In this document: positions 1 through 64,000 of the stretch, piece by piece
Position numbering within the stretch: position 1 is the stretch's first letter
Layout of the letters: each line of letters opens with the position of its first letter
Source of the DNA: Enterobacter phage CC31
Length of the DNA stretch: 64,000 nt
Reading direction: 5' to 3' (one strand)
Sequence record: NC_014662.1
Program-made: the position numbers and the translations under genes
The notes under the pieces: model-generated
Told to the model about the DNA's origin: nothing
Databases searched by the model: none
The model's input: only the letters and a program-made list of their open reading frames with translations

Positions 1-1176
1 ATTCAATTCTTCATTAAGCGTTTTGATTTCATCTGAATAATCAATGAACTCTTCAGCTGCTTTATCAATAGCTGCTTTAATCTTGCGAATACGCTCAACA
101 GCTGCTTTCAACTCTTCAGTTTTGGCTGCTACCTGTCCTCGGATGTCTCTGGCTCGGCGTTTAACCGCTTCATATTCCATCTGGGACGCCTGAAGATTCT
201 CTAGATGCGTTTTTAACTCAGCATGTTTGATATTACATTCATCAACTTTCGAGTTAATCTGGCCGATTAGAGTGTCACTGGAGTGCAAATCCTGCAAACA
301 TGTTGGACAATGACCACCTTTATCATACAATGACAGAACTTTTGTGTATGACTCGATGCGGTTCAGGATAGTAATCCCAGCCATTTGAGTCTTTTGAATT
401 CCTTCAGACACATCGTCTTCTTCACCGATTACGATATTGGCCAGGTTCTTGTTCAACTCATCAATAGCAGAACGAATATTACGAGCATCCGCCATAGACT
501 CTTCGTACATGTTCTGCCAACGAGCAACGTTTTCACCAGAAAGTTTCTTTTGCTTCTCTATGTTTTCTTCATAGATTTTGATTTGTTGCTGAATTCCGTC
601 TTTCTTGGCATCTAGAACTTGAACTTGAGAATTCAGTTCTCGAACCAAAGACTTATTCAGTTTATCCATTTCAGCAATGATTGAAACTTCGAGCAGGTCT
701 TCTACTAACTTTCTTCTAGCGGGTGTACTAAGACCCATAAACGGAGTGTAGCCTGCTGTTCCGAGTACCACGACTTGTTTGAAACTCGTGTATGACATTC
801 CAATGAGTTCTTCGAAATAACTTTGGAAGTCTTTAACTGAAGCCGCTTCATCAAGCTTAGCACCATCGCGTTCAATTTCAAAGACATTTGGTTTCTGCCC
901 ACGTTTGATGTAATACGAATGACCATCATATTCCATCCACAATTCACACAGCAATCCTTTCTTGTTTGTGGAATTGATTAATTGGCCTTTCTTGAAATCA
1001 CGGAACGGTTTGCCAAACAATGCGAATGTAATTGCTTCAAGCATTGTACTTTTACCGGCACCATTCTTACCAGTGATTAGTGTTTTGTGGACCTTATCAA
1101 GTTGAATATCAATGGGCTGTCCGCCCACTGACATAATATTCTGATACTTGACTCGGTTCAATTTGAAAATCTTCAT
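1..1176 (-). CDS. 46: gp46 recombination endonuclease subunit (SbcC/Rad50-like ATPase), N-terminal 392 codons; 3' end lies beyond window start
   Basis: Minus-strand translation from ATG at 1174-1176 gives MKIFKLNRVKYQNIMSVGG...ITGKNGAGKST (Walker A) then long coiled-coil; start overlaps gp47 stop (ATGA); T4 46/47 synteny. Confidence 0.9.
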   Translation of the reverse strand, partial: MKIFKLNRVKYQNIMSVGGQPIDIQLDKVHKTLITGKNGAGKSTMLEAITFALFGKPFRDFKKGQLINSTNKKGLLCELWMEYDGHSYYIKRGQKPNVFEIERDGAKLDEAASVKDFQSYFEELIGMSYTSFKQVVVLGTAGYTPFMGLSTPARRKLVEDLLEVSIIAEMDKLNKSLVRELNSQVQVLDAKKDGIQQQIKIYEENIEKQKKLSGENVARWQNMYEESMADARNIRSAIDELNKNLANIVIGEEDDVSEGIQKTQMAGITILNRIESYTKVLSLYDKGGHCPTCLQDLHSSDTLIGQINSKVDECNIKHAELKTHLENLQASQMEYEAVKRRARDIRGQVAAKTEELKAAVERIRKIKAAIDKAAEEFIDYSDEIKTLNEELN

Positions 1177-2195
1177 TGATTCTGAGCCTCAACATAAAGA
1201 GCTTGTGCAAATTTTTTCAATGCAGCGTTATCAGTTGGAGATAAGTCTTCCAATGCATCAATATATTCTGACATCAAATCTAATAAGCTTTTAACTTCAA
1301 TGTCTTCTTCATCGTCAGATTCAACTGAATTGTCAATCTTAGAAACCATGCGTAGTTCATGAACTACTTTTTCAAGTTCGGTTTCAAACTTAGTGATATC
1401 TTTATCAACATCAGTGACAATTACTCGGACTGAAAGATTTTTGTAGTCGTTGTAATCAATCTTACCAGTGAATGGATATTGAAGTCTTACATGCCAGGTA
1501 GTTTCGTTTGGCACAAAATCCATACTTTCCGTTGCGGTATCGAAAATCCAGAATCCGCGAGGGTCGTTCTCGTCACCTGCTGTAAGGGTCCAGGGAGTGC
1601 CGATATACTTAACATTGGCAGCAGAGGATATAGTATGGAAATGCCCTGACCACACTTGCTTATATGACTTAAGGAAATCTGGCTCGAGACCATGAGATTT
1701 TAAACCTTTGTAGTAATAGAAGCCATTAAGCTCCCAGTGCCCAATACAATACTCTGCAGATGATTCTTTAACATGCTTCATAATAGAAGCTACGTTTTCA
1801 TCGCAAAGCCATGGAATTAGGTCAATTAAGCATCCGTCAAAATCAACAGTAGTAGGCACATCATAAATTTTGATGTGGTCATGTTTGCCTAATACTTCTG
1901 TGATAGCATTGGGATGAATTTTATTCTTATAATGCATGTCGTGGTTTCCGATGATTGTATGCATCGTAATCCCAGCTTCTGCTAGCATATCAGCGATTTC
2001 ACGAGCGAATTCCATCGTCTTGTGAGTGATAGCTTTACGTACGTCAAAAATATCTCCGTACTGAATCCACACAGTAATTCCGTGCTTCTTCGAATACTCA
2101 ATTTTTTGACGAATACCATTACGTTGAATTTCTTGAAGCCAAGGGTCATCACCCTTTACGCCCAGATGCCAGTCACCTGTGTGTAATATTTTCAT
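1173..2195 (-). CDS. 47: gp47 recombination endonuclease subunit (SbcD/Mre11-like phosphoesterase)
   Basis: 340 aa, MKILHTGDWHLG and GNHD phosphoesterase motifs; ATG with GAGGTG RBS; position as in T4. Confidence 0.92.
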   Translation of the reverse strand: MKILHTGDWHLGVKGDDPWLQEIQRNGIRQKIEYSKKHGITVWIQYGDIFDVRKAITHKTMEFAREIADMLAEAGITMHTIIGNHDMHYKNKIHPNAITEVLGKHDHIKIYDVPTTVDFDGCLIDLIPWLCDENVASIMKHVKESSAEYCIGHWELNGFYYYKGLKSHGLEPDFLKSYKQVWSGHFHTISSAANVKYIGTPWTLTAGDENDPRGFWIFDTATESMDFVPNETTWHVRLQYPFTGKIDYNDYKNLSVRVIVTDVDKDITKFETELEKVVHELRMVSKIDNSVESDDEEDIEVKSLLDLMSEYIDALEDLSPTDNAALKKFAQALYVEAQNQ

Positions 2196-2302
2196 GTTTT
2201 CACCTCAAAGAGATTATATTCCATACTCCAGAAAGCAGAAAGGGCCCGAAGGCCCTTAATTAAAATCCGTCGAATTCATCAAAGACATCGACATCTTCTG
2301 CA

Positions 2303-2566
2303 TCAAATTTTCTTAACGAGAACATAACCCAATTCCTCGGCTAATTTCTTAGCTTCATTGAATTTTTTCCACATTTCAATTTTTGAATTATGAATAGCTT
2401 CATAATCAATTTTTGGTTCTGGTCTTTCAGATGTGTTGCAGATATTGCAAAATATAGAACGCTTTGGACCAATATAATTGATACCACAGTGTCTACATGT
2501 GCACATATAATCGCCAGAAGGCCAATCTTCAGGCATACTACGAGGTAGCATTAAAGTTTCCACCAT
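2303..2566 (-). CDS. hypothetical small zinc-ribbon protein
   Basis: 87 aa ORF with CxxC...CxxC cysteine pairs; followed by hairpin terminator. Confidence 0.45.
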   Translation of the reverse strand: MVETLMLPRSMPEDWPSGDYMCTCRHCGINYIGPKRSIFCNICNTSERPEPKIDYEAIHNSKIEMWKKFNEAKKLAEELGYVLVKKI

Positions 2567-2725
2567 GGTTTAACTTGGAGAGTATCAACCCATACAACTT
2601 CTTTTGGAGAAGCTTTTACTGCCGGGCCTGTGCTTCCAAGAACACGATAATGAGTTTCGGATAGTTTTACTGCCATGACTCCGTTGGAAACTGACAGAGT
2701 AAAACCTGCATTAACTTTTAAACGC

Positions 2726-3052
2726 TTAAACGGTTTCTGTACCAGCATTGATGATTTCCCATACTTGTTGGCGTGTAGTCTGCCAGTTAACACGGATGAT
2801 TTCGTCATTATAAGGTTGTTTGTAAATGTCACGCAGTTTACAGAGAGCGTACTTATATGCTTCGAAATTATTTTCGAGGACTGCGCCAGCGGCATGGTCA
2901 TTCAGTCGCTTAATTTCACGACGATTCTTTTTGAAGATTTTAGTTGCCATAGCATTTGCACGTCTCTGGCTTTCTTCTTCAATTAAACGCTTAATACGTT
3001 CTTCTTCGTTATCGTCGATTTGTTCTACGCTGTCAATATTACGTTCGTTCAT
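2726..3052 (-). CDS. hypothetical protein
   Basis: 108 aa ORF co-directional with the early gene block, charged/helical; overlapping antisense ORFs judged shadows. Confidence 0.4.
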   Translation of the reverse strand: MNERNIDSVEQIDDNEEERIKRLIEEESQRRANAMATKIFKKNRREIKRLNDHAAGAVLENNFEAYKYALCKLRDIYKQPYNDEIIRVNWQTTRQQVWEIINAGTETV

Positions 3053-3057
3053 TTGAC

Positions 3058-3312
3058 CTACTTACTTTTGTAATCAATTGTTATGCTAAAATCATTTTCT
3101 CCTAGATTATAACTGTGAGTTATCTCAGCATTATCAGAAGTGAATTCAGCGTCATGTGGGTTCTTGGGGTCGATGCGAATGTCCAAATCCAATACCTCCC
3201 TCATATACATTTTAAGCAAATAAGGGATAGCATCATAATCGGGCACTTCTTCCAGGAAACCTGCGAGGTTAATCGTCAGCCTCATATAAAAAATCCAAGT
3301 TCGGACCTTCAT
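3058..3312 (-). CDS. hypothetical protein (start probably internal to track ORF)
   Basis: 84 aa track ORF overlapping gp55 3' end; true start uncertain. Confidence 0.3.
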
Positions 3313-3802
3313 CTACAACATCGCTCTTTTTGTCAGACCCTGGCTGTTTGTAGGTGGAGGTTTCGTAATGCGTCATTTTATCGTAGATGTCTTGAATAAA
3401 AGTTTCATCTACTAACGCAACCATATCATCGTCACGAGCGTCATAGACGTTGTGAACAAAATAGCTATACTTTTTAGCAACTTCCTTACGTTCTTTCTTG
3501 ATACGTTGGACGAATGCGTTAAAGCAAGCACGGGTTATATACGCATGCGGGTTGTCGTACTTTGTTTCATCGAAGTTGTGTAGACCTTTAATAGAAGCCT
3601 CTACACCGTCTGAAATCATTTCATCTTTCCAAGAGCGGGTGTACCCCGAAAAGTTAAAACGCTTACTCAGACCCTCAGATATCAACATAATTGCTCTGCC
3701 GATAGTATCATTCTGACGAACGGGTTTACCAGCTTCGCGACATTGCTGTTTCCACTCAGTGATGGCTTTCAGCAACTCCTTATTATTTACATAGTTAGCC
3801 AT
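3269..3802 (-). CDS. 55: gp55 late-transcription sigma factor
   Basis: 177 aa; [11 protein letters not shown]...[26 protein letters not shown]...[28 protein letters not shown] closely matches T4 gp55 as recalled; ATG with GGAAGAGG RBS. Confidence 0.93.
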
Positions 3803-3868
3803 ATTACCTCTTCCGCTTCATTTAATAAGAATATTATAACACGTTTGGAGGAAGGGTATTTTAAGCAT

Positions 3869-4165
3869 CTATTTAAGGAGTTCGTAAAGCGAAAAGCACT
3901 TAATCATGAGTTTGCGGAAAGTAACAAAATCGAGTTCTGGCTCAAAAGCATTTTCATTACAGAATCTGAGCCATGATTTCCAAAGTTCGATGTAGCCGTT
4001 TTCATTCAGCTTAGATACATGGCCTCGCCAGACGTATTCTAAACTCGGGCCAGGTTCATTTGAGTCTGAGAATGTAATTCCCATCCACTTATCTACGAAA
4101 AATTCACCTAATCCAGTAACACGGAATGATGTGATTTCAATATTATCTAAAGTAATTCTGCTCAT
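3869..4165 (-). CDS. hypothetical protein (55.x region)
   Basis: 98 aa ORF, tightly packed with neighbours on minus strand. Confidence 0.4.
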   Translation of the reverse strand: MSRITLDNIEITSFRVTGLGEFFVDKWMGITFSDSNEPGPSLEYVWRGHVSKLNENGYIELWKSWLRFCNENAFEPELDFVTFRKLMIKCFSLYELLK

Positions 4166-4413
4166 AGGTCAAATATCCTAAAAGTATCTTCGATTAAAGT
4201 CTTGAACGTATTGAAATGCATAGGTTCAAGGTCTTCACATGTTTCTTCACAGAATTCACGATAAAGAATATCTGGAGTGTAATCACGGAAGATAGCAATA
4301 TCAGATTCCCAGTAAGCACCAGTTTCTTCATCAGAGAAATAAACGGTACCATCACGACGAATAACCCAGTCGCCGTAGTTCAATACTGTGATAGTGAATT
4401 GATTATATTTCAT
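4162..4413 (-). CDS. hypothetical protein
   Basis: 83 aa ORF, 4-nt start/stop overlap with neighbours. Confidence 0.4.
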   Translation of the reverse strand: MKYNQFTITVLNYGDWVIRRDGTVYFSDEETGAYWESDIAIFRDYTPDILYREFCEETCEDLEPMHFNTFKTLIEDTFRIFDL

Positions 4414-4637
4414 AGGATAAGTTCCTTAGCACATTCAATAGCTTCATCCATACTTCCGAATGCATCTACTGAGTGATAATCTTTCCCAGTGTATTCATAA
4501 ACCCACCAGGCGTCAAAATCTTCTTCAATAACGAAATCAACATCGTTCTTTGAAGTACCTTCAATCATTAGGCGGCCGTCTTCAGTACGCTTTGTTTGAA
4601 ATCCGGCTAACTGTAAATCACTTTCAATTTTATTCAT
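4410..4637 (-). CDS. hypothetical protein
   Basis: 75 aa ORF in coupled array. Confidence 0.4.
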   Translation of the reverse strand: MNKIESDLQLAGFQTKRTEDGRLMIEGTSKNDVDFVIEEDFDAWWVYEYTGKDYHSVDAFGSMDEAIECAKELIL

Positions 4638-4899
4638 CGAGGTACTCCTTCAGTTCTTCCTCTGTCATTCCTTCTTCCCACATATGATAAAAAGGATAAT
4701 CCACACTTCTATCTTGAACTGGGAAATATCTAACTTGGAAATTTTTGTTTATCATTTCGCATGCTTTGAGATAATCAACAGCATTATTGATATCTTCCCA
4801 ATTGGTTCCAAAGACGAATCTAGCGTGCAGTTTAGCATGCCAAACGTCTATTTTATGAGATATCAATATGATAACACTTATGCCTTCGTTCATAACCAC
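4630..4899 (-). CDS. hypothetical protein
   Basis: 89 aa ORF in coupled array. Confidence 0.4.
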   Translation of the reverse strand: MVMNEGISVIILISHKIDVWHAKLHARFVFGTNWEDINNAVDYLKACEMINKNFQVRYFPVQDRSVDYPFYHMWEEGMTEEELKEYLDE

Positions 4900-5204
4900 T
4901 CCTCTTTATAACCAGGCACAGTCAAATGGATTTCATAACGTGAACGATGACCGTGATGAAGATGAAATTCCATATGAGCCTTAGCACCCATAAAGAAACC
5001 AATAAACATTTCAAGGTCCATTCTTGTTTCAATCATATCTGGCAAAGGCCAGATGAGTTGATTGCTACCTTTAAGCTTAATTGCTTTAAGACTTGGACCA
5101 AATTCCCGGCATAATTTCACCGGAACATAACGCTTATTTGAAGTAAAATCAGCATAAGGCTTGAATCCAGGGTCACATTTGAAGTAGACCTTGACATTTA
5201 TCAT
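4890..5204 (-). CDS. hypothetical protein
   Basis: 104 aa ORF, His-rich segment (HLHHGHRSRYEIH). Confidence 0.4.
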   Translation of the reverse strand: MINVKVYFKCDPGFKPYADFTSNKRYVPVKLCREFGPSLKAIKLKGSNQLIWPLPDMIETRMDLEMFIGFFMGAKAHMEFHLHHGHRSRYEIHLTVPGYKEEWL

Positions 5205-5539
5205 TTGGCGGCCTTGACAATTTTAAGGTCAACGAATCCTTTCTTACGCTGGTTCTTCATCTTACGGATAGTGCTATCAGAGATTTCTTTACGCTTTATA
5301 GTTGGAATACCGAAAGCATCAAGATTAAATTCAGACAGAATGTAAGCAACAACCAGTTCACGGATACGAGCTTTACCAATTTTCTGGTCATTTTCTTTCA
5401 TCGTACCGTGCAGTTCAACTTCCCACTTATCCAGCAACTTAGGAGTCACGATAACGTCTTTGAACTCACCATCAACTTTCATTGCTTCCACCTTCGGGAA
5501 TACGAAAGCGTTCAGTACGTTTTTGATAGCCTGTGACAT
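5201..5539 (-). CDS. hypothetical protein
   Basis: 112 aa ORF. Confidence 0.4.
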   Translation of the reverse strand: MSQAIKNVLNAFVFPKVEAMKVDGEFKDVIVTPKLLDKWEVELHGTMKENDQKIGKARIRELVVAYILSEFNLDAFGIPTIKRKEISDSTIRKMKNQRKKGFVDLKIVKAAK

Positions 5540-5604
5540 ATTGATTTCCTCATTTTAACTAAGTTTGACATAAGAGATTCTATTCCGAATCTCTTATAGC
5601 AAAA

Positions 5605-5871
5605 TTAGCAGTTTTTGACGTATTCGTAGATAGCACGAGTCAGTTCAGCCGCTTCATCTTTTTCAATATCTGAAATCAGAGCATAGATAGCATTAGTGAT
5701 TGAGCTTGGGCGATGACGAGCAGCACTAATTGAAACTTCTGTCATACACGAACGACCACGAAGAACAACTTCAACGTTGTTGATTTCAATGTTCATACGT
5801 TCTTGACCACGGCTTTCAGAACGAATGAAAACTCCTAACTCGACAGTTACTTTCTTTTTCAGTGTAATCAT
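5605..5871 (-). CDS. hypothetical protein
   Basis: 88 aa ORF preceded by early-type promoter at about 5898-5928. Confidence 0.4.
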   Translation of the reverse strand: MITLKKKVTVELGVFIRSESRGQERMNIEINNVEVVLRGRSCMTEVSISAARHRPSSITNAIYALISDIEKDEAAELTRAIYEYVKNC

Positions 5872-5934
5872 GTTACTCTCCTTGGTTGGTGTAAGAGTAT
5901 AGTAACACCTTCCGCAACGGATGTAAACGGTTGG

Positions 5935-5965
5935 TAGAAATAAAAATGGGGACCGCTAGGGTCCC
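5935..5965 (-). terminator. rho-independent terminator downstream of nrdH-like gene
   Basis: Hairpin GGGGACC-GCTA-GGGTCCCC followed on minus strand by ATTTTTATTT. Confidence 0.6.
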
Positions 5966-6017
5966 CGAAGATGTGAGCCATATGTTTATATGGACTTCAA
6001 AAGAAAGTGTCTTAGAG

Positions 6018-6332
6018 TTAATCCAGCGAATCGAGGTCGTAACCTAGTTCACCGAGTCTTTCTTTTATTGTTCTTAGATTTGGGTAATATACACCACCGA
6101 GGATGACGACCGGGTAATTGACGCGCTTGCTTGGGAAAACTCCTGAGGCTTTAGCGGCTTCTTCAATCGCCTTGTAGTTGTATTGGACGTCACCGGCCAT
6201 GTAGATAACGTCGATGAACTCATACGGAATTTTGAATTCGTCAAAAATTTCTTTGACTGCTGCGCAACCAGCGCAGCGATAGACGTCTTCCGGAATTCCA
6301 TAAATTTTAGCTCTTAGTTGTGAGTTTTCCAT
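6018..6332 (-). CDS. nrdH: NrdH-like glutaredoxin (redoxin for ribonucleotide reductase)
   Basis: CAGC redox motif, VNYPVVILGG glutaredoxin-type motif; start trimmed to ATG at 6332 with GAGG RBS (track ORF 6018..6356). Confidence 0.6.
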   Translation of the reverse strand: MENSQLRAKIYGIPEDVYRCAGCAAVKEIFDEFKIPYEFIDVIYMAGDVQYNYKAIEEAAKASGVFPSKRVNYPVVILGGVYYPNLRTIKERLGELGYDLDSLD

Positions 6333-6582
6333 TGACTGTAACCTCAAGCTTATCATCTAAACCAATATCCTTAAGCGCATCAGTCATTCGACGAATACGA
6401 GCAGTAACTTCTTCAGGAGAAAGTTTAGGCTTATCATCAGTCTTCGGAGCGATAATCACTGCCATTCCGAATACCAAGAGTGCAGGTACAGCAACAATAA
6501 TTCCGTAAGCAATAACAATATAAGCCAGAAGCTTAGATAAAGCAGTTCGAGTTCCGTTGAAGAAAGATTTGATATGTTTCAT
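6307..6582 (-). CDS. hypothetical membrane protein
   Basis: 91 aa, one hydrophobic helix (LLAYIVIAYGIIVAVPALLVFGMAVIIA). Confidence 0.4.
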   Translation of the reverse strand: MKHIKSFFNGTRTALSKLLAYIVIAYGIIVAVPALLVFGMAVIIAPKTDDKPKLSPEEVTARIRRMTDALKDIGLDDKLEVTVNGKLTTKS

Positions 6583-6681
6583 ATTTTTCCTTAGGAGAAA
6601 GTTACGATACCGGCGAAAACATACAGAGCTGGAAATTCTTCACCCCAACTTTGAATGATGAAGTTTGCGTTTAATGCGAGT

Positions 6682-7167
6682 TTATTCAGGATGTTCATTG
6701 TGTTCCTCATTCCAAGTTCCGCTGTTAATCCACAGCCTTTGATTATCACTGCCTCTCCAAAGCTTTTTAGTTGGTAGAGACTGTTCATATTTACCATCGA
6801 TAATAACATCAACATAATTTAGCAGTTCCAAGTCCTTGATATCTTCGAACTTGTATCCCGTCCACATCCAAACATCTTTGTGAGGGTGACTATTATGTAA
6901 GCACTTGAGTAGTGCTTCTATAGTTTCTCTATTGTCTGGATAAAGAGGGTCTCCACCTGTAAGAGTGATTCCTTGAATGTAATCTTTGCTTAAAAGCTCT
7001 CTGATTTCTTCAATGGTTTCACCGGTGAACTCTGTTCCATTACGTGGATTCCATGTGGATTTATTATAACATCCTTCACATTTATGCAAACACCCGGTGA
7101 CGAAAAGAACGACCCTGCAACCAGGGCCATTCACAAAATCACAAGGATAGATTCTGTCATACTTCAC
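6682..7167 (-). CDS. nrdG: anaerobic ribonucleotide reductase activating protein NrdG (radical SAM)
   Basis: 161 aa; CDFVNGPGCRVVLFVTGCLHKCEGC cysteine motif; probable GTG start; adjacent to nrdD. Confidence 0.9.
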   Translation of the reverse strand: MKYDRIYPCDFVNGPGCRVVLFVTGCLHKCEGCYNKSTWNPRNGTEFTGETIEEIRELLSKDYIQGITLTGGDPLYPDNRETIEALLKCLHNSHPHKDVWMWTGYKFEDIKDLELLNYVDVIIDGKYEQSLPTKKLWRGSDNQRLWINSGTWNEEHNEHPE

Positions 7168-8986
7168 AGTGTTTCGTCCTGTGCATTATTTCTTTGTTCT
7201 TACCAAGATTAAATCCGCGTTCAGACGGATTACCAAGATATCCACAAGTGCGTCTGATTGTGTTCATCTTTTTAGGGTCTGATTCACCGCATTCATGACA
7301 GATAAATCCATCTTCCGTTGGAGTCATTTCATGAGTTGAACCGCATGTAAAGCACTTATCAACTGGCATGTTCACACCGAAGTAATCAAGATGCTCAACA
7401 GCATAATCCCATACAGCTTCAAGGCCTTTGAGATTGTTCTTCATATCAGGAAGTTCTACATAACTGATATGACCACCTTTGGCAATAAAGTGGAAAATAG
7501 ATTCACGGTCAATTTTACCGAACGGAGAAATCTTTTCTTCTACTGAAACATGGAAGCTGTTAGTGTACCACCCTTTATCGGTGACGCCTTTAATGTCACC
7601 ATGGACTTCAGCATCAATCTTACAGAAGCGATAGCACAAGTTCTCTGCTGGAGTTGAATAAAGACTAAAAGCAAAGCCAGTCTCTTTAGTCCATTCAGCA
7701 AGATAATCGTTCAGGCATTTCAGAAGAAGCTTACCGATATCAGCACCCAATAGAGTTTGAACTTCATGGATTCCGATGTACCCTAACGAAATTGAAGAAC
7801 GACCATTTCGGAAGATGTCGAGAATCTCATCGTTTGGCTTAAGACGAACACCAAAAGCACCTTCTTGGTAAAGAATAGGAGCTACCGAAGCTGTTACACC
7901 ACGAAGCGATTCAATACGAGCTAAAAGAGCTTCTTTACAAATCTTCAAACGGTCATCAAGAATATGGAAGAACTTGGTCAAATCTGGACGACCATCAACC
8001 ATACAATCGAGTGCTACTCGTGGAAGGTTAATTGTCACTACGCCAAGATTATTACGTCCGTCAAGAATTTCTTCACCGTCTTTGTTCTTCCATACGCCAA
8101 GGAATGAACGACATCCCATTGGAGAAACTGGAACAGAAGAACCAGTGATTAGACGGTTATTCTTTGAACTAATGATGTCAGGATACATTCGTTTACTTGC
8201 ACATTCCAATGCAAGTTGTTTGATGTCATAATTCACATCAGTTGGATGAAGGTTAATTCCTTCTTCAACAAACATAACGAGCTTAGGAAAAATTGGAGTG
8301 ATTCCGTCTCGTCCAAGGCCTTTGATTCTATTTTTGAGAATAGCTTTTTGAATCATACGTTCATAATCGCTTGTGCCAGTACCAAAGGTAATTGTCACGA
8401 ATGGAGTTTGACCATTTGAGCTGAACAGAGTATTGACTTCATATTCATAAGCCTGGAATGCATCATATACGTCTTTTTCTGTTTTCTCAATCGCGTATAC
8501 GTAGTCATTGACGTGCTCAATACCGTATCTTTCTGCATCACGTAAATGCTTAAAGAAAGTCTTCTCTACAAAAGGAGCAAGCACAACATCAACATTAGCA
8601 AATGTCGTTCCACCGTATTGATGAGAAGCTACTTGAGCAGTGATTTGAGCCATGATAGCAGTTGCTACACCAATTGACTTTGGAGTCTCAATTTGAGCAT
8701 TACCAAGTTTAAATCCATTGCTGAGCATACCCTTCAAATCGACTAAGCAACAGTTAGTGAATGGAAGAGCTGGAGAATAGTCTAAGTCGTGAAAATGAAT
8801 AAGACCTTTATCATGAGCATTTAGAACAGTAGGAGAGATAACCTGACGAGCAATGTGTTTTGAAACAATTCCTGCCATCAGGTCTCGTTGAGTTGGAAAA
8901 ACACGAGAATCTTTATTAGCATTCTCATTAAGTAAGTCTTTGTTGGTACGGTTGATTAAACCCTGGATTTCTGATTCAATTGTCAT
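7157..8986 (-). CDS. nrdD: anaerobic ribonucleoside-triphosphate reductase NrdD (glycyl radical enzyme), uninterrupted
   Basis: 609 aa continuous ORF; C-terminal glycyl-radical region (RRTCGYLG) and zinc-ribbon CxxC...CxxC; T4 synteny nrdG-nrdD-49. Confidence 0.95.
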   Translation of the reverse strand: MTIESEIQGLINRTNKDLLNENANKDSRVFPTQRDLMAGIVSKHIARQVISPTVLNAHDKGLIHFHDLDYSPALPFTNCCLVDLKGMLSNGFKLGNAQIETPKSIGVATAIMAQITAQVASHQYGGTTFANVDVVLAPFVEKTFFKHLRDAERYGIEHVNDYVYAIEKTEKDVYDAFQAYEYEVNTLFSSNGQTPFVTITFGTGTSDYERMIQKAILKNRIKGLGRDGITPIFPKLVMFVEEGINLHPTDVNYDIKQLALECASKRMYPDIISSKNNRLITGSSVPVSPMGCRSFLGVWKNKDGEEILDGRNNLGVVTINLPRVALDCMVDGRPDLTKFFHILDDRLKICKEALLARIESLRGVTASVAPILYQEGAFGVRLKPNDEILDIFRNGRSSISLGYIGIHEVQTLLGADIGKLLLKCLNDYLAEWTKETGFAFSLYSTPAENLCYRFCKIDAEVHGDIKGVTDKGWYTNSFHVSVEEKISPFGKIDRESIFHFIAKGGHISYVELPDMKNNLKGLEAVWDYAVEHLDYFGVNMPVDKCFTCGSTHEMTPTEDGFICHECGESDPKKMNTIRRTCGYLGNPSERGFNLGKNKEIMHRTKHCEV

Positions 8987-9456
8987 TTTAAACTCTTACG
9001 AAGTTGCTTTTTGAATGAAGCAACAAGCTTTGGTTTGGAATCATCTTCAGAATAGGTAAACCCGTAAGCATTCATTTCAGCTATCATCTCGGGTTTACCA
9101 AGTCGACTGAATTCTTTTGACTTATCGCCAATGAAATTAGGATGAATGTTATTTTTAGTATAGTCATTCTTCAGATAGGTCAGCAAACTCTCAAGCCACT
9201 CGAGGTAGTCGACTTCACGACCTTTTAAACCAGAGCGGTTGAACTTATGCTTCATTTGACCTTCTGCTGCGTTACACAGATTACATAGTAAACCACGAAC
9301 TTTACCGGCTTTTGGTCCGTTCAATTCATGGTCGTGGTCAAGGTGGTTACTTTGAACATCGCCGTCTAATTCGCGTTTACAAATCGGACAGATACCATGC
9401 TGTGCATCAAATAGTCTTTGTTTTTCTTCTTTGTAGAGTTTGCTGGTCAATAACAT
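8983..9456 (-). CDS. 49: gp49 endonuclease VII (Holliday junction resolvase)
   Basis: 157 aa; MLLTSKLYKEEKQ...HLDHDHELNGPKAGKVRGLLCNLCNAAEGQ matches T4 endo VII as recalled. Confidence 0.93.
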   Translation of the reverse strand: MLLTSKLYKEEKQRLFDAQHGICPICKRELDGDVQSNHLDHDHELNGPKAGKVRGLLCNLCNAAEGQMKHKFNRSGLKGREVDYLEWLESLLTYLKNDYTKNNIHPNFIGDKSKEFSRLGKPEMIAEMNAYGFTYSEDDSKPKLVASFKKQLRKSLK

Positions 9457-9480
9457 AGTTCACCTCAATATTAGATGAAC

Positions 9481-9488
9481 TATTTATA
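9481..9488 (-). promoter_or_regulatory. T4-type late promoter (TATAAATA on minus strand) upstream of gene 49
   Basis: Plus-strand tatttata = revcomp TATAAATA about 25 nt upstream of gp49 ATG. Confidence 0.55.
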
Positions 9489-9490
9489 GT

Positions 9491-9964
9491 TTAGAACTTC
9501 CTTGAGTTAAATTCAAGTTGAGCTTCAAGCCAACGAATATAATCTGCAGCAGCTTGCATCAAATCGTATTCTTCAGAATCACAATTTTCTTGACCAGCCA
9601 TTTTATAGAGCTGTGCAGTGATATCTTTTCCGTTAAAAAGGTTACGAGGGATATCTCCAGAAGAGCCGTATTGGTCAGAAGAAAGTTCTTCAAGTTCTTC
9701 AAGTTCTTCTAAATGATCAATCTCATCAGAGTAGAAGCACCAGAACCATGAATCTTGTCCGCTGATTTCTGGATGAGTAGCAGTTTTAACATGAACATAA
9801 GGGCCGTTCTTAAATTGAACAGAAGTCATGCCAGTTGATTCGCCTACTTTACTGATGCTCAGAACTTTAAATTCTGCGCCCTTAACAAATTCAGGGAATT
9901 GAGAAAGCAGCTCTTCATCTTCTGCAATGACACGAAAAACTTTATTCAGGAAACTCATATCCAA
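9491..9964 (-). CDS. hypothetical acidic protein (occupies T4 pin position)
   Basis: 157 aa ORF immediately upstream of 49; contains EELEELEEL from a 9-bp tandem repeat; pin identity not verifiable. Confidence 0.4.
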   Translation of the reverse strand: MDMSFLNKVFRVIAEDEELLSQFPEFVKGAEFKVLSISKVGESTGMTSVQFKNGPYVHVKTATHPEISGQDSWFWCFYSDEIDHLEELEELEELSSDQYGSSGDIPRNLFNGKDITAQLYKMAGQENCDSEEYDLMQAAADYIRWLEAQLEFNSRKF

Positions 9965-10072
9965 ACTCCATATCGATTAATTCATTGTTGGTAGGTTCAT
10001 TATAATCATCTTCAGGAAAGCGTTCTTCTTCCTCTGGCTCGAGGGTTTCCCATCGAGCCGCATACCAAGGTT

Positions 10073-10384
10073 TTAGAGCGTAACCCATTCTGTGATAGTC
10101 TTAGTTACTTCACGTTCGCGTTTTTCAACCAACGATACGTCAGGTTCCATGTAGTACCAGTCAGTATGATACGAACCAGAACGAGTTTCATTTACGGCAA
10201 CGTGTACATCATGCTTCTTGCTGTAGTAAACTACTTGACGATATTGATACTTGTGATTCTGAGTCCATTCATCATGGTCTACTTCTTCAAGATAATCGGA
10301 ATCTTCAAAGTCATAATACTCTGAATGCCCATCATGGTCTTCCATGATTTCTTTCAGAATCTTTTCTTTCATTTCAGAAATCAT
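10073..10384 (-). CDS. hypothetical protein
   Basis: 103 aa acidic ORF. Confidence 0.4.
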   Translation of the reverse strand: MISEMKEKILKEIMEDHDGHSEYYDFEDSDYLEEVDHDEWTQNHKYQYRQVVYYSKKHDVHVAVNETRSGSYHTDWYYMEPDVSLVEKREREVTKTITEWVTL

Positions 10385-10553
10385 TATTCACCTCGTAAAG
10401 TTTCAAGAACTTCATCATCAACCCAAGACTCTAAACCACTTGGAAGAGAACGTTCAACTTCCCAAAGCAAAGCTTCACATTCACGAAGACGATTGAGCTC
10501 AGCAGAGCAAATTACTTCTTCTTTCTTTGGGTCAATCAATACAGAGTTCAGAC

Positions 10554-10835
10554 TCATTTCAAATATTCCTTCAATTCAGTGAATCCACCGATAGGCGAAC
10601 CTTTTTCGTCAAAAATCTGGGGCATTGTCAGACCAACACGAGATGGTCTATTCAGACGCACCAGAAGCTCAGAGATAACTTCTTCATTAAAGATTGGTGT
10701 ACCATCAGCTTCATTACCTGAAGTCACAGAGATGAATTCGTAATCTTTACGTTTAGCATCTAACAGACGCTTAGAATTAATGCATGGAACACATTTAAAA
10801 TGCTTGCTGTCGTAACCGAAAACCTTGAATGTCAC
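10554..10835 (-). CDS. nrdC: NrdC thioredoxin/glutaredoxin
   Basis: FKVFGYDSKHFKCVPC...GLTMPQIFDEKGSPIGGFTELKEYLK matches T4 NrdC as recalled; track ORF starts at TTG 10850, probable GTG start at 10835 after GAGGA. Confidence 0.85.
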   Translation of the reverse strand: MTFKVFGYDSKHFKCVPCINSKRLLDAKRKDYEFISVTSGNEADGTPIFNEEVISELLVRLNRPSRVGLTMPQIFDEKGSPIGGFTELKEYLK

Positions 10836-11088
10836 TAGAGATGTCCTCAATAACGGATGAGACTACTTTATCATAGTCGGGATGATTTTGTGTGCGATGG
10901 TCCCATTTAACACCAAGTCGTTTTGCAACTTCACGGTTAATTGAACCAAACGCAAATGAATGAGCACGGGTTAAAGCACTCTTCAAGACTGAATAAGAAT
11001 CCGGCATTTTACCATGGTCTTTATGATAAGCTACCATCATTCGGAGGAGGCTGTCTTCGGCCTCCATCATATATTCTTTACGGCTCAT
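10795..11088 (-). CDS. hypothetical protein (nrdC.x region)
   Basis: 97 aa ORF. Confidence 0.4.
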   Translation of the reverse strand: MSRKEYMMEAEDSLLRMMVAYHKDHGKMPDSYSVLKSALTRAHSFAFGSINREVAKRLGVKWDHRTQNHPDYDKVVSSVIEDISSDIQGFRLRQQAF

Positions 11089-11378
11089 AGTTCTTTTAAT
11101 CTCTTATACGATTCGTGAGCTGCAATAGCAATCTTTTCACTCATTGGAAGAGAAGTGTTAGGTTGACTATTCAATTGATGGTATGCATATGTTTTGAACA
11201 TTATAACATCAAAATCAATTGAAGCGTGAAGAGAACGGTGGACGTGGTCCATGTTAAGATTTTCACCTTTTTCTTCAGCGTATTGAAGACAAATACGCCC
11301 GGCAACTTCGCGAAGCTCTTTAAACAGAGATTTCATCTCTTCAGTTTCGGAAATAGCACTGCTTTGAAATGGATTCAT
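11085..11378 (-). CDS. hypothetical protein
   Basis: 97 aa ORF, 4-nt overlaps with neighbours. Confidence 0.4.
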   Translation of the reverse strand: MNPFQSSAISETEEMKSLFKELREVAGRICLQYAEEKGENLNMDHVHRSLHASIDFDVIMFKTYAYHQLNSQPNTSLPMSEKIAIAAHESYKRLKEL

Positions 11379-11710
11379 TTGACCGCCTTAACACCAGGAA
11401 TTTTAGAGATAGTTTCGAATACTTCGTCAAAATCGTCTTTATTGATTGTGACTACAATAGTACGAGTTGTTTGCTTCTTTTTCCAACGCTTAAAGAAAGT
11501 TTCTAAACGAAGGTCATGAGCTGCAAAACTATCTTCATTATGCTTATAAACATACCCAGATTCGATTGTAACTACTGCGTCTGGAGCTGGGTTTTCATAT
11601 TCTTCAACTTCTACATCATCGAATAGGACTAATGTGTCGTCATGATAATAGCCTTCCCAGAAGGCTTCATCGTTATAGAATTCTTTCCAAAGTGCGCCAG
11701 TAGTTTTCAT
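11375..11710 (-). CDS. hypothetical protein
   Basis: 111 aa ORF. Confidence 0.4.
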   Translation of the reverse strand: MKTTGALWKEFYNDEAFWEGYYHDDTLVLFDDVEVEEYENPAPDAVVTIESGYVYKHNEDSFAAHDLRLETFFKRWKKKQTTRTIVVTINKDDFDEVFETISKIPGVKAVK

Positions 11711-12222
11711 TTCTTCACCTCAGGGAAAGCTGCAGCGATACGTTCAGCAATTGCTTTATCGAGCATATTACCAAAGTGATTATTGATACGAGAAACAATC
11801 ATTTGTTCCCAGCGATGTTCAGTCATTCGAAGAGTATCTTCAATGCGGTTTTCTAATTTTTTGGCGGCTTCTTCAATGCATTTAGCGATTTTGTTTTGAA
11901 TGATATTTTGAGCAACTTCAATAGCCTCTTTACGCATTGCTTGGTCTAACTCAAATGTCGAGTCATAGTTATTCCAACCGCGCTTAGTGAAGAACGTTTT
12001 GAGTTCAGTTTCAACAGCAGCCTTCACTGAAGGAACACGAGCGCCAAGTAATTCAATTTCCTGCGAAACTGCTTTACGAATTTTGTTATCAGAGTCTTTA
12101 AGCACCATCTCTTTGACGATGTTCTGAATAACTGACTGTTGCAAGGCGGCACGAATTTCTGTTCCTTCTGGGAACAACTGACGAATTGTGTTGGTGTCTA
12201 ATTTTAAATCAATGAGTGACAT
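11707..12222 (-). CDS. hypothetical protein
   Basis: 171 aa helical ORF. Confidence 0.4.
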   Translation of the reverse strand: MSLIDLKLDTNTIRQLFPEGTEIRAALQQSVIQNIVKEMVLKDSDNKIRKAVSQEIELLGARVPSVKAAVETELKTFFTKRGWNNYDSTFELDQAMRKEAIEVAQNIIQNKIAKCIEEAAKKLENRIEDTLRMTEHRWEQMIVSRINNHFGNMLDKAIAERIAAAFPEVKK

Positions 12223-12234
12223 AATATTTTCCTC

Positions 12235-12663
12235 TTAAATAATATCCGAATTCATCCAATCAATTACTGATTTAGGTAAACATACTATCACAGAAAAGAA
12301 GAAAGCAAGTATATAAGTGATAATATAAAGGAACGCTGAACCAAATGACCAAGCAACGTTCCATCCTTGGCGATATTCAGAATAGATTAGTTCTGGTCGT
12401 ATTTCTAAATCGTATGTTGAACCAACTTGCGCCATGCTATAAAAGGCAGGTGAAATTTCTCGGTCAAATCTTCGTCCGTTTTGGTCTTCATATACAGCGA
12501 TGAATTCAAGATGAGAATACTTACCGGATGAAGTTCCGGAATAAAGTTGAACTAATTCTGCTTTAATGAGCTGGTCTTTTGAAAAGTCAGGACGCACATC
12601 AGTGAAAATAGAGAAGCACCAAAAGCAAATTGCTGCTATGAGAAATTTCATACGAGTTGTCAT
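12235..12663 (-). CDS. hypothetical exported/membrane protein
   Basis: 142 aa; N-terminal signal-like helix and C-terminal TM segment. Confidence 0.4.
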   Translation of the reverse strand: MTTRMKFLIAAICFWCFSIFTDVRPDFSKDQLIKAELVQLYSGTSSGKYSHLEFIAVYEDQNGRRFDREISPAFYSMAQVGSTYDLEIRPELIYSEYRQGWNVAWSFGSAFLYIITYILAFFFSVIVCLPKSVIDWMNSDII

Positions 12664-12917
12664 TTTAATTCCTTCACAAATTTATGAAAACAGATTCGGC
12701 ATTTCATCTGAAGTTGAGGAGTTTGCCAGTTAACTAATTGTACTTGAATACTATCACATTTTGGACAAGGCGTAACTTGTTTAGCTGCTGCTTCACGGCG
12801 TTCAACCATTTCCATCATCGCTTCCCAGCGAGTAGCGGCCAGAAGCCGCTCCATTCCTTCAGGGTCATCTAAAATTTCTTGACTTAAATCAACGTCTTCT
12901 GCTAATTGCTTTTTCAT
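12660..12917 (-). CDS. hypothetical zinc-ribbon protein
   Basis: 85 aa; CPKC...CRIC. Confidence 0.4.
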   Translation of the reverse strand: MKKQLAEDVDLSQEILDDPEGMERLLAATRWEAMMEMVERREAAAKQVTPCPKCDSIQVQLVNWQTPQLQMKCRICFHKFVKELK

Positions 12918-13912
12918 ACGCCAGCCTTAGGTTCAGAAATAACTTCTAATGAGATTCGCAATGTTTCCATTTGGCGTTTCAGCTGAATAGTACGTGAACT
13001 GATTCGTGAAACTTCGTCATTAAGATTACGTTTTTTCGTTTCAAGTTCATTGAACTCTTTTTCAAGCTCGTTAATTTTCGCTTTAATAACTTTGCCTGCA
13101 TCTACAGGAGTTTCAACAATTTCTTTGACTGTGTTAGGAGTCACAATTGGCTCTTCTGGAGCAACAAAATCTTCGCTTTTCTTGATATTCAAGTTCACCA
13201 TAATTTGATGCTGACGCGGTGTTTCCACAACAAGATTATGAAAACGAACGATATTCATTCGCTTAAGAGCTGAGATAATCTGCTTTGAGATTCGTTCCAT
13301 ATCACCGTTTTCACGCCCGGCACGAATGGTGATAGTCATTACATCTTCACTTTCTTCAATAAATGAAACCGTCGGAATGGTCCATTTACTAGTTGAAAGC
13401 ATGAAGTTAGTTTTAGCTTTGTCGTTTTCAGTCAGAAAAGCTGCACCCAGACGTAACAGACGAGGAAACTCAAAAGAAAACTGATTAATGATGAAATTAA
13501 CAGCGCTTTGATTATGCATTTTATTCGTGTGCACATTAGTTTTATCACCATCAGCGTTATAATAAAGAGCATTGTATTCGTCAGGAGCTTGCATTAAGTA
13601 ATGACGAAGACGGTTATTTGCTTTAACACGACGGAGAATTCCACTGGTGCGCAGTACATCAATCCAGGCGTCGGGTTTATTAGCATCTCCAGTAGCTATT
13701 CGCGTAGCGTTGATGCGAGCATCAATTCCCATTTTACCAAATTCAGTGTTTAAAATGGTTGAAATCCACTGACGAATACATCCAAGTTTTTCAATTCGGT
13801 CAGCTCGTAATCCTTCGCCTGGGACGAAGTTGAAAGATGCTTCAGCATTAGCAATAAGTTCTTTGATGTAAGTATTGAAATTGTTGTTGGTCAACACATT
13901 TACTAATTTCAT
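12914..13912 (-). CDS. hypothetical protein with C-terminal coiled coil
   Basis: 332 aa ORF; C-terminus KINELEKEFNELETKKRNLNDE heptad-like. Confidence 0.45.
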   Translation of the reverse strand: MKLVNVLTNNNFNTYIKELIANAEASFNFVPGEGLRADRIEKLGCIRQWISTILNTEFGKMGIDARINATRIATGDANKPDAWIDVLRTSGILRRVKANNRLRHYLMQAPDEYNALYYNADGDKTNVHTNKMHNQSAVNFIINQFSFEFPRLLRLGAAFLTENDKAKTNFMLSTSKWTIPTVSFIEESEDVMTITIRAGRENGDMERISKQIISALKRMNIVRFHNLVVETPRQHQIMVNLNIKKSEDFVAPEEPIVTPNTVKEIVETPVDAGKVIKAKINELEKEFNELETKKRNLNDEVSRISSRTIQLKRQMETLRISLEVISEPKAGV

Positions 13913-13987
13913 ATCTATTCCTTCATTGTCAGGCGTAAATTTGATTGAGAATCCGTGAAACCATTATACATCACGGATTTTAAAGCA

Positions 13988-14194
13988 TTAATCGAAGATG
14001 ATTGCGCAAATCCAAAACAGTGGCCAAGTTGCTACTTTAAAGATAAAAATCACCCAAACGATTGGCCAAGTCATGATAATCCATGCAGCAGTATCACCAT
14101 CGATGTCGATGAACCAGTCTTCTACAAGCTTAAAGAATCCAGTTGATACTGCGCCGATGGCTAAGTAAACCAGAATAGCTCCTATGATTTCCAT
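13988..14194 (-). CDS. hypothetical small membrane protein
   Basis: 68 aa, two hydrophobic segments, Trp-rich. Confidence 0.3.
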   Translation of the reverse strand: MEIIGAILVYLAIGAVSTGFFKLVEDWFIDIDGDTAAWIIMTWPIVWVIFIFKVATWPLFWICAIIFD

Positions 14195-14619
14195 AATATC
14201 TCTCTCGCTTCAATGATACAAAGTTGTGCTTGCTTGTAAGTATACACTGCTTCTTTTAGTTGAGCATTTGAAACTTGAAGATGGTCTTTATACCACTTGT
14301 TCAAGTCCTGATGCTTTTTAAAAGTTTCAACAAGTTTGTTATTTGCTTCAATTAAAGCTTCTTGAAGTTTATCAAAAGTCTTTTCAATAACTTCGCGCTT
14401 TACTGAACCATCATAGTTCAATTTACAGAGAATGTTAGCATGACGCCAAATTTCTCTGAGTTCTCCAAGGACGTTTTTCTTATCACCCCAAGTGAACTTA
14501 TAAAGCTCTTCACATATAGCTTCTGCTTGCTTTTCAGCTTTACCTTTAGCCATTCCAGCGTAGATATAAGCAGGAGGATAAAGGGCCGTGTTATCGACCC
14601 AGTTAGAAAGAATCAGCAT
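14182..14619 (-). CDS. hypothetical protein
   Basis: 145 aa ORF. Confidence 0.4.
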   Translation of the reverse strand: MLILSNWVDNTALYPPAYIYAGMAKGKAEKQAEAICEELYKFTWGDKKNVLGELREIWRHANILCKLNYDGSVKREVIEKTFDKLQEALIEANNKLVETFKKHQDLNKWYKDHLQVSNAQLKEAVYTYKQAQLCIIEAREILWKS

Positions 14620-15389
14620 ATAACCACCTTAGTTGGGCGCTTAAAGAACGAATGAGTGCTATCGTCTTTAGCATGTTCAAAAGTTGCAGAGAATTCAATG
14701 ACTCCACGATAATCCATCGGAACTGCTTTTGGCAGAGAGCCGTAGACCGTTGCACCGTTTTCAAGACGGACAGTCATTTTGACTTGCATCCCGTAATAAT
14801 CTTCCCAGCACTTAACTGAGACGACTTTACCTTTAACTATTTGCTTGCCAGTAGGTGCTTCGCCTTTGTTCTTTTTGAACGATTCATACAGTTCATCAAA
14901 GAACTTCTTAGAAGCTTCTTGAATAGCCGCAAGAATGTTCTTATGAGCTCTGACTTCAACCATCATAACAGTGGTGAAATCTTCAAGTTCCCAACGTTTG
15001 TAAGGTTCACGGACCTCGATAGGATGTCCGTAAAGTTTAAGTTCAACATACATTGCTGCAGTTAAACGAAGTTTCCACCATCCATGGTCTCCTGTATACT
15101 CTGGTTTATCAAAGTAATCAAGTTCCGTGACGTATGGAAGATAACTACCAGCGTGATATGCTTCCACTTCGCCTAAATCATTTTCCCAGAGATAACCATC
15201 GAACGGAGCATGTGGACGATCATCAATTCCCCAGGTTGGAGCAACCACCTTATCAAATCCTTCACGACCGTAGCGGGTCTTCGCCCATCCAGCATTCAAC
15301 TCCAAAGCGCGTTCTTCAACTTTCGCTCGGCGTGCAGCATGTGCTTTACGATTTTCATCTAAGATTGAATCGATGATTTCAGTTAACAT
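14613..15389 (-). CDS. hypothetical protein
   Basis: Track ORF 14613..15467 starts at GTG; trimmed to ATG at 15389 (MLTEIIDSIL) with GGAGA RBS and early promoter at about 15425-15450. Confidence 0.45.
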   Translation of the reverse strand: MLTEIIDSILDENRKAHAARRAKVEERALELNAGWAKTRYGREGFDKVVAPTWGIDDRPHAPFDGYLWENDLGEVEAYHAGSYLPYVTELDYFDKPEYTGDHGWWKLRLTAAMYVELKLYGHPIEVREPYKRWELEDFTTVMMVEVRAHKNILAAIQEASKKFFDELYESFKKNKGEAPTGKQIVKGKVVSVKCWEDYYGMQVKMTVRLENGATVYGSLPKAVPMDYRGVIEFSATFEHAKDDSTHSFFKRPTKVVIC

Positions 15390-15519
15390 TTTGTTTCTCC
15401 ATTGGTTGATTACGAGACTATCATATACTAGCTTTTCAAGGATGTAAACGGTTGAATGCGGATTCACCAGAACGGTTGAGAGGAACTTTCTTGGGAAGGA
15501 TGATAAATCATATTACGAG

Positions 15520-15549
15520 GATACAAAAATGCCCCAGCGAAGCCGGGGC
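15520..15549 (-). terminator. rho-independent terminator
   Basis: Hairpin GCCCC-N9-GGGGC followed on minus strand by ATTTTTGTAT, right after stop of 15555..15986. Confidence 0.5.
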
Positions 15550-15554
15550 GAACT

Positions 15555-15986
15555 TTAGTGATAAGCTGGAGTATTAGGGTCGCCAGAAAACCACACAGAC
15601 TTTTCTATAACAGCTGTTTGCAATTGATTGTTATAAAGAGTCTCATTAATAATTTTTTCCATCTCAAACAAATGTGCAGCTTGCAACTGCTCACGGTCCA
15701 TTGAGATTAGAGCTTTACAGCGTTTCTTATGATATAGACGCTTACCTGTATTGTTATCGGGAGTGTCATCACAAGCTGTTGCATTACGAATCCAATCGTC
15801 TGATGCTTCATCAATAGCATTTTTGTATTCTACTATAGAATCAGTCATGCGGTTATAAAAGTCTAGTTTAGCTTCTTTATTGTTCTTTTGAAACATTTCC
15901 AAAGCAATTGATTTTAAACTCACTGCTTCCACTCCTCTGTTCGACCTATTCGGTCGGGGTGACAATTCCAGAAATAGTCCTTGCAC
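15555..15986 (-). CDS. hypothetical protein
   Basis: 143 aa ORF. Confidence 0.4.
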   Translation of the reverse strand: MQGLFLELSPRPNRSNRGVEAVSLKSIALEMFQKNNKEAKLDFYNRMTDSIVEYKNAIDEASDDWIRNATACDDTPDNNTGKRLYHKKRCKALISMDREQLQAAHLFEMEKIINETLYNNQLQTAVIEKSVWFSGDPNTPAYH

Positions 15987-16336
15987 TTATTTCCATTAGT
16001 GCGGCAGAACTTTTGCTGGTACGATTTCTTTTTAAACGGCTCACCACAGCTTGGACACACAAGTGTAGAACCAACTTTCATTAATGCATTATTCCGGTAG
16101 ATAGGTTCCATAATATCGTACCGGGTTGTTGGCTTCTGCCCTTTAGCACTTTTACTACTATGCTTTCCTTTTCCATCTTTGTTGTGTCGCTGAGCATCAC
16201 TAAGAAGTCTGAGGACTTCAATTCGCTCGCCATGCAAGTTGATGGGTCGAGGTTCATATCCATATTCTTCATTTTCATAGTCCTCGTCTTCATAATCATC
16301 ATACCAATCGTTGAGTTCATCTAATCCGTAGCCCAT
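15920..16336 (-). CDS. hypothetical zinc-ribbon protein
   Basis: 138 aa; acidic N-terminus, CPSC...C...C; overlaps next ORF so start uncertain. Confidence 0.35.
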   Translation of the reverse strand: MGYGLDELNDWYDDYEDEDYENEEYGYEPRPINLHGERIEVLRLLSDAQRHNKDGKGKHSSKSAKGQKPTTRYDIMEPIYRNNALMKVGSTLVCPSCGEPFKKKSYQQKFCRTNGNKCKDYFWNCHPDRIGRTEEWKQ

Positions 16337-16551
16337 TATTTACCTGCAATTAAAACGACAACCATGAAAATAATCCAGAATGGATAAAACAAAACCATAG
16401 ACCATTCTGCTAAACATTTAACCACTTTCTGTTTAGCGGTGTGACAACTTGATGCTGGCATTCCAAGACACCAAGCGAAAGTGCTGGCAAAGAAAACTCC
16501 GCCAAGTAAATAAACCGCAATAGCTATTGCAATAAGAATTGGAGTTACCAT
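16336..16551 (-). CDS. hypothetical membrane protein
   Basis: 71 aa, two TM helices. Confidence 0.4.
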   Translation of the reverse strand: MVTPILIAIAIAVYLLGGVFFASTFAWCLGMPASSCHTAKQKVVKCLAEWSMVLFYPFWIIFMVVVLIAGK

Positions 16552-16730
16552 AAGTCTTTCCTTAGTAGATTTTCAACATCGCTTCTGTAAATGGATGAAG
16601 AAGTTATAAGTTCATCGTCAAATTTCACTTCAACCTCTAACGTTCCAAATAATGAATCATTGCGAACTTCTATTGTTAAGTTCTCTTTAAGCATTTCTTT
16701 TAATAATGCTCGAATCTCTTCAGGGCTCAT
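16545..16730 (-). CDS. hypothetical protein
   Basis: 61 aa ORF. Confidence 0.3.
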   Translation of the reverse strand: MSPEEIRALLKEMLKENLTIEVRNDSLFGTLEVEVKFDDELITSSSIYRSDVENLLRKDLW

Positions 16731-17230
16731 AATTTCATCTCAATCCGTTCTTTACTTTTAACACCCTTTCCGTTATCTGAATATTTACGTTCCATAATAA
16801 AATCATATGGGTCATCAATATCCATACGCATCCAGAAGACGCCAAGTTGAATATTACACGGGTCATTAGATTTAGAACCTGTGCAACGTCCTAAGTCACG
16901 GCGAGAATAACGATGATGACCATTTTCGTCCATGATAGTTTCATAACCAGTGCGACGGTCAAGACCAAGGTCTTTGAATTTTGTCATCAAGACTTTATCA
17001 CCAGACAGAGTTTCATAAGTCCAGCCTTCTTCAAAGTGACTTGGATTTCCGTCTTTTGATTGAACCATCACAATAACATCTTCAATGTTCTGGTCATCAT
17101 TATAAGTGCCAAGATGCCATACTGCTTGATATTGGTTCTCAGCTTTTACTGTTGCTACTCGGAACTTTTCGTCCCAAATTCCATTAACAAAACGTTTAAA
17201 CTTGATTTCATAAGTGATTAATTTGCTCAT
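16727..17230 (-). CDS. hypothetical protein
   Basis: 167 aa ORF. Confidence 0.4.
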   Translation of the reverse strand: MSKLITYEIKFKRFVNGIWDEKFRVATVKAENQYQAVWHLGTYNDDQNIEDVIVMVQSKDGNPSHFEEGWTYETLSGDKVLMTKFKDLGLDRRTGYETIMDENGHHRYSRRDLGRCTGSKSNDPCNIQLGVFWMRMDIDDPYDFIMERKYSDNGKGVKSKERIEMKL

Positions 17231-17240
17231 TATAATTTCC

Positions 17241-17582
17241 TCAGATTAAGCCTAATGCACGTTTTTCTTCAGGGTTCAATTTAGACAAAGCATTTTGTTT
17301 TACTTTTTCTAAACGAGCAACTCGTTCTGCTTCAGTTTCGGTACGAATTTCAAAAGCACTTGTTCTTAAGAAAGAAAGTTTGCTTCCATCTTCAAAAGTT
17401 AAAGTGATTGCCTTTTGAGGCTGATGGTCAACAGTACCGTTTGAACCATAGAAGGATTTACCAGCGACACTCTCTTCAGCTTTAAAGTAAGAGTCATAGT
17501 AACCATAAACTTCTGAGCGCCGGTCGTCTGGTGAAATTCTGGCGACATATACATCCGATTCTTTTACATTGACTACTTTCAT
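17241..17582 (-). CDS. hypothetical protein
   Basis: 113 aa ORF with GAGGAAATAAA RBS. Confidence 0.4.
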   Translation of the reverse strand: MKVVNVKESDVYVARISPDDRRSEVYGYYDSYFKAEESVAGKSFYGSNGTVDHQPQKAITLTFEDGSKLSFLRTSAFEIRTETEAERVARLEKVKQNALSKLNPEEKRALGLI

Positions 17583-17620
17583 TTTATTTCCTCAGTTGGG
17601 GCTTTCGCCCCGTGGTTGAA

Positions 17621-18598
17621 TTATTTCAGCATAGTTACTTCAGCAATTTCAGTCCAGTTTTTCTCGTCGGTAGCGACGAAATCTGCCAGGTAAAGAGCTG
17701 TGCGGAGAGATACATTACGAAGGCGATTAACGTTGTTTTGCATAAATGCCAGAACGTCAAGTACTTGGTAGTGTTTTAAGCCGCGGTTCTGCAACATGTC
17801 GGTTGTCATAATAACATCTTCAACGCGAGACATGATTTCTTCGTTTGTGTGAACACCGAGGTCCAGATAAACAGAACGAGATACCAAAGCAGAAAGATGA
17901 GGAGCTAATTTGCTACCACGTTCTAATTCTTTATCAATATCAACGTTTGTGATGAAGACGACAGTACCTTCAAATTCAAATTCGTTTGGAATATCTTTTT
18001 CTTCCAGGAAAGCAGAAGCAGTTGACCAGCAAACTTTACGTTTTTCGCCAGAATCAAGAGCAGCTTTCAGAAGGTTCAGGATGTCCATATCAGAAAATAC
18101 GTCCACATCATCAATAAGCAGAACAGAATTTGAATGACGAGATTCCCAGAGACGGCAGTAAAGACCGATGCCAGAAATCTTACCGTTAACCATTTTGTAT
18201 TCAATATCACCGCGAGCATCTGCTTTAGTTAATGCTTTATCTAAGGAGAAAGTTTTACCGATACCAGCAGCACCTGAGATAATCAGTGAACGAATGTTTC
18301 CGTTAACCAGACCAGCAGTCATTAACCCCATAACGTTGAAGCGTTTAGCGATACGTGCTTTCATTTCTTCAACAGATTCGGTCAGAACTTCTTTAGTTAC
18401 TTGACCTTCAATTTTGTAATCACCGTGGAAAACCCATACTCCACGTTTCTTACCATCAATCATTACGAATACTTTACCATCACCCTGAGCAGCGTCAGCT
18501 TCAGATAAATCTTTTGGGAACCACTGATCAATGAATTCAAAAGTACCAGAAATTTCTTTACCGAAGTTAGTACCTTTGGTGATAGTGATGGTTTTCAT
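17621..18598 (-). CDS. P-loop NTPase (AAA-like ATPase), unknown function
   Basis: Walker A GAAGIGKTF and Walker B VLLIDDVDVF; start trimmed to ATG 18598 (MKTITITKG) with GGAG RBS and early promoter at about 18636-18666. Confidence 0.55.
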   Translation of the reverse strand: MKTITITKGTNFGKEISGTFEFIDQWFPKDLSEADAAQGDGKVFVMIDGKKRGVWVFHGDYKIEGQVTKEVLTESVEEMKARIAKRFNVMGLMTAGLVNGNIRSLIISGAAGIGKTFSLDKALTKADARGDIEYKMVNGKISGIGLYCRLWESRHSNSVLLIDDVDVFSDMDILNLLKAALDSGEKRKVCWSTASAFLEEKDIPNEFEFEGTVVFITNVDIDKELERGSKLAPHLSALVSRSVYLDLGVHTNEEIMSRVEDVIMTTDMLQNRGLKHYQVLDVLAFMQNNVNRLRNVSLRTALYLADFVATDEKNWTEIAEVTMLK

Positions 18599-18669
18599 TT
18601 TTGTTCTCCGAGTTTCTATTTGTTTGGTATGAGGTAATAGTATCATCATCTCATACCGTTGTAAACAAT

Positions 18670-18933
18670 TTATTTTAATGTCCGCCAAATTTTTACTGCT
18701 TCTCGTCTAGAAACTTCTACAGCTCCAAGCTCTACAGCTTTTTGACGACGGTCTGCACGCAAGTCATAGTGCTTAATGCGTTTGTCCTGGAACCAAGAAC
18801 GTTTCATTCCGATTGCTTCTGCTACTTTATGTAGCTCTTCGATATCTCCATCAGTGAACATATGACAATTTTTAGTTGGATGACCACGAAGCTTCCAACC
18901 ATGATTCATTAGAACATCTACGTAAACTGTCAT
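18670..18933 (-). CDS. hypothetical protein (DUF4031-like pattern)
   Basis: 87 aa; MTVYVDVL...CHMFTDGDIEELHKVAEAIGMKRSWFQ...HYDL resembles a widespread phage/prophage domain of unknown function. Confidence 0.4.
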   Translation of the reverse strand: MTVYVDVLMNHGWKLRGHPTKNCHMFTDGDIEELHKVAEAIGMKRSWFQDKRIKHYDLRADRRQKAVELGAVEVSRREAVKIWRTLK

Positions 18934-19078
18934 TGGTTTTTATCCAAATAAGTTTCGATAATTTTCTGGGCGAGATAAACTGCGTTATCTTCGGTTGCAT
19001 CTTCTAAGAAGCTTTCAAAACATGCTGAAATTTCTTCTGTGTCAATCAACTTCTTTACTTCAATCGGTGTAGTTTTCA

Positions 19079-19291
19079 TTAGCTTTCCAAAATTTCGTTG
19101 ATGTAGTAAGGACGAACTGAAGAATTCAGGAAGAATTCATCTACGAAGTCAATCAGAGCATCTGAAGTACCTTCCAAAACGATGTAATACTTTTCTGAAA
19201 TTTGCTTTTCAGAAGTGATTTCAACTTTATACTCCTGTGCTACTGCTTTAGCTTGAGCGATATTTTTAACTACGATTTCTAAAGTTTTCAT
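19079..19291 (-). CDS. hypothetical protein
   Basis: Trimmed from track ORF 19079..19402 to ATG 19291 (MKTLEIVVKN) with AAAGGAGAA RBS; early promoter at about 19305-19340. Confidence 0.4.
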   Translation of the reverse strand: MKTLEIVVKNIAQAKAVAQEYKVEITSEKQISEKYYIVLEGTSDALIDFVDEFFLNSSVRPYYINEILES

Positions 19292-19356
19292 TTTGTTCTC
19301 CTTTGGTTTTGATAGTGCTATAATACCATATGCTATAGCGCTTGTAAACATTATTT

Positions 19357-19641
19357 TTAAGCAATGTATGGAGTTGCTGAACCGTCTGAGTAACGCGCCC
19401 ATACTTCATTGCCAACGTTGAAAAGTTTTGCTTTACGACCATTAGGCATCTGAACCATTTTGCTTTTAACCGGAGTTACAGCTTCAATCAACGTTCCAGC
19501 AGCTTTTGCATTTTCTTTAGTTTTAAGAATTTTTTCCATGTATTCAACGTATTCGATGATAGCAGGTGCCATATGCTGTTTGTGGCCCATACCGCCAAAA
19601 TCGAATTCAGTTACTGCGTAGAAAATTTTTGAAGTAGCCAT
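19357..19641 (-). CDS. hypothetical protein
   Basis: Trimmed to ATG 19641 (MATSKIF) with AAGGA RBS; early promoter at about 19676-19721. Confidence 0.4.
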   Translation of the reverse strand: MATSKIFYAVTEFDFGGMGHKQHMAPAIIEYVEYMEKILKTKENAKAAGTLIEAVTPVKSKMVQMPNGRKAKLFNVGNEVWARYSDGSATPYIA

Positions 19642-19725
19642 TTTATTATCCTTGATTTTGTTACCGTTTAGTTGATAGAGATATAGTATCAAAACTTAAA
19701 GCATCTGTAAACACTTTTTGAAAAC

Positions 19726-19759
19726 TTTCTTCAAAAACAACAAAACCTCCCGAAGGAGG
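19726..19759 (-). terminator. rho-independent terminator closing the 22000-19760 operon
   Basis: Hairpin CCTCC-TTCG-GGAGG followed on minus strand by TTTTGTTGTTTTT. Confidence 0.65.
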
Positions 19760-20020
19760 TTATTTTGAGTGTTTTTCTAGCTGGCGTTCAGCAAACAGTT
19801 TAGGTTGATACAACAACCAACTTAAGATATGCCAGATGACTTTTATGACACCGACAGGCAGCCATAATATAATACTAAACAAGTAATTAAAAGGTGTCTC
19901 TATGTACCCTCGTTTAACGAGAGCATTTGTGATGAGCCACCCGGCGGCTAGATAAACCAATGCAATAAAGACAGGCATAATCCACCATAGTTGAGCCAAA
20001 AGTAAAGTAACCATAATCAC
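19760..20020 (-). CDS. small membrane protein, last gene of NTase operon
   Basis: 86 aa, 2-3 TM helices; ATGA overlap with upstream NTase gene. Confidence 0.45.
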   Translation of the reverse strand: MIMVTLLLAQLWWIMPVFIALVYLAAGWLITNALVKRGYIETPFNYLFSIILWLPVGVIKVIWHILSWLLYQPKLFAERQLEKHSK

Positions 20021-21027
20021 CTGTAGTAAGAGTTGTGGTTCGCCAGATAAACCTCTTCAAGGAACTCGTCCCAGAATGTCATGTCAACTTTATCAGGCAT
20101 ACCGTTTTTAGAAGCGATGATGCTTTGACGTTCAACTTCATCTACACAGTTTTCTAACCATTCTTGAACTTCTTTGAATGGAATAGTGCCAGCTTTAACT
20201 TTCTTGATGAACTCAGCATCTTTAAGCGGATAAACCAAATCACCTGTGGTGTAGATTTCCTGGAGCTGAAGACCACCACGAAGAGCATGAGATAGAGCTT
20301 TCCAGTCTACGCCTTCGTTAGCTTCTGCTTTACGAGCACGTTCACCATATTCATTCCACAGCTTAGTGAGACTGTATTTCATTTCGGCAACAGTGATTGT
20401 TGTCTGGAATTTACGGCCAAGCACATTATAGAACTTCTGAACACCAGATTTGTGGTCAACAAAATCAGTCCACTCAAGGAACTCTGAAGTTGGAAGCAGA
20501 TGAGCAATATCAGCAACTTTCCAACGAACATTATGAGCTTTATCTTTTGGACGGTCTTCGTATTTCCATTCTGGATAAGGCTCTAATACTTCAAGAACTT
20601 TACGAAGTTCAGCTAAACGAGAACCTTTGACACCATACTTAGCTGCTTGCTTACGAACATAACCAAGATAAGCTTTCATATCGGTGGTGTAGAAGCGCCA
20701 GCGGTTATCTTGAATGAATTTCCATACTTCAGGAAGTTCAGACTTAACAACCATATTTGCAGGAGTATGAAGCATATCAAGCGCGACAGTTTCACCTGTA
20801 GCTGCTAATTGCAGGAAGTACTTCAAAGAATAGAGTTCATGGTCAACATCATCATGGGAGTTCTTTGTTGATGTGTTGTTTGTATTCAAATTGGTGTGAT
20901 TCATTGCACGGCCAAGAAGAATTTCCTTCGGATGAGGAACGAAGATTTCTTTGAAGTCCGTGTCACTTTCTGGTGTTGACGTACCATAAAGATGGCTACC
21001 GAAGTAGCCTTTCATAATTGTTTTCAT
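20017..21027 (-). CDS. Pol-beta superfamily nucleotidyltransferase-like protein
   Basis: 336 aa; N-terminal GSHLYGTSTPESDTDF fits the G[GS]x3Gx5SDxD nucleotidyltransferase signature, candidate third acidic residue in VALDML. Confidence 0.5.
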   Translation of the reverse strand: MKTIMKGYFGSHLYGTSTPESDTDFKEIFVPHPKEILLGRAMNHTNLNTNNTSTKNSHDDVDHELYSLKYFLQLAATGETVALDMLHTPANMVVKSELPEVWKFIQDNRWRFYTTDMKAYLGYVRKQAAKYGVKGSRLAELRKVLEVLEPYPEWKYEDRPKDKAHNVRWKVADIAHLLPTSEFLEWTDFVDHKSGVQKFYNVLGRKFQTTITVAEMKYSLTKLWNEYGERARKAEANEGVDWKALSHALRGGLQLQEIYTTGDLVYPLKDAEFIKKVKAGTIPFKEVQEWLENCVDEVERQSIIASKNGMPDKVDMTFWDEFLEEVYLANHNSYYR

Positions 21028-21449
21028 AGATAAATGTGTTGTCCTTTGGCAAATTTTACTAGCTCATTGGTAATTTTAACACATTGTTCAACGTGTTCTT
21101 TATCTTCGCTTTTCTTTGAAGTTCTATTAATATTTCCAACTTTCTGCTGAGAATAATAGTATTTCACTTCATGCGTATGATATTCTTGGCCATCTGGATG
21201 TTGTTCCCGCTGAACATGTTCTTTTAAAACAGTTTCATAGAGTGGAACTAATGCCCAATCACTTCCGATATTAATGATTGCTACTTGAATGTCAATCTTA
21301 TTCCACTTAAAAGCATTAACATATCCAAGTACCCTTTGAGAAGGGTCCATCATAGCAAATTTTATTCCGGAAATAGAAGCCATTGGCATTTGTTTTAGTA
21401 ATGACATACTAAGTTTTTTCTTAGTAGTTACAACTTCTATTTCAATCAT
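21024..21449 (-). CDS. hypothetical protein (NTase operon)
   Basis: 141 aa ORF, 4-nt overlaps on both sides. Confidence 0.4.
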   Translation of the reverse strand: MIEIEVVTTKKKLSMSLLKQMPMASISGIKFAMMDPSQRVLGYVNAFKWNKIDIQVAIINIGSDWALVPLYETVLKEHVQREQHPDGQEYHTHEVKYYYSQQKVGNINRTSKKSEDKEHVEQCVKITNELVKFAKGQHIYL

Positions 21450-22000
21450 TTAGTAGGTTGACCCCATGTGAATTGACCACCAAATGCCGAAATCAGAGAA
21501 GTGTCATTCAGATTCACTGGCAGACCGTCACCGCTTTCAGATTCGAGGAACATTGTACCACCATTTTTAGTGATAGCAATTACAGTGAATTCTTTAGAAC
21601 CTTTTTGGAATACATCACCAACAACTACTGGAATATTTTTGAAACCGGAAGCTTCAGCTTCATATGTTTCTGTGTATCGGCCTTCTTTTGGTCTGAAATT
21701 AGTAAAATCAACTAAATACTTGTTACGGTTTGAAGTTACATACACATTAGTAACGCCATATGATGTAATTTTATCTTCGCTATAAACGAAGAGTTCAATC
21801 ATAATACGAGTTGAATATACTTTTAAAACAGCTCGTTGATTTTTATTAATTTTAAGGAAAATATGAGTTGTTCCTTGACACCGGCTAATAAAATCAATTT
21901 CACCATCAAATTCTGTAGTTCCAGATTGAACTGTAATTGAGCGTCCAACTTCAAGTTCTTTCTTTACCAGACCTTTAGCTTTTACTTGACGAATAAACAT
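21446..22000 (-). CDS. hypothetical protein (NTase operon, first gene)
   Basis: 184 aa ORF. Confidence 0.4.
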   Translation of the reverse strand: MFIRQVKAKGLVKKELEVGRSITVQSGTTEFDGEIDFISRCQGTTHIFLKINKNQRAVLKVYSTRIMIELFVYSEDKITSYGVTNVYVTSNRNKYLVDFTNFRPKEGRYTETYEAEASGFKNIPVVVGDVFQKGSKEFTVIAITKNGGTMFLESESGDGLPVNLNDTSLISAFGGQFTWGQPTK

Positions 22001-22009
22001 AATATTTTC

Positions 22010-22231
22010 CTATACGAAGCGCCATGAACCATTACGATAAGCAATTGCACGGTCCATCAAGTCAGAAGCAGTTGATGTACCTTTCAGGTTGTTATGAACA
22101 ACTCGAATAATTTTGCCATCAGGGAAAGTGAATTCTGCTACCGGGAAGAGGCCCATAAGGCCTCGTTCAACCGTTGCATTAAACTTTGCAGATTCACCAT
22201 TAATTACATAATTGTGGTCTTGTTTAAGCAT
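22010..22231 (-). CDS. hypothetical protein
   Basis: 73 aa ORF. Confidence 0.35.
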   Translation of the reverse strand: MLKQDHNYVINGESAKFNATVERGLMGLFPVAEFTFPDGKIIRVVHNNLKGTSTASDLMDRAIAYRNGSWRFV

Positions 22232-22683
22232 TATTTAAATTCCAGAGTTGGGCAGAACTTCTCTTTACGAGCCTTAATGAAAGCGATAATGATATTAGGC
22301 TGCGGTGGAACGTAAGTGCCATTTTTACGAGCTTCCCATTCGGCAGCTTCTTTCTTTTCTTTTCGACGAGAGATTACTTTATAAATTCCGTAACCAATAC
22401 AGAAAATTGTACCAAAGACCGCGGCCAGAATAAGCCAACCAACAATCAACCCAGGAATAATTGCTGCCGCAGAAGACAGAACTACACCGCATTTAGCGAA
22501 CAGCCAAGTTGCTAAATCAACACCAGAACCCCAACCAGCGAAACATACAGCGAACGCGGCGAAAGCCAGAAGGAATGTATGCCATACGCCTTTCCAAAAG
22601 TATGGGCACAGAGAACGTGGGGCGCTTTCAGCACCATTCATAGTAACGAGTTTGTAGTGCCAAGAGTTAGTATTGATTTGCAT
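22231..22683 (-). CDS. hypothetical membrane protein
   Basis: 150 aa, several TM helices. Confidence 0.4.
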   Translation of the reverse strand: MQINTNSWHYKLVTMNGAESAPRSLCPYFWKGVWHTFLLAFAAFAVCFAGWGSGVDLATWLFAKCGVVLSSAAAIIPGLIVGWLILAAVFGTIFCIGYGIYKVISRRKEKKEAAEWEARKNGTYVPPQPNIIIAFIKARKEKFCPTLEFK

Positions 22684-22704
22684 TATAATTTCCTTTCAGT
22701 TCAG

Positions 22705-22950
22705 TTATTTAAAGTTTTTGGAATTGGTCATATGAGGTATTGTAACCTGCAACCATGAAAGCAATTTCTCAGCTTCTTCTTTAAGAAGCTCAACTTCTTC
22801 ACCCTGAGAAATGATGGTGAGTACATCTTTCTCATCATTGACAAGGAGAAGAGTTTTAATATTAGCGTGTCCACCATGAACTGATTCAGCTTCATAGCTG
22901 ATAGTAGCATCTAAACCTGGGACTTTCCAATCTAACGTACACTTAGCCAT
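22705..22950 (-). CDS. hypothetical protein
   Basis: 81 aa ORF. Confidence 0.35.
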   Translation of the reverse strand: MAKCTLDWKVPGLDATISYEAESVHGGHANIKTLLLVNDEKDVLTIISQGEEVELLKEEAEKLLSWLQVTIPHMTNSKNFK

Positions 22951-23233
22951 TTGCTTGTTCCTTGCGAGCTCGTTCTTTAAGTTGCTCTTGAATTTTGAGC
23001 ATTGTTTCTGTGTATTCTTCTGAATTAGCTCTTACAATTCTAGAAGAATACGGAAGCGATTCATGATATTTCAAAAATCTCTCAAGACGCGGTTTGTATT
23101 GAGTAGAGAAATTGTACATCAAAAATCCTGTAGCACTTACGTGAGTACAAATTTCATATTGAATTCCGTCGTATTGACGAGTAACAATAATGTCTTTTAG
23201 CTCAAGACTTAGGCTCATTGACTTCTCCTGCAT
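22943..23233 (-). CDS. hypothetical protein
   Basis: 96 aa ORF. Confidence 0.35.
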   Translation of the reverse strand: MQEKSMSLSLELKDIIVTRQYDGIQYEICTHVSATGFLMYNFSTQYKPRLERFLKYHESLPYSSRIVRANSEEYTETMLKIQEQLKERARKEQANG

Positions 23234-23408
23234 AAAGTTTAAGAATGAAAAACGCTACCTTTAAAGCCTCTTCTTTACTTAAACGAAGAGGAGAGCCGGC
23301 ATAACATGCTCCTTCAGGGACGGCATGCTCCAAAACAATTTCATCTTCTTTAGTGCGAATGTCTAAACTTCCTAGATGAAATTGTTCATATCCCCAAGGG
23401 TCTTTCAT
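23202..23408 (-). CDS. hypothetical protein
   Basis: 68 aa ORF. Confidence 0.3.
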   Translation of the reverse strand: MKDPWGYEQFHLGSLDIRTKEDEIVLEHAVPEGACYAGSPLRLSKEEALKVAFFILKLYAGEVNEPKS

Positions 23409-23698
23409 TGCATTTCCTTAATAGCTTTTAAGAAGTTATCAAGATTCTTTTTACTGCAAAAAGATACGCAGCCATAGCTTCCATCTTTTGCTTCAAAAGT
23501 AAATGAATCATCACCATAATCAGTGTAATCAATATTAGGACATTGATTACATTCAATCAGATGTGCTTTGTCCAGACGAAAATGGATTTTGAACAAATCT
23601 TCATCATCTACATGACCAAGTTTGCAAAAGTTTCCACGTACTTCAAGAACCAGAGGACCATGTACTGAACCGCTTTCAAATGTATGTTTCATAATCAC
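23405..23698 (-). CDS. hypothetical protein
   Basis: 97 aa, Cys/His-rich (C..H..C..C) possible metal site. Confidence 0.35.
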   Translation of the reverse strand: MIMKHTFESGSVHGPLVLEVRGNFCKLGHVDDEDLFKIHFRLDKAHLIECNQCPNIDYTDYGDDSFTFEAKDGSYGCVSFCSKKNLDNFLKAIKEMQ

Positions 23699-23964
23699 CT
23701 CAGCTGTGAATCTTTTGAACCGCGTCTGTTGTAAGACGCTTTAATAATAGTGTCATGTGAGCTTTGGCAAGCTACGCATCGGGTGCATCCTTTTTGAGCT
23801 TTGCGTCTAGCTTCCGGAATTTCTCCGTCACAATCTTCACAGTATTTTTCGCTCTCACGATTTTGAGATTTGATGAGCTCTAAACGAGCCCATTCAATTC
23901 CATCACTTACTGTAGCTTCAATAGCTGCAAATCCGTCGTCACTTGGACCCCATCCACTTGCCAT
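23695..23964 (-). CDS. TraR/DksA-type C4 zinc-finger protein
   Basis: 89 aa; CEDCDGEIPEARRKAQKGCTRCVAC (CxxC-x14-CxxC) typical of TraR/DksA family. Confidence 0.5.
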   Translation of the reverse strand: MASGWGPSDDGFAAIEATVSDGIEWARLELIKSQNRESEKYCEDCDGEIPEARRKAQKGCTRCVACQSSHDTIIKASYNRRGSKDSQLR

Positions 23965-23987
23965 TACAAACTCCTTTGAACGAGGTC

Positions 23988-24018
23988 CATTATACCATTA
24001 ACCAAGTTGTATGTAAAC
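23988..24018 (-). promoter_or_regulatory. sigma70-type early promoter (GTTTAC -35, TATAAT -10)
   Basis: Minus strand reads GTTTAC-N18-TATAAT immediately upstream of 23695..23964. Confidence 0.55.
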
Positions 24019-24098
24019 AACGGATTGTGGTATTGAACAAACAGATAAAGCAGTACAAATACCGTTCTCATTACCAGCCTGCCGTATCAAATTCACCA

Positions 24099-24530
24099 TC
24101 ATCGTAGATGTCCCAAGCCATTCTTTCTTCCAGAACTCGGACTGGTGTCCCAATAGTCCGCATATTCTTGGTCTTCCGGAGAAGAGAATTTATTTGCTTT
24201 AAGTTCAGCCATAAATTCCAAAGCAGATTCAACATCACCGAACAGCCGGTTCAAGTTGTGAGGTTTACGTTTATGGTCTTCAAATACTGCGTTATCACCC
24301 GGGCAAATTTGAGTACGATAAGAACGCTTTGTTTCGCCGTTGATGTCAGTATACTCGCAGATGATATCAACCATCAAGATATCTGATGTTGGGCTACGAT
24401 ATGGTTTACTGAGGATAATGTACTTGCTAACTTCATCCAGCGACACTGTGGTTTCAGTACGAGATACACCGTACACGTGATACATGATACGACCTGGAAC
24501 GAAATCAGATAATTTAGTAATGCGATTCAT
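24099..24530 (-). CDS. hypothetical protein
   Basis: Trimmed from track ORF (24635) to ATG 24530 (MNRITKL) with AAGAGGAGAA RBS; early promoter at about 24559-24588. Confidence 0.4.
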   Translation of the reverse strand: MNRITKLSDFVPGRIMYHVYGVSRTETTVSLDEVSKYIILSKPYRSPTSDILMVDIICEYTDINGETKRSYRTQICPGDNAVFEDHKRKPHNLNRLFGDVESALEFMAELKANKFSSPEDQEYADYWDTSPSSGRKNGLGHLR

Positions 24531-24595
24531 GATGTTCTCCTCTTGTTTGTGTAAGGTCATAGTATCACCTTTTGAAGAGGATGTAAACGGTTCAT

Positions 24596-24632
24596 TTAAA
24601 AACAACAAAAGCCCTGACCAAAAGTCAGGGCT
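24596..24632 (-). terminator. rho-independent terminator
   Basis: Hairpin AGCCCTGAC-N5-GTCAGGGCT followed on minus strand by TTTTGTTGTTTTT. Confidence 0.65.
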
Positions 24633-24636
24633 CAAA

Positions 24637-25029
24637 TTATTCCAAAGACAGCAAGTATTTGGTTTGAAACACTATGCCATTGATTTCATCAATTGTGTTT
24701 CTGATTGCTCCGGGCATCTTCTCATAGATGCTTTCAGCTTTTGCTGTGATGCTATCGAGCATCTCAATTGTGTCAGTAGGCAAATCCTGTTGCGAAGGTA
24801 TAGATGGAGTGTACTTTTTACCAGACCATCCAAGCCATTGCTCTCCGAACTTGTCGGTTAACTCAGGGATTGCATCAAAGAAGAAATTGTATGCTTTGTG
24901 ACGAGCATAACTTTTAGTTTCAAAATGAGCTGAATGGAAGTATGACGCAGAAGCCATCAAAAGACCAATGAACTCATCCTCTGGAAGTTTCTTTCCGGTT
25001 GTTATGAAATCTTCAAATTTCGTTTTCAA
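24637..25029 (-). CDS. hypothetical protein
   Basis: 130 aa ORF. Confidence 0.4.
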   Translation of the reverse strand: MKTKFEDFITTGKKLPEDEFIGLLMASASYFHSAHFETKSYARHKAYNFFFDAIPELTDKFGEQWLGWSGKKYTPSIPSQQDLPTDTIEMLDSITAKAESIYEKMPGAIRNTIDEINGIVFQTKYLLSLE

Positions 25030-25288
25030 GTTTAACCTTCGTTAGAGAAACGTACTGCTTACCGGCGTGAACTCCTTCTTCAGTGCACTGGGTAGTACAA
25101 CTTGAAGCTGCCCATCTCTGCTTAATGAAAGAAAAGAAACGTTCGGATTCTTCTTTAGAAGGTTCTTTGAACTTGCTATATACTGCCATAGCACCATCAG
25201 CGTATTGTTCAAAATTTGCTTCTTCTGCCGATACGGGCGAGATTAAAGTGGCTGCAAATAAAATCGCAGCCAATGCGCGTAGAGTCAT
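25013..25288 (-). CDS. rI: RI-like lysis inhibition regulator (signal-anchored periplasmic protein)
   Basis: Trimmed to ATG 25288: MTLRALAAILFAATLISPVSAEE signal sequence then periplasmic domain with FFSFIKQRW resembling T4 RI; position two genes from tk; late promoter nearby. Confidence 0.5.
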   Translation of the reverse strand: MTLRALAAILFAATLISPVSAEEANFEQYADGAMAVYSKFKEPSKEESERFFSFIKQRWAASSCTTQCTEEGVHAGKQYVSLTKVKLENEI

Positions 25289-25295
25289 AAAAGCC

Positions 25296-25508
25296 TCAGC
25301 GTTGTCCTGTATTAAGTTTGTGCTGAAGAACAGCCTTAACTTTATCGAGGTATTTTTGCAGCTGGCGTTTACGCAAATAGTCTGGGCGTGCACCATGCTG
25401 GCGAAACTCTTCGTTTAGACTTGAGATAGCGTGGCCAATCTCGCACTTAATTTCTTCCAGTTGAGATACACCAAGATTACGAAGTTGCTTATCGTTCAAA
25501 TGCTTCAT
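25296..25508 (-). CDS. hypothetical protein
   Basis: 70 aa ORF with GAGGT RBS, downstream of late promoter. Confidence 0.4.
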   Translation of the reverse strand: MKHLNDKQLRNLGVSQLEEIKCEIGHAISSLNEEFRQHGARPDYLRKRQLQKYLDKVKAVLQHKLNTGQR

Positions 25509-25532
25509 ACATACCTCATTAGTTAGTAATAG

Positions 25533-25540
25533 TATTTATA
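25533..25540 (-). promoter_or_regulatory. T4-type late promoter (TATAAATA on minus strand)
   Basis: Plus tatttata = revcomp TATAAATA about 25 nt upstream of ATG at 25508. Confidence 0.55.
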
Positions 25541-25542
25541 AA

Positions 25543-25558
25543 GGGGAGCATGCTCCCC
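25543..25558 (-). terminator. perfect palindromic hairpin (probable terminator) abutting the late promoter
   Basis: GGGGAGCATGCTCCCC followed on minus strand by TTTAT; right after stop of 25568..25951. Confidence 0.5.
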
Positions 25559-25567
25559 AATTTAACT

Positions 25568-25951
25568 TTAGTCCCACAACATTTGGCACAGACCTTTCTC
25601 ATACTTACGAGCAGCCTTTTCGTCCCAGTTATAGTCTGTATCGTTTCTCAACGAGTGTTTGATTTCCATCTTGTGAAATACACGAGGAATCGGTGAAGCA
25701 TAGCGCATCCAGCGCAGAGTCTTCCAGAATGAATCACGATGACGTTCTTTCATCATAGAAGCAAGCTCTAATGGTCTTTCCATGTTTTCTTTAATTTGCT
25801 TATCAACATATTTCTGCTGATATTCTTCGTCTTTCTTTGTTTTAACGTATTCGGTATATCGTTTGATATAAGCGAATTTGTTATTCTTCTGGGCGTGCCA
25901 TTTAGAAGAAGTGGTTACGTGCCAGCCTTTACGACGAATAGTTCTTGACAT
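25568..25951 (-). CDS. hypothetical basic protein
   Basis: 127 aa, Lys/Arg/Trp-rich. Confidence 0.4.
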   Translation of the reverse strand: MSRTIRRKGWHVTTSSKWHAQKNNKFAYIKRYTEYVKTKKDEEYQQKYVDKQIKENMERPLELASMMKERHRDSFWKTLRWMRYASPIPRVFHKMEIKHSLRNDTDYNWDEKAARKYEKGLCQMLWD

Positions 25952-26403
25952 ATCTACCTCTTGAGTTAAAGTACCTCAATGGTAGTAAAATCCTGCTTTA
26001 AAATATTTCATGGTGATACCTTTCCTTCAATTAAAATCTTTAAGAACCCAAGCAAAGCAGCTATAACAAATCCTGCTGTTGGAAAAGCGAATAACCAAAA
26101 TAATACATCAATAGTCATCCTAATGTTACCTTACATTTGCATTTTGGACATTCAACTTCTTTTACACGAAGACGCTTTGTCTTCGTACGAGTAGCGGTAT
26201 CATGGTCGTAAACATGAAGACAACGATAGCAAATGACTAATTTCATCGGTCGATAACCTCGAAGATTTCATCTATGATTTCATCACCTTGACGAGCACGA
26301 ATTAACTCTTCAAATGTAACGGGCTTTTCAGACCAGCCAAGAACAACAGTGTTGCGTTGTAGCATATCACGAAGTTCTTCTAAAGCTTCTTGTTTAGTTG
26401 AAA

Positions 26404-26616
26404 TCATAGAACCTTCTTATAACATTCGAAATTACCTGAATAATATGCTTCAGAAACGTAATCACCTTCAACAACTAGTTGGCAAACTTTATCTGCGAGC
26501 AATTTATTAGCTTCAATTTGTTTACTAATTGCATGACCTTTTATACCTAAGAAAACGAATGCAACCAAAGTGATAGCAAGAAGAACCGTGTTGAAGATTT
26601 TTACATTCTTATTCAT
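26404..26616 (-). CDS. hypothetical signal-anchored small protein
   Basis: 70 aa; N-terminal TM helix. Confidence 0.4.
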   Translation of the reverse strand: MNKNVKIFNTVLLAITLVAFVFLGIKGHAISKQIEANKLLADKVCQLVVEGDYVSEAYYSGNFECYKKVL

Positions 26617-27193
26617 AAATACCAGTCATTTCACACCAATGTTTTCGACAGAGTGAGACGTATTTGTCTTCACCACCTAATTCAATAGTATCACCTTCTA
26701 CAATAGCATTTCCTTCTTGGTCAACACGAGCAACCATAGTTGCTTTACGACCGCAATGACAAACACCCTTCAGTTCACAGAGTTTATCTGCCGTAGCCAG
26801 AAGAGCAGCTGAACCCTTAAATAGGTTACCACGGAAATCTGTGCGAAGTCCATAGGCCATCACTGGAGTATTATAGAGGTCAACAATTTGACATAACTGA
26901 AGAACATGAGATTGAGTCAAGAACTGTGCTTCATCAACAAATACACAGTGAATGTCTTTTTGAGTCTGTGCCCATTTGAAGAACTCAAGAATGTCCATGT
27001 CTTCAGTAATAGTATTTGCTTCAGCATGTAGACCAACACGAGATACAACTTCATTTGCTGAATCTCGAGTATCAATAGCCGGCTTAAGAATGAGTGTTCC
27101 CATTCCACGCTCTTTATAGTTATGAGCTGCTGTAAGTAGAGATGCTGATTTACCAGCGTTCATTGAAGCATAGTTAAAATAAAGTTGTGCCAT
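26609..27193 (-). CDS. tk: thymidine kinase
   Basis: YFNYASMNAGKSASLLTAAHNYKERG...IHCVFVDEAQF...CHCGRKAT...VSLCRKHW matches T4 Tk; start trimmed from TTG 27208 to ATG 27193. Confidence 0.93.
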   Translation of the reverse strand: MAQLYFNYASMNAGKSASLLTAAHNYKERGMGTLILKPAIDTRDSANEVVSRVGLHAEANTITEDMDILEFFKWAQTQKDIHCVFVDEAQFLTQSHVLQLCQIVDLYNTPVMAYGLRTDFRGNLFKGSAALLATADKLCELKGVCHCGRKATMVARVDQEGNAIVEGDTIELGGEDKYVSLCRKHWCEMTGIYE

Positions 27194-27648
27194 TATTCGC
27201 CGTCCCAATCAACAACTACAATATCAACATTCGGTGTAAACATATTAATTAGTGCTTCAATTTTTTCCCAATCGCCGCCAGCAATACCTGCTCCAATACG
27301 AGGAATATGAACTTCCATTTTAAACAGAGAACCAGATAAAAATTTATCCATTTTCTGGAAAGCATTAACTAATGCGCCGTAATCAAGATTAGGACCTGGC
27401 TCATATTGAGTATAAAGATTAAAGCAAGCTCCACCTTTTGCTGCTAATGCTAAACTAAATGTTCCAAGCTTTTCGCGGGCGGCATAATCCGTAGCTGCTT
27501 TATCTGTTGATAAAATAACTGGAAATTTTGATGCAAGCTGTCCTGCTACACCCGCACCCATTGTATGAAAACAATTACATCCGTGAGCAATTACTTTTCC
27601 TTCAGAATACAGCTTAACAATATCGCCTTTAATGTATTTTACAATCAT
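27193..27648 (-). CDS. macro-domain-like protein (possible ADP-ribose binding/hydrolase)
   Basis: 151 aa; N-terminal GDIVKLYSEGKVIAHGCNCFHTMGAGVAGQL resembles the macro domain nucleotide-binding motif; pattern-level call only. Confidence 0.45.
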   Translation of the reverse strand: MIVKYIKGDIVKLYSEGKVIAHGCNCFHTMGAGVAGQLASKFPVILSTDKAATDYAAREKLGTFSLALAAKGGACFNLYTQYEPGPNLDYGALVNAFQKMDKFLSGSLFKMEVHIPRIGAGIAGGDWEKIEALINMFTPNVDIVVVDWDGE

Positions 27649-28064
27649 CTTTTCCTCAACTCGGGTATGCTTTTAAATTGGTAAGTAGCGTAGTTTTCGA
27701 ATTCATCGTAAACTCGCACATAAATTTCTTCGCCACATGTTAAATTCTTAAAAGACTTCAAATCTCTTTCAGAAAAATCTATCGATACTCCATCAATAGT
27801 TCCGGAGGATTTGGCTCCGCAACCTCGAAAATGAATTGAACCACCCGGAATAATAGCTTGGTCTTCTTTGTTGGAGTAATTGTAAAATGATACACCAAAA
27901 GCTTTCTTTTTCGGATAGTAAGAAACTTCAATATTCTTTTTAAACGAACCAGTTGTTTCAACTAGCCTACCATTAATAGCATAGATGTTATCAGGATAGC
28001 CTGGGAGTTTTTCCCAGGCATTTACTGATAATGGTAGAGCTAGCAGAAATGCTGCTATTTTCAC
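27645..28064 (-). CDS. secreted protein with signal peptide
   Basis: 139 aa; MKIAAFLLALPLSVNA-WEK cleavable signal-like N-terminus. Confidence 0.45.
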   Translation of the reverse strand: MKIAAFLLALPLSVNAWEKLPGYPDNIYAINGRLVETTGSFKKNIEVSYYPKKKAFGVSFYNYSNKEDQAIIPGGSIHFRGCGAKSSGTIDGVSIDFSERDLKSFKNLTCGEEIYVRVYDEFENYATYQFKSIPELRKR

Positions 28065-28387
28065 TTAGATAATCCCGCTATATACACCCTCAATAATGTG
28101 TCACGATATTCTTCGCATACATTCATATCAGGCGCATTATCACATAACGACTCAAGGTCTTTAGCCTTACGAGCCACCAAGGTAGACCATTTAAAGCGGC
28201 TACCAGAATCAGTTTGTCCTTCAGCGTAAGTTTTGTCAAAGTCAAATGACAAAATGTTCAAACACTCCGTATTAGTCTTTGTGCAGAATTGCTTTGCTAA
28301 TGTCAAAGAATCATCTTGTTCAGTAGAAAAATCAACTTTACACCCAGATAGAGCAAAAACTACTAGAAGTACAAACAACTTTTTCAT
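28061..28387 (-). CDS. putative lipoprotein
   Basis: 108 aa; MKKLFVLLVVFALSGC lipobox. Confidence 0.5.
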   Translation of the reverse strand: MKKLFVLLVVFALSGCKVDFSTEQDDSLTLAKQFCTKTNTECLNILSFDFDKTYAEGQTDSGSRFKWSTLVARKAKDLESLCDNAPDMNVCEEYRDTLLRVYIAGLSK

Positions 28388-28935
28388 TATTCCACCGTAT
28401 AATGAAGCATTTTACGAGATTTCAAGTAATTCGCCTTTGCTAATACTTCAGAGGCGTACTTGTTACCGGCTTTCCACTTGTTTCCTGCGTTGTATGACGC
28501 TATGGCTTTTCTCATATCACCGTTATGACGGTCCAGCCAATAACTTAACTCAATATACGCCCAAGCGGCGGAGTGCTTCCGGTTCTTTGCCATGCGGATG
28601 ATTTCTGCGTCTGTCATTGACCATCCGGCTTGTTTAACTCTTTCCCTGAGTGTAGGAAGATAATTTTGAAATATCCCGTAAGCGTGATGCCCGTGTTTAC
28701 CAGTTGTACGTAAGCCTGCAGAACTTTCCTGCCAGACTAGTGCAGCCATAATGTAACCAAGTCCATTGTTGTCATACCGCTTACTATGGTCTTTATACTT
28801 CCCATTCTTCTGAAATTGTTCACCAAACGAATATGCATATTGCAAATTGTCGAGTTGGACATTACTGAAGGTGTGTTCGGACGCAAATCCTAAAGACGAA
28901 ACTAGGAGTAACGCCGCGCATAGAGCTTTTTTCAT
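28387..28935 (-). CDS. exported lytic-transglycosylase-like (SLT-domain) protein
   Basis: 182 aa; signal peptide MKKALCAALLLVSSLGFA; WQESSAG...AYGIFQ...YNAG motifs typical of family 1 lytic transglycosylases. Confidence 0.5.
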   Translation of the reverse strand: MKKALCAALLLVSSLGFASEHTFSNVQLDNLQYAYSFGEQFQKNGKYKDHSKRYDNNGLGYIMAALVWQESSAGLRTTGKHGHHAYGIFQNYLPTLRERVKQAGWSMTDAEIIRMAKNRKHSAAWAYIELSYWLDRHNGDMRKAIASYNAGNKWKAGNKYASEVLAKANYLKSRKMLHYTVE

Positions 28936-28957
28936 GCTTGCCTCAATTGAAACTAAA

Positions 28958-29422
28958 TTATAACTTGATAATCTTTGTGCTGATTTTACCTTTCAAGCGT
29001 TTATCATTTACGAATGCCATGCGACATTGCATGGAGTGACCGCGGAACGGGTGTTCTGGGTTTGGTAGAGAGACAGTCATTCCAAGCCATAGAGTACCAT
29101 CAGTGATTTCCAAACGCTGAGGCCTGTATTCTACTTCTGGGTCAATTTCCGATGGGTCAATAGGAAGCATCGGCATTTCTAAGAACTCGTGAATTTCTGT
29201 TACGTGATTGTGTACTTTGTGGAACAGAGCGAACACATACTCTTCATCAATCTCCCGTTGGATAGCACGGTCCAAGAGATGATTAGAATATTTAATAAAG
29301 AAAGCTGGGATACCAGCAGATGCGCAAGCACTACGTATAGAATCGTTTACACTCTTGAACTCAGTCTCAAAGCGACGACGTAGCTTGTTTCGGCGGATGA
29401 ATACTTCTGGATTAGTTGTCAT
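28958..29422 (-). CDS. regB: RegB site-specific endoribonuclease
   Basis: MTTNPEVFIRRNKLRRRFETEF...LLDRAIQREIDEEYVF...EYRPQRLEITDGTLWLG...LQCRMAFVN matches T4 RegB; start trimmed from TTG to ATG 29422 with AAAGGAG RBS. Confidence 0.9.
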   Translation of the reverse strand: MTTNPEVFIRRNKLRRRFETEFKSVNDSIRSACASAGIPAFFIKYSNHLLDRAIQREIDEEYVFALFHKVHNHVTEIHEFLEMPMLPIDPSEIDPEVEYRPQRLEITDGTLWLGMTVSLPNPEHPFRGHSMQCRMAFVNDKRLKGKISTKIIKL

Positions 29423-29448
29423 TTTCAATCTCCTTTGTTGATAGGGCT

Positions 29449-29478
29449 ATAGTATCATAGCCCTTGGAGAAAGTAAAC
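29449..29478 (-). promoter_or_regulatory. early promoter (GTTTAC -35, TGATACTAT extended -10 inside inverted repeat) for regB
   Basis: Minus strand GTTTAC-N18-TACTAT; -10 lies within AGGGCTAT/ATAGCCCT dyad; element duplicated at 39109-39138. Confidence 0.5.
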
Positions 29479-29750
29479 TAGTAGTTTTGGTCGTCATAGA
29501 ACACTTGAAGCAGAACGTTGTTACGTAACCGCTTTGTGTCAGCTAAACGTTGTCTAAGCTTGGAGATTTTGTCCTGTACCCGGTTAAACTCTTCTGAGGT
29601 TGACGGGTCATGAATCTTCATAGCCTCATCCACAAGCTGCTCCATCTTTTCTTCCATAGCATTAATAGCTTCAGAGAAAGATTCGGAGACTTTGTTGCGG
29701 ATAGACATTAGTACTTTTCTTCTGGTTGAAACACTGAACGGCATGCCCAC
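29478..29750 (-). CDS. hypothetical protein
   Basis: 90 aa helical ORF. Confidence 0.4.
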   Translation of the reverse strand: MGMPFSVSTRRKVLMSIRNKVSESFSEAINAMEEKMEQLVDEAMKIHDPSTSEEFNRVQDKISKLRQRLADTKRLRNNVLLQVFYDDQNY

Positions 29751-29989
29751 ATAGATGCTTCTTTAAGGTGCTGAATAGCATTACGAATTTGAGTGATACG
29801 CTCATGAGCCAAATCAAACTCTTCGTCACTAATTTTATCAACATCTAAATCCATGTATACTTTTACATGTTCTTCTTCAAGAGCTTTAAAAATCAGGCCA
29901 AGACGAAGTTCAGCATCTTTAATAGCATTCACTTTACCGATTTTATCTTCAGTATGTGGTTTATAGCCTTTGATATCTTCAATTGACAT
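29708..29989 (-). CDS. hypothetical protein
   Basis: 93 aa ORF. Confidence 0.4.
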   Translation of the reverse strand: MSIEDIKGYKPHTEDKIGKVNAIKDAELRLGLIFKALEEEHVKVYMDLDVDKISDEEFDLAHERITQIRNAIQHLKEASMWACRSVFQPEEKY

Positions 29990-30351
29990 TACATTTCCTT
30001 GGTGAAAGTACGTGCAATAACGTCACGCTGCTGTTCTGACGTCAGAGAATTAAATCGGACAGCATAACCAGAAACACGAATAGTCAGCTGAGGATATTTT
30101 TCTGGATGTTGAACTGCATCTTCTAAAGTTTCTTTAGTCAGAACATTCACGTTCAGATGTTGGCCACCTTCAACTTTAACTACAGGTTGACTTTCAATTC
30201 CAACTTCTCGAGATTCAAGTCCAAAGAAAGTTTCTACATCAACAATAGAATCTTCTGCCAAAGTTTTAGATACAATCACACGGGCTTTATCACCATCTTC
30301 AAGATAAATTGTGCCTTTATGAGTGCCATTCAAAATTTGATATGCGTTCAT
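29989..30351 (-). CDS. grcA: autonomous glycyl radical cofactor (GrcA/YfiD-like)
   Basis: 120 aa; [57 protein letters not shown] contains the RVSGY glycyl-radical signature and closely resembles enterobacterial GrcA as recalled; ATG with AAGGAA RBS. Confidence 0.85.
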
Positions 30352-30360
30352 AGTAGTTCC

Positions 30361-30597
30361 TTATGGGTATTGAATTTCTTCGTCAGTCTCTTTATCATAC
30401 TCACGAATTTTGATTGGTTCATTAATTCCGTAACCACTTATAAGAAGTCCAGTTTTAGCATCTTCCCACTGTTTAGTTTCTTCATTCCACACACCATTAG
30501 CGTGTGCTTCCATTAAATCTTGTTCGCCTTGGTTTGAAAACCAGTCGCAGAAAGATTTAACCAAGTGGTCGGGGACGTCGATAATAATTTGCGCCAT
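30361..30597 (-). CDS. hypothetical protein
   Basis: 78 aa acidic ORF. Confidence 0.35.
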   Translation of the reverse strand: MAQIIIDVPDHLVKSFCDWFSNQGEQDLMEAHANGVWNEETKQWEDAKTGLLISGYGINEPIKIREYDKETDEEIQYP

Positions 30598-30890
30598 GTT
30601 GGCTCCAGAGAAATGACCCTGCGGTCGTAAGTAATTAAGCTTGAAGTTTTGATGCCTTTACATGGGCCAGAGATAAACTCTACTTCAAACCATGGATGCT
30701 CATTCATCAGACCTACATCCGGTGAAGTGCAGAGAAATAATGAACCTTTAAAAGGCCCATCTAAAAATCTATACAGCTTAGGTTCAAGAACTGCACCATC
30801 TGAAAACTTAATATGCAAAATATTAATCAAAGATTCTATATCACATTTTCCGGTAGAGCGCAAGAACCTGATATATTCACTTGTAGTCAT
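30513..30890 (-). CDS. hypothetical protein
   Basis: Track ORF 30513..30932 trimmed to ATG about 30890 (MTTSEYIRFL) because a hairpin occupies 30895-30915. Confidence 0.35.
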   Translation of the reverse strand: MTTSEYIRFLRSTGKCDIESLINILHIKFSDGAVLEPKLYRFLDGPFKGSLFLCTSPDVGLMNEHPWFEVEFISGPCKGIKTSSLITYDRRVISLEPTWRKLLSTSPTTWLNLSATGFQTKANKI

Positions 30891-30928
30891 TCCAAGAGCC
30901 CGAAGGCCCTTATTAAAATTTTCTTTCA

Positions 30929-31528
30929 TCATTGCATTCCTATCACAAAGAATAATGGCATCATCTCTTCACCGCTAATGTGTGATTGATGAACACATGC
31001 ATAAAAAGGACCTTTGAAATGAGCTTCGTAGAACTTTTCCATTTCAGGGAGTTTCATTGGTTCTTCTATAATATACAAGATTCTGTTAAGCGTTCGGCCA
31101 CGGGCTTTTGAACCACCATTACTCAAGAAACTTCGCACAGTGTCCATGATAATCATGCGTTTAGCTTCATCTGGATTTGCTTGATGAATGAGTTCTTTCT
31201 CATAACAAGCTCGTATTCTTCTTGCTGTTTCTTCGGAGTTTCGTTGATGGGTGCTAATAATCCAGACAGTTCCACCGTCATGTAACCAGTCCGCTGCAAA
31301 TTCAGCAATAGCTTTAGTTTTACCTGACTGACGCCCGCCGTCGATTTTTAGCGTAGCATATTCGCGTAGAATATCTATAGGAGTGTAATGACTTTCTTTG
31401 AGGATTTCTATACAATCATCTGCGCGGATTTTAAATGCGTGCATCAGGGATAGATATGGAGCAAATAGAGATTTCGTTTTCATAAAGTTACCGTTAGTGA
31501 GGGCCTTCCATGGCTCAAGGATTTCCAT
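30929..31528 (-). CDS. hypothetical P-loop protein
   Basis: 199 aa; GGRQSGKT Walker A-like motif; no clear RBS. Confidence 0.4.
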   Translation of the reverse strand: MEILEPWKALTNGNFMKTKSLFAPYLSLMHAFKIRADDCIEILKESHYTPIDILREYATLKIDGGRQSGKTKAIAEFAADWLHDGGTVWIISTHQRNSEETARRIRACYEKELIHQANPDEAKRMIIMDTVRSFLSNGGSKARGRTLNRILYIIEEPMKLPEMEKFYEAHFKGPFYACVHQSHISGEEMMPLFFVIGMQ

Positions 31529-31670
31529 CAGCTAGCGGGAGTGCTAGGACCCTGATTGTAACTGGCTTTACCGCACTTGGGCTCGACCTTTTTACAGGTA
31601 CCAGAAGCTACTTCACTCAGAGGACACGACGTTCATGAGGAGAGGTCCAGGTTGGCTTTTTGATTGAAGA

Positions 31671-31967
31671 TTAACTAAACGGGTCGTGGAGCTTATTACC
31701 GACACGACGGAACACTTTAGCTGCAAATTTATTGGAAGGGTTATCAACCATGACTTTGCGCATGTGACCGGTCGCAACTGTTCGAGCAGCCTTATAACCA
31801 GCAATATTATCTTTCAAAGTAATTCGACCTTTTCCTTTAGGGTCATCAATGGTCACTTTGTAAGTTCCCATATCTTCGCCAGGCTTAATTTCTTCAATCC
31901 AGATATAACCACCTGGGACTCGCTTTTGTTCAGCGGCTTCAGTAATAAATTCGTTGTAGGTTTTCAT
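31671..31967 (-). CDS. internal head protein (IP) with capsid-targeting N-terminus
   Basis: 98 aa; N-terminus MKTYNEFITEA matches the T4 IP capsid-targeting sequence; flanks denV as ipII/ipIII do in T4. Confidence 0.7.
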   Translation of the reverse strand: MKTYNEFITEAAEQKRVPGGYIWIEEIKPGEDMGTYKVTIDDPKGKGRITLKDNIAGYKAARTVATGHMRKVMVDNPSNKFAAKVFRRVGNKLHDPFS

Positions 31968-31975
31968 TTTAATCC

Positions 31976-32392
31976 TTAGTTGTAAATAGCCTTACCATAA
32001 TGTTTATACCACTTAGGCCGTTGAGCAATTTTTTCGTCCAGACGTGCTTGAGAAATTTTAAGAGCGTCAGAAGTTGGAATGTAATCATTACGCCACTCGA
32101 CCGGAATATCACTAATGTCCTGGGCAGTTGTGTCCTGGATTTTAAAACCTCGTTTTAAACATTCAGCAATAATGTTGATTTGGCGTTTATGCAAGAACTC
32201 AAGTTTATCATAAAAGAAAGTAACATGACCTGTACCTAAAATGAAAACCGAAGAGATTTTAAAATCCTTAAGCTTTTTACCATTTTGAACATGCTTACGA
32301 ACGGCACCAAAAACACGTGGCAATTCACGATACTCAGCCATAAGATGTTGGTCGGCCAGTTCAGATACTAAAGTTAAGTTAATGCGTGTCAT
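31976..32392 (-). CDS. denV: DenV endonuclease V (pyrimidine dimer DNA glycosylase)
   Basis: 138 aa; [34 protein letters not shown]...[10 protein letters not shown] nearly matches T4 endo V. Confidence 0.95.
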
Positions 32393-32418
32393 TTTTAATC
32401 TCCGTTTGTTTGGTATGA

Positions 32419-32452
32419 GAGTATCATAACATGGACAAACGGAGATGTAAAC
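32419..32452 (-). promoter_or_regulatory. early promoter for denV
   Basis: Minus strand GTTTAC then GATACT-type -10 within GGTATGAG dyad, upstream of denV ATG 32392. Confidence 0.45.
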
Positions 32453-32742
32453 TACTTTCTAGTCAAAGATTTGATTTTTCCTACAAGTTTATCTTTCTTA
32501 ATGCCTTTATGATAGTCTTTACCTACCATCATGAAATAAGTTCCAGTAGTAGGGTCAAAGTTAACAGACACACGAGTACCATTAACATCGATATCACGTT
32601 GATTTATAACACGACTTACTTTACCGAATTCAGCGGCTAGAATAGTTTCAATTTCTTCTGCGCCTTTAGTAGCGGCCGCATAAAGTTCTTTGCCAGACAT
32701 TTCACGTTTAGCTTCAAACATAAATTCATTATAGGTTTTCAT
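32452..32742 (-). CDS. internal head protein (IP) with capsid-targeting N-terminus
   Basis: Track ORF trimmed to [11 protein letters not shown] start at 32742. Confidence 0.65.
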
Positions 32743-33223
32743 ATGCTTTCCAAGTACCTGTTTTAAATGTTGCAATCACGCGTTTAGCACGATTTGGTGT
32801 CTGACGATACCACTTGGAATTAGCAAGCTCTTTTGCAGCTGCTTCCCATTGTTTTGATTTAAGCAGACGCATTGACGCTGGGAAACTAGCTACACCTGCT
32901 ACACCCATCTGAAACACCATATTAATAAGTGCAGCACGACGAACTCCATCAAGTACATCATATACTGGTTTTAATACAGCATTTCCGAGAATCCCTCGAG
33001 TTGCTTTATCGACGTCTTTCGCAAAAATAGCTTCTGCTTCAGCTTTTGTGATTTGACCATTACATGGGCGTCCCACAAGCTTATCAAGTTCTCGTTTAGC
33101 AACATCAAGAGAAGGGTCACGTGTCAAAAGGTGACCGATACCGATTGTCCAAAAACCTTCGGTATCTTTATAGATTTTAGAATCGTATCCTTCATCGATA
33201 CGAAGCATGCCAAAAATGTCCAT
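32729..33223 (-). CDS. e: lysozyme e (endolysin, T4 lysozyme family)
   Basis: 164 aa; [12 protein letters not shown]...[15 protein letters not shown]...[15 protein letters not shown] strongly matches T4 lysozyme including catalytic E11/D20 context; AGGAGG RBS. Confidence 0.95.
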
Positions 33224-33256
33224 GAGGACCTCCTATCAGTTGATAGGAGTATTTAT

Positions 33257-33736
33257 TTAGCATTCCCAAAGAGCATCTTGAATGACCTTTGGATAAAGTT
33301 TCTGCATAACTGAGAAAAGACTTGGACCCATTACTACATTCCACATGCGCGGATGAATCAAAGCAAAAGCATCAATCTCCGGGAATTCATTTCCGTCTTC
33401 ATCTGTATGATATGCCGTGCAAATACAATCTCTGAATTGAGAGTGTTCCACTGGATGCATGTATTGGAAAAGATGTATATCTTTATTGCTAGCATAATCA
33501 TGACGACCTAGGTCAACCAGTAAACTCTGGTCGTAATCGACAAAGCCGGTTTCTTCACGGCATTCGCGAATAGCAGCTTCAATAGGTGTTTCACCTTCTT
33601 CAATATGGCCCTTTGGAATATCCCAGCGTGATGGCCCACCGCCTAATCCAGAATTAGTCACTCTTCCCATGAATAGTTCGTAGTCTTCGGTAAAGAAGAT
33701 AATTCCTGCAGATACTTCTTTAATTTTCTTACTCAA
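33257..33736 (-). CDS. nudE: NudE Nudix hydrolase
   Basis: Nudix box GHIEEGETPIEAAIRECREETG; position after e as in T4; start codon uncertain (TTG in track). Confidence 0.8.
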   Translation of the reverse strand: MSKKIKEVSAGIIFFTEDYELFMGRVTNSGLGGGPSRWDIPKGHIEEGETPIEAAIRECREETGFVDYDQSLLVDLGRHDYASNKDIHLFQYMHPVEHSQFRDCICTAYHTDEDGNEFPEIDAFALIHPRMWNVVMGPSLFSVMQKLYPKVIQDALWEC

Positions 33737-33963
33737 ATTTCACCCCAACTAATTTCACGAAGTCTTTGCATAATTGACTCAACTTCTTCAATCATATCTT
33801 CGTCAGAATCAAACGAACCTTCAACCATCCAATCAGAAATTGGAGTGAACATTTCCAGGCCCGTGGACAGACGATTACGAATATCATCAACTGATTCATT
33901 GTCGTTGAAGGAGTACAGGTAAGAATCAGCCGATTCAGATTTAACAAATACCGCAATACTCAT
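33733..33963 (-). CDS. hypothetical acidic protein
   Basis: 76 aa ORF. Confidence 0.35.
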   Translation of the reverse strand: MSIAVFVKSESADSYLYSFNDNESVDDIRNRLSTGLEMFTPISDWMVEGSFDSDEDMIEEVESIMQRLREISWGEI

Positions 33964-34271
33964 ACCTTTTCCTCTAAGAAGTCAGACAGTTTAAAATCTT
34001 TACGGTCCATCAGACCATAGTGAATGTTCTTCAGCGTATCGTACATGTCCCAGTACTTTTCTTTTAGCATATTACCAAATGGTGGAATGTAAAGCTTATC
34101 CCATTTGGCAGCTAACTCACCGTTGCGCAGTTCTCCTGGAACATTTTCAACGATACGTAAAACTTTAGTTGCAACCTCATAATCGGATGGCGGAATCCAT
34201 CCCCAATTATGATGTACTGAACCGTTAATTTCGCCATTCAGCGAAGTAAAAATTGTAGCTGGACAACTCAT
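33960..34271 (-). CDS. hypothetical protein
   Basis: 103 aa ORF. Confidence 0.4.
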   Translation of the reverse strand: MSCPATIFTSLNGEINGSVHHNWGWIPPSDYEVATKVLRIVENVPGELRNGELAAKWDKLYIPPFGNMLKEKYWDMYDTLKNIHYGLMDRKDFKLSDFLEEKV

Positions 34272-34630
34272 CGTGTACCTCTAATACCTTGAATAAAGTT
34301 TAAAGCATCTTCACCTGAAGGAACTTCTTTAGACTTAGATTTTCGTTTAAAGAGTTTCCACTCTTTCTTTTGGTCGAAGGTTCCACGTTGAACCTGCCCA
34401 AGATAAAATAACCACTTTCCAATCCAGTAGAATGGAGTTAAAATGCCAGCCATCCAGCCAACAAAAAGTAATTGTTCTCCATAAAGAGGACTAAAGAAGT
34501 ACAATCCCCAATATAATCCAAACCCATTAAGCATTGTGAACATAAAGCAAATAATAATAGTGCCAATAGTCCATCCGAAATTATCATATGAACCAGCATC
34601 TTTGAATCCGCGAAATAATGTTTTAATCAT
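34268..34630 (-). CDS. small 2-TM membrane protein, paralog D of tandem array
   Basis: 120 aa; two hydrophobic helices; C-terminal LNFIQGIRGTR. Confidence 0.45.
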   Translation of the reverse strand: MIKTLFRGFKDAGSYDNFGWTIGTIIICFMFTMLNGFGLYWGLYFFSPLYGEQLLFVGWMAGILTPFYWIGKWLFYLGQVQRGTFDQKKEWKLFKRKSKSKEVPSGEDALNFIQGIRGTR

Positions 34631-34965
34631 CGTTTAATCCTGCATCTGGAGATAAAGTTCTCTAAATTTTGTTTGTCGTCGTAAATGGCCTTGGCTTTAG
34701 TAAACAGTTTAACATGAATTTTACAATAGCACCATTTGATAAAAGAAGCTAAAACTATTACCACGAATAATGAGCATAAAGCACTTAGTGGTACAGTGAT
34801 AATCATTTCAGCTACAAAACCGTTGAACCACCAAACTGCGAAATTTGATAAGAAAACAGTAAGTATAATAATTGTCCAACAAACGTTGTCCTCATATTTC
34901 GACTTGAATCTGTCAGCAATTTCTCGTTCAAAATGTCTGATATTCATTTTAGGATTGTATTTCAT
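34627..34965 (-). CDS. small 2-TM membrane protein, paralog C
   Basis: 112 aa; C-terminal ENFISRCRIKR. Confidence 0.45.
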   Translation of the reverse strand: MKYNPKMNIRHFEREIADRFKSKYEDNVCWTIIILTVFLSNFAVWWFNGFVAEMIITVPLSALCSLFVVIVLASFIKWCYCKIHVKLFTKAKAIYDDKQNLENFISRCRIKR

Positions 34966-35302
34966 TTTTACCTCGGCATTCCGTAATGAATTCTTCTGAT
35001 TCTCTGATTATTCTATTATGAAGAACTTTAGCATTCTGTTCAGCTAAGCGTTTATTTTCTGGTCGCATCACCCACCAAATAGCAATTTCTTGTGATTTTC
35101 CGTGAGACCAAAGTAGAACTGGAATAGAAAGAAACATTGATACTACAACCCAAATTGGAGCATATACTCCGTCATTAAGTATTAAAGCAGGAACAAAAAT
35201 TAAAAGCACCGCCACTGAACTAAAAGCCAAAAATATTATCATATGTAAAAATTCTGCTTTTGCTGCAAGCTCTCTTAATTCACTTTTTGGTTGATACCCC
35301 AT
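34949..35302 (-). CDS. small 2-TM membrane protein, paralog B
   Basis: 117 aa; C-terminal EEFITECRGK. Confidence 0.45.
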   Translation of the reverse strand: MGYQPKSELRELAAKAEFLHMIIFLAFSSVAVLLIFVPALILNDGVYAPIWVVVSMFLSIPVLLWSHGKSQEIAIWWVMRPENKRLAEQNAKVLHNRIIRESEEFITECRGKNEIQS

Positions 35303-35304
35303 GA

Positions 35305-35679
35305 TTATTTCCTCGCTTTACGACAGTCGTTAATGAAGCATTCAAACCGTTCAGCTTTGCTGAGCTTTGATATTATTCTATTTCTTCGCATGCCAATTAA
35401 AATTTGTGCAATAAAATTAACAAATTCACCAATCAGCATAACAATGATACCAAACATTCCCCAACCAAAGCATGTGAATGCAGCCATTGCTCCAGCAGAG
35501 TCAGCTCTTTCTTCTTTTGGAAGATTTGTGATATCAGACCAACCCCAAAATACAATAATTCCGTATAGTGTCAATGCAACGCACCAGCAGAGCTTTTCAT
35601 TTCTGGTCAAAATATATCTGACTTTGGTTGAAAGAGAATCCGTTTTAGCAATTTTAGCTTTAAGTTCAGTTGAATTCAT
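35305..35679 (-). CDS. small 2-TM membrane protein, paralog A
   Basis: 124 aa; C-terminal ERFECFINDCRKARK. Confidence 0.45.
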   Translation of the reverse strand: MNSTELKAKIAKTDSLSTKVRYILTRNEKLCWCVALTLYGIIVFWGWSDITNLPKEERADSAGAMAAFTCFGWGMFGIIVMLIGEFVNFIAQILIGMRRNRIISKLSKAERFECFINDCRKARK

Positions 35680-35712
35680 TTTATTTTCCTCATAGGGCCC
35701 GAAGGCCCTTTA

Positions 35713-36630
35713 TCATTTGAACGGACGAATCATATCAAAGTTTTGTTTAAAGCGTTTGACATAATCTGTCTTTCCAAGTTTCTTATGCATTGCAACTATC
35801 TTATGGTAGTTTTCCCATGCATATTCACGAAACCAGCCAGATGTAATGCTAGTACAAACTTTTTCCAAAGCGTACATAAATGAACCCGTAGGGTCTGGGT
35901 TGAAATTATTTGGAATTTGATGGCGTTCTAAAGCAAGTACACAAGTTTCTTCATATACACCTGCAAGCTTAAGTTCTTCAGGAAGAGAATCGAACTTCTC
36001 TTTTGAAGTCATTACTTCAGAGCCATCTTTCATGTAGAAAGTATAAGCAGGACGACCAGCTAAAGCCACTGCTTCATGAATTGAATCGTGGTCATAGATG
36101 TAAAAATCATCTTTAAAGAAAGAATCTTTATCTACATCCAGATTAGGATGAGAATATGCTAATGTTTCTTTCTGGCGCAGTTCAGAAATCTTTTTCAGTT
36201 TACTGTCTAAAACAATTCCTTTATTACGCAAGAAACGAATATGATGCATAGTCTTTTGAAAGAAACGAGTGTTCTTCTTGAAACGATGAGACATCTTAAT
36301 TGCTAAGCACATCTCAGGAGTTGCCCAATACATCTGTGAAAGCGCATCATAGCACCCATTAAATACTGCGTAGTGAGCAAGCAGTTCAGATGAACTCTCG
36401 TCGTTATATTCAAAAATGTATGCTTCAAAATAGGTCTCACGACCATTATGCATGCATTTAAAGGCTTGTACATTAGGAGATTGAACTTCGACCTCTGTAC
36501 CATTCATACGGTTTTTGAAATGGAGCCATTCGCCCGGAGACGCGATGAAGTCCCAATCAGAATTCTTAACATCACTGTACTCAATGAGTCCATGGTGATG
36601 TAGAGCTCTAGAACCAATAACCAGCAACAT
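35713..36630 (-). CDS. hypothetical protein, 305 aa
   Basis: ATG with AAAGAGGAAAA RBS and early promoter at about 36660-36688; N-terminus LLVIGSRALHHHG...SDWDF faintly NTase-like but not assignable. Confidence 0.45.
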   Translation of the reverse strand: MLLVIGSRALHHHGLIEYSDVKNSDWDFIASPGEWLHFKNRMNGTEVEVQSPNVQAFKCMHNGRETYFEAYIFEYNDESSSELLAHYAVFNGCYDALSQMYWATPEMCLAIKMSHRFKKNTRFFQKTMHHIRFLRNKGIVLDSKLKKISELRQKETLAYSHPNLDVDKDSFFKDDFYIYDHDSIHEAVALAGRPAYTFYMKDGSEVMTSKEKFDSLPEELKLAGVYEETCVLALERHQIPNNFNPDPTGSFMYALEKVCTSITSGWFREYAWENYHKIVAMHKKLGKTDYVKRFKQNFDMIRPFK

Positions 36631-36659
36631 AATATTTTCCTCTTTAGAATGTAGAACTA

Positions 36660-37001
36660 CTATAACACACTTGACTGATGTTGTAAACGGTTCTTTCTAC
36701 ACATTCTGATGAAGTTTTCAATAGGCTCTTCTGGTCTATTGGCTGGATAGCATTTCTTCCAGTTCCACCCTCCCAGCAAGTCAAAGATTTGGTCAGGAAG
36801 AGAATCCCATGGATGTTCTCTTTCGCGGAGTTGAAGCACAATATCACCGGCTGCTTCTCTAATTCCAGTATCAAGTTTTCCATTACAAATCACGACATCC
36901 ATGAGTACTGCAAGACAACAACTATCATGGCTTCCGTATTTGTTCGGATAGTAGAAATAATGGTCAATAATGTAGCAGCAATTACGGTCTAAACCTTTCA
37001 T
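36660..37001 (-). CDS. hypothetical Cys-rich protein
   Basis: Track ORF trimmed to ATG 37001 (MKGLDRNCCY) with GGAGGAA RBS; hairpin at 37022-37044 between it and tRNA-Gln. Confidence 0.4.
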   Translation of the reverse strand: MKGLDRNCCYIIDHYFYYPNKYGSHDSCCLAVLMDVVICNGKLDTGIREAAGDIVLQLREREHPWDSLPDQIFDLLGGWNWKKCYPANRPEEPIENFIRMCRKNRLQHQSSVL

Positions 37002-37064
37002 AGTGTTCCTCCAGTGATTCTGGGGAAACTTTTCAGTTTCCCCATATATTACCATTAACAGCTG

Positions 37065-37137
37065 CTAGTGTACCTGGACTCGAACCAGGGAATCGTAGAA
37101 TCAAAATCTACTGCCTTACCAACTTGGCTATACCCCA
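37065..37137 (-). tRNA. tRNA-Gln (anticodon UUG)
   Basis: Minus strand TGGGGTATAGCCAAGTTGGTAAGGCA-GTAGA-TTTTGAT-TCTAC-...CCTGGTTCGAGTCCAGG; anticodon loop gives TTG; coordinates approximate. Confidence 0.7.
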
Positions 37138-37143
37138 ACTGTT

Positions 37144-37220
37144 TGGAGGCGGGTGATGGACTCGAACCATCGCGTAACGGGATATGAACCCGTCATTCTA
37201 CCAACTGAAGTTAACCCGCA
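37144..37220 (-). tRNA. tRNA with CAU anticodon (Met or lysidine-type Ile)
   Basis: Anticodon arm ACGGG-TTCATAT-CCCGT, T arm GATGGTTCGAGTCCATC, CCA encoded; pos 1:72 mismatch and irregular D arm lower confidence. Confidence 0.55.
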
Positions 37221-37340
37221 CTTATCCGGATTCCTGAAGTACAACGGCTGCTTTATGTAGAACTCACCTATTGTGAGGGAACAAAATCACTGGTCCTGGC
37301 ATTAATTATGGACCACCATCTTCAGGAACTGCCTCGTATT
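37221..37340 (-). ncRNA. structured spacer in tRNA cluster, candidate small stable RNA
   Basis: About 120 nt without ORF or tRNA; long-range complement ttcctgaagt/acttcaggaa and internal hairpin GGTCC...GGACC; T4 carries two small RNAs of unknown function in its tRNA cluster. Confidence 0.3.
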
Positions 37341-37416
37341 TGGCGGACCTAACGGGATTCGAACCCGTGACTCTCACGTGACAGGCGAGTATTTTCACCG
37401 CTGAAACTATAGGTCC
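37341..37416 (-). tRNA. tRNA-Asp (anticodon GUC)
   Basis: 76 nt with CCA; acceptor GGACCTA/TAGGTCC; anticodon arm CTCGC-CTGTCAC-GTGAG; T arm ACGGGTTCGAATCCCGT. Confidence 0.7.
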
Positions 37417-37658
37417 AAATTATCTTTCGTGATTATGTGAATCCCTCAGGTTTTCCGGAAAACCGAATAGGCGACAAAAGCTCTCATATACCCGTGCACA
37501 GATATAATCTTTGTTAACTAGTGTCTGAATCAGTATAATCCGAAAGATAACTTTCGGCGCCGTATTTAATTTGAGATATGTAGTTATCGTTGAGGGAACT
37601 CATATTCAGGGATTAACATGCCGACGACTTTGTCAGAACGTCTTCCAACTTCTATATT
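37417..37658 (-). ncRNA. structured spacer in tRNA cluster, candidate small stable RNA(s)
   Basis: About 240 nt without ORF or canonical T-loop; hairpins GGTTTTCC/GGAAAACC and CCGAAAG-N4-CTTTCGG. Confidence 0.3.
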
Positions 37659-37743
37659 TGGCGGGTCGTGCAGGTATCGAACCTGCCTAGTCATTTCTGA
37701 CACGGATTAACAGTCCGCCGCTTACCCTCTCAGCCAACGACCC
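37659..37743 (-). tRNA. tRNA-Asn-like (anticodon GUU) with unusually long variable arm
   Basis: 85 nt with CCA; perfect acceptor GGGTCGT/ACGACCC; anticodon arm GCGGA-CTGTTAA-TCCGT identical to the recalled E. coli tRNA-Asn arm; 15-nt variable region GTCAGAAATGACTAG. Confidence 0.6.
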
Positions 37744-37748
37744 AAATT

Positions 37749-37823
37749 TGGTTCTCCGTAAGAGAATTGAACTCTTCTTTCCGACGTGAAAGGCCGGCGT
37801 CCTAACCGATAGACGAACGGAGA
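37749..37823 (-). tRNA. tRNA-Glu (anticodon UUC)
   Basis: Acceptor TCTCCGT/ACGGAGA; TCGTCTA...GGAC D arm; anticodon arm CCGGC-CTTTCAC-GTCGG; T arm AAGAGTTCAATTCTCTT; CCA encoded. Confidence 0.75.
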
Positions 37824-37824
37824 T

Positions 37825-37902
37825 TGGTAGGACGTGAGGGAGTTGAACCCATCGACATTCCGATTAAAAGTCGGATGCTCTAACCAACTGAGCTAACGTC
37901 CT
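37825..37902 (-). tRNA. tRNA-Lys (anticodon UUU)
   Basis: Acceptor AGGACGT/ACGTCCT; D arm TAGCTCAGTTGGTTAGAGC; anticodon arm TCCGA-CTTTTAA-TCGGA; T stem pairs imperfectly in my reading. Confidence 0.6.
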
Positions 37903-37940
37903 GTAGATATTTATAATAACAAAAATATCTTTAAGCAAAT

Positions 37941-38016
37941 TGGTGGGAATAACTGGACTCGAACCAGTGACCTAACGATTATCGGTCGTTTGCTCTACCA
38001 ACTGAGCTATATTCCC
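37941..38016 (-). tRNA. tRNA-Ile (anticodon GAU)
   Basis: 76 nt: GGGAATATAGCTCAGTTGGTAGAGCA-AACGA-CCGATAA-TCGTT-AGGTC-ACTGGTTCGAGTCCAGT-TATTCCC-A-CCA. Confidence 0.7.
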
Positions 38017-38022
38017 TGAATT

Positions 38023-38110
38023 TGGTGGGGAGTGATGGAGTCGAACCACCCGAGTCGCAATGACAACAGATTTACAGTCTGCACCGCTACCTCTACGGAA
38101 TTAACTCCCC
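38023..38110 (-). tRNA. tRNA-Tyr (anticodon GUA), type II
   Basis: Acceptor GGGGAGT/ACTCCCC; anticodon arm GCAGA-CTGTAAA-TCTGT; long variable arm with GTC/GAC stem; T arm GGTGGTTCGACTCCATC; CCA encoded. Confidence 0.7.
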
Positions 38111-38115
38111 GAAAT

Positions 38116-38475
38116 TTATTTAAGAACTGTTGAGTTCATCGATTTAACCAAGAAAACTTGGTGTGGTGAACGAAGTGAACCTTCAATAGTGCGATGTTCT
38201 GGAAAATTGGTTGAAGTCTGAAAACCAGCTACACGGTAACCTTGCTCAGTCCATCCTAAAAGGATACCAACCATACAGCCAGAATATTTTCCGCTTTTAT
38301 CCAAAGCTACAATATCACCAGGAGCAATTTCATTACCCATTGAATCAGGCTTAATCCATTGTGGAGTAACCAGTTCTATAGGTATATTTATACCGCTTGA
38401 AAAGCTGTAATATTCGTCTGAACGTAAGCCCTGAATGCTTTTAAAGACTTTATGCCAAGTTTTACTGATGCTCAT
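38116..38475 (-). CDS. hypothetical protein
   Basis: 119 aa ORF immediately downstream (minus) of... upstream neighbour of tRNA cluster. Confidence 0.4.
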   Translation of the reverse strand: MSISKTWHKVFKSIQGLRSDEYYSFSSGINIPIELVTPQWIKPDSMGNEIAPGDIVALDKSGKYSGCMVGILLGWTEQGYRVAGFQTSTNFPEHRTIEGSLRSPHQVFLVKSMNSTVLK

Positions 38476-38701
38476 AATGTTCTCTCGCAGTGTTTTGGTG
38501 AATCAACGATAATTCATCGAAGATTGACTTCATTGCATTTTTCACAAAAATTTTTTCAGAAGGCTCCATCGACGTATTGTTGATGATTCTCGCCATTCGT
38601 TCTTTAAGCTTCTTTTTCCGATTCCGGACCGTCTCCTTGGAAGCGGTCCTCATGTGAGCAAGATTAGTCATCATGTTCCGTCGATAGATTAATAATAACA
38701 A
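38462..38701 (-). CDS. hypothetical basic protein
   Basis: 79 aa ORF. Confidence 0.35.
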   Translation of the reverse strand: MLLLIYRRNMMTNLAHMRTASKETVRNRKKKLKERMARIINNTSMEPSEKIFVKNAMKSIFDELSLIHQNTAREHYEHQ

Positions 38702-38717
38702 GTAGCTCTTTAAGCAT

Positions 38718-38915
38718 TTAACCGCGTTTATACGCGTGATGAATCAAAATACCAAGTACACCACAAGAAACTATAACGCTTTTAATAAAAGTTAAAACAA
38801 CGCCAGTAGCAACGCCGATAAGAATCCAGTCAAACTTATTCATCGGAGAATCGACATCATAAGTTTTCTTAACCCATGCTTTAGCTTTGGTGTACAGTTC
38901 TTTAATTTGGTTCAT
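38718..38915 (-). CDS. hypothetical small membrane protein
   Basis: Track ORF trimmed to ATG 38915 (MNQIKELYTK); one TM helix. Confidence 0.35.
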   Translation of the reverse strand: MNQIKELYTKAKAWVKKTYDVDSPMNKFDWILIGVATGVVLTFIKSVIVSCGVLGILIHHAYKRG

Positions 38916-39081
38916 TTGCAATTTTATCCATAACGAATGAAATGATACCAGCAACGAGTGTAAGTACTACGCTACTGATGAGTTCAGAATTTGAAAGGAA
39001 CGGCCATCCGAAGATTGAAGTTCCAAGTGCTCCCAGGGTTACTACAGTAAAGATGTTTCCGATGATTTCGCAACGTTTCAT
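38902..39081 (-). CDS. hypothetical small membrane protein (59 aa, below track threshold)
   Basis: ATG at 39081 preceded by GGAG RBS and the duplicated regB-type promoter/leader; hydrophobic MKRCEIIGNIFTVVTLGALG... Confidence 0.35.
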   Translation of the reverse strand: MKRCEIIGNIFTVVTLGALGTSIFGWPFLSNSELISSVVLTLVAGIISFVMDKIANEPN

Positions 39082-39108
39082 TTTTAATCTCCTTGTGTTG
39101 ATAGGGCT

Positions 39109-39138
39109 ATAGTATCATAGCCCTCAAGGAAAGTAAAC
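39109..39138 (-). promoter_or_regulatory. early promoter, near-identical copy of the regB promoter/leader
   Basis: ttgttgatagggctatagtatcatagccct...aaagtaaac repeated at 29438-29480 and 39091-39138. Confidence 0.5.
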
Positions 39139-39146
39139 GGCTAAAA

Positions 39147-40157
<1,011 letters not shown>

Positions 40158-40161
<4 letters not shown>

Positions 40162-40886
40162 TTAATTACCTTTTCAATTTTAGAATAGAGGTCCTCTAAA
40201 GAACCATCGTTTGTTATTACAATATCACCGTCTCTGATTGGTAAACCAGCTTCAGTGATGTGAGTATCTTGTGAACTTTCACTATCTGGACGAACTACAT
40301 GAATTACTGTAGCACCCATCGCCCGAGCAGCATCGAGTTCATGGTCCTGACGAGTATCTGGAACAATGTAAAAATCCAGGTCGTCATGGAAGCTATCGAC
40401 ATAATCAATAGCGAATAACTTCAACCAATACATGCGGTCAACCATGTTGCAGAAAATATCAGTCCCAAGGGTCTGCATGAGACGACGTACTGTCCATGGT
40501 TTGGTATTTTTATTTATTAGGGCTTCAATCTTGGTATTTCCACTGAATGAAAAATCACCATTGTCATGAATGAAGAACCCGTTTTCTCTTTTTCCAGCTT
40601 TTAATTTGCGGTCCAAAAGACGATAAACACACCGTTTCATGTAATCGATGACGTCTTTGTTATTCAGCAACAGAATCTGTTCGCGGTCATAACCTTTACC
40701 TTCAAAATCAAGGCGGTTCAAAGATACACCAGTTTTTTGGGTCAAATCTGGATTCCAGCAATCAGCTAATGTATCTTTAATTGGACCAGCAAGCTGGAAC
40801 TTTTTAGTTTTGTAGTTATTCGCAAGATAGTCAGCGGTGGTATCTTTACCTGACCGTTTCTTACCTATGATGAAAATAAGTTTCAT
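40158..40886 (-). CDS. 1: gp1 deoxynucleoside monophosphate kinase
   Basis: 242 aa; MKLIFIIGKKRSGKDTTADY...YIVPDTRQDHELDAARAMGATVIHVVRP...THITEAGLPIRDGDIVITNDGSLE matches T4 gp1. Confidence 0.93.
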
Positions 40887-40887
40887 A

Positions 40888-41478
40888 TTACCTCATAGAA
40901 GGATGCATTCCAACAGATGAACGAGACTGAGCAGCCTGTTCGATATTTTGTTTACCTACTATGATTTTACCATCTTTTTCTATTTGCAAATACTTGAATG
41001 GGAACATTGCAGTGCAAATAACCGCTGGGTCAGTATCTTCAGTATAGCTGAATTCTACTTCGCCTAAATCAGAACACCAAGCTCCATAATAATGAAAACT
41101 CATTACAATTTTCTTCTTGGAGTTATCAAGCATATGCACAGAAACATGTGGTGGAGTGAAGCCAGGTTTCCACGCTTGAGAGTTAAAATCAATGTAGTTA
41201 TTGATTGAAAGCATCCATTGATACATCTGAAGCCAAGAGTTTAAGTCTTCATCGACTAAAAAGCGTATGACCAGTGGGTCATGCTCAAAAGTTGAACCTG
41301 GCAGTTGAGAACGTGCCAGACCACCTTGTCCAGATGGAGTTTCAGTAATAGGGATGCGTATACCTGGTATTGTAGCTGATTGTACGTTAAGCGTAAAAGC
41401 TTTTGTCAATCCAGCATCAGGAATATCTACTATAAAGTTAGTAATATTCGTTTGGTTAAAAAGTTGATTAGCGTCCAA
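40888..41478 (-). CDS. 3: gp3 tail completion / sheath stabilizer (by synteny)
   Basis: 196 aa ORF between genes 1 and 2 as in T4; TTG start in track, exact start uncertain. Confidence 0.6.
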   Translation of the reverse strand: MDANQLFNQTNITNFIVDIPDAGLTKAFTLNVQSATIPGIRIPITETPSGQGGLARSQLPGSTFEHDPLVIRFLVDEDLNSWLQMYQWMLSINNYIDFNSQAWKPGFTPPHVSVHMLDNSKKKIVMSFHYYGAWCSDLGEVEFSYTEDTDPAVICTAMFPFKYLQIEKDGKIIVGKQNIEQAAQSRSSVGMHPSMR

Positions 41479-41559
41479 TTCGCTTTCCTTCTGGAGTAGT
41501 TATAATGGTTTTGAGTTCTTCCGGAGCAATCAATATCAATCAATCCGGAAGAAGATGGA

Positions 41560-42390
41560 TTAAGATTTCCAAACAGCAGTAGCAGAATAACGCTTGCCTT
41601 TTGACATGAACTGTTGAGTTGGTAACATAACAACGTTAGCCCAGTCTGCTGGCTTAATCTCTACTAAACTTCCTTTGATATGACCAGGAAGATAAGCTTT
41701 AATCATCTTATCCGCGCCAGCGAAACCCTTAACTTGACTCCAATTAATCTTCAACTTAGTTTTGTTAGTAATAGTCGGAGTGTTAGCATATTGCTTTAGC
41801 AACTCTTCGAGAAACTGTTGTCGTGCTTTTGGTGGAATATAGTGCAAGTTCAAACCATACATCAACGTAGTTGAGCCTTGCTTACCCAATCCCAAATAAA
41901 TAATCAATGGAAATCTATCCCAGAATGGAAGTGTGTCTTTATGTTTAGCATCATACATATAAGCATAAAGTTTTCCTGGAGTAGGTTTTGATACCTGATG
42001 GCCACGAATATTTTTCTTCATAGTCTCGTTGAACCAACGAGCTGACTTATTGTTAACAGCTGCGCCTTCATTAGCAATCTTTTGACGAATGCTCTGACGG
42101 AAACTGTTAATCATCACGAGTTGTCTTTCTTGACGAGTAAGTTTCTTTGGACTCTTTCCTTCAAGTTTAGCAACTTGCACAGCCGTCTTAATTCTCGAAG
42201 CATATCTGCTCATCGCCTTTGTAAATGTAGCATATTTTATGCCTTTTTCTTCGGCAAAAGATTTGGCGGTGGCACCTTTCTTTTTCGCTTCAGCATATTC
42301 TACACCTATCTCTACCCATTTTCTTTCGTCTTTAGGGACTGTTCGAGCTATCGGTTGAGCACCTTCATTAAGCAATTCAAATATAGCCAT
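41560..42390 (-). CDS. 2: gp2 DNA end protector protein
   Basis: [19 protein letters not shown]...KSARWFNE...[16 protein letters not shown]...[11 protein letters not shown] matches T4 gp2; start trimmed to ATG 42390 overlapping gp4 stop. Confidence 0.9.
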
Positions 42391-42839
42391 TAGCCTTTCC
42401 ACCCTAATCTCTTCAGACCATCTTCTGTAAGCAATCTGAATTTTATGTTATTCTTTTCAGCAACTTTTTGAGCAGCTGACCATTTATCCTGGTTCACACT
42501 CCATGTGTATATCTCATCGATATATCTTTTCTTTGCTGCTGTAGTAAGTTTAGCAGGCTTTGGAGGTGGTTGAGTCTCTTTCTTTGGCTTAACTTCAACA
42601 AAGAATTCTTGTCCGTTTACATCTCTGAACCAGAAGTCCATGAAGTATCTACGTTTTTTACCTTCTGCGTTGCAGAAATAAGGAATAACAACTTCTTCAC
42701 TGTTCCATTTAACTATTTCTGGATTTGCATCAAGCCATTTCATGAACCATGACTCCCAGGACGAGCGATATGTAATTTTACGAATATCACCCCTGTACTT
42801 TTCATGGTTCTTAGGCATAAATTTGCCAGAGTACGCCAT
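42390..42839 (-). CDS. 4: gp4 head completion protein
   Basis: 149 aa, position and size as T4 gp4; ATG at 42839. Confidence 0.85.
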
Positions 42840-42867
42840 TTCATTTTCCTCTAATAAATAATATTAC

Positions 42868-42875
42868 TATTTATA
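42868..42875 (-). promoter_or_regulatory. T4-type late promoter (TATAAATA on minus strand) for genes 4-2-3
   Basis: Plus tatttata = revcomp TATAAATA about 29 nt upstream of gp4 ATG, in divergent intergenic region. Confidence 0.6.
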
Positions 42876-42888
42876 AAGTGGAGGCTTT

Positions 42889-43464
42889 ATGTTATTCAGC
42901 TTTTTTGACCCTATTACATACACCGCTAAAACGGTTGATGAAAACGCTAAGCCTATTTCCATGACAGACATTTTCAGAAACTATAAAGCATACTTCAAAA
43001 GAGTTGCTGCTAACTATCGTCTGCGCACATACTATATCCAAGGTTCTCCACGACCTGAAGAGTTGTCTAACATCATTTATGGTAACCCTCAATTGTATTG
43101 GGTGCTTCTGATGTGTAATGATAACTATGACCCTTACTATGGTTGGATTACGAGTCAAGAAGCAGCTTATAGAGCTTCTGAACAGAGATATGAAAATGCT
43201 GGTGGAAATCAGGTGTTGTACCACGTGGACGCTAAAGGAGAAAGATACTACAACTTAGTAGAATCTGAAACTAATCCTGGTACATGGTATGACAAAGGAG
43301 ATACTCTTCAAGAACATCCTCAATATCAAGGTGCTTTAGCAGCTGTTGATGTTTATGAAGCAGCTATTCTTGAAAATGAAAAGAAACGTCAAATCAAAAT
43401 TATTTCTCCTGCTGATATTGACACTTTTATTGCAGACTTAATCCGTGAGATGGAGATTGCATAA
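42889..43464 (+). CDS. 53: gp53 baseplate wedge protein
   Basis: 191 aa; MLFSFFDPITYTAKTV...YRLRTYYIQGSPRPEEL...GNPQLYWVLLMCNDNYDPYYGWITSQEAAY matches T4 gp53; GGAGG RBS. Confidence 0.93.
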   Translation: MLFSFFDPITYTAKTVDENAKPISMTDIFRNYKAYFKRVAANYRLRTYYIQGSPRPEELSNIIYGNPQLYWVLLMCNDNYDPYYGWITSQEAAYRASEQRYENAGGNQVLYHVDAKGERYYNLVESETNPGTWYDKGDTLQEHPQYQGALAAVDVYEAAILENEKKRQIKIISPADIDTFIADLIREMEIA

Positions 43465-45197
43465 TGGAAATGATTAGTAACTCTCTTCAATGGTTCACAG
43501 GAGTTGTTGAAGATAGAATGGACCCGCTTAAGCGTGGTCGTGTGCGCGTGCGCGTGCATGGATTGCATCCGTTCCAAAAGACTCAAGGCCCTGTGATGGG
43601 TGTTCCGACTGAAGACCTTCCGTGGATGAGTCCAATATTTCCTGTGACATCTGCGGCTATTTCTGGCGTTGGTGGTTCAGTTACCGGTCCTGTTGAAGGG
43701 ACTCACGTATATGGTCATTTTTTAGACAAGTATAGACAGAATGGAATTATACTTGGAACTTATGCTGCTAATGCAACTGCTCGTCCAAATAGAACTGAAG
43801 GATTCTCTGACCCGACTGGACAGTATCCTCGATATCTTGGTAATGACACTAACGCATTGAACCAAGGCGGAGTTGAAGGTGACGATTATACCGCTAACAT
43901 AGTTCAAGATAACAACCTTGACACTGGTATTAATCCAGATGATACTGACCTTGCAAATATTCCTGAAGACAATAATCCGAATTACACAATAGAAGCAATG
44001 CTTCGTCGCGATGAAGGTCTTCGTCTTAAGGTGTATTGGGACACCGAAGGATACCCTACAATCGGTATTGGTCACCTTATTATCGCTCAACAAGTCCGTG
44101 ATATGACTCAGATTAATAAGGTGCTGAGTAAACAAGTTGGACGAGAAGTAACTGGTAATCCTGGCTCTATCTCAATGGACGAAGCTTCAAAATTATTTGA
44201 AGAAGACCTTGCTGATATGCAGCGTGATATTAAAACTAACTCTGCTGTTGGTCCAGTTTATGCTAAGATGAATAAGTCTCGCCAAATGGCTCTTGAAAAC
44301 ATGAGCTTCCAAATGGGAGTTGGCGGTGTAGCTAAATTCACTAACATGCTCGCTGCGATGTTTATTGGTGATTGGAAAACTGCATATAACGAAGCAAGAA
44401 ACTCTCGTTGGTTCCAGCAAACTAAAGGACGAGCATCTCGTGTTTCAATGATTATCTTGACAGGTAACTTGGAATCATACGGTGTTCCAGTTTCTCCACC
44501 AAGCCCAAAAAGTCTTTCAGCTGCCGCAGTTGCAATGGCGGTTGGTTCTGATGACCCATGGGGGCCGCCAATTCCTCAAACTGGACGAATCTTATTCAAA
44601 GAACCTGAATCTTCATATAATGGGCAATATCCTTATGTTCATACAATGGAAACTGAGTCTGGTCATATTCAAGAATTTGATGATACTCCAGGATATGAGC
44701 GTTATCGTATTGTTCATCCAACTGGAACATATGAAGAAGTTGCTCCTGACGGGCGAAGAACAAGAAAAACTGTCGGTGACCTTTATGATATGACTGGTGG
44801 TGACGGCAATATTTTAATTTCAGGCGATAAGAAAGTTAACGTCGGTGGTGATGAAACTTATTACAACATGGCTAATAAGACCACTCAAATCGATGGAAGC
44901 AACACTCTCTTTATTCGTGGTGATGAAACTAAAACTATTGAAGGCGATGGAACTCTTTATGTGAAGGGTAATATCAAAATTGTAGTTGATGGAAATGCTG
45001 ATATTCTTGTGAAAGGTGATGCCAAAACACAGGTTGAAGGAAACCATGATTATACCGTCAACGGTAACGTCACATGGTCTGTTAAGGGTAATGTGTCAAT
45101 GAACGTCACCGGAAACTGGGCTGAAACTATGCAGACGATGAGTTCTAAAGCATCTGGTCAGTACACCGTCGACGGTTCACGTATCGATATCGGTTGA
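43464..45197 (+). CDS. 5: gp5 baseplate hub subunit with tail lysozyme domain and C-terminal beta-helix
   Basis: 577 aa; central lysozyme domain (RRDEGLRLKVYWDTEGYPTIGIGHL) and C-terminal VxGxxxxx octapeptide repeats. Confidence 0.95.
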   Translation: MEMISNSLQWFTGVVEDRMDPLKRGRVRVRVHGLHPFQKTQGPVMGVPTEDLPWMSPIFPVTSAAISGVGGSVTGPVEGTHVYGHFLDKYRQNGIILGTYAANATARPNRTEGFSDPTGQYPRYLGNDTNALNQGGVEGDDYTANIVQDNNLDTGINPDDTDLANIPEDNNPNYTIEAMLRRDEGLRLKVYWDTEGYPTIGIGHLIIAQQVRDMTQINKVLSKQVGREVTGNPGSISMDEASKLFEEDLADMQRDIKTNSAVGPVYAKMNKSRQMALENMSFQMGVGGVAKFTNMLAAMFIGDWKTAYNEARNSRWFQQTKGRASRVSMIILTGNLESYGVPVSPPSPKSLSAAAVAMAVGSDDPWGPPIPQTGRILFKEPESSYNGQYPYVHTMETESGHIQEFDDTPGYERYRIVHPTGTYEEVAPDGRRTRKTVGDLYDMTGGDGNILISGDKKVNVGGDETYYNMANKTTQIDGSNTLFIRGDETKTIEGDGTLYVKGNIKIVVDGNADILVKGDAKTQVEGNHDYTVNGNVTWSVKGNVSMNVTGNWAETMQTMSSKASGQYTVDGSRIDIG

Positions 45198-45204
45198 GGT
45201 AATA

Positions 45205-45708
45205 ATGGTTGACATACTTCCAGTAAGCACTGAGTTGCCTGATATTCAAGAAGGTGGTTCAGTTAATCAAACATTCACTGCTCAATTAGAAGCAACAGAC
45301 ACATTAGAGTCTATAAATATAATTGATTTTCAACCTACTCCTGGGATTACAGTCTCAGGAGCTAATTACACAGGCGTTTATGAGAGTGTCTTTTCTTTCG
45401 GAGGAGATGCTCTTAAATACCGAGAAGGTAATGAATTTAAAGTAGCCCAATCATGGGAATCTTTACCACCTCCTGGTACAGCCGATTTATACCTCTGGAA
45501 AGCCCCCTCTAAACTTGAGAGGACCTTTACATACACAGTTAAGGTTACATATTGGAGACAAGGTGAAGACACTACAGGACCATCTGGTGAACCTGTCACA
45601 CCTCCTCCAGTTAAAATGGAAATGACCAAAACTTATTCTCAGTTAGTGTATGGTAATTGGAGCAAATGGGCTGAACAACTTCGCTCATACGTATATGCGA
45701 GACCATAA
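45205..45708 (+). CDS. 5.1: gp5.1-like baseplate-associated protein
   Basis: 167 aa ORF between 5 and 5.4 as in T4. Confidence 0.6.
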   Translation: MVDILPVSTELPDIQEGGSVNQTFTAQLEATDTLESINIIDFQPTPGITVSGANYTGVYESVFSFGGDALKYREGNEFKVAQSWESLPPPGTADLYLWKAPSKLERTFTYTVKVTYWRQGEDTTGPSGEPVTPPPVKMEMTKTYSQLVYGNWSKWAEQLRSYVYARP

Positions 45709-46005
45709 ATGGCCGGATTAAGTTATGACAAAGCTTTAACTGCAGGCCACTCAGCTTATCCTCCTACGCAAGTAAATGCGACTCAAGGAAAAGTATTTGT
45801 TGGTGGAATTGCAGTTCTAGTAGATGGAGACCAAATAACTCCTCATACTAAAACAGTTAAACCCTACGACACTCACGGGGGTTCTGTTCAACCTCGTACA
45901 AGTAAAGTGTTCGTTACAGGAAAGAAAGCCGTTCAAATGGCTGACCCTATTTCTTGCGGTGACACTGTAGCCGAATCGAGTAACAAAGTATTCATTCACG
46001 GATAA
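45709..46005 (+). CDS. 5.4: gp5.4 PAAR-repeat spike tip protein
   Basis: 98 aa Gly/Val-rich beta protein at the T4 5.4 position. Confidence 0.75.
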
Positions 46006-46009
46006 AACA

Positions 46010-47956
46010 ATGGCAACTACTGAACCCTTTAACTATCAATTAAAAAGAACCGCGAATGCGATTCCTGAAGTTTTCATCGGCGGCACGTTCCAAGAAATTA
46101 AAAAGAACTTCGTTGATTGGCTGCGTGGCCAAAATGAGTTTTTAGATTATGATTTCGAAGGCTCCCGCATGAACGTATTGCTGGACCTCTTAGCATATAA
46201 CACTCTATACATTCAGCAATTCGGTAACAGCGCAGTTTATGAATCATTCATGCGTACTGCTAACTTGAGAAGTTCTGTTGTTCAAGCAGCTCAAGACAAT
46301 GGATATCTTCCATCTTCTCGTTCAGCAGCTAAAACTGAAATTATGCTTGAGTGTACACATGCACTGAATGAAAACAGTTTAAGAATTCCTCGCGGAACAA
46401 GATTCCTTGCATACGCTCGAGACACAAGTGCTGACCCATATCCATTCGTAACTACTGAAGACGTAATTGCATTAAAAGACCAAAATAGCTTGTACTTCCC
46501 TAGAGTAAAATTAGCTCAAGGACGTATTGTTCGTACTGAATTGAAGTACAATAAGTTGAAGCCGATTATCATCAGAGATGAAAATATCGACCGTTCAGAA
46601 GTTCGTTTATTTGTAGATGGAGCTGAATGGACTAACTGGACTTATAAATCAATGGTGCATGCTGGTTCTACATCAACGATTTATTACATGCGAGAAACTG
46701 TTGATGGTCACACTGAATTCTTCTTCGGTGAAGGCGAGCAATCTGTTTCAGTTGCTGGTGCAGCATTAGAAGCTAACTACATTGGTGGTTTAAAACCAAT
46801 TCAAGACCAGACTATTGTAATTGAGTATATCCGAACTGACGGTGAACGAGCAAATGGCGCTACTGAATTTTCATATGCTGATACCTTACAATACATCAGT
46901 GTTCAGAAAATTTATGAGAACCCAGATGATTCTCCAGATTACGTAGGTGCTGATGGTGGTGGTGACCCCGAAGATATTGAACGTATTCGTGAACTTGGAA
47001 CTATTAAACGCGAGGCTCAAGCCCGTTGTGTAACTGCAACTGACTATGATACTTTCGTTTCTGAACGTTTTGGTTCAATTGTTCAAGCTGTTCAGACATT
47101 TACTGACCAGTATAAACCAGGATACGCATTCATTGCAATTAAACCAAAATCTGGACTGTATCTTACTTCTGTTCAAAGAGAAGATATTCAGAACTATCTG
47201 AAGCCATTTAACTTGGCTCCGATTACTCCTTCTGTTATTTCTCCGAACTATCTGTTCTTGAAGCATAACATTAAAGTTACATATGCTTTAAATAAACTGC
47301 AAGAATCAGAGCAGTGGCTTCACGGTCAAATCATTGATAAAATCGATGAATATTACACCAATGAAGTAGAGATTTTCAATGCTCAATTTGCTAAGTCCAG
47401 AATGTTAACTTATGTTGACAGAGCAGACCACTCTATTATTGGTTCTTCTGCTGAAATTGAAATGGTTCGTGAAGTTCAAAACTTCTTTGAGACTCCATCT
47501 GCTGGTATTAAATACTATAACCAGATTACTCCGCGCAGTTTAAAATCGAGCGAATTCAAATTCACTAAAGGCACATCGTCTTACATGGTACGTTTAGCTG
47601 GTACTGTTGGTGATAGTAAAAAAGGTAAAGTTGTTCTTGGGCCATTTAAAGCCGGAGATTTAGTAGCTACACCTGCTGCTCCAATTTATACCGGAAGCGA
47701 TTTTGAAAAGCTCCCAGTGACTGACGGAAGAAATACATATTTCGTTGTTGGTGAAGTAGATTATCCATCAGATTACATCTATTGGAATATTGCAGCTCTT
47801 AATATTAACTCAAGTTTATTTGATGTTCAATCTATTGAGCTATACGCTTTACCAAAAGAAAACAACATTTTCACTAAAGATGGTTCACTGATTGTATTTG
47901 AGAATGACCTTCGTCCTCAATACACGACCATCACATTGGAGCCTATTGCACAATGA
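46010..47956 (+). CDS. 6: gp6 baseplate wedge protein
   Basis: 648 aa, size and synteny with T4 gp6. Confidence 0.9.
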   Translation: MATTEPFNYQLKRTANAIPEVFIGGTFQEIKKNFVDWLRGQNEFLDYDFEGSRMNVLLDLLAYNTLYIQQFGNSAVYESFMRTANLRSSVVQAAQDNGYLPSSRSAAKTEIMLECTHALNENSLRIPRGTRFLAYARDTSADPYPFVTTEDVIALKDQNSLYFPRVKLAQGRIVRTELKYNKLKPIIIRDENIDRSEVRLFVDGAEWTNWTYKSMVHAGSTSTIYYMRETVDGHTEFFFGEGEQSVSVAGAALEANYIGGLKPIQDQTIVIEYIRTDGERANGATEFSYADTLQYISVQKIYENPDDSPDYVGADGGGDPEDIERIRELGTIKREAQARCVTATDYDTFVSERFGSIVQAVQTFTDQYKPGYAFIAIKPKSGLYLTSVQREDIQNYLKPFNLAPITPSVISPNYLFLKHNIKVTYALNKLQESEQWLHGQIIDKIDEYYTNEVEIFNAQFAKSRMLTYVDRADHSIIGSSAEIEMVREVQNFFETPSAGIKYYNQITPRSLKSSEFKFTKGTSSYMVRLAGTVGDSKKGKVVLGPFKAGDLVATPAAPIYTGSDFEKLPVTDGRNTYFVVGEVDYPSDYIYWNIAALNINSSLFDVQSIELYALPKENNIFTKDGSLIVFENDLRPQYTTITLEPIAQ

Positions 47957-50900
47957 CTGTAAAAGCACCTTCTGTTACAAGTCTCAGAATAACAAAACTA
48001 TCTGCAAACCAAGTTCAAATTAAGTGGGATGACGTTGGTGCTAACTTCTTCTATTTCGTTGAACTTGCAGAGACTCGTAACTCAAACGGGGAGATTATAC
48101 TCCCCGAAAATTATCAGTGGCGTAACTTAGGCTACACTGCTGAAAATGAATTTTTCGAGGACAACTACATTCGCCCTCTGAGCTATTATGTTATGCGTGT
48201 AGCTGTAGCAGCTGAAGGGTTTGAACAATCAAACTGGAAAATGACTGAAGAATTTCAATCATTCGAAACAAACGTTTATACGTTTGAAATGATGAGAGAA
48301 ATGACATTGTCTAAGCAATTCATTGAAGAAAAATTTACTAAAAATAACCAAGATTTTGTCAATTTTAACCGTGACACTATCATGGCTTCTTTAATGGATG
48401 AAACTTTCCAGTTCTCTCCTGATTATCGCACATCATCTTCTGTTGATAACTTCATTCTCAAAGAAGATGAGTATCATGAAATTCAAGGCGATATTACTAA
48501 GATTTGTAAAGATAAAGAACGAGTAATGCTAATGGAGTCAGAAGGGATTTTATATCTTTTTGAACGATTCCAGAACATCGTTAAGGTGTCAAACGATAAA
48601 GGACAGACTTGGAAGGCCGTACGATTACTCAATGACCGCGTAGGGAACCCAGTGTCCAAAAATGTATATTACCAAACGCGGAACACTACGTATCTCCTGG
48701 GATACGACAGGGTCTTCTATGGACGTAAGAGTAATGACATTCGTTGGTCAGCTGACGACGTAAAATTCAGCTCACAGGACGTTACATTTGCAAAAATTGG
48801 TGACCAGCTGAAATTAGGATTTGATGTTGAGATTTTCGGTACATATGCTCGTCTTCCGTTAGCTGTTCAGAAATATGCTGAAGCTATCACGGCAACTGAT
48901 GACATGATTTATGTTGCTGGTCGTGATGTTGTTTACAGAGCTCAAACACGAAATGCTCCGATTGACCAAGACCCATTATCACCAACCTTCGGTGAAAAGC
49001 TGTTTGATACTTGGACATCAAGAATAACTGGTAATTCAAAAGCAGTTTGTCATAACTTAGTTTCAGTTGAAGGCAAAACTTTAGCTCTTATTACTGGCGA
49101 AGTTAAAAACGATTTAGATGACAGAACAGTAGCAGATAACGTTGTTGATTCCGATTCGAAAGGTGTTTACATTCTCGAAGGAGATACTTGGACTCGAGTA
49201 TTTGGTAATACAGCCGAAGAACGCCGCCGAATTGAGCATGGATATACTTCACTTTCTACAAATGGAACTGAAATATTCTTTAGCTCAAGTAACTTCAAAT
49301 TTCTTGATTCAAACGTCGTTCCTGACCCAGACACTGCTGCTAAATATGGTCTTTTAGGTGCAGTAAAATATGAATACACCAGAGAATGGCTTTCTGATAA
49401 GCATTATCATATGATGAGCTTCAGAACTAACTCGAAGAGCGGATTTAAAACATTCGTTCCAGGAGCAATGAACTATTACGCTGAGCCGTTTTTCAATTGG
49501 TCACGTAAATCTAAGTCAAGATGCTGGATTGATACTTCATATCGAGTAGTAGTTGTTTACTCTGATATTGTTCACTCTAAAGTGATTGATGCTAATGGTT
49601 CTGGTTCTCCTGACCGTGTACTTCATGAATATTGGGATAAAGGGGTTTGCACTGTAACTAGCCCTAACATTCAATTTGATAACTTTACGAAATATGCTTC
49701 TGGAATTTTATTCCATAAAATGTCAGGTGAAATTATTTCATACTACGAGTTCAACTATCGAGTTCGTGATGAAGTATCAATAATTTGGAAACCATCTGAA
49801 ATTTTCTTAAAAGCGTATCTTCAGAATCAAGAAAGAGAAACTCCTTGGACACCTGATAATCGTGATGGACTGAAGGACCCTGATTTACGTCCATTGCTGA
49901 ATACTATGATGCCCGACAGTTATCTTCTTGAAGAAAGTAATTTTGAAGCGTTTTGCGAAGCTTATATTCAATATCTGTCAGATGGATACGGAACTCAGTA
50001 CAACAATCTGTTGAATCTCATTCGTAACAAATACCCTCGTGAAAAAGACGCTTGGGAATATTTGTGGTCTGAAGTTTACAAGCGCAATATCTATTTGAAT
50101 CCTGATAAACGAGATGCTGTTTCAAGATTCTTTGAAGCTCGTAAATCTGATTTTTATTCAACAAAAGGTATTGAAGCTTCTTATCAGTTCTTGTTCAAAT
50201 TGTTATACAATGAGAACGTTGAAATTGAAATAGAATCAAACTCTGGTACTGAGTACGATATCATTGTTGAATCTGATTCAGTAAATGACGATTTGGTTGG
50301 TCAGACAATTTACACCGCAACTGGTCGTACAAACGTTACTTACGTTGAACGCCACTATAATGAAGGCCGTTTGCAATGGCGAATTACAATTCACAACCTT
50401 TTAGGTCGTTTAATTGTAGGACAAGAGCTTAAAGCAGAACGTATGCCTGGATTTAGTGGTATTATTGTTCAGGGTGTACGTGGTAAAGAGTTAGTTGAAA
50501 ATACCATCGAGTATATCAACCGAAACCGCTCTTACTATGTGATGAAAATCAAATCTAATCTGCCTACTAGTAGATATCGTAATGACGTTTTAAGATTTGT
50601 TCATCCTGTAGGATTTGGTTTTATTGGCATTACGTTGTTGACTATGTTCATTAACGTAGGTTTGACTTTGAAACACGTTCAGACTATAATCAATAAATAC
50701 AAAAACTACAAATGGGATGCGGGACTTCCAAGTATTTGGGCTGACCGTGTTGCTCAATTGGATTCAAATGGTGATATAGAGCATGACCCTGTCACAGGAG
50801 AAGCATTATATTTACCTCACCCTAGAGCAGGTGAAGACTTTGACATTCCAGCCGATTATGATGCAGAGAATAATAACTCTGTAATTGCTGGCCAATTGCC

Positions 50901-51051
50901 GTCAGAAAGACGTAAACCAATGAGCCCTACATTTGACCAGAGCGCAGTAACATTCTCTAATTGGAGAGATTTGGTTGATGCTAGACTTATTGATAAAGTC
51001 AATATCCCTCGTGACCCGGCTAATCCAACACAGGTTAAGATTAATGAATGA
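47953..51051 (+). CDS. 7: gp7 baseplate wedge protein
   Basis: 1032 aa, same length as T4 gp7, synteny. Confidence 0.9.
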   Translation: MTVKAPSVTSLRITKLSANQVQIKWDDVGANFFYFVELAETRNSNGEIILPENYQWRNLGYTAENEFFEDNYIRPLSYYVMRVAVAAEGFEQSNWKMTEEFQSFETNVYTFEMMREMTLSKQFIEEKFTKNNQDFVNFNRDTIMASLMDETFQFSPDYRTSSSVDNFILKEDEYHEIQGDITKICKDKERVMLMESEGILYLFERFQNIVKVSNDKGQTWKAVRLLNDRVGNPVSKNVYYQTRNTTYLLGYDRVFYGRKSNDIRWSADDVKFSSQDVTFAKIGDQLKLGFDVEIFGTYARLPLAVQKYAEAITATDDMIYVAGRDVVYRAQTRNAPIDQDPLSPTFGEKLFDTWTSRITGNSKAVCHNLVSVEGKTLALITGEVKNDLDDRTVADNVVDSDSKGVYILEGDTWTRVFGNTAEERRRIEHGYTSLSTNGTEIFFSSSNFKFLDSNVVPDPDTAAKYGLLGAVKYEYTREWLSDKHYHMMSFRTNSKSGFKTFVPGAMNYYAEPFFNWSRKSKSRCWIDTSYRVVVVYSDIVHSKVIDANGSGSPDRVLHEYWDKGVCTVTSPNIQFDNFTKYASGILFHKMSGEIISYYEFNYRVRDEVSIIWKPSEIFLKAYLQNQERETPWTPDNRDGLKDPDLRPLLNTMMPDSYLLEESNFEAFCEAYIQYLSDGYGTQYNNLLNLIRNKYPREKDAWEYLWSEVYKRNIYLNPDKRDAVSRFFEARKSDFYSTKGIEASYQFLFKLLYNENVEIEIESNSGTEYDIIVESDSVNDDLVGQTIYTATGRTNVTYVERHYNEGRLQWRITIHNLLGRLIVGQELKAERMPGFSGIIVQGVRGKELVENTIEYINRNRSYYVMKIKSNLPTSRYRNDVLRFVHPVGFGFIGITLLTMFINVGLTLKHVQTIINKYKNYKWDAGLPSIWADRVAQLDSNGDIEHDPVTGEALYLPHPRAGEDFDIPADYDAENNNSVIAGQLPSERRKPMSPTFDQSAVTFSNWRDLVDARLIDKVNIPRDPANPTQVKINE

Positions 51052-52054
51052 TTCAAGCGTAATCTATCGTTCCATAGTGACTTCAAAATTCCGTACTGAA
51101 AAGATGCTGAATTTTTATGAGTCAATTGGTGATGGCGATAATCAAAATACAATTTACATCACATTCGGACGAAGTGAACCTTGGTCAGATAACGAATCGG
51201 AGGTGGGGTTCGCCCCACCATATCCAGTAGATAATACACAAGGTGTTGAAGATATGTGGACTCACATGATGGGTTCAGTAAAAGTAATGCCTTCTATGCT
51301 GGATGCAATTATTCCCCGTAAAGACTGGGGAGATATTCGTTATCCAAATCCAAGAAACTTTGCAATTGGCGAAATTGTTGTGGTGAACAGTGCTCCATAT
51401 AATGCTACTGAAGTAGGTAGTGGATGGATGGTTTATCGTTGTATTGATATTCCAGATGCTGGTACTTGTTCAATTAACACTATCAAAAATAAAGAAGAGT
51501 GTATTAAGCTAGGCGGAAAATGGACTTCTTCAGTTCAATCAGCATTCCCTCCTCGTGGACGTGGTGATGCCACCAATGACAACAAAATTGATATGAAAGA
51601 TGGATATCTATGGGAATATCTGTATGAGATTCCACCTGATGTTTCTATCAACCGTTGTACAAACGAATATATTGTTGTTCCTTGGCCAGATGAAGTTAAA
51701 GAAGACCCAGAACGTTGGGGCTATAACAATAACTTAGAATGGGAACACGACGCATATGGAATTATCTATCGTGTAAAAGCATATACCATTAGATTTAAAG
51801 CATATTTCGATTCAGTGTATTTCCCAGAAGCTGCTTTGCCTGGCAATAAAGGCTTCCGTCAGATTTCAGTTATTACAAACCCGTTGGAAGCTAAAAAGAT
51901 ACCTTCTGAGCCAAATAAAAAGGCTAAGAATTTGTGGTACAACCCTATTGATTTAAGCCGTCATTCCGGTGAAATGATTTACATGGAAAACAGGCCTCCT
52001 ATCATTATGGCTATGGACCAAACCGAAGAAATTAACATCATCTTCGAATTCTAA
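51044..52054 (+). CDS. 8: gp8 baseplate wedge protein
   Basis: Track ORF 50975..52054 trimmed to ATG 51044 (MNDSSVIYRSIVTSKFRTEKMLNFY matches T4 gp8 N-terminus), overlapping gp7 stop. Confidence 0.9.
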   Translation: MNDSSVIYRSIVTSKFRTEKMLNFYESIGDGDNQNTIYITFGRSEPWSDNESEVGFAPPYPVDNTQGVEDMWTHMMGSVKVMPSMLDAIIPRKDWGDIRYPNPRNFAIGEIVVVNSAPYNATEVGSGWMVYRCIDIPDAGTCSINTIKNKEECIKLGGKWTSSVQSAFPPRGRGDATNDNKIDMKDGYLWEYLYEIPPDVSINRCTNEYIVVPWPDEVKEDPERWGYNNNLEWEHDAYGIIYRVKAYTIRFKAYFDSVYFPEAALPGNKGFRQISVITNPLEAKKIPSEPNKKAKNLWYNPIDLSRHSGEMIYMENRPPIIMAMDQTEEINIIFEF

Positions 52055-52057
52055 TGC

Positions 52058-52075
52058 GGGAGCCTTCGGGCTCCC
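52058..52075 (+). terminator. rho-independent terminator after gene 8
   Basis: GGGAGCC-TTCG-GGCTCCC followed by ATTTTTG. Confidence 0.7.
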
Positions 52076-52082
52076 ATTTTTG

Positions 52083-52090
52083 TATAAATA
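52083..52090 (+). promoter_or_regulatory. T4-type late promoter TATAAATA for gene 9
   Basis: Exact TATAAATA 25 nt upstream of gp9 ATG. Confidence 0.65.
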
Positions 52091-52114
52091 GCATATATCA
52101 ATAGAGGACTCATT

Positions 52115-53023
52115 ATGTTCGAACAAGAAGCTAAACAACTAATTGACGTCGGTGAAATTGGTAACGCATCGACTGGTGATATTTTGTTCGATGGCGGTAA
52201 CAAAATTAACGACAACTTCAATGGCATTTATAATGCTTTTGGAGACCAACGCAAAATGGCACTTGATAATGGTCAAGGACAGGGCGTAGGACAGGTAATT
52301 CATGCTACCGGTTATTGGCAGAAATCAAATGACCCGCTGGAATTTACTACTCCAGTACCAAACGGCTCACAATATGACATTGACACCTCGGGCGGAGCTG
52401 TTCAAGTTACTTTAAGTAAAGGTGTTCGTGGAGAAGCAGTATTTTTCTGTAACAGCAATGGCTCATTCTCTCCAACCAATCCACTGACAATTGATGCAAA
52501 CGATACATTTGCAACAGTCACCGGCTCATTGAGAATTACATCTCCTTATGTATTTGTAAAATGCTGGTGTATTTCTGATGAAGGCGGTCGTTCAGTCTGG
52601 GATTATTCAGTAGAAAGTATGTTTGGTGAAAAACATATTCCAACTGACGGAACTTGGCAGTTAGGTGCAGCTGGAACTTCTACTAATATTCCGCTGTTCC
52701 ATAACACTGAATTTACAGTAGCTAAATATCTCATTACAGCTGAAACTAGTAATGGTTCAAAAGCCAAGAGCTGCGAAATAAATATTCACATAGACAGGGT
52801 TAAACGTGAAGTTAATAGCGTAGAGTATGCAGTAATTCGTATTGGTGCAGTTGATACTCCAGCTACTTCAACAACTCCAGAAGTGATTGACAAAATTTTT
52901 GTCCCATCATTTTCAATTAACCCTACCACAGGATATGTAGTCCTGACTTTAACGCCAGGAGTCGCTGGTTTGAAAGCGGCAGTTAAAGCTATCGCTACAC
53001 AGAAAATTGGGAATCCAAGATGA
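52115..53023 (+). CDS. 9: gp9 baseplate wedge / long tail fiber socket protein
   Basis: 302 aa, synteny and size. Confidence 0.88.
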   Translation: MFEQEAKQLIDVGEIGNASTGDILFDGGNKINDNFNGIYNAFGDQRKMALDNGQGQGVGQVIHATGYWQKSNDPLEFTTPVPNGSQYDIDTSGGAVQVTLSKGVRGEAVFFCNSNGSFSPTNPLTIDANDTFATVTGSLRITSPYVFVKCWCISDEGGRSVWDYSVESMFGEKHIPTDGTWQLGAAGTSTNIPLFHNTEFTVAKYLITAETSNGSKAKSCEINIHIDRVKREVNSVEYAVIRIGAVDTPATSTTPEVIDKIFVPSFSINPTTGYVVLTLTPGVAGLKAAVKAIATQKIGNPR

Positions 53024-54828
53024 AGCAAGATATTAAAATTGGTCAAGCTGTTGATGACGGCTCCGGCGACTACCTCCGTAAGGGCGGTCAAAAAATTAAT
53101 GAAAACTTTGATGAGCTTTATTATGAGCTTGGTGATGGAGACGTTCCATATGCTGCTGGCGCTTGGAAGAACCATAAAACTTCTAGTGGAGCTACATTAA
53201 CAGCTGAATGGGGTAAAGCATACGTTCTTGATACATCAACTGGTCGTATGAATGTTCGTCTTCCAAAGGGAACTGCCAACGATTACAATAAAGTAATTCG
53301 TTTCCGTGATGTTTATGCAACATGGCAGGTTAACCCAGTTACTATTATTCCAGGGTCTGGCGATACGTTGAAGGGTGATTCTCGTCCTCGAGAAATTCGC
53401 ACTCAATTCGCTGACTTGGAAATGGTTTACTGCCCTCCAGGACGTTGGGAATATGTTGAAAATAAACAAATCAACAGAATTTCCAATAGTGAATTAAGTA
53501 CCGTAGTTCGTAAAGAATTCTTGGTTAAAACTGCAGGCCAAACAGATTTTCCTGACGTCTTTAATGGTACAGAATATAACATCGGCAATACACAAGTATT
53601 CCATCGTGGTAACATTCTGTACTACGGAGAGAAATTTAGTGCAACTGATTCTGATTTTGGTTCTATTGGACCTAATGGAACTATGGTTGCTCTTGATGGT
53701 AAAAGCATTAAATTAAAAAATGCTGCCAACGTAGGTGATACTGTAATTGTTGTTTCTTACCTTGATGGTATTTCACAATTCCGTAGCTCATATAATCGTC
53801 GCACTATAACTCTAAGAGATTCTTCAAAGACTAACGAAACTTCAATTGAAGGTTCACTGTTAGTCACTGATTTAAGCACTCTAACTTATTTACCATTAGA
53901 TGTATTTGGTATTGATAGTTTCTCTCCTGTCAACCATCAATCAATGGAAGTTCGCTTTAATGGAATTCTTCAAAACGAAGCTGGCACAGCTGGTCTTCCA
54001 ACTGAACGTTGTATTAATGCGATTGCTGATGATGCATTTACATGTCAAGCTCTTGGTGGAACTTGGCAAAACAGCAAGTTAGATTACGTTCTCGATATCG
54101 ATGACAACAACAAATTGGTCGGTATTGAAACAGACCGCAAAATGGAAGATGGAGACGTTATTACACTGACTTGGTATAATAACCAAATCGGTACTGTAAT
54201 GGAGCTTGAAGACATTATCGCTGAAACCGATGCAAAATATGTATCTAAAGGCGAAATTCTTAATATTACTGGCCAAGTGCGTATTACTGACCAAAACAAA
54301 CCCGGTTGGCCTAATGTTGTTCCTGAACCAGCTCAATCGATAGAAGTAAATAACGTTCAAAACTTATTTGATTTGGTTTATCCAATTGGAACGATTTATG
54401 AAAACGCAGTGAACCCAAATAACCCAGCAACATATATGGGATTTGGTACTTGGGTGTTGTGGGGACAAGGTAAAGTTATAGCTGGTTGGAATAATGATAC
54501 TACAGACCCATATTTCGCCATGAACAATAATGATTTGGATGTTAACGGAAATCCAAGTCATACTGCGGGCGGAACTGGCGGTACTACATCAAATGAGTTA
54601 GAAAATGCTCAAATTCCAGCTGCTCAGACTACCGAAAAAGTTTTAGTAGTAGACCCTAATGGTCCTATTGTAGTTGGCGGGTGCCAATTTGACCCAGATG
54701 AACAAGGCCCAGCTTATACAAAATATCGTGAAGCTGTGGCAAATATAAATCCAACACATACGCCACCAAAATCGGTAAATAACGTTCAACCGTATATTAC
54801 TGCATATCGCTGGTTAAGGGTTTCTTAA
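53020..54828 (+). CDS. 10: gp10 baseplate wedge and tail pin protein
   Basis: 602 aa, same length as T4 gp10, synteny. Confidence 0.9.
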   Translation: MKQDIKIGQAVDDGSGDYLRKGGQKINENFDELYYELGDGDVPYAAGAWKNHKTSSGATLTAEWGKAYVLDTSTGRMNVRLPKGTANDYNKVIRFRDVYATWQVNPVTIIPGSGDTLKGDSRPREIRTQFADLEMVYCPPGRWEYVENKQINRISNSELSTVVRKEFLVKTAGQTDFPDVFNGTEYNIGNTQVFHRGNILYYGEKFSATDSDFGSIGPNGTMVALDGKSIKLKNAANVGDTVIVVSYLDGISQFRSSYNRRTITLRDSSKTNETSIEGSLLVTDLSTLTYLPLDVFGIDSFSPVNHQSMEVRFNGILQNEAGTAGLPTERCINAIADDAFTCQALGGTWQNSKLDYVLDIDDNNKLVGIETDRKMEDGDVITLTWYNNQIGTVMELEDIIAETDAKYVSKGEILNITGQVRITDQNKPGWPNVVPEPAQSIEVNNVQNLFDLVYPIGTIYENAVNPNNPATYMGFGTWVLWGQGKVIAGWNNDTTDPYFAMNNNDLDVNGNPSHTAGGTGGTTSNELENAQIPAAQTTEKVLVVDPNGPIVVGGCQFDPDEQGPAYTKYREAVANINPTHTPPKSVNNVQPYITAYRWLRVS

Positions 54829-55490
54829 TGATTAGTGTATCTTCTTCAAAGGCGGGACTTAAGTCCCGCTCTGCAGCATTCCTGCAATATGAACTGGCTT
54901 CTGGAAGTATTGATGTAATGAATACTCAGCCGCTCGGTTCAAATACAATTTCTCAAAAATATCAAGGTGTTGATTTTCCTAACGTCCAATCCGCTATAGA
55001 AGATGTCCGTGGATTCGCTATTCTTCCTATTGGCTCAATTGTTATAAACGATACTGGTACCTCACCAGAGGGTATTCAGCAAATAGATGATTGGACTTTT
55101 ACTGGAACAGTTGAATTTGAAGGAAAAACTACAGGAGATTCAGTTCTTGTAGATGTTTATGGATTCATGGTACCTGCGCTAGTAGGTGATACTGATACTG
55201 AGTTTACTGCAAAAGTTAAAACCACTCTTGAGAATGCTATAACTGCAGGAGAAATTATTTCTTCTGTTGAAGTATCTTCATCCGCTGGTAATATTTTGAA
55301 TGTTAAATACATAGACAACCAAGAACATGTACTTCCTTCGTATTCATCATGCGGAATTTCTATTTCAGCGTCAATTCAATCTCCTTCTAAAGTAGGTTAT
55401 GGGTCTTGGGAATTAATTGGTCGTCAATCACTAACGTTTGACGGTGCTTCGGCTCCTACCGTCTTACAATACTTTAAGAGAATGGGTTAA
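54828..55490 (+). CDS. 11: gp11 baseplate wedge and tail pin protein
   Basis: 220 aa, synteny. Confidence 0.88.
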   Translation: MISVSSSKAGLKSRSAAFLQYELASGSIDVMNTQPLGSNTISQKYQGVDFPNVQSAIEDVRGFAILPIGSIVINDTGTSPEGIQQIDDWTFTGTVEFEGKTTGDSVLVDVYGFMVPALVGDTDTEFTAKVKTTLENAITAGEIISSVEVSSSAGNILNVKYIDNQEHVLPSYSSCGISISASIQSPSKVGYGSWELIGRQSLTFDGASAPTVLQYFKRMG

Positions 55491-57040
55491 TGGCTACTAA
55501 TACTCTAAATCACATCAGTGATGAATCAAAATATAAAACGTTTAACCCGGCGGGAACAAGTTTCCCGTCAAATATAACAAACGTTCAAGCTGCTCTTGCA
55601 GCTTTAAAACCAATTGCTGTGAATGGTGTTCCTGACGCTACTGAAACTGTAAAGGGCATTATTCGTATTGCTACCCAACAAGAAGTAAATGATGGCGATT
55701 CGGCGAATACTGTGGTCACTCCGAAAACGTTAAAAGAGCGTTTAGGTAATCCTCAGGCTACAGAAACTACAATTGGTCTTACACGATACGCAACTACTCC
55801 AGAAGCTATCGCTGGAACAGTTTCTACTGCAGCTGTAGTTCCGACCGGTTTAAAAGGCGCAATTGATAATGCCTTCACAACTCGTACAGCAAAAGAATCT
55901 GTTTTGGGTGTAATTAAATTAGCTACTATTGCAATGGCTGAAGCCGGCACTGACGATACTTCAGCAATGACTCCACTTAAAACTCAGCGTGCAATTGCTA
56001 AAGCTACTGCAGTTCTTCCAGTGTATGGTCCAGCAACTGAAGCTGTCAGCGGTACAGTTCGTATTGCTACTAATGGTCAAGTTGCTCAAGGAACATTACG
56101 CGATGGTTATGCTGTATCTCCTAGCGGATTAGCTTCTTTAACTGCAACCTCTTCTCGTCGCGGAATTGCTCGTTCAGCTACAATAGCTGAGGTTAATGCA
56201 AACACCGCTGGAGATATTTTCGTTACTCCTAACGGATTGAACCAAAGAGTCGGCACTACTTCAACAAAAGGTCTTGTTAAATTAACAACTACCGTAGGTT
56301 CTGGCGATGCTAATACAGCTTTAGCTTATAACGCTGATGTTGTTCATACCAGAGGCGGACAAACAATTAATGGAAACACAACATTCGGTACTGCTCGAGT
56401 AAACGGTCGTTTAGATATGGGGTCTGGCTTTATTAACAACCAGCAAATTGCTACAGTTAATATGTTAGTTGATTCTGTTCCTATTGGAACAATTATCATG
56501 TGGCCTGGTCAAAACCCTCCAAGTTCAGATTGGATGCATTGTAATGGAGCTTTACTAAACAGAAGCGACCCACAATTCTCTACGTTGTTCAGTATTATCG
56601 GTATTCTGTACGGTGGTGATGCTACACGATTTGCTTTACCTGATATGCGTGGTATGTTCCCTCGTGGTGTAGGTAAATCAAATATCATGAACCAATATTC
56701 AGGAAACGACTCTAAAGGTAAACCTGGTCTTGGCGCTGGATGCGGCGGTGCGTCGCTTGGTCAATCTATGCCGCAATCTGTTCGTAAACACAAACACGAA
56801 TCTGGATGGGGTGAACATTATAAGCGTTCAGATGCAAGAAATGGTTGTACTGTTCGCAACGGTTATTTAGGTTCTAATCGTTCAGATTATGATAACTACA
56901 AGTATTTTACCAATGATGGCGATGAAGTTGAACCAGCCAATATTCGTGATTCATTCGGTACAATGAATACAGAAGGTCTAATGGGCGATGAAAACCGTCC
57001 TTGGTCAATTGCTCTAAACTTTGTAATAAAAGTAAGATAA
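55490..57040 (+). CDS. 12: gp12 short tail fiber
   Basis: 516 aa; N-terminal TETVKGIIRIATQQEV...ETTIGLTRYAT repeats and C-terminal domain matching T4 gp12 pattern. Confidence 0.92.
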   Translation: MATNTLNHISDESKYKTFNPAGTSFPSNITNVQAALAALKPIAVNGVPDATETVKGIIRIATQQEVNDGDSANTVVTPKTLKERLGNPQATETTIGLTRYATTPEAIAGTVSTAAVVPTGLKGAIDNAFTTRTAKESVLGVIKLATIAMAEAGTDDTSAMTPLKTQRAIAKATAVLPVYGPATEAVSGTVRIATNGQVAQGTLRDGYAVSPSGLASLTATSSRRGIARSATIAEVNANTAGDIFVTPNGLNQRVGTTSTKGLVKLTTTVGSGDANTALAYNADVVHTRGGQTINGNTTFGTARVNGRLDMGSGFINNQQIATVNMLVDSVPIGTIIMWPGQNPPSSDWMHCNGALLNRSDPQFSTLFSIIGILYGGDATRFALPDMRGMFPRGVGKSNIMNQYSGNDSKGKPGLGAGCGGASLGQSMPQSVRKHKHESGWGEHYKRSDARNGCTVRNGYLGSNRSDYDNYKYFTNDGDEVEPANIRDSFGTMNTEGLMGDENRPWSIALNFVIKVR

Positions 57041-57048
57041 GGAAAAAT

Positions 57049-58461
57049 ATGTCAACTATTGATTTAACTCCCCTTCCTTACGTCAACGGCCTTCCGGATG
57101 AAGGCCAATCTCGTGTAAACTGGATTAAAAATGGCGAGGAATTAACAGGAGCATCCACCAAGAATGGTGTAGACGGTAATTTGAACCGTGGACCTGTGCA
57201 GGTTCAACAAAACGTGGAAGTGCTCGACGGGAATATCGTAGTTGTCCGTGATTCTCTTGAGCAATCAAACGTAAGAATTAAGAATGTCGAGGATGCCCTA
57301 GGGGTCATTGGGGATGTAGATGTTGTCAAACAAATAGGTATTAACACAGCCGCAATTAAAGTTCTCCAGACTGACACAGGGGAACTTAAAACTACATCCG
57401 AGGACCACGGCTTACGTATTACTCACATTGAAGAAGATGTCGGTGAGTACGACCCATCTCGTGATTCGGTTTATCGTCCAGTTCGTGAAGATTTGCTTTG
57501 GATTAAAACTGAATTAGGTGCTTATCCAGGACAAGACATTAATGGTATGTCAGTACCAATGGCTCCTGGCCGCGGCTTAAAGAAAAGAGTCATTGATACC
57601 GCAAAAGCAACCAATGATAACTCAGTAAGAATCACAGAACTTGAAAAACAATTCAGCGATTCTGATGTTGGCGCTCTTACTATTGAAGTTCAGCGTCTTC
57701 GTGAAGAAATGGGTCCAAGAGCTTCAGCCGGGATTGATAGCGTTTATATCCGTTTGAACAAAATGGGTAATTCTATTGGAAGCTTAGCTTCTGATATGGA
57801 AAACGTTCTTGATTCTATCGGTTATACAAATGGCGTTACAAACCTTTATCAAAAGGTAGTAATTAACGAAAACGGTATCACTGAAATAAACCGTAAGCTG
57901 AGTGACCAGACTGTTGGTTTAATTCCTCGTGTAGATTTAATCGAATCTGCAATTGGTAAAGATTCTCAACCATCGACCATCAATGGTAGAATTAAAATCA
58001 ACTCAAATGAAATCACTGCTCTTAAATCTATCGTTGGTGCTGATACTTCATCAGGTCTTCGTGGACAAGTAGCTTGGATTAATCAGGTCGTTGGTATTAC
58101 CGAAAGTGGTCAGCCAGCTCCAACGAATTCTTTAATTGGCCAAATCAATACCTTAACTACTATGCAAAATCAGATGGCGAATACCATCCAAGATATTCAG
58201 GTAGATATTGGTAACAATAACGAAGGTTTGAAAGGGCAAGTAATTCGTTTAAATAGTATTGTTATGGGTACAAACCCTAATGGCTCTACTGTTGAAGAAA
58301 GAGGGTTGTTATCAACTGTTAAAACTCATGACACTGATATCGCATCTATTAAATTAGCTCAAAATAATTTCATCTCAGAAGCACCAAAAGATGGAAAAGC
58401 ATACGTTCGTAAAGACGGAGCTTGGGTTGATTTAGACACCATTCTTAATCCTACTCCATAA
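57049..58461 (+). CDS. wac: fibritin (whisker antigen control, wac)
   Basis: Track ORF trimmed to ATG 57049 (MSTIDLTPLPYVNGLPDEGQSRVNWIKNGEE matches T4 fibritin N-terminus); C-terminal foldon-like ...GKAYVRKDGAWV. Confidence 0.93.
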   Translation: MSTIDLTPLPYVNGLPDEGQSRVNWIKNGEELTGASTKNGVDGNLNRGPVQVQQNVEVLDGNIVVVRDSLEQSNVRIKNVEDALGVIGDVDVVKQIGINTAAIKVLQTDTGELKTTSEDHGLRITHIEEDVGEYDPSRDSVYRPVREDLLWIKTELGAYPGQDINGMSVPMAPGRGLKKRVIDTAKATNDNSVRITELEKQFSDSDVGALTIEVQRLREEMGPRASAGIDSVYIRLNKMGNSIGSLASDMENVLDSIGYTNGVTNLYQKVVINENGITEINRKLSDQTVGLIPRVDLIESAIGKDSQPSTINGRIKINSNEITALKSIVGADTSSGLRGQVAWINQVVGITESGQPAPTNSLIGQINTLTTMQNQMANTIQDIQVDIGNNNEGLKGQVIRLNSIVMGTNPNGSTVEERGLLSTVKTHDTDIASIKLAQNNFISEAPKDGKAYVRKDGAWVDLDTILNPTP

Positions 58462-58462
58462 T

Positions 58463-58481
58463 AAAGGGCCTTCGGGCCCTT
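58463..58481 (+). terminator. hairpin terminator after wac
   Basis: GGGCC-TTCG-GGCCC directly after wac stop; weak T tract. Confidence 0.5.
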
Positions 58482-58491
58482 AGAGGTTTAT

Positions 58492-59430
58492 ATGGCCGCA
58501 AATACCGCACGAAATCCAAAAGAACTTAAAGACGTTATTCTGCGTCGCCTTGGTGCACCAATCATTAACGTCGAATTAACCGAAGATATGATTTATGATT
58601 GTATCCAACGAGCTTTAGAGCTATTCGGTGAATATCATTATGACGGCTTAAATAAAGGCTATCAAGTAATTCATATTGGCGATGACGAAATTGGTTGTGG
58701 TCAATTCAAAAACGGTGTGTTTGATTTTTCAGACCGTAACATTTTCGCAGTAACACAGATTGTTCGTACTAACGTTGGTTCATTAACGAGTATGGACGGT
58801 AATGCTACCTATCCATGGTTCACCGACTTCCTTTTGGGAATGGCTGGAATTAATGGTGGTATGGGTAGCTCTTGTAATAAAGCTTATGGACCAAATGCAT
58901 TTGGTGCTGACCTTGGCTATTTTACTCAGCTAACAACTTATTGGTCAATGATGCAAGATATGCTTGCTCCGTTGCCTGATTTCTGGTTCAACGACGCTAC
59001 TGGCCAACTCAAAATAATGGGTAACTTCCAGTTAGGTGACGTAATTGTAGTTGAATGCTGGACTAAATCTTATATTGATGTGGATAAAATGGTTGGAAAC
59101 ACTGCAGGATATGGAACAGCAGGCCCAGAAACATCTTGGACTCTTCCTGATGTGTATGATAATCCAGATAAACGCTTAACTGGTTACAGAGCTGGTGAAG
59201 AACTTTCAATTGTTCAAGGCTCTTATAACAACCGTTGGGTGAAAGATTATGCTCATATTCTGGCCAAAGAATTACTTGGCCAAGTATTAGCTCGTCACCA
59301 AGGTATGCAGCTTCCAGGCGGAGTCACATTAAATGGTGAACGTTTAATTGAAGAAGCTCGATTAGAAAAAGAATATGCTTTAGAACAGCTTTATTTACTT
59401 GACCCTCCAACAGGAGTACTTGTAGGATGA
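58492..59430 (+). CDS. 13: gp13 neck protein
   Basis: 312 aa, synteny and size. Confidence 0.88.
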
Positions 59431-60227
59431 TGAATAAAAATTTGTTCGCGAAGCTCGAGAACAAATCAGGTTATTCACGCACTAATGAAGAGGAAGTTCT
59501 TAATCCATATGTGAACTTCCACAATCATTTTAACACCCAAGCTCTGTTTGATACTCTTGTGGCTGAAAGTATTCAAATGCGTGGGGTTAAATGTTATTAC
59601 GTTCCCCGTGAATATGTAAAACCTGATTATGTCTTTGGTGAAGACCTTCAGTCCAAGTTCACTAAAGCTTGGCAATTTGCAGCTTACATTAACTCATTTG
59701 AGGGTTATGAAGGAGCAAATACATTTTATAGTAAGTTCGGAATGCAAGTTAATGATGAAGTTACTTTGTCAATTAACCCGGGCCTCTTTAAGCATCAAGT
59801 AAATGGACAAGAACCAAAGGAAGGAGACTTAATTTACTTCCCGATGGACAATAGCTTGTTTGAAATTTCTTGGGTAGAGCCGTATGACCCGTTCTATCAA
59901 GCTGGACGAAATGCTATTCGTAAGATTACAGCAGAGAAATTCATTTATTCTGGTGAGCAGCTTAAACCTGAGCTTCAGCGTAATGATGGAATTAACATTC
60001 CTGAATTCAGTGAGCTTGATTTAGACCCTATTCATGAATTAGATGGTCTTTCTGATATCAATGAAGTTCCGTATCAGGAAGTAGACCAAATGAATGATGA
60101 AGCTGATAAAGACGTTAAGCAATATGAAGTCGTTAATGGTACCGGTTCACCTAAGGTAGAACCACCAAGAAACAGACCACCAGCTAATCATGTAGCATCT
60201 CCGTTTGATGATGGTTTTATGCTATAA
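59427..60227 (+). CDS. 14: gp14 neck protein
   Basis: 266 aa, synteny. Confidence 0.88.
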
Positions 60228-60230
60228 ATA
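60223..60230 (+). promoter_or_regulatory. T4-type late promoter TATAAATA for gene 15
   Basis: Exact TATAAATA overlapping gp14 stop, 43 nt upstream of gp15 ATG; leader contains CGGCTC-TTCG-GAGCCG hairpin (60245-60260). Confidence 0.6.
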
Positions 60231-60272
60231 GTTAAAAGCATATACGGCTCTTCGGAGCCGTTAGGAGAAACA

Positions 60273-61102
60273 ATGTTCGGATATTTTTATAACTCGTCTT
60301 TGCGCAGATACATCCTAATGCTGGGTGACTTGTTCTCCAATATTCAAGTTCAAAGAGTGCGCGAAGACATAGGCAAGACATACATCAGAGTTCCAATTAC
60401 TTACGCTTCCAAAGAACATTTTATGATGAAGCTGAATAAATGGACTTCTGTTAATAATGAAGATGGTCCTGCGAAAGTAGAGACAATTCTTCCACGTATC
60501 AACCTCCATTTAGTTGATATGATGTACAACCCAACTTATAAGACTGGGCAACTTAATCGTTCAGCAATGAGCAATCCTAATTCGAAGACTGGGACTATTT
60601 CTCAATACAACCCAACTCCGATTAAAATGATTTTTGAGCTTGGAATTTTTACTCGTCACCAGGACGATATGTTTCAAATTGTAGAGCAAATTATGCCCTA
60701 CTTCCAACCTCATTTTAACACCACAATGACTGAACTATTCGAAAACGAAATTACATTTGAAAGAGATATAAGAATAACTTTCCAATCAATTTCAATTGAT
60801 GAACAAATTGAAGGCGAGAAACAATCTCGCAGACGTTTAGAATGGGCTATAATGTTTGAAGTAAATGGATGGCTTTATCCTCCAGCTTTCGATTTAAGTG
60901 GTGAAATCCGTACAATTTATCTTGATTTCCATGCTAATAGTCGTGAATTGGTAAATGAAGGTGTATTTGAATCTGTAGATTCTGAAGTAGACCCACGCGA
61001 TGTTGAAATTCAAGATTGGGACGGAAAATCTATTCAGAAATATGATAGCGATTCAACTCCAATTCCAAAAGAGCCTGAACCGCCTGGACCACGAGGTGTA
61101 TA

Positions 61103-61103
<1 letters not shown>
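60273..61103 (+). CDS. 15: gp15 tail sheath stabilizer / tail completion protein
   Basis: 276 aa, synteny. Confidence 0.88.
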
Positions 61104-63419
<2,316 letters not shown>

Positions 63420-63449
63420 TACTAAAGCACACATGTAGAGGAATTCTTA

Positions 63450-64000
63450 ATGGCTTTATTATCTCCGGGCGTTGAGCTCAAAGAAACTAGTGTACAAAGC
63501 ACTATTGTTAATAATGCTACTGGGCGTGCGGCTCTTGCTGGTAAATTCCAGTGGGGCCCGGTTGGTCAAGTTGTTCAGGTGACTAACGAAGTCGAATTAG
63601 TCGATATTTTCGGCACTCCAGATAGCCAAACTGCTGACTACTTTATGTCCGCAATGAACTTCCTGCAATATGGTAATGACCTTCGTATTTCACGTGCAGT
63701 AAACCGTGAAGTTGCGAAAAACTCATCTCCTATCGCAGGAAACGTTCAAATCACTATTTCAGCAGCTGGTTCAAACTATGCTGTAGGTGATACTGTTCGC
63801 GTAAAATACAACGTTAATATCATCGAATCTGCTGGTAAAGTAACTCAGGTTGATGGTAATGGCGGTATTTTAGCTGTTTCAGTACCAAGCGCAAAAATTA
63901 TTGCATACGCGAAATCAATTAATCAATATCCAGATTTAGGTTCAAACTGGACTGCTGAAGTTACTTCCGCATCTTCTGGTGTAGCAGCAACTCTGGCTGT
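63450..64000 (+). CDS. 18: gp18 tail sheath protein, N-terminal part (continues beyond window)
   Basis: ATG at 63450 with GAGGAA RBS; MALLSPGVELKETSVQSTIVNNATGRAALAGKFQWGP matches T4 gp18 N-terminus. Confidence 0.9.
   Translation, partial: MALLSPGVELKETSVQSTIVNNATGRAALAGKFQWGPVGQVVQVTNEVELVDIFGTPDSQTADYFMSAMNFLQYGNDLRISRAVNREVAKNSSPIAGNVQITISAAGSNYAVGDTVRVKYNVNIIESAGKVTQVDGNGGILAVSVPSAKIIAYAKSINQYPDLGSNWTAEVTSASSGVAATLA

Follow-up and report, generated by a model that had tools for sequence, protein, structure and literature searches.

Early promoters and stem-loops in Enterobacter phage CC31: probable PeSL-type cassettes

The promoter family

Enterobacter phage CC31 is a T4-like phage with approximately 92% identity to Enterobacter Karamvirus phages. 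The window considered here is a 64,000-nt stretch of its genome (NC_014662.1), and contains 12 matches to the pattern GTTTAC-N18-TAnnnT, against 0.80 ± 0.85 expected from 100 shuffled sequences (none of which reached 12). All but one lie on the minus strand, where the G of GTTTAC is at positions 39138, 36688, 32452, 29478, 24588, 24018, 19712, 19349, 18666, 15449, and 5928. These eleven sites span 5.9–39.1 kb of the early (minus) strand and point in the direction of transcription. Each places GTTTAC 57–73 nt upstream of an ATG preceded by a Shine-Dalgarno (SD) sequence, bearing out the proposal in the first-pass annotation that at least ten minus-strand genes lie behind such a promoter.

A weight matrix built from the family defines it sharply: members score 36–60, and the next best site scores −7. 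The matrix scan of the window revealed no weaker members, and none in the plus-strand late region. The matrix consensus, TGnTACnAT nnnCCTA, includes a C-rich segment at −3 to −1. The TGn extended −10 element (TG at −15/−14) is present in ten of the eleven promoters, the exception being 15449. All eleven have GTTTAC at −36 to −31 with 17-nt spacing (TTTACN-N17-TAnnnT).

These features recall T4 early promoters, for which a consensus was compiled by Nolan (2006); the consensus for PST and T4 elements is TTTACW-N17-TAYWAT (Comeau 2014, PMC4122927). Preference for C at −3 to −1 was reported for RB69, RB49, and 44RR early promoters (Nolan 2006). T4 has the same promoter arrangement upstream of regB, denV, ipII, and ipIII. 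T4 regB uses a typical early promoter (Uzan and Miller 2010, PMC3014915), and the regB promoter is in the same location in T4 and in the window. Because the −35 element, spacing, extended −10 element, C-rich segment, and position before genes all match the T4 consensus, comparison of sequences supports reading the eleven sites as T4-type, σ70-type early promoters. The resemblance noted at first pass thereby gains a firmer footing, and the sites may be used in annotation to mark the early transcription units of the phage.

Other searches contributed less. A generic σ70 (TTGACA/TATAAT) scan of the window gave matches not above chance, and so was uninformative for the eleven sites. An Rfam search of the whole window found tRNAs only; the cassettes matched no RNA family. 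Scanning IMG/VR for GTTTAC-N16-TGATACTAT returned 77 mostly unrelated contigs while missing known relatives, and the result was not used. The sequence TGCTTTA in the 19712 spacer was considered as a MotA box (middle promoter) and rejected: it lies 8 nt from the −10 element, not 11–13.

The cassettes

Each promoter is part of a compact cassette that has the upstream gene's stop codon at its 5' end, and the SD and start codon of the downstream gene at its 3' end. The upstream TAG overlaps the −35 element at 29478, whereas a TAA lies 3–12 nt upstream of the −35 element at 18666, 19349, and 39138. All coordinates below are on the minus strand.

The regB cassette (29420..29478) comprises GTTTAC (29478-29473), the −10 element TACTAT (29454-29449), a predicted +1 at A 29442 (placed by spacing), and the ATG (29422-29420). 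Two nested pairings are evident: an inner stem, AGGGCTAT (29464-29457) with ATAGCCCT (29450-29443), folding at z −3.3; and an outer helix, in which the anti-SD sequence TCTCC (29470-29466) pairs with the SD, GGAGA (29433-29429). RNA for the entire −35 to ATG interval folds at −18.6 kcal/mol (z −4.5).

The cassette upstream of a 59-aa, tRNA.4-like membrane ORF (39079..39138; ATG 39081-39079) is nearly identical. Its inner stem (39124-39117 with 39110-39103) folds at z −4.4, and its outer pairing, CCTTG (39129-39125) with CAAGG (39095-39091), overlaps the SD. The corresponding RNA folds at −21.6 kcal/mol (z −5.8), with SD pairing at p ~0.013 relative to shuffled upstream sequence. From −35 to ATG, this cassette shares about 90% identity with that of regB: five substitutions and one indel separate 29478-29420 from 39138-39079 (approximately 59 nt), and the flanks of the two are unrelated. 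The first-pass annotation thus rightly described a promoter and ribosome-binding leader present twice. This is the largest family found by a repeat search of the window. Relatives carry third and fourth copies of the AGGGCTAT cassette; because the flanks of these copies have no match in the window, the copies are either outside the window or missing from this phage.

The denV cassette (32390..32452) contains an 11-bp inverted repeat, ATCTCCGTTTG (32446-32436) and CAAACGGAGAT (32408-32398), enclosing the −10 element and the predicted start site, with the SD inside the 3' arm. The cassette folds at z −6.8 and its −35 to ATG RNA at z −6.4, with SD pairing at p ~0.003 relative to shuffled upstream sequence. 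The cassette of an nrdC.10-like gene (18596..18666) has the stem GGTATGAG (18657-18650) with CTCATACC (18633-18626), leaving the −10 element in a 16-nt loop (z −7.2).

Two cassettes fold marginally. In that of a 70-aa ORF (19289..19349), GCTATA (19339-19334) pairs with TATAGC (19322-19317) at z −1.3; this stem is 9 bp in phage PG7 (AGTGCTATA/TATAGCACT), and is interrupted by a C·A mismatch in the window copy. That of an 88-aa ORF (5869..5928) has a 5-bp dyad, GGTGT-N12-ACACC (z −1.6), together with a terminator at 5966-5948 (GGGGACC-ctagc-GGTCCCC, then a T-run) that adjoins the −35 element on its upstream side.

The remaining five fold at chance level. The 94-aa ORF cassette (19639..19712) has a weak dyad, TTGATA-N9-TATCAA (z 0.1), with a canonical terminator just upstream (19761-19744). 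The 143-aa ORF cassette (24528..24588) has a weak dyad, AAGGT-N9-ACCTT (z −0.5), a canonical terminator upstream (24633-24609), and a spacer sequence, CCTCTT, complementary to the SD AAGAGG. The cassette of a DksA-like zinc-finger gene (23962..24018; named from its PG7 counterpart) has the −10 element TATAAT and no significant dyad (z 0.4). The 305-aa ORF cassette (36628..36688) also has no significant dyad (z 1.0), and its promoter overlaps the end of the upstream ORF (36660-37055). Finally, the 258-aa ORF cassette (15387..15449), the one that lacks the TG extension, has no dyad (z 0.3) and a canonical terminator about 80 nt upstream (15549-15531).

Stems around the −10 element

The first-pass annotation held that most copies center the −10 element in dyad symmetry, quoting three examples, all of which are present in the sequence. 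The excess over chance is real. When both flanks were shuffled around a fixed −10 element, only 1 of 2000 shuffles reached the observed summed best arm length of 52 (against 39.6 ± 3.1). Arms of at least 5 bp are present at seven of ten independent sites, against 2.4 expected with shuffled flanks, and the excess peaks in the 10-nt bin that contains the −10 element. However, "most" is too strong: folding energy is significant at four of the eleven sites (29478, 39138, 18666, and 32452, three of them independent). The family thus divides into four significant hairpins, two or three marginal ones, and four or five members with no stem signal.

Arms and loops differ at every strong site: AGGGCTAT-N6, GGTATGAG-N16, ATCTCCGTTTG-N27, and GCTATA-N11. 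No half-site shared at fixed spacing was found across the promoters, as both arms and spacings vary.

Comparison across T4-like lineages reveals the same behavior at orthologous promoters. At the regB locus, phages of the window type carry AGGGCTAT-N6-ATAGCCCT, whereas two other lineages (L110 and L111) carry GGGCCAT-N6-ATGGCCC, differing by one compensatory pair; lineages L105–L109 and L113 carry ATCTCCTGTAG-N23-CTACAGGAGAT; and L112 carries TCTCCTCTTTATG-N19-CATAAAGAGGAGA. T4 regB forms a long helix (−22.4 kcal/mol, z −5.8). Six of eight non-redundant regB upstream regions fold at z < −2. In the denV helix, GUUUG/CAAAC in the window is replaced by UGUAG/CUACA in T4: three two-sided compensatory pairs in an otherwise identical helix. 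(These pairs were read directly from the sequences, since a MAFFT alignment of the denV and regB regions placed the arms out of register.) T4 ipII has a 14-bp stem with the −10 element in the loop. Across orthologous loci, including T4 regB, denV, and ipII, arm sequence and loop length differ and pairing is kept; by comparison of sequences, it is pairing, rather than sequence, that appears to be conserved at these promoters.

Stem position also shifts. At the nrdC.10 locus, examined in 14 lineages, there is either a stem around the −10 element, a stem around the −35 element followed by a T-run, or an upstream terminator without a dyad; eight of the 14 fold at z < −2.

These comparisons bear on two functions proposed at first pass for the dyads. 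One is that they are operators for a dimeric regulator; such a regulator, of phage or host origin, would switch early promoters on or off. The two-fold symmetry is indeed centered near the −10 element, and how T4 early promoters are shut off is described as not fully understood (Uzan and Miller 2010, PMC3014915). Nevertheless, the arm sequences share nothing, loops range from 6 to 27 nt, and four or five family members have no dyad. Moreover, orthologous promoters replace both arms yet keep pairing, even through G·U-type changes (GGTGAGGTA in phage Pet-CM3-4), and in other lineages the stems lie around the −35 element or upstream. Operator function is therefore extremely improbable. The other proposal, that the dyads help promoter melting, fares no better: stems that can enclose the −35 element, or stand upstream as a terminator, are not tied to the −10 element. 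Because stems differ, some promoters are dyad-free, and position shifts among lineages, neither a shared protein site nor a role at the −10 element is supported. Variation in sequence, loop, and position argues instead for an RNA-level element that would act on read-through transcripts.

Relation to terminators

A canonical terminator (GC stem plus T-run) lies upstream of four promoters: 24588, 19712, 5928, and 15449. Thus, a stem-loop is joined to the promoter in two ways, lying significantly over the −10 element in four copies, and upstream as a terminator in four others. The remaining three (36688, 24018, and 19349) have a weak stem or none in the window and no upstream terminator; the 19349 stem reaches 9 bp in PG7, and 36688 and 24018 have neither element. 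Counting the window or PG7 copy, stems of at least 8 bp are present at five of seven terminator-free promoters, compared with none of the four that bear terminators (Fisher p ~0.045). This complementary distribution of stems and real terminators is suggestive with respect to a role in terminating or attenuating upstream transcription.

The −10-embedded stems themselves are followed by A/C-rich sequence (ATCAAC, AAACAAA). None has a T-run, and a terminator scan of the window detects none of them, so classical intrinsic termination by these stems is unsupported.

Sequestration of the Shine-Dalgarno sequence

A different RNA-level role is indicated at some cassettes. Partition-function calculations give SD pairing probabilities of 0.93–1.00 in read-through RNA at five cassettes, compared with 0.15–0.65 in RNA that begins at the predicted +1. 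At 32452, 39138, and 29478, and also at T4 regB and denV, the 3' arm covers the SD and the 5' arm lies upstream of the predicted start. By the same calculations, no such 3' arm covers the SD at 18666, 19349, 19712, 24018, 36688, or 15449; pairing in read-through RNA is 0.17–0.27 at 18666 and 19349, 0.40 at 19712, and 0.46 at 24018.

Could every cassette hide its SD in read-through RNA, restricting translation of each gene to transcripts from its own early promoter? The principle as such is established at T4 late promoters, for e, soc, 49, and I-TevI (Uzan and Miller 2010, PMC3014915). Predicted occlusion of the SD is clear at denV, at tRNA.4, and at regB, the last in T4 and at least four other lineages. 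Most of the changes that distinguish the regB copy from the tRNA.4 copy map to the outer helix and its partner, with 5 bp to the respective SD region retained in both. In addition, mean complementarity between spacer and SD is greater for cognate than for non-cognate combinations (8 of 5000 permutations), but this signal comes from three or four cassettes. Spacer/SD helices of at least 6 bp are equally common in cognate (36%) and non-cognate (32%) combinations. Shuffled upstream sequence alone gives pairing probabilities of 0.5–0.8, and the number of sites at 0.9 or above (four of ten, against 1.8 expected) was equaled in 25 of 300 shuffles. The 3' arms at 18666 and 19349 lie upstream of +1 and leave the SD untouched. 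Translational gating is unlikely as the general purpose of the stems. SD occlusion was rejected as a family-wide rule by both the shuffled-upstream and the cognate/non-cognate comparisons; sequestration is limited to a subset, namely regB in several lineages, denV, and tRNA.4.

For this subset, a more specific hypothesis can be put forward tentatively. T4-like early promoters may sometimes reside inside a hairpin in which an anti-SD sequence immediately following GTTTAC (for example, TCTCC) pairs with the gene's own SD. Only in RNA from that promoter would the gene then be translated and its GGAG be exposed to RegB. At regB, covariation would preserve the arrangement across T4 and at least four other lineages. 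If true, the hairpin would tie RegB production to the 2–3 min life of the regB promoter, and make expression of a cassette independent of where recombination lands it. A conserved hairpin that hides the SD at the regB promoter may exceed published knowledge, as the papers covered describe none for early promoters.

Recombination at the cassettes

Close relatives differ by inserted, deleted, or replaced segments at cassettes, and chimeric elements mark the joints. In phage fGh-Ecl01, the 19712 promoter flank is joined at GTTTAC to the 19349 promoter, with loss of the 94-aa ORF. In Pet-CM3-4, the 5' half of the 19712 element is joined within TGATACTAT to the 18666 leader. At least four different genes share an identical upstream 20-mer core, and one cassette type is found before denV in T4 but before regB in phages of the L105 type.

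Among 36 homology breakpoints, seven (39144, 18678, 19301, 19350, 19652, 19683, and 32392) fall in cassettes, which make up 2.2% of the sequence. This enrichment is strong relative to a uniform null, and weak relative to a null restricted to gene boundaries (an estimated 3.8 expected, seven observed). One exchange involves an internal-head-protein gene (39147-39455), whose N-terminal patch (MKTYQEF..; 47 nt, 39411..39457, minus strand) is conserved and has sister patches at 32698-32744 and 31923-31969. This patch and the 39138 cassette bracket the gene body that is swapped in Pet-CM3-4, with breakpoints at 39406 and 39144. Together, the window and its relatives illustrate, at base level, how gene modules are exchanged at promoter cassettes; internal-protein genes and a divergent denV module are among them.

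Two further readings of the stems must be weighed here. The first is that they act in DNA: a cruciform or hairpin extruded at the −10 element would aid or impede formation of the open complex, or else mark the site for a structure-specific recombination nuclease. The −10 element is in the loop in the strongest cases. However, 8-bp arms around loops of 6–16 nt should extrude poorly as cruciforms; lineages differ in where the stem lies relative to the promoter; many family members are stem-free; and the chimeric joints are in the shared GTTTAC and TGATACTAT sequences rather than in the arms. A protein that recognizes GGGG..CCCC stems has been speculated upon, and T4 deletions at GGGC..GCCC repeats cited (Arbiol 2010, PMC2839356); the duplicated regB/tRNA.4 cassette carries GGGC..GCCC. 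On balance, action in DNA is very unlikely.

The second is that the dyads have no function, arising as side effects of quasi-palindrome templated mutation or as scars left when cassettes recombine repeatedly. Some stems do decay without compensation: that at 19349 carries uncompensated mismatches in close relatives, with decay both in the window and in fGh-Ecl01. One lineage (L012) displays a slipped tandem duplication of the −10 element plus 3' arm, and half of the family is stem-free. Against this stand the specificity of position and the strong excess over shuffles, the repeated appearance, across many lineages, of different stems with compensatory changes at a given locus, and the complementarity of stem distribution to upstream terminators. 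Lack of function is highly improbable.

A model for the cassettes

The repeated motif thus probably represents cassettes of the PeSL (promoter-early stem-loop) type: T4-type early promoters with stems that act as nucleic-acid structures at the RNA level, in patches that serve also as recombination joints. Each cassette would have GTTTAC at −36 to −31 and an extended −10 element (TGnTAnnnT); transcription would start at the A of a conserved ATCAA, and a short leader and GGAG SD would complete the unit. Because the predicted start is inside or after the 3' arm, a locally begun transcript would lack the hairpin, which would form in read-through RNA only. There, the hairpin may mark the end of the upstream unit, through attenuation, termination, or 3'-end protection. 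At regB, denV, and tRNA.4, folding and covariation suggest in addition that the anti-SD in the −35/−10 spacer pairs with the downstream SD, which would be free only in RNA from the gene's own promoter.

Constraint on space may account for stem placement. With only about 60–80 nt between genes, the stem has to overlap the promoter; promoters with a normal terminator upstream show little or no −10 dyad. Related phages also delete, insert, and swap gene modules at the conserved −35, −10, and leader stretches, which serve as short homology patches, as the chimeric promoters of relatives show.

Comparison with known systems

The cassettes probably belong to the PeSL kind already published, rather than forming an operator for a new regulator, since their features match those described (Arbiol 2010, PMC2839356; Comeau 2014, PMC4122927). 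RB49 and phi1 PeSLs likewise run from an upstream stop codon through the −35 and −10 elements and stem-loop to the SD and start codon, with the stem mostly between −35 and −10 or overlapping −10 (Arbiol 2010, PMC2839356). They too recur many times ahead of small ORFs in the early hyperplastic region, and mark places where close relatives differ by an insertion, deletion, or replacement, with joints formed by chimeric elements. Differences concern the promoter, near-perfect TTGACA-N17-TATAAT in RB49 but of T4 type (GTTTAC, TACTAT) in the window; and the stem, Gn-loop-Cn in RB49 and phi1 but of mixed sequence, 5–11 bp, and without a T-run in the window. Experiments on the RB49 and phi1 elements demonstrated promoter activity, terminator-like activity, and formation of mini-circles (Arbiol 2010, PMC2839356), whereas the window cassettes are known from sequence.

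Among the PeSLs of T4/PST and nt-1/KVP40 (Comeau 2014, PMC4122927), the consensus TTTACW-N17-TAYWAT fits eight of the eleven window copies, the exceptions being 24018, 36688, and 5928. The PST/T4 stem lies just upstream of the promoter, as at 24588, 19712, 5928, and 15449. Unlike that published layout, several stems enclose the −10 element, both in the window and at T4 regB, denV, and ipII. Early-promoter/stem-loop elements also flank the internal-protein (IP) genes of T-even phages (Repoila 1994, as summarized by Arbiol 2010). Judged by that summary and by the T4 sequence, the 39138 cassette is comparable: it directly follows an IP gene, whose body is exchanged in Pet-CM3-4 between the N-terminal patch and the cassette.

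Intrinsic (Rho-independent) terminators resemble the cassettes in that a stable stem-loop ends a transcription unit, but the −10-embedded stems differ in their A/C-rich 3' flank and fail the stem-plus-T-run scan. The hairpins of T4 e, soc, 49, and I-TevI (Uzan and Miller 2010, PMC3014915) have their counterpart at regB, denV, and tRNA.4, with the 5' arm upstream of the start and the 3' arm over the SD. The logic is the same, in that long transcripts are closed and locally started ones open. However, the T4 examples employ late promoters for temporal control, whereas in the window the internal promoter is early and only a subset of cassettes is involved. The window thereby extends the PeSL picture to the Karamvirus group, in which a T4-type promoter is combined with a stem placed as in RB49.

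A discrete family of early promoters

Early genes of phage CC31 are preceded by a recurring promoter cassette. The early region of the window holds nrdC-type ORFs, tk, vs, regB, denV, e, a tRNA cluster, and an internal head protein (IP) gene, followed by gp57, gp1, and gp3; the minus strand is the coding strand throughout the first 44 kb. Eleven minus-strand promoters begin with GTTTAC (G at 39138, 36688, 32452, 29478, 24588, 24018, 19712, 19349, 18666, 15449, and 5928), and in 11/11 the promoter is followed, 21-37 nt on, by a Shine-Dalgarno sequence (SD) and the ATG of a real ORF. The window has 12 matches to the pattern GTTTAC-N18-TAnnnT; shuffles predict 0.80, and none of them reached 12. 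A weight matrix built from family members gives the members 36-60 across the window, and no other site on the two strands exceeds -7; the gap marks the family as discrete, with no member in the late-gene part. Taken as TTTACN-N17-TAnnnT, the promoter carries a TGn extension in 10/11 copies, has GTTTAC at -36 to -31, and matches the T4 early-promoter consensus (Nolan 2006). The first-pass annotation is supported on both the family and its likeness to T4 sigma70-type early promoters.

Two other minus-strand sites stand apart. At 7063-7132, promoter-like TTTGCA-N16-TGnTATAAT (7090-7063) comes after a strong terminator (7132-7107) and falls outside the GTTTAC family. TTTTAC-N18-TACAAT at 41369-41398 is intragenic and kept in relatives; having neither SD nor ATG downstream, it probably is not a family member.

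The family is the largest repeat family that a repeat search found in the window. A near-identical leader had been noted before regB and a 59-aa ORF, and both sequences were found: the regB copy (29478-29420) and its counterpart at the 59-aa tRNA.4-like ORF (39138-39079) differ by 5 substitutions and 1 indel, and their similarity ends at the cassette edges.

Dyads around the -10 element

The same annotation placed the -10 within dyad symmetry in most copies, and named a shuffled-sequence control. When the sequence on either side of a fixed -10 was shuffled, the summed best perfect arm came to 39.6 +/- 3.1, compared with 52 in the real sequence (reached by 1/2000 shuffles); arms of at least 5 bp occur at 7/10 independent sites against 2.4 expected; and the excess centres on the 10-nt bin containing the -10. 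The analysis covers 11 promoters, of which several are paralogues. Above-chance dyads therefore stand, but "most" does not: folding energy is significant at 4/11 copies only (29478, 39138, 18666, and 32452; z -3.3 to -7.2, 0/200 shuffles as good), with two of the remainder marginal and five at chance.

Two roles had been proposed for the dyads: operators for a dimeric regulator, or aids to promoter melting. The strong window stems have no common sequence (AGGGCTAT-N6, GGTATGAG-N16, ATCTCCGTTTG-N27, and GCTATA-N11), and the relative PG7 adds TGATGAGGTA-N12 and AGTGCTATA-N11. Stems so unlike could not all be read by one dimeric regulator. They differ again across more distant T4-like phages, taken from IMG/VR. 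At regB, each lineage examined that has a GTTTAC promoter encloses the -10 in a stem of its own sequence: ATCTCCTGTAG-N23-CTACAGGAGAT; TCTCCTCTTTATG-N19-CATAAAGAGGAGA; GTGTAG-N18-CTACAC; and GGGCCAT-N6-ATGGCCC, with one compensatory pair relative to the window stem. Folding of non-redundant regB upstream regions gives z below -2 in 6/8. The homologous 7 kb of T4 contains four GTTTAC promoters: those of ipII, denV, and regB lie inside hairpins (z -4.4 to -6.0) whose loop holds the -10, and that of ipIII has an 8-bp dyad around the -10.

Stem position varies too. Among 14 lineages compared at the nrdC.10 locus, orthologous to 18666, some have a stem around the -10; in others (L130 and L132) it surrounds the -35, with a T-run next and the -10 after that; in L129 it covers the -35; and others have a canonical upstream terminator instead, with a promoter lacking a dyad. 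Pairing is kept while sequence changes and position relative to the promoter boxes shifts, which points to nucleic-acid structure of the intercistronic region. Judged from these comparisons, the dyads are neither operators nor melting aids.

One cassette in L012 (IMGVR_UViG_2706796299_000001) carries a tandem duplication of the -10 and 3' arm (TACTATTACCTCATCAAgaTACTATTACCTCATCAAAA), which looks like slippage inside the promoter cassette.

Which RNA carries the hairpin?

An ATCAA motif is conserved in all lineages examined; with GTTTAC at -36, its A is the predicted +1. On the 3' side the -10-embedded stems stop at -1, or, if long, run across the predicted +1, so locally started RNA would lack the 5' arm. 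By this spacing, the stem would form only in read-through RNA from upstream, or in single-stranded DNA. Start sites and all RNA-level roles of the CC31 stems are predictions from sequence.

No T-run follows the -10-embedded stems, and a terminator scan of the window lists none of them. The scan does find canonical terminators at four promoters: directly upstream of 24588, 19712, and 5928, and, some 80 nt away, upstream of 15449. Stems of at least 8 bp (in the window, or in the PG7 copy for 19349) occur only where an upstream terminator is absent (5/7 versus 0/4; Fisher p about 0.045, hand calculation). Such a distribution would fit a single stem-loop in each cassette that closes the upstream unit, possibly but not necessarily by termination. 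Separately, a GC-rich palindrome (AAGGGCCCGAAGGCCCTT; 2240-2264, 30894-30918, and 35693-35717) is terminator-like on both strands and forms a small repeat family of its own.

Predicted occlusion of the Shine-Dalgarno sequence

In several cassettes the spacer includes an anti-SD. The denV cassette at 32452 has an 11-bp helix that ends in GGAGAT and differs from the T4 denV helix (TCTCCTGTAG/CTACAGGAGA) by three two-sided compensatory pairs; T4 regB has a -22.4 kcal/mol helix that takes in the SD. In the duplicated cassette the inner stem is lengthened by TCTCC/GGAGA at 29478 and CCTTG/CAAGG at 39138: this outer helix and its partner hold most of the differences between the copies, and each copy still pairs over 5 bp with the SD region it carries. 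Computed SD pairing probability in five cassettes is 0.93-1.00 in read-through RNA versus 0.15-0.65 in RNA from +1.

As a family-wide rule, SD occlusion failed its controls. Pairing already reaches 0.5-0.8 with shuffled upstream sequence; pairing of at least 0.9 at 4/10 sites was equalled by 25/300 shuffles; and spacer/SD helices of at least 6 bp show no excess (cognate 36%, non-cognate 32%). The cognate mean does exceed the non-cognate, due to three or four cassettes. We therefore limit SD gating to regB, denV, and tRNA.4, where we treat the modelled effect as real. The logic is that of T4 e, soc, 49, and I-TevI, whose SD is freed by a promoter inside the hairpin (Uzan and Miller 2010, PMC3014915). 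At the PG7-type denV promoter (L001 23577-23633), another hairpin, GTCCTCC-N9-GGAGGAC, begins just past the -10 and takes in the SD; from its predicted fold, this is the same gating logic by unrelated sequence.

GGAG followed by an A-rich run occurs in 9/11 leaders (for example 29433-29423, 39092-39082, and 18613-18601), and fits the RegB/S1 target shape (Durand 2006). RegB is known to cleave its own SD, and RNA structure reportedly protects GGAG against it (Uzan and Miller 2010, PMC3014915). Early mRNAs with these leaders, regB's included, probably are RegB substrates.

Recombination at cassettes

The region around the cassettes is 91-93% identical to Karamvirus phages of Enterobacter, Cronobacter, and Klebsiella (PG7, fGh-Ecl01, Pet-CM3-4, and UFV01). 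Each related genome carries two or three exact copies of the 20-mer core of the duplicated cassette; at least four different genes are preceded by it, and at the tRNA.4 locus the upstream flank varies among phages up to GTTTAC. The 19712/19349/18666 spot has four architectures among five genomes. In fGh-Ecl01 the 19712-promoter flank is fused at GTTTAC to the 19349 promoter, and the intervening 94-aa ORF is absent; in Pet-CM3-4 the 5' half of the 19712 promoter is fused at TGATACTAT to the 18666 leader, in turn fused to an ORF70-like gene at common GGAGAACAAAATGAAAAC; UFV01 lacks the DUF4031 ORF. Pet-CM3-4 also has a swapped IP gene upstream of the 39138 cassette; the exchange reaches from the conserved patch that codes for the N-terminus (39406) as far as the cassette (39144). 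The 32452 cassette belongs to a module, not found at that place in the four relatives, that combines the promoter with an additional IP-like ORF and a denV allele of 74% identity. Beyond them, the cassette GTTTACATCTCCTGTAG...CTACAGGAGA stands before denV in T4 and before regB in a further lineage.

The chimeric promoters are the direct evidence for recombination at cassettes. Cassettes hold 2.2% of the sequence and 7/36 distinct homology breakpoints, strong against a uniform null; restricted to gene boundaries, about 3.8 are expected versus 7, a weak statistic alone.

Several observations concern neighbouring genes. Small minus-strand ORFs at 31671-31967, 32452-32742, and 39147-39455 have in common only the N-terminus MKTY(Q/N)EF.xEA, for which a conserved 47-nt patch codes; one of them hits the PHROG family 'internal head protein', and the three look like a set of internal proteins that can replace one another and share a targeting peptide. 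Across 31976-32742, denV is 74% identical to the PG7-group allele versus 91-95% for the flanks, and denV lies upstream of a gp127-like IP gene, versus downstream in PG7. The window has only eight tRNA genes (seven by ARAGORN, one more by Rfam at 38026-38110), at 37064-38110. About 8.3 kb of PG7 (L001 28276-36609; about 12 tRNAs and 20 small ORFs) is missing from the window; at the junction, 37064-37074, the two flanking PG7 matches overlap by about 10 nt, at a tRNA-Gln gene.

Relation to known promoter-early stem-loops

Promoter-early stem-loops (PeSLs) were defined in RB49 and phi1 as a strong sigma70-like early promoter plus stem-loop; the stem-loop mostly lies between the two boxes or overlaps the -10, and SD and ATG form the 3' end. 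PeSLs concentrate in hyperplastic regions, at indels, and showed experimental promoter activity, terminator-like activity, and mini-circle formation (Arbiol 2010, PMC2839356). The discussion there cites Repoila 1994 on IP loci and Mosig 1998 on deletions at GGGC..GCCC repeats. PeSLs were extended to T4/PST and nt-1/KVP40 (Comeau 2014, PMC4122927). A full-text literature search for PeSLs found nothing on Karamvirus.

The CC31 cassettes share the structural and comparative features of PeSLs, and we place them in this known type, although details differ; they extend it to Karamvirus. The T4/PST consensus TTTACW-N17-TAYWAT (Comeau 2014, PMC4122927) fits 8/11 window copies. Compared with published PeSLs, the CC31 cassettes combine a T4-type promoter with RB49-like stem placement, and their stems are of mixed sequence and lack a T-run.

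Follow-up and report, generated by a model that had tools for sequence, protein, structure and literature searches.

Pyruvate formate-lyase (PFL) is an enzyme of about 760 amino acids with a ten-stranded barrel and the catalytic residues Cys418 and Cys419. Once damaged by O2, it can be restored by small spare-part proteins, E. coli YfiD (GrcA) and Y06I of phage T4, as described in PMC8683613, which cites Wagner et al. 2001. In vitro, PFL-AE installs the glycyl radical on YfiD or Y06I, after which the activated protein joins cleaved PFL in a complex; the same source presents these two as the only validated spare parts. YfiD's N-terminal half aids both radical installation and binding to cleaved PFL, and is disordered by NMR (PMC8683613). 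In phages, a Gly_radical match in vs.6 was already noted in six of six T4-like genomes (Nolan et al, 2006; PMC1524935). The gene of Enterobacter phage CC31 analyzed here is therefore a known one: its T4 orthologue Y06I was characterized biochemically in 2001 and the gene is widely annotated. As members of the family are annotated in hundreds of phage genomes, it carries little weight as a discovery, but it would illustrate nicely how an auxiliary metabolic gene of a phage can repair a host enzyme instead of replacing it.

We analyzed a stretch of 64,000 nucleotides of CC31 (NC_014662.1), hereafter the window (Table 1). The product of vs.6 matched the Pfam family Gly_radical (E=1.6e-17, 64 bits), and its best NCBIfam model was TIGR04365, GrcA (E=2.5e-46, 157 bits), with an alignment covering residues 18-120. 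It also matched E. coli GrcA/YfiD (PDB 6owr; E=2.6e-40), the last 63 residues of PFL (E=2e-25) and, over its full length, phrog_1209 (E=1.5e-58, residues 1-120 on profile positions 1-121). Judged from these matches, CC31 vs.6 is a clear GrcA/YfiD homologue, with a similarity far beyond chance. As in that family (TIGR04365 / IPR011140), the ORF is small and stands alone, without a catalytic barrel and with genes adjoining on both sides, and its N-terminal half is homologous to the N-terminal half of GrcA, so it is not merely a PFL tail. A preliminary description of this DNA had proposed a phage-encoded autonomous glycyl-radical protein of the GrcA/YfiD type with its radical glycine in an RVSGY context. 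The agreement between the Pfam, NCBIfam and 6owr matches bears this out, as do the location of Gly95 within residues 92-96 and the significant similarity both to GrcA and to the PFL C-terminus. The same description had suggested a survey of T4-like genomes; in a collection of phages, the gene proved widespread, with homologues in 1,586 of the 50,697 records searched. The carriers include T4, T2, the RB phages, T4-like phages of Klebsiella, Yersinia and Aeromonas, T5-like phages and jumbo phages.

The score of CC31 Vs.6 lies below the equivalog cut-off of TIGR04365 (170 bits), which E. coli GrcA exceeds with 234 bits, and those of PG7 (152 bits) and T4 Y06I (151 bits) are lower still. Since the validated T4 protein itself does not reach the cut-off, the latter drops the whole phage branch and says nothing on function. 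That the NCBIfam threshold leaves out a proven phage member, together with all Karamvirus copies (152-157 bits), is a mildly new observation. Labels in the phage records are inconsistent: many read GrcA, and others pyruvate formate-lyase, acetyltransferase, ribonucleotide reductase subunit or hypothetical protein. We rejected an assignment of CC31 Vs.6 as pyruvate formate-lyase or formate C-acetyltransferase, as only its last 63 residues match and it scored 85 bits against TIGR01255 (pyruvate formate-lyase), whose cut-off is 994 bits. Because Vs.6 lacks the catalytic barrel of PFL, the many phage records that call it "pyruvate formate-lyase" misname it.

Table 1. Features of the CC31 window discussed in the text, and the T4 gene used for comparison (positions are those of the window unless another locus is named).
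Feature	Position	Strand	Remarks
CC31 vs.6 / Y06I orthologue, CDS including TAA stop	29989..30351	-	120 aa, ATG start
RVSGY radical loop, residues 92-96	30064..30078	-	
Codon of radical Gly95	30067..30069	-	GGT
C-terminal glycyl-radical domain, aa 58-120	29992..30180	-	mimic of PFL residues 697-759
N-terminal half, aa 1-57	30181..30351	-	"phage-type", yet homologous to the bacterial GrcA N-half
Shine-Dalgarno-like AAGGA	30358..30362	-	6 nt upstream of vs.6 ATG; read from the sequence (…CCATAAGGAACTACTATG)
vs.4 (Acb2/Tad1-hairpin family), downstream of vs.6	29708..29989	-	ATG overlaps vs.6 stop (TAATG)
regB	28958..29428		
phrog_1488 (Vs.8-like) gene	30929..31528		
denV	31976..32392		
Best sigma-70-like promoter candidate	32423..32451	-	TTTACA-17-TATGAT with TG; in front of denV
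nrdD, class III (glycyl-radical) ribonucleotide reductase	7157..8986	-	Pfam NRDD 5e-165
nrdG, radical-SAM activase of NrdD	6682..7167	-	Fer4_12/Radical_SAM and phrog_626
T4 vs.6	L003 5558..5920		3' half 5558..5740, compared with E. coli grcA L001 1546..1730

The region around the gene is 91-94% identical at the nucleotide level to Karamvirus phages (Straboviridae, Tevenvirinae) of Enterobacter, Cronobacter and Klebsiella aerogenes. The order regB - vs.3/vs.4 - vs.6 - vs.7 - vs.8 - denV, all on one strand, is common to the CC31 window, PG7 and T4, and according to the PG7 and T4 annotation the slot of vs.6 follows denV, vs.8 and vs.7 and precedes vs.4, vs.3 and regB. In both phages the gene at the corresponding slot is vs.6, and its annotation reads "autonomous glycyl radical cofactor GrcA". 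T4 Vs.6 (NP_049730) also has 120 residues, aligns with the CC31 protein colinearly and without gaps at 78.3% identity (94/120), belongs to the same phrog_1209 and has an identical 13-residue core. By alignment and position, near regB and denV and between vs.7 and vs.4/vs.5, T4 vs.6 and the CC31 gene are syntenic orthologues. The two loci differ in that a small additional gene, vs.5, separates vs.6 from vs.4 in T4, whereas CC31 vs.6 overlaps vs.4 directly, and the proteins differ in their C-terminal tails (TKEM in CC31, TESL in T4). PG7 Vs.6 (L002 7003..7356) has 117 residues and ends in ...RTFT*, lacking the last three residues, which are KEM in CC31 and ESL in T4 and E. coli.

The overlap between the stop codon of vs.6 and the start of vs.4 points to one operon, probably with translational coupling. 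On the other side, the Shine-Dalgarno-like element overlaps the TAA stop (30361..30363) of the preceding ORF, and with overlaps at both junctions the gene is part of a polycistronic block. The promoter candidate in front of denV is a possible source of a leftward transcript that would include vs.6; between this candidate and vs.6 we found no MotA-box or late-promoter motifs.

Compared with E. coli GrcA/YfiD (P68066), likewise a small standalone protein, CC31 Vs.6 is 7 residues shorter and is 67.6% identical over 111 aligned residues, rising to 87% over the C-terminal 63. The N-terminal halves are homologous end to end, with Q5, R24, K29, D34 and R48 conserved, but are only ~37-43% identical, and they begin differently: MxAYQILxGxHKGTIY in the phage type and MITGIQITKAxNxxLLNSFWLL in the bacterial type. 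The genomic settings also differ, as E. coli grcA sits between ung and eamB and CC31 vs.6 lies in a phage early-gene block. The C-terminal radical domain of PflB (residues 697-759; PDB 2pfl/1h16) is 75% identical to Vs.6 over 63 residues and has the same radical loop, whereas the ~700-residue catalytic barrel of PflB, with Cys418/Cys419, has no counterpart in the phage protein. GrcA-like proteins of T5-like (~52% identical) and jumbo (63-66% identical) enterobacterial phages have in common with CC31 Vs.6 the small size, the radical domain and the phage-type N-terminus, but their genes lie in unrelated genome contexts.

The two halves of the protein differ in conservation. In an alignment of 77 homologues, the C-terminal half contained 38 invariant positions, including the whole of RVSGYAVRF (R92-F100), and the near-invariant columns of the N-terminal half were Q5, R24, K29, D34 and R48. 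GrcA and PFL share 48 positions, of which CC31 Vs.6 retains 46, and six of the eight differences of Vs.6 from GrcA fall at sites where GrcA and PFL already differ (P=0.0015). The N-terminal half (aa 1-57) is 68% identical to that of T4, and its type is also found, more distantly, in jumbo-phage proteins. Both halves are under purifying selection: dN/dS was 0.12-0.17 overall (0.12 against PG7) and 0.26-0.30 in the N-terminal half; in the comparison with T4 it was 0.30 in the N-terminal half and 0.08 in the C-terminal half.

In the AF2 model, the C-terminal domain superposes on 6owr and 2pfl with an rmsd of 2.4 Å over 52 columns, and the N-terminal half is predicted as a five-strand beta domain (pLDDT ~85-90) with weak matches to KOW/SH3-like folds. 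A phage-specific folded N-terminal domain was nevertheless rejected, as a control run on E. coli GrcA predicted the same beta-rich half, which by NMR is disordered. The predicted beta fold may be adopted only on PFL binding.

Recent capture from a host, as the preliminary description had suggested, is not supported for the CC31 gene. The closest relatives of CC31 Vs.6 are phage proteins (97, 93, 91 and 78% identical). Bacterial GrcAs form a flat plateau at 58-69% identity that spans Enterobacterales and Pasteurellaceae, with the best at ~65-69%; the identity to bacterial GrcA could thus be quantified as envisaged, but no genus stood out as the likely donor. The 189 nt that encode the radical domain were 71-79.4% identical to the corresponding sequences of 80 bacterial species and of E. 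coli grcA. There was no close donor among the 80 bacterial grcA loci and the best C-terminal match (P0026, see below), and a search of the phages with Enterobacter grcA gave no Karamvirus match at megablast level. The GC3 of CC31 vs.6 is phage-like, at 0.22 for the gene, 0.16 for its N-terminal part and 0.27 for its C-terminal part, compared with an average of 0.31 ± 0.06 for the long ORFs of the window and 0.40-0.41 for E. coli grcA. Moreover, the fixed syntenic slot in T4, PG7 and CC31 argues for long residence in the lineage. Taken from these sequence comparisons, CC31 vs.6 is old and phage-adapted. The opposite reading, in which vs.6 is a "moron", a host grcA acquired not long ago and mirroring no more than the last host, draws on the GrcA descent of Vs.6 along its full length and on the near-copy of E. 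coli grcA that forms the 3' half of the gene in E. coli T4-like phages, which shows that host-to-phage transfer does happen in this family. We regard it as extremely improbable for CC31, given the identities and GC3 values above (the 3' patch of T4 vs.6 also lies at 0.40), the position conserved across genera and the N-terminus common to T4 and jumbo phages.

Relationships were read from identity tables instead of a bootstrap tree. In neighbor-joining analyses, the 12 closest T-even sequences were recovered as a clade in 34 of 200 replicates at full length, 45 of 200 with the N-terminal half and none of 200 with the C-terminal half; we attribute this weak support to the shortness of the protein and to the interleaving of other phage sequences. 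The GrcA whose C-terminal half is most like that of CC31 (P0026) is 92% identical there at the amino acid level but only 73.5% at the nucleotide level, and has a bacterial-type N-terminus. It is encoded at L084 3001..3381, on a 152-kb contig of 25% GC from Logan SRR10692450, and its neighbors there, T5orf172, SNF2-helicase and DUF4326 genes, are not those of a bacterial grcA. In NCBI, a member of its cluster bears the label Shigella flexneri, probably through contamination.

The 3' half of the gene in E. coli T4-likes has a different history. In T4 vs.6, the last ~180-185 nt are 94.7% identical to E. coli grcA; over the 63 C-terminal codons, amino acid identity is 95%, 58 of 63 third positions are identical and GC3 is 0.40. 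This patch has sharp edges, one near codon 60, where YfiD has its domain boundary, and the other at the stop codon; the 5' half is phage-like (GC3 0.19). About 608 records of E. coli/Shigella T4-like phages have 95-98% identity over nt 200-384 of E. coli grcA. Near-identity of this extent points to replacement, from host to phage, of the radical-domain half in that branch. In contrast, CC31 vs.6 has no such patch: in the same region it is 79-80% identical at the nucleotide level to both T4 and E. coli, and thus looks like the unconverted form. The pairing of an old, phage-adapted copy in the CC31 lineage with an E. coli grcA 3' patch in E. coli T4-likes is, again, mildly new. One could go further and picture vs.6 as a two-module "host-compatibility cassette", with a vertically inherited phage N-terminal half and a radical-domain half that can be overwritten by the grcA allele of the current host, CC31 carrying the unconverted, long-resident form; we hold this to be quite unlikely. 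Less likely still is an extension in which the divergent N-terminal half would let Vs.6 receive its radical from phage NrdG or work with glycyl-radical enzymes beyond PflB.

Regarding function, CC31 Vs.6 is very probably, like its orthologue Y06I, a phage version of the GrcA/YfiD spare part that repairs host PflB. By homology, host PflA would install the radical on Gly95 in the RVSGYAV loop, and the activated protein would dock into PflB whose C-terminal radical domain has been cleaved by O2 at Gly734. After T4-type host shut-off the infected cell could presumably make neither new PflB nor new GrcA, and a spare part made by the phage might keep the existing PflB pool working in a microaerobic infection. 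Working PflB would in turn sustain ATP and acetyl-CoA, as well as formate for phage NrdD. For CC31, our analysis shows homology and orthology, a syntenic position, retention of the residues that match PFL, and purifying selection; that PFL-AE activates the protein and that cleaved PFL is rescued is known from T4 Y06I and E. coli YfiD only. Counted against the spare-part reading are the score below the TIGR04365 cut-off, although T4 Y06I scores lower still, and the divergence of the N-terminal half: YfiD requires this half to bind cleaved PFL, and in CC31 it is only ~40% identical to bacterial GrcA. A literature search found no paper reporting tests of vs.6 mutants.

The main alternatives concern the partner of Vs.6. 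The preliminary description had drawn attention to nrdD and nrdG in the same phage, and both genes were found with the expected family matches, nrdG being the only activase-like gene in the 64-kb window, which holds no second GrcA-like gene either. Vs.6 might then be radicalized by phage NrdG and replace an O2-cleaved NrdD C-terminus. NrdD, likewise a glycyl-radical enzyme, is cut by O2 as well (at Gly580 in T4, according to a reference listed in PMC13450708), a role of vs.6 in nucleotide metabolism was speculated by Nolan et al (2006; PMC1524935), and spare parts for other glycyl-radical enzymes are considered conceivable (PMC8683613). However, Vs.6 had no similarity to the NrdD of CC31 by BLASTP (best E=12), the NrdD radical motif RRTCGYLG is unrelated to RVSGYAV, and the two loci lie ~21 kb apart. 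Vs.6 instead mimics the C-terminus of PFL (75% identity) and GrcA (87%), keeping nearly all of the positions that these two share, and T4 Y06I works with PFL and PFL-AE in the experiments recounted in PMC8683613. The suggestion of a spare part for the phage's own NrdD is thus not supported by sequence and we consider it very improbable; the lack of similarity to the NrdD radical domain makes host PFL the most likely partner. Vs.6 is probably linked to NrdD only indirectly, if at all, through the formate that PFL produces, which serves class III ribonucleotide reductase as hydrogen donor and reductant (Mulliez 1995, as listed in PMC13450708). The connection of vs.6 with nrdD and nrdG would hence be metabolic and not physical.

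If the partner is a host enzyme, the target could be wider than, or different from, cleaved PflB: Vs.6 might act on TdcE (2-ketobutyrate formate-lyase), or radicalize PflB that is intact yet inactive and thereby raise formate and acetyl-CoA. Every E. coli genome has at least two places (median 3) that resemble the query at the DNA level; the matches inspected were those in grcA, and the others may correspond to pflB and tdcE. Such a target, which we regard as unlikely, extends the repair of PflB rather than contradicting it. A role as decoy or inhibitor, soaking up host PflA or blocking the PflB active site to stop fermentation, could be entertained on account of the N-terminal half, whose divergence from bacterial GrcA makes altered binding possible. 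However, the entire loop, radical glycine included, is intact and invariant, a mere decoy would have no need of 46 of 48 PFL-matching residues kept under a dN/dS of 0.08, and T4 Y06I, as reported in PMC8683613, restores activity and does not inhibit it. We therefore give inhibition hardly any credence.

Other genes of the region showed features of their own. The Vs.4 homologue matches the Pfam family PF24729 (Acb2/Tad1 hairpin, 59.8 bits), a family of anti-CBASS cyclic-nucleotide sponges. At the slot of vs.7, CC31 has two ORFs on the minus strand, 30361..30597 and 30513..30932, overlapping by 85 nt, whereas vs.7 is a single gene in PG7 (156 aa) and in T4 (109 aa). Their family matches differ, with phrog_1986 and the first half of phrog_17468 for the 78-aa ORF and phrog_2049 for the 139-aa one, which may reflect a difference in gene content or a fusion/fission. 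In the Vs.1 homologue (28387..28935, minus strand), Pfam identifies an SLT lytic-transglycosylase domain (25.7 bits), and the N-terminus looks like a signal sequence, both features having been noted for T4 vs.1 (Nolan et al, 2006; PMC1524935). Finally, ARAGORN identified a cluster of seven tRNA genes (Gln, Met, Asp, Asn, Glu, Lys and Ile) at 37064..38110 on the minus strand, and Rfam alone reported an eighth tRNA-like match at 38026..38110 (39 bits).

Follow-up and report, generated by a model that had tools for sequence, protein, structure and literature searches.

The window, a 64,000-nt stretch of the Enterobacter phage CC31 genome (NC_014662.1), carries a group of minus-strand features, the coordinates of which are collected in Table 1. 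The open reading frame (ORF) that drew attention to this locus is present as originally predicted (30929..31528, minus strand, 199 aa, with GGRQSGKT), and, in agreement with the lack of an obvious ribosome-binding site (RBS) claimed for it, neither ATG 31528 nor an internal ATG at 31483 has a good Shine-Dalgarno (SD) sequence. This ORF is a homolog of T4 vs.8. It matches phrog_1488 (E 1.8e-69; residues 19-199 against positions 2-177 of the 177 in the profile), a family found full-length in ~1 010 T4-like phage records; vs.8 is annotated in PG7 and IME08; the window copy is 45 % identical to T4 Vs.8; and its place in the gene order is that of vs.8, with denV/ip genes on its upstream side and vs.7 and vs.6 following it, the start of vs.7 overlapping the vs.8 stop (ATGA). 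The true start of vs.8 is probably ATG 31483, so that the protein has 184 aa and the listed start is 15 codons too far upstream. Because ATG 31528 lies within a conserved RNA (in AUGGA) and all homologs begin to align at MK(S/Y)L..., the residues encoded from ATG 31483 onward, the true non-coding interval extends over 31484-31670 (187 nt). The stop codon of the upstream internal-protein-like gene is 6 nt before the RNA element. Farther upstream, the candidate early-type promoter-like site could drive a denV-IP-RNA-vs.8 transcript; the consensus scan found no promoter-like site on the minus strand inside 31484-31670, nor was there, in the window, a promoter and terminator of its own bounding a short transcript.

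Table 1. Features at the vs.8 locus of the window, with pairing partners or the basis of assignment
Feature	Position	Strand	Partner or basis
vs.7 homolog	30513..30932	-	phrog_2049 E 3.8e-42; PG7 annotation
vs.8 homolog, probably 184 aa, single RecA-like P-loop ATPase domain	30929..31483	-	phrog_1488, synteny, AF2, Foldseek
Whole RNA element, universal module plus T4-like 3' domain	31493..31664	-	covariance model R1 and nhmmer
P1 5' strand AAGC	31655..31658	-	pairs 31605-31608 (GCUU)
PK 5' strand CCUGG	31647..31651	-	pairs 31551-31555 (UCAGG)
P1a hairpin CUCA...UGAG, inner stem GAAC/GUCC	31616..31639	-	lineage-specific, optional
P1 3' strand GCUU	31605..31608	-	pairs 31655-31658 (AAGC)
P2 5' strand CUGGU	31600..31604	-	pairs 31562-31566 (GCCAG); closes three-way junction
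Pc hairpin ACCU GUAAAA AGGU, first half of invariant core	31586..31599	-	100 % paired, 40 distinct sequences
Invariant segment CGAGCCCAAGUGCGGUAA, Pd hairpin (tentative) and GGUAA junction	31568..31585	-	sequence identity across phage groups
P2 3' strand GCCAG	31562..31566	-	pairs 31600-31604 (CUGGU)
PK 3' strand UCAGG	31551..31555	-	pairs 31647-31651 (CCUGG)
Karamvirus-specific inserted hairpin CUAGC ACUCCC GCUAG	31532..31547	-	compensated versions elsewhere
T4-like-specific 3' domain	31498..31528	-	kept in all T4-like copies, T4 included
Internal-protein-like gene, upstream	31671..31967	-	phrog_3966; 'putative internal head protein' in KaAlpha
Candidate early-type promoter-like site TTTACA-17-TATGAT with TG	32423..32451	-	consensus scan only

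Protein alignments (A5, A6) revealed the invariant Vs.8 motifs DGGRQxGK[TS], hhhh[ED]EP and a C-terminal PLFFVxGxQ. The AF2 model consists of one domain (pLDDT 79.9, pTM 0.81), for which Foldseek returned, among others, the P74-26 TerL ATPase (E 5e-4, 18-19 % identity), the reverse gyrase helicase domain, RecD, XPB and T4 UvsW at TM-scores of 0.4-0.48 (TMq to domain 1 of helicases, 0.44-0.48). The impression of a terminase-like Walker A motif thus has a structural basis, because the predicted RecA-like ASCE fold is near that of the TerL ATPase and of SF1/SF2 helicase domain 1, and the motif itself, RQxGKT, is as in TerL. However, identity with TerL is not supported: Pfam Terminase_6N scored 18.4 bits, under the cut-off of 22 (all Pfam matches of the ORF were below curated cut-offs), and the C-terminal RNase H-like nuclease domain is missing. 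With 184 aa in a single domain the protein is, as was argued before, too short for a terminase (TerL has ~400-700 aa with a nuclease domain), and it is not an SF1/SF2 helicase, which requires two tandem RecA-like domains; Vs.8 has neither the second RecA domain nor the arginine-finger partner. T4 vs.8 and the window copy belong to the same family and nothing essential is different, except that the latter is without the purine-rich SD of most lineages. No recognisable RNA-binding domain was found in Vs.8. The suggestion that the ORF is a remnant of an inserted element has to be abandoned, as it is conserved, full-length T4 vs.8 with invariant Walker A/B and C-terminal motifs.

The GC-rich non-coding gap reported upstream of the ORF, 31529-31670 (142 nt), is real. 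Its GC content is 0.507, compared with a window mean of 0.392 (sd 0.039; z = 2.9), a value that only 0.5 % of equally long windows across the 64 kb reach, and that of the RNA element is 0.512 (z 3.3). On base composition the original prediction is therefore borne out by the windowed analysis, next to an ORF that is an ordinary conserved phage gene and not the supposed remnant. Another GC island of comparable kind in the same window is the tRNA cluster at 37051-38099. In the window copy of the gap there are stop codons in all six frames, and no conserved ORF was found in 31529-31670, where no frame is open across the clades compared. A small peptide or upstream ORF within the element was rejected, since frames vary by lineage and none is open across clades; the AUGGA frame meets a stop at codon 3 in KPV15, and in diverged 'B' copies the AUG is replaced by ACG or GCG. 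The antisense ORF at 31510-31638, annotated in KaAlpha as KAALPHA_132, is not conserved.

Comparative analysis revealed a structured RNA in the gap, encoded on the minus strand and made up of a universal module and a 3' domain present only in T4-like phages. The earlier idea of a structured RNA locus is thereby strongly supported, by a conserved pseudoknotted RNA family far larger than a view of this one stretch could disclose. In the window the element comprises ~170 nt on the gene strand and is the sole strong match of covariance model (CM) R1 in the 64 kb (135.8 bits, E 2e-37), with an nhmmer match of E 5e-43; weak CM matches at 25242-25343 (14 bits) and 34245-34365 (10 bits) were taken as noise. 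Neither ARAGORN nor Rfam found a tRNA or tmRNA at 31484-31670. Rfam 15 gave 0 matches at E <= 10 in 31400-31800, all riboswitch and small-ribozyme classes included, and no match at the element in L119 (rV5-like), L125, L100, L137 and eight further loci.

The helices of the element are short (3-6 bp). PK crosses P1, and together they therefore form an H-type pseudoknot, in the third loop of which a small three-way junction (P2/Pc/Pd) is seated; the invariant 32-nt core, ACCUGUAAnAAGGUCnAGCCnnAGnGCGGUAA, lies within this junction. It is strongly supported by the sequence comparison that the helices differ by lineage with pairing kept and that the core is invariant. Other versions of P1 are AAAGG/CCUUU, GGGAA/UUCCC, GGGAG/CUCCC, GGGG/CCCC, GAGGG/CCCUC, GAAUG/CAUUC and GUAG/CUAC, and one T4-type sequence (L079) breaks it; PK occurs as CCG/CGG, ACAC/GUGU, CGC/GCG, CUCG/CGAG, ACCA/UGGU, CCAGC/GCUGG, CUCCGG/CCGGAG, CCGG/CCGG and CGGG/UCCG, and P2 as CCCU/AGGG, UCCU/GGGG, CCA/UGG, CGCG/UGCG, CGCG/CGCG and AC(C/U)/(G/A)GU. 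In Karamvirus copies, as read from the sequence, the PK 3' strand may pair locally instead (AUCAG 31552-31556 with CUGAU 31527-31531). The hairpin inserted there has fully compensated versions, CCACC/GGUGG and CCAUC/GAUGG, in L063, L009 and L051. P1a has zero variation inside the main type, is one base shorter on each side in two sequences (CU-A/U-AG in L053 and L062) and is absent from Ivi and L100; the hairpin of T4 at this position differs (CCUCAU/AUGAGG, with a compensatory CCUUAU/AUAAGG in L124). The closing pair of Pc is A-U, replaced by G-C in Melville and L051B. In all phage groups the segment 31568..31585 is identical or has only 3-4 variable positions, and Pd (GC/GC around CCAAGU) is tentative, its support coming solely from diverged 'B' copies (GCC-CGC-GGC, GUC-CGC-GAC, GAGAC-CGC-GUCUC). 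The copies are in tandem in L063, L051 and L129, with one 3' domain common to both. UUACA can pair either with the Pc loop or with AUGU. The tertiary pairing of the Pc-loop UGUAA with UUACA is attractive, since the window, fGh-Ecl01 and PG7 show A-U, G.U and G-C pairs between the two segments, but it was not retained, with a z of only -0.3 and no counterpart outside T4-likes.

In the partner-swap test the anchor-defined helices gave z of -7.7 (PK), -5.6 (P1) and -4.2 (P2), and the strict version, over the modest number of independent lineages (~14 clades), gave p of ~0.003, ~0.0015 and ~4e-5, respectively; there was no statistical support in this test for Pd or the Pc-loop/UUACA pairing. On alignment A4, 85.3 % of the formal pairs were paired versus 74.0 % when shuffled, a count in which PK is unfitted, since it was left out of the covariance model. 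Covariation on A4 was 0.275 versus 0.107 for shuffled alignments (none of 500 shuffles reached the observed value), and it dropped to <=0.148 once the partners were slid. Both sides have changed in five of the five pairs of P1 and in four of the five of PK. The RNA was assigned to the minus strand because G.U pairs occur there, in P2 and PK, and because in every lineage it points the same way as the genes or tRNAs that flank it. Folding of the window copy by plain thermodynamics favoured other structures, with a minimum free energy (MFE) of -39.9 kcal/mol versus -18.7 kcal/mol for the nested comparative model; the MFE z-score against shuffles did not reach significance on either strand, a result that is uninformative for a pseudoknot. 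Register shifts in the MAFFT alignments kept default RNAalifold from recovering more than Pc and a few pairs.

In 35 of the 37 T4-like loci the element lies directly before vs.8, at a steady distance of 9-15 nt from its start. The ~92-nt core is 84-93 % identical across 856 phage records, 32 nt of it being common to the window phage and T4, whereas the Vs.8 proteins of the same loci are only 41-49 % identical. Record counts of the two are alike (~900 for the element, ~1 010 for vs.8), and the upstream neighbour varies, with denV and IP genes present, absent or reordered immediately upstream in relatives. The 3' domain has a conserved A(U/A/G)GGA (31524-31528), UUG/AUG (31516-31518) and a hairpin GCC-AUGGAA-GGC (31503-31514), and its two GGA motifs are 17-19 nt apart. 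In KPV15 this hairpin alone is duplicated before vs.8, at an insertion junction.

The family is found in T4-like, rV5-like, ~150-kb, N4-like, ~47-kb and 45-kb phages. According to pattern scans of sequence collections, it has 119 full-length records in rV5-like phages; the N4-like carriers are Pylas and KpCHEMY26, and further carriers are 47-kb contigs and Ivi/fEg-Eco19. CM scores in the groups that are not T4-like were 39-54 bits. Two pattern matches (L128 and L132) inside GC-rich coding DNA were discarded as chance, and no chromosomal or prophage homolog was found in 5 426 E. coli genomes. At least five phage groups with the universal module have no detectable vs.8 homolog. The element is usually beside or inside tRNA clusters: in PsgM04F it is within the cluster, and at L136, L137, L139, L141, L142, L144 and L145 it shares the strand of the tRNAs and is 250-730 nt away from them. 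The genes that follow have no relationship to one another from lineage to lineage and may be vs.8, an IP gene, tRNAs or small ORFs. Long hairpins flank the element in Pylas-type loci, and in Ivi it lies between two intrinsic terminators without a convincing promoter. In rV5-like phages and Ivi there is a promoter-like site between the element and the next gene, which argues against cis regulation there without proving a trans role. The element is not part of a phage tmRNA, as a putatively permuted tmRNA-like gene occurs only in the Pylas/KpCHEMY26 lineage, with a long hairpin and ~250 nt between them.

None of the carriers examined has an annotation of the element. Literature searches on the core sequence, vs.8 and phage RNA motifs gave nothing specific, and the core sequence was in no paper found; a paper on RegB/S1 target sites (PMC1702504) concerns the denV Shine-Dalgarno sequence, another site. 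Fremin, Bhatt and Kyrpides (2023, PMC10690425) presented 8 495 'DNAVirus_N' candidate structured RNAs from IMG/VR intergenic regions with covariation evidence. In the text of their paper, gp20 and gp32 leaders and candidates resembling tRNAs or terminators are the only ones highlighted, and the architecture of the element is not described there; as an abundant motif, it may well be among the 8 495. The RNA family is large and, going by these searches, apparently undescribed.

Could the locus act as DNA, with no RNA function, as a recombination hotspot, a boundary of mobile cassettes (IP/denV shuffling), a promoter or an origin? The hyperplastic surroundings, with the changing denV/IP content upstream, and the hairpin duplicated at the KPV15 junction would suit such a role, which we nevertheless regard as very improbable: compensatory changes, including G.U, in three helices around an invariant core are unexpected for a recombination site, no promoter consensus lies inside, and the same module occurs in tRNA clusters of unrelated phages without IP genes. 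PeSL cassettes of T4-type phages, reportedly described by Arbiol et al. in 2010, are said to join an early promoter consensus to a simple stem-loop; the element does not belong to them, with no promoter-like site in 31484-31670 and with a pseudoknot and three-way junction, not a single stem-loop. T4 gp32, gp43 and RegA bind translational operators in mRNA leaders, and the gene 32 operator is a pseudoknot. By analogy, the Vs.8 ATPase might bind its own leader RNA, which would be a candidate autoregulatory operator or RNP partner: as with the gene 32, gene 43 and regA operators, a structured RNA, possibly protein-bound, lies right before the start of a T4 early gene, RNA and vs.8 adjoin in 35 of the 37 loci with similar record counts, and the fold of Vs.8 resembles nucleic-acid-dependent ATPases (helicase domain 1, TerL). 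This possibility seems to us slight. The T4 operators are limited to their own gene in T4-types, whereas the element is common to unrelated phage families, where it is in tRNA clusters and vs.8 is not detectable, and Vs.8 shows no recognisable RNA-binding domain. Orphan stable RNAs of phage tRNA regions include T4 rnaC/rnaD, ROOL and GOLLD, which resemble the element as non-tRNA structured RNAs co-located and co-oriented with phage tRNA genes. However, no similarity to them was detected, the CM finding only one copy in the window, which includes the tRNA region; ROOL and GOLLD, both represented in Rfam, are 5-8 times larger.

HDV-like ribozymes are nested double pseudoknots (P1-P2-P3-P1.1-P4) in which P3/L3 is obligatory and J4/2 holds the catalytic C, and the phage 'theta' ribozymes are HDV-like and adjacent to tRNAs. 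The element shares with them the phage occurrence, the nearness to tRNA genes and the strand order P1(5')-PK(5')-hairpin-P1(3')-hairpin-PK(3'); neither P1.1 nor the catalytic C was identifiable in it. One candidate reading is a self-cleaving ribozyme or a dedicated processing signal, cutting the polycistronic message between vs.8 and the genes upstream of it and, in other phages, inside tRNA-cluster transcripts; a context-independent intergenic position in operons and tRNA clusters is typical of small ribozymes, tandem copies are present, and the invariant core and pseudoknot are of ribozyme-like complexity. We consider this unlikely all the same. At permissive E-values Rfam gave no match to hammerhead, twister, twister-sister, pistol, hatchet, HDV-like or glmS; the P3/L3 equivalent is optional and missing from Ivi and L100, the minimal members; the invariant nucleotides are in the three-way junction equivalent to P4, which is dispensable in HDV ribozymes; the element lies hundreds of nt from tRNA 3' ends, unlike the abutting theta ribozymes; and Pylas-type loci already have long hairpins as candidate processing sites. 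A riboswitch-like cis-regulator, in which the module would be a candidate aptamer that senses a small molecule and so controls vs.8 together with the genes that follow, has a somewhat better claim, although we still hold it to be a minority possibility. The ligand would stabilise PK and free or sequester the start region (AUG/UUG, GGA), and elsewhere would control read-through into tRNA genes. An invariant core in covarying helices with a pseudoknot is the classic signature of an aptamer, and this reading would also accommodate tandem copies with one 3' domain, like tandem riboswitches, the constant spacing before vs.8, the alternative pairings of the PK 3' strand and of UUACA, and the absence of an RBS of its own for vs.8 in the window. 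PreQ1-II and SAM-II/V are H-type pseudoknot riboswitches with an embedded hairpin, and the element resembles them in the extra helix in the third loop, in its place before a start codon (T4-likes) and in tandem arrangements, but differs in the embedded three-way junction and in having no sequence or CM similarity. Against a riboswitch, downstream genes are unrelated by lineage and not functionally coherent, so that the location is the expected one within T4-likes alone; promoter-like sites or terminators split the element from the next gene in rV5-like phages and Ivi; the AUG is ACG or GCG in 'B' copies; no Rfam riboswitch class matches; and the gene context suggests no ligand.

The most likely reading, in which we have about even confidence, is that of a discrete RNA that binds a factor. 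The universal module would be a functional RNA domain of its own with one highly conserved predicted partner, because the core is invariant in unrelated groups while neighbours change and the helices drift by compensation; this partner might be a small ligand, or else a macromolecule of host or phage that belongs to the translation/tRNA sphere. The RNA would be transcribed within the denV/IP-vs.8 polycistronic message. In phages other than T4-likes, it is apparently expressed and excised like the surrounding tRNAs, as the flanking long processing-type hairpins or terminators suggest. In T4-like phages the module appears to have been fixed in the vs.8 leader, and the translation of vs.8 is most likely set by the 3' domain, in which two GGA motifs and an AUG/UUG are joined by a hairpin that lies 9-15 nt ahead of the start codon; this would explain why vs.8 has no RBS of its own in the window. 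The tight linkage of RNA and vs.8 in T4-likes fits a purely cis-regulatory role equally well as a stand-alone RNA.

T4 is among the best-studied genomes, yet a 130-170-nt RNA is unannotated between denV and vs.8 in it and in ~1 000 related genomes, although no protein encoded nearby is as conserved as its core. The element explains why spurious ORFs have repeatedly been annotated across it and why vs.8 has been over-extended at the N-terminus, and the covariance model is supplied for the annotation of phage genomes. We lean, a little more firmly than not, towards a new functional class of phage RNA, with a pseudoknot, a three-way junction and an invariant 32-nt core, in the tRNA/tmRNA islands of virulent enterobacterial phages from six or more unrelated groups, which would act on a universally conserved component of the host's translation or tRNA machinery or sense a cellular signal; in T4-types it would be coupled to a dedicated RecA-like ATPase, Vs.8, within the operon that also holds regB and the anti-CBASS gene vs.4. 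The orphan ATPase Vs.8 thus gains a conserved RNA neighbour, and the element offers a concrete, testable target. That the module recurs in rV5-like, N4-like, ~150-kb and ~45-kb phages, as a rule in the company of tRNA genes, points to a strategy general among phages, by which a conserved host function may be controlled or hijacked, or the state of the cell sensed.

The gap between the second IP-like gene and the next reading frame lies in a region encoded entirely on the minus strand (see the table of features), in a Karamvirus-type T4-like phage whose nearest records are PG7-group Enterobacter phages (90-93 % identity). The original prediction of a GC-rich island agrees with windowed GC analysis: GC is 0.507 in the gap and averages 0.392 over the window (sd 0.039), a z of 2.9. 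Only 0.5 % of stretches of equal length are as GC-rich, a level in the range of the tRNA genes at 37051-38099. Used alone as a blastn query, the gap matched 856 phage records, with almost no annotation at the corresponding position. A block of about 92 nt is 84-93 % identical in Karamvirus, Jiaodavirus, Dhakavirus, Gelderlandvirus, Mosigvirus and others, whereas the Vs.8 proteins encoded at the same loci are merely 41-49 % identical. Furthermore, 32 nt of the gap are common to T4, and an alignment of seven phages shows a second conserved block, AUGGA-N5-6-AUGUGCCAnGGAAnGGCCCC, which T4 has as well. Neither strand keeps a reading frame open from lineage to lineage, and in the window copy stops interrupt all six frames. 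Of the explanations offered earlier for this gap, the structured RNA was right.

Features of the RNA locus and the neighbouring genes
Feature	Position	Strand	Remarks
tRNA cluster	37064-38110	minus	8 genes: Gln, Met, Asp, Asn, Glu, Lys, Ile and one more
Eighth tRNA gene of the cluster	38026-38110		called by Rfam only
Stretch without tRNA in the cluster	37417-37658		240 nt; could hold rnaC/rnaD-type RNAs
nudE	33736-33257	minus	
Lysozyme e	33223-32729	minus	
IP-like gene (first)	32775-32452	minus	
Promoter-like site, early type	32423-32451	minus	TTTACA-17 nt-TATGAT, TG upstream; between first IP-like gene and denV
denV	32392-31976	minus	
IP-like gene (second)	31967-31671	minus	
GC-rich gap	31670-31529		contains most of the RNA element
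RNA element	31664-31493	minus	single strong covariance-model copy
ORF as originally read	31528-30929	minus	199 aa
vs.7	30932-30513	minus	
vs.6	30351-29989	minus	GrcA-like glycyl-radical cofactor; Pfam Gly_radical E 1.6e-17
vs.4 homolog	29708-29989	minus	same operon as vs.8 and vs.6; presumably the anti-CBASS sponge Acb2

About 45 distinct copies were collected by pattern scans of viral, metagenome and genome collections and by BLAST. On the gene strand, the order from 5' to 3' is P1(5')-PK(5')-optional hairpin P1a-P1(3')-P2(5')-Pc-Pd-GGUAA-P2(3')-PK(3'), where Pc is a hairpin and Pd a short hairpin between P2(5') and GGUAA. P1 and PK cross to form an H-type pseudoknot, and the invariant core ACCUGUAAnAAGGUCnAGCCnnAGnGCGGUAA supplies a small three-way junction of P2, Pc and Pd. 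The helix sequences change in almost every lineage while the core is constant; P1 is broken in one copy (L079), and support for Pd comes from only three diverged "B" copies. G.U pairs in P2 and PK, and an orientation that agrees in all lineages with that of the adjacent genes or tRNAs, show that the gene (minus) strand is the functional one.

Helix variants and partner-swap tests
Helix	Window	Other lineages	All distinct strand combinations	14 clades
P1	AAGC/GCUU	AAAGG/CCUUU (IME08), GGGAA/UUCCC (T4), GGGAG/CUCCC (L090), GGGG/CCCC (rV5-like), GAGGG/CCCUC (Ivi), GAAUG/CAUUC (PsgM04F), GUAG/CUAC (L100)	z -5.63 (0/20 000)	p about 0.0015
PK	CCUGG/UCAGG	CCG/CGG, ACAC/GUGU, CGC/GCG, CUCG/CGAG, ACCA/UGGU, CCAGC/GCUGG, CUCCGG/CCGGAG, CCGG/CCGG, CGGG/UCCG	z -7.65 (0/20 000)	p about 0.003
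P2	CUGGU/GCCAG	CCCU/AGGG, CCA/UGG, CGCG/UGCG, CGCG/CGCG	z -4.22 (3/20 000)	p about 4e-5

Some lineages are one or two columns off register in MAFFT and even in covariance-model alignments; therefore, the pairings were evaluated by an alignment-free partner-swap test, in which conserved anchors delimited the strands, duplex energies of all own and foreign combinations were calculated and partners were permuted. The 14-clade version used one representative per clade and deliberately long strands. All three helices were supported, and a candidate pairing of the Pc loop with UUACA gave z -0.27. The covariance model, in which P1, P2, Pc and the 3' hairpin were the only helices, scored 135.8 bits in the window and 39-54 bits for non-T4 copies. 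In the resulting alignment, 85.3 % of the cells were paired (74.0 % in shuffles) and covariation was 0.275 (0.107 in shuffles), each observed value being reached by 0 of 500 shuffles; with partners slid by 1-3 columns, covariation was 0.148 or less. Both sides change in 5/5 pairs of P1 and, though PK lay outside the model, in 4/5 pairs of PK; all these statistics concern short helices. For the window copy, the nested comparative model has a higher energy (-18.7 kcal/mol) than the minimum-free-energy fold (-39.9 kcal/mol), and the single-sequence z-scores showed no significance.

The ORF following the RNA does contain GGRQSGKT, as originally reported, but it is not the remnant of an inserted element: by tblastn, about 1 010 phage records, every one of an enterobacterial T4-like phage, have a full-length homolog. 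The gene is already known; PG7 and IME08 annotate the homolog as vs.8, and it aligns with T4 ORF 64.0/vs.8. All homologs start with MK(S/Y)L..., in agreement with a start at ATG 31483 and a protein of 184 aa, while the originally proposed ATG 31528 falls within the conserved RNA. The ORF has a full-length match to phrog_1488 (E 1.8e-69), and Vs.8 has the invariant motifs DGGRQxGK[TS] (Walker A), hhhh[ED]EP (Walker B-like) and C-terminal PLFFVxGxQ. The AlphaFold2 model is a single RecA-like alpha/beta domain (pLDDT 79.9, pTM 0.81), and its Foldseek neighbours are the helicase domain 1 folds of RecD, XPB, UvsW and reverse gyrase and the large-terminase ATPase domain of phage P74-26 (E 3e-4 to 1e-3, TMq 0.40-0.48, 9-19 % identity). 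Pfam Terminase_6N and AAA_14 matched under their cut-offs, a PDB sequence search found no relative and PADLOC gave no convincing match. Together, these results identify the ORF as a conserved accessory gene of the ordinary kind, which encodes a minimal ASCE ATPase and not a terminase.

The RNA probably also affects annotation. Short ORFs labelled "hypothetical protein" run across it, some of them on the opposite strand (KAALPHA_132, L003:3715-3843; PsgM04F CDS0285/0286, L135:1946-2264; Ivi ECPH5_11, L134:2590-2706), and two vs.8 products (P0009, P0010; 246-255 aa) are N-terminally extended through the entire element; these are probably mis-annotations caused by the RNA. In KPV15 (NC_055715), the locus L006:1953-2620 holds a vs.8 (start about L006:2064, DGGRQTGKT) that is unannotated in the RefSeq record.

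In T4-like phages, the element starts -49 to +5 nt from the stop codon of the upstream gene, mostly within 10 nt, and this neighbour is variable (denV, IP-like or other). vs.8 follows next in 35 of 37 loci, its start lying 9-15 nt past the end of the model. In one of the two exceptions, a T4-like contig (L107:13445-13595), the ORF after the element has 80 aa and no vs.8 similarity. KPV15, also an exception, has the full element before an inserted IP gene, and its vs.8 is preceded by a copy of the 3' hairpin only, with AGGA 17 nt upstream; thus, the 3' domain, which only T4-like phages have, is a separable module tied to the downstream start. Some Karamvirus relatives (L063, L051, L129, L062) have a truncated first copy and then a diverged second copy bearing the 3' domain. 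The order upstream of the RNA varies between close relatives: e-IPx-denV-IPy-RNA-vs.8 in the window, e-IPy-denV-RNA-vs.8 in PG7 and e-IPy-RNA-vs.8, without denV, in KaAlpha. Judged from these gene orders, the 5' edge of the RNA is the apparent recombination boundary (window 31671-32775 versus PG7 and KaAlpha). The promoter-like site upstream of denV would, by its sequence, drive a transcript of the RNA and vs.8.

Copies outside the T4-like phages have the universal module, common to all groups, without the 3' domain. In rV5-like Vequintavirus (119 full-length records), it precedes the tRNA cluster by about 450-570 nt, and a strong sigma-70-type promoter comes after it. In phages of about 150 kb (phiWec188/190, DE16, SF1-1, PsgM04F) it lies within the tRNA cluster and shares the strand of the tRNAs. 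Its distance from tRNAs is 250-730 nt in contigs of about 47 kb and in two N4-like Klebsiella phages, Pylas and KpCHEMY26. In contig L100 and the 45-kb phages Ivi and fEg-Eco19, it is found downstream of lysis genes, between intrinsic terminators. In Pylas-type loci, long hairpins of conserved arms (12 + 5 bp, 10 + 5 bp) on both sides of the element look like processing stems between RNA units.

These arms (Pylas L137:10413-10437, 10516-10534, 10632-10658 and 10712-10730; also in L139, L142, L136, L145 and L135), with the sequences CACAACAG(A/G)TAA..GCATTG and CAGTGC..TT.TCGTTGTGG, part successive non-coding units beside tRNA clusters and may be RNase III-type stems. T-arm-like fragments (e.g. 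GCGGTTCGATTCCGC), not called as tRNAs, occur in loops and next units. An unannotated gene in Pylas (L137:10900-11130) and KpCHEMY26 (L143:3004-3091) looks like a circularly permuted tmRNA, with TTAGGTTCAACTCCTAAACCA (T-arm plus ACCA) followed by a putative tag frame, GCAAACGATGATGTTGTTCTGATGGCTGCTTAA (ANDDVVLMAA*); Rfam tmRNA_permuted gave 33.7 bits (gathering score 47, E 1.8e-4) and ARAGORN made no call. Two rV5-like contigs (L119:4365-5207, L144:4587-4832) have a group I intron-like Rfam match (47 bits, gathering score 50), which in L119 starts where a terminase-like ATPase ORF (3949-4377) ends. Over the element, three "Campylobacter phage" records (MG065674, MG065646 and MG065635; A140, D1 and C12) share 93-95 % identity with rV5-like phages of E. 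coli, and "Pseudomonas phage PsgM04F" (OR584014) shares 84 % with the phiWec188-like group. These host labels look doubtful, which makes it uncertain that the RNA extends beyond Enterobacteriaceae, as the records would suggest.

The conserved fold on the transcribed strand, the invariant core, the breadth over phage families, the association with tRNA gene islands and the tight vs.8 linkage in T4-like phages are established. The explanation that we favour, with about even confidence, is that the universal module acts as a discrete RNA domain with a function of its own and one highly conserved binding partner. In most phages it would be expressed with the neighbouring tRNAs and probably excised like them, and in T4-like phages it would form part of the vs.8 leader, and the 3' domain added there (two GGA motifs with a spacing of 17-19 nt, AUG/UUG and a hairpin) would govern vs.8 translation; this fits the missing vs.8 ribosome-binding site in the window.

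A riboswitch-like cis-regulator could account for the tandem copies, the alternative pairings and the constant spacing to vs.8, but we consider it unlikely, since in other lineages the downstream genes are incoherent and promoters or terminators intervene. A self-cleaving ribozyme or processing signal, suggested by a strand order equal to that of HDV-like ribozymes, is more doubtful still, because the conserved parts sit in the wrong places and no model matches. That the element serves as an operator or RNP partner of Vs.8 seems improbable, and a purely DNA-level recombination element very improbable.

As for a discrete RNA domain already described elsewhere, Rfam 15 gave no match at the element even at E <= 10, tRNA/tmRNA calling gave none, and 5 426 complete E. 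coli genomes contained no copy. Searches of the available literature found no paper with the core sequence and, for vs.8, T4 small RNAs and phage RNA motifs, nothing specific to the element. An IMG/VR-wide survey predicted 8 495 unnamed RNA candidates (PMC10690425), which may include it; the text of that paper has no description of the element. We rate the RNA, which matches no described family found, as a new class of phage structured RNA, and its value lies in the strong comparative evidence, the breadth of the family and the presence in T4 itself.

Follow-up and report, generated by a model that had tools for sequence, protein, structure and literature searches.

In Enterobacter phage CC31, four small genes (here A, B, C and D) lie in a row between the tRNA cluster and nudE/e, and each of the encoded proteins ends in a similar F-I-x-x-C-R tail. 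The initial annotation regarded them as paralogs formed by repeated duplication and divergence, of a kind typical of superinfection-exclusion or anti-defence families. We asked whether the likeness among A–D extends over whole genes or is confined to their C-terminal part, and what the tail may do. The sequence analyzed was a 64,000-nucleotide stretch of the phage genome (NC_014662.1; hereafter the window), which is that of a Karamvirus (PG7-like, Tevenvirinae).

Gene layout and conservation of A–D

The four consecutive minus-strand genes, encoding 112–124 aa, were recovered exactly as first described, and so was their setting, the e-to-tRNA region in which T4 has small membrane ORFs: T4 e.3, e.4 and full-length e.2 also carry the tail. 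Genes A and B are separated by a gap of 2 nt, B and C overlap by 17 nt, and ATGA overlaps join C to D and D to the next gene (Table 1). The records of PG7 and other Karamviruses annotate each of them as a CDS, and they are kept in 31 phage records. Across 14 Karamviruses, dN/dS was 0.21 for A, 0.38 for B, and 0.12 for both C and D, indicating purifying selection. Phages lacking A and B, or lacking D, exist in nature, and D is truncated in phage Entb_43; deletion and truncation are thus tolerated. Because natural phages lack A and B or D, the four genes probably have an accessory function, of the host-takeover or exclusion type. A scan for promoters and terminators around the array gave consensus-level matches only; the best promoter match may drive the operon.

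Table 1. Positions of the genes, tail motifs and neighboring elements in the window
Feature	Position	Strand	Description
Gene A	35305-35679	minus	124 aa; two-TM (TM 30-48 and 65-83/77-95); tail ERFECFINDCRKARK; phrog_23997
Gene B	34949-35302	minus	117 aa; two-TM (TM 18-36, 47-65); tail EEFITECRGK; phrog_27909
Gene C	34627-34965	minus	112 aa; two-TM (TM 29-47, 54-72); tail NLENFISRCRIKR; phrog_16360
Gene D	34268-34630	minus	120 aa; two-TM (TM 28-46, 59-77); tail ALNFIQGIRGTR; phrog_9350
Tail motif of A	35320-35346	minus	residues 112-120, RFECFINDCR
Tail motif of B	34973-34999	minus	residues 102-110, SEEFITECR; CGA-GGT codons are the Shine-Dalgarno of gene C
Tail motif of C	34639-34665	minus	residues 101-109, LENFISRCR; AGG-A is the Shine-Dalgarno of gene D
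Tail motif of D	34280-34306	minus	residues 109-117, ALNFIQGIR; AGA-GGT is the Shine-Dalgarno of the next gene
Fifth tail gene	36660-37001 (longest ORF to 37055)	minus	soluble Cys-rich protein, 113 aa, no TM, ending PIENFIRMCRKNR...; phrog_29231
DUF7277+DUF7275 protein	35713-36630	minus	305 aa; separates the array from the soluble tail gene; no tail
GC-rich UUCG-loop hairpin	35694-35709	minus	AGGGCCTTCGGGCCCT; between the DUF7275 gene and A, just before the Shine-Dalgarno of A
Best sigma-70-like promoter match	36659-36687	minus	TTTACA-17-TATAGT, extended -10; precedes both the DUF7275 gene and the array
Further example tail peptides			KQNLENFISRCRIKR and LLEKFVKECREYV

Membrane architecture and topology

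Each of A–D contains exactly two 19-residue segments with strongly favorable Wimley-White octanol energies (-9.6 to -15.9 kcal/mol), in agreement with the two hydrophobic helices per protein described at the outset; the second segment of D is weaker on the Kyte-Doolittle scale. According to the positive-inside rule, Lys and Arg residues were counted for three of the proteins: the N- and C-terminal regions hold 7 and 10 of them in A, 3 and 9 in B, and 7 and 10 in C, while the loop holds 2, 0 and 0, respectively. Since these residues gather at both ends and are few or absent in the loop, the predicted topology of A, B and C is N-in/C-in, with both ends, and hence the tail, in the cytoplasm. The architecture of D is the same as that of A–C.

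Constraint is distributed differently along the proteins. In B, the TM region is variable (pN/pS 0.59, 11/52 invariant columns), while the 50-aa cytoplasmic C-terminal region is nearly invariant (pN/pS 0.28, 35/50 invariant columns). C and D are constrained evenly along their whole length, which argues that their TM cores do not serve as passive anchors alone. The idea that the TM hairpin is merely a variable anchor is borne out in B and to some extent in A, and fails for C and D. The AF2 model of C was all-helical with low confidence (pLDDT 54), and that of the soluble 113-aa protein showed helical propensity only (pLDDT 49); the tail is helical in both models, at low confidence.

The C-terminal tail within the window

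A related tail had been reported for all four proteins, and it is present in each with the sequences as quoted: they end in F-I-x-x-C/I-R, D having Ile in place of Cys. In its longer form, [LI]-E-x-F-[IV]-x-x-[C]-R, the motif fits all four within ~16 residues of the C-terminus, with the same exception in D. The motif F[IVL]xx[CIS]R was then counted inside the last 18 residues of all window ORFs of at least 60 aa. It occurred in 5 of 189 ORFs, compared with 0.33 on average and never more than 3 in 2000 shuffles; its presence in the window is far beyond chance. The five tail-bearing ORFs are A–D and the ORF at 36660-37055, all neighbors, parted only by the DUF7275/DUF7277 gene. A profile HMM of the tail, trained on non-Karamvirus families only, placed C (E 0.002), B (E 0.003) and the 36660-37055 ORF (E 0.046) first, second and third among 395 window ORFs. 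It was weak for D (E 3.8) and A (E 8), with matches at the expected C-terminal position.

Relationships among A–D and to T4 proteins

The suggestion of four paralogs formed by repeated duplication was supported in part only. The one link among A–D runs through the T4 e.2-long family: HHalign of A–D against this family gave probabilities of 84–92% over ~55 columns that span TM2, the linker and the tail, with P values of 6e-7 to 8e-6, whereas reversed controls gave P values of about 0.01–0.2. Direct similarity does not support the suggestion well. In Smith-Waterman alignments compared with shuffles, five of the six pairs were non-significant, and only C-D reached a z of 3.06. Direct profile-profile P values among A–D were 5e-4 to 0.14, within the range of reversed-sequence controls, and when the last 20 residues were removed every A–D pair fell to background.

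Each protein matches its own PHROG at full coverage (E 3e-83 for phrog_23997, 2e-76 for phrog_27909, 2e-60 for phrog_16360 and 3e-53 for phrog_9350). C has orthologues in Moonvirus and corresponds to Citrobacter phage Moon gp136, and D has orthologues in Kagamiyamavirus (EcS1), Serratia phage CHI14 and many Klebsiella phages. Given the separate PHROGs, and the orthologues that C and D have in other genera, any common origin must be old. Among 5.8e9 proteins, the family of A comprises 16 clusters, each with an identity of 64% or more, that of C comprises 8 and that of the 113-aa soluble protein 5; among 1.84e9 proteins, C has 5 representatives. These families are very narrow, and therefore their profiles stay shallow.

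The best statistical relative is the full-length e.2 family (phrog_2203, “membrane protein”, 162–197 aa), whose T4 copy is split. In hmmscan, A (E 0.002) and C (E 3.9e-5) matched the C-terminal 100 positions of phrog_2203 only, and B and D had no match. Unlike A–D, the e.2 family has an extra soluble N-terminal domain of ~75 aa; matches of A–D begin at profile positions 68–78 of 166, and their first TM segment begins at residue 18–30. Without the tail, similarity to the e.2 family is at or near background, and only B keeps a P of ~6e-4. T4 e.3 and e.4 (phrog_2330 and phrog_2604, “conserved hypothetical, predicted membrane protein”), of 120 and 130 aa with two TM, resemble A–D in their place upstream of nudE/e and in a charged cytoplasmic C-terminus with the tails EFVIDCRKIK and KFVKESRCK. 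They differ in that there is no PHROG match at E<=0.01 and only the tail aligns in profiles. In conclusion, A–D are distinct small inner-membrane proteins of the class of T4 e.2 (full-length form), e.3 and e.4, and what they share is a C-terminal module, consisting of a weakly conserved TM2 and a charged linker followed by a strongly conserved tail.

Carriers of the tail beyond the window

The motif [LI]-E-x-F-[IV]-x-x-C-R terminates 110 distinct proteins in ~25 families, almost all encoded upstream of e, and its carriers are restricted to enterobacterial Tevenvirinae. A–D fit this distribution: their phage is an enterobacterial member of the Tevenvirinae, and they lie between its tRNA cluster and nudE/e. 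The tail is found on both soluble and TM scaffolds. The soluble carriers form two superfamilies, the T4 e.5 type (phrog_2607, 154–273 aa, tail EKFVKECREY) and a small Cys-rich type (Moon gp139 and the product of 36660-37001, tail ENFIRMCRKNR), both from the same gene cluster as A–D. Unlike A–D they have no TM; their bodies are unrelated to A–D and to each other, and they align with the TM families over 10–25 tail columns only. Since unrelated soluble superfamilies also carry the tail, it is no marker of whole-gene paralogy. Small soluble tail proteins related to the 36660-37001 product exist in other genera. T4 e.6, a constant neighbor of the e.5-type genes, was considered as a PspA-like membrane-stress protein and rejected, as Pfam gave no support.

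Tail codons and the Shine-Dalgarno of the next gene

The tail Arg is encoded by CGT (27), AGA (24), AGG (13), CGA (11), CGC (9) and CGG (1), and the tail Cys by TGC (41) and TGT (37). Because Arg uses six codons, conservation of the tail acts on the protein. The Arg codon was AGG, AGA or CGA in 89% of cases only when the next ATG lay 5–12 nt away; otherwise, background usage was found. The tail is dual coding: selection acts on the protein, and the codons also hold the Shine-Dalgarno of the next cistron. Conservation of the tail at the DNA or RNA level, as a recombination linker or an RNA element, was rejected since the codons differ among A–D and across families.

Alternative explanations

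Single-sequence alignments among A–D are weak, as would be expected if hydrophobic ORFs resembled each other by chance or if A–D were not genes. We give this explanation practically no weight: it is already refuted by the dN/dS values (0.12–0.38 over 14 phages), by conservation in 31 phage records, by tail-motif statistics far beyond chance, and by the detection of the T4 counterparts as proteins (e.2–e.5 are transcribed early and their proteins were detected; PMC9697503 supplements). Plain tandem paralogy, in which one ancestral two-TM gene was duplicated repeatedly, the TM cores diverged until no likeness could be recognized and the tail was kept as structurally essential, would fit the adjacency and like architecture of A–D, the alignment of each of them with TM2, linker and tail of the e.2-long family, and the C-D alignment score. 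Iterative HMM searches also link A, C and e.2-long, and B with D, via shared matches, and the N-terminus M-x-Y-x-P-K is common to B and C. We nevertheless consider this history possible but rather unlikely, as five of six pairs are not significant, tail-trimmed profiles are at background, and direct profile P values are in the range of those of reversed controls. With four PHROGs, and with orthologues of C and D elsewhere, any duplication would predate those genera, and the presence of the tail on two otherwise unrelated soluble superfamilies needs module transfer or convergence anyway.

The tail might instead be mainly a by-product or cis-acting element of the translation of the next gene, either as a conserved initiation region or as a nascent peptide that slows the ribosome and aids coupling. 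The median distance from the Arg codon to the following ATG is 8 nt, positions +2/+3 (AAG-GAA, GAG-GAA) or +5/+6 (AGA-GGT, CGA-GGT) encode the Shine-Dalgarno, and codon choice tracks the need for a Shine-Dalgarno. Moreover, T4 e.4 starts 4 nt past the e.5 motif, though e.5 runs 11 codons further, and FIQGIRG of D is loosely like GIRAGP of SecM. However, F, I/V, C and R are retained amid free synonymous variation with both Arg codon families, the motif is retained where the next start is 17–77 nt away, and other tightly packed window genes do without it. The -3/0/+1/+4 spacing suits a folded helix and not a tunnel-arrest peptide, and the motif lacks Pro, unlike known arrest motifs (SecM, RAPP-type peptides), which contain it. 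A translational origin is thus very improbable. An unlikely explanation, too, is that A–D are superinfection-exclusion, immunity or anti-defence membrane proteins that act like T4 Imm, either altering the inner membrane and thereby keeping out the DNA of a second phage, or blocking a membrane-bound host defence. Such a role would suit proteins that are small, have two TM and come from an accessory region whose genes are early in T4, the tolerated natural deletion and truncation, the hypervariable membrane part of B, as an arms race would predict, and the placing of the e.2 family by PHROGs under “moron, auxiliary metabolic gene and host takeover”. T4 Imm, the superinfection-immunity protein of 83 aa, is, like the class of A–D, a small early inner-membrane protein of a T-even phage; it has two TM, and its function was demonstrated experimentally. 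Yet it has no sequence or Pfam relation to A–D, it lies elsewhere in the T4 genome, and it has no FIxxCR tail, while the cytoplasmic tail of A–D is common to soluble proteins. No sequence feature of A–D speaks to exclusion. Searches of Pfam (E<=0.1), which would include Imm and holin families, NCBIfam, PADLOC and PDB sequences with A–D and their neighbors gave no match, and searches of the literature for e.2–e.5 function or the tail motif brought up only omics tables, and PeSL papers in which the motif is absent. A–D do not fall among holins or antiholins either: they have no Pfam match, and the T4 counterparts have early RNA.

Proposed role of the tail

We tentatively propose that the tail is a portable element for docking in the cytoplasm, by means of which these early accessory proteins all engage a single partner, a reading of the sequences whose chances we put somewhat short of even. 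The tail would form an amphipathic helix, with positions -3, 0, +1 and +4 (L, F, I, C) on one face and Arg beside it. This helix would dock its carriers on a common partner, which may be a host protein, a phage protein or the carriers themselves, and the two-TM versions would hold the docking interaction at the inner membrane. The link of A–D to the e.2-long family, the PHROG cross-matches and the near-invariance of the cytoplasmic region of B beside a varying TM hairpin were counted in favor of docking. The low AF2 confidence of the two models and the poor performance of A and D with the tail HMM were counted against it. Just as well, a conserved helix at the C-terminus could act within its own protein or in oligomerization. 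A wider form of the docking proposal is possible, though we hold it to be doubtful: the tail would be a portable short linear motif that T-even phages put on at least three unrelated scaffolds (two-TM, e.5-type and small Cys-rich), by which a whole cluster of early accessory proteins, membrane-anchored and soluble alike, converges on one cytoplasmic hub, host or phage. If true, host takeover would here be modular, with “one tag, many effectors”, and the codons of the tag would double as the next gene's ribosome-binding site.

For annotation, A–D are better labelled e.2/e.3/e.4-class membrane proteins than four recent paralogs or exclusion proteins. The tail itself illustrates dual coding cleanly: the amino acid stays the same, and the Arg codon is chosen for the next Shine-Dalgarno. 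Proteins of the A–D type represent catalogued but uncharacterized biology; T4 is among the best-studied viruses, yet e.2–e.5 and their relatives are without an assigned function. Some 25 anonymous families, both membrane and soluble, are here reduced to a single question, namely what binds the tail. A tail-binding partner could give function to the whole gene cluster across Tevenvirinae.

Four adjacent membrane-protein genes between the tRNA cluster and e

The source of the window is a Karamvirus (Enterobacter phage PG7-like; Straboviridae, Tevenvirinae). Four minus-strand genes for small two-TM proteins, here A to D, were recovered at precisely the positions of the initial annotation, and their placement in the e-to-tRNA region was borne out by gene order: tRNA cluster, a gene at 36660-37001, a DUF7277/DUF7275 gene, A, B, C, D, two small soluble-protein genes, nudE and the lysozyme gene e. 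A to D run head to tail, with a gap of 2 nt between A and B, an overlap of 17 nt between B and C, and ATGA overlaps between C and D and between D and the next gene. This 1.4-kb region has nucleotide matches in 31 phage records (82-93% identity), nearly all from T4-like phages of Enterobacter, Klebsiella or Cronobacter, and A to D are annotated in unchanged order in each Karamvirus record examined. The tRNA genes adjoin the soluble gene at 36660-37001, upstream of which other Karamviruses carry e.6-like and e.5-like genes; no e.6-like (200 aa) or e.5-like (221 aa, with tail) gene was found within the 64-kb window.

Coordinates of the features in the window
Feature	Position	Strand	Description
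Gene A	35305-35679	minus	ORF, 124 aa
Gene B	34949-35302	minus	ORF, 117 aa
Gene C	34627-34965	minus	ORF, 112 aa
Gene D	34268-34630	minus	ORF, 120 aa
DUF7277+DUF7275 protein	35713-36630		305 aa
tRNA cluster	37064-38016		seven tRNA genes: Gln, Met, Asp, Asn, Glu, Lys, Ile
Dual-coding sites	34973-34981, 34639-34647, 34280-34288		Shine-Dalgarno within tail codons; related loci likewise

The DUF7277+DUF7275 protein shows strong conservation (dN/dS 0.05; 69% identity to Moon gp138), its gene is flanked by tail-bearing genes in many genera, and one record names it 'putative antibiotic resistance protein'. Past its stop codon and ahead of A's Shine-Dalgarno there is a perfect hairpin, GC-rich and closed by a UUCG loop (35694-35709, AGGGCCTTCGGGCCCT). 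With no T-run after it on the coding strand, this hairpin fits an element for RNA stability or processing better than a terminator. In Moonvirus-type loci (Citrobacter phage Moon, 3312-4001), the place that A and B occupy in Karamvirus, after the DUF7275 gene and ahead of the sole C-like membrane gene, is taken by a gene for a conserved soluble product of ~229 aa; a 2OG-Fe(II) oxygenase is listed beside the C-like match in a related record.

Two TM segments per protein were found in all four products by hydropathy scales, as initially proposed. Each has exactly two 19-residue segments whose Wimley-White octanol energies are strongly favourable (-9.6 to -15.9 kcal/mol), the second segment of D being weaker by the Kyte-Doolittle scale. 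Because Lys and Arg are concentrated at both ends of A, B and C (N-/C-terminal regions 7/10, 3/9 and 7/10) and sparse in the inter-helix loop (2, 0 and 0), the positive-inside rule predicts cytoplasmic termini, and hence a cytoplasmic tail, in these three proteins.

A common C-terminal tail

The common C-terminal tail noted on A to D (F-I-x-x-C-R, with Ile in place of Cys in D) held up when pattern counts were compared with shuffles. The pattern F[IVL]xx[CIS]R occurs seven times in all six-frame ORFs of the window, and five of these are the C-termini of neighbouring genes: A, B, C, D and 36660-37055. It lies in the last 18 residues of 5 of the 189 ORFs of at least 60 aa, against a mean of 0.33 and a maximum of 3 in 2000 shuffles; the tail is beyond chance. 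A 15-column tail HMM, trained on tails of non-Karamvirus families only, placed C (E 0.002), B (E 0.003) and 36660-37055 (E 0.046) as the top three of 395 window ORFs, and its matches to D (E 3.8) and A (E 8) were weak and correctly placed. At 11 kb from the array, a Cys-rich product of 97 aa (ORF 23405-23698, minus strand; conserved in PG7; tail-HMM E 0.46) ends in ...KKNLDNFLKAIKEMQ, a possible degenerate tail copy.

T4 does carry small membrane ORFs in this region: in its genome annotation e.2, e.3 and e.4 already bear the label 'predicted membrane proteins', and e.3 (EFVIDCRKIK) and e.4 (KFVKESRCK) combine the tail with two TM segments. The tail also ends proteins without a TM segment, namely T4 e.5 (EKFVKECREY, 202 aa), EcS1 ORF146 (270 aa), Moon gp139 (95 aa) and the 36660-37001 product (ENFIRMCRKNR). 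Within T4 64-76 kb the carriers are e.5, e.4, e.3 and a 51-aa ORF representing the severed e.2 C-terminus; the first 50 kb of T4 contain no annotated gene with the tail. The e.2 gene of T4 (102 aa) is split: the 51-aa ORF, in the unannotated nudE-e.2 gap (67472-67627, minus strand), encodes ...MPWRLRRQQKIFDEKKYAQNLNNFITECRKLK, the C-terminus missing from e.2, and RB51-type phages have an intact 162-aa e.2. The e.2, e.3 and e.4 RNAs are early, and e.2-e.5 proteins were detected in infected cells (PMC9697503). The literature searched, with partial coverage, gave no function for e.2-e.5 and did not mention the shared tail.

In 50 T4-like loci around e from IMG/VR, 123 of the 1788 ORFs fitted a loose tail pattern, and almost all of these lie on the upstream side of e; the carriers comprise 110 distinct proteins in about 25 families, with the family-weighted consensus [LI]-E-x-F-[IV]-[K]-[E]-C-R-[GK]. 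Copy number across related phages ranges from 0 to 4 TM+tail genes per phage, Karamvirus being at the top with four. The tail was absent from the more distant T4-like phages sampled (e identity at most 56%), and tblastn with a 20-aa consensus tail matched 511 phage records, all of enterobacterial T4-like phages.

Relationship among A to D

The initial view of A to D as four tandem paralogs stood only in part. Smith-Waterman scores against shuffles were unremarkable in five pairs, C-D alone being notable (z 3.06). The genes fall into four separate PHROGs, profile-profile comparisons within the set give P values (5e-4 to 0.14) that overlap reversed-sequence controls, and all pairs drop to background once the last 20 residues are trimmed. 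An indirect link did emerge through phrog_2203, the T4 e.2 family in its full-length form, whose members have an N-terminal domain ahead of two TM segments and the tail: the family aligned with each of A to D over ~55 columns covering TM2, linker and tail (HHalign 84-92%, P 6e-7 to 8e-6; reversed controls P 0.012-0.19), and A and C match it also by hmmscan. B and C share an N-terminal M-x-Y-x-P-K. Orthologues of C are found in Moonvirus (single copy, 36% identity) and those of D in over 100 Klebsiella phages as well as in EcS1 and Serratia phage CHI14; A and B occur almost only in Karamvirus. The kinship via the e.2 family appears real by these profiles; A to D are at most ancient, highly diverged relatives in a loose e.2/e.3/e.4-like class, and not a recent tandem expansion.

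Among 14 Karamviruses, dN/dS was 0.21, 0.38, 0.12 and 0.12 for A to D, and 0.05-0.07 for neighbouring genes. Constraint is even along C and D. B combines a variable TM hairpin (pN/pS 0.59; 11/52 columns invariant) with a nearly fixed cytoplasmic region of 50 residues (0.28; 35/50). The genus holds several divergent alleles of B, 62-92% identical as proteins, that differ almost solely in the N-terminus and TM hairpin; since pS is also raised there (0.44 vs 0.20), exchange by recombination is suggested. Enterobacter phage KMB20 has a clean natural 621-bp deletion (equivalent to window 35060-35679) that removed A and B residues 1-81 and ends in the 9-bp repeat GAAAATAAA, copies of which lie upstream of A and inside B. 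In phage Entb_43, D is interrupted after 18 codons, and a shorter CDS is annotated there. A to D are thus accessory genes.

Possible roles of the tail

Conservation of the tail is at the protein level: its codons vary synonymously across families (Arg: CGT 27, AGA 24, AGG 13, CGA 11, CGC 9, CGG 1; Cys: TGC 41, TGT 37; Phe: TTT 63, TTC 29). From the end of the tail Arg codon to the ATG of the following gene the median distance is 8 nt, and the Shine-Dalgarno of that gene is encoded at tail positions +2/+3 (AAG-GAA, GAG-GAA) or +5/+6 (AGA-GGT, CGA-GGT, AGG-A), hence the K/E and G preferences at variable positions. With the next ATG 5-12 nt away, Arg is AGG, AGA or CGA in 89% (AGG 37% vs 6% background); elsewhere, usage equals background. 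The Shine-Dalgarno need does not account for the conserved F, I/V, C and R. A translation-level role for the tail is most improbable.

Placed on a helix, the consensus L(-3), F(0), I(+1) and C(+4) would fall within a 100-degree arc with Arg alongside, and both AF2 models have a helical tail at low confidence. Carriers that are soluble group into two separate superfamilies, an e.5 type and a small Cys-rich type, whose alignment to the TM families is confined to 10-25 tail columns. Because an amphipathic, cytoplasmic helix would have been kept on three unrelated scaffolds, the simplest reading, which we offer tentatively, is a docking element for a common partner, held at the inner membrane by the TM carriers. 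The main rival, in which A to D are plain ancient paralogs whose C-terminal helix is needed for structure, is rather doubtful, and the two may both hold. An exclusion or Imm-like function seems improbable; no relationship of A to D to T4 Imm, holins or catalogued defence/anti-defence families was found.

The initial observation is therefore confirmed and its interpretation partly supported. A to D are catalogued hypothetical proteins of a known uncharacterised class, and the array itself is ordinary; what merits follow-up is the tail shared across families, together with the double use of its codons as ribosome-binding site for the next gene.
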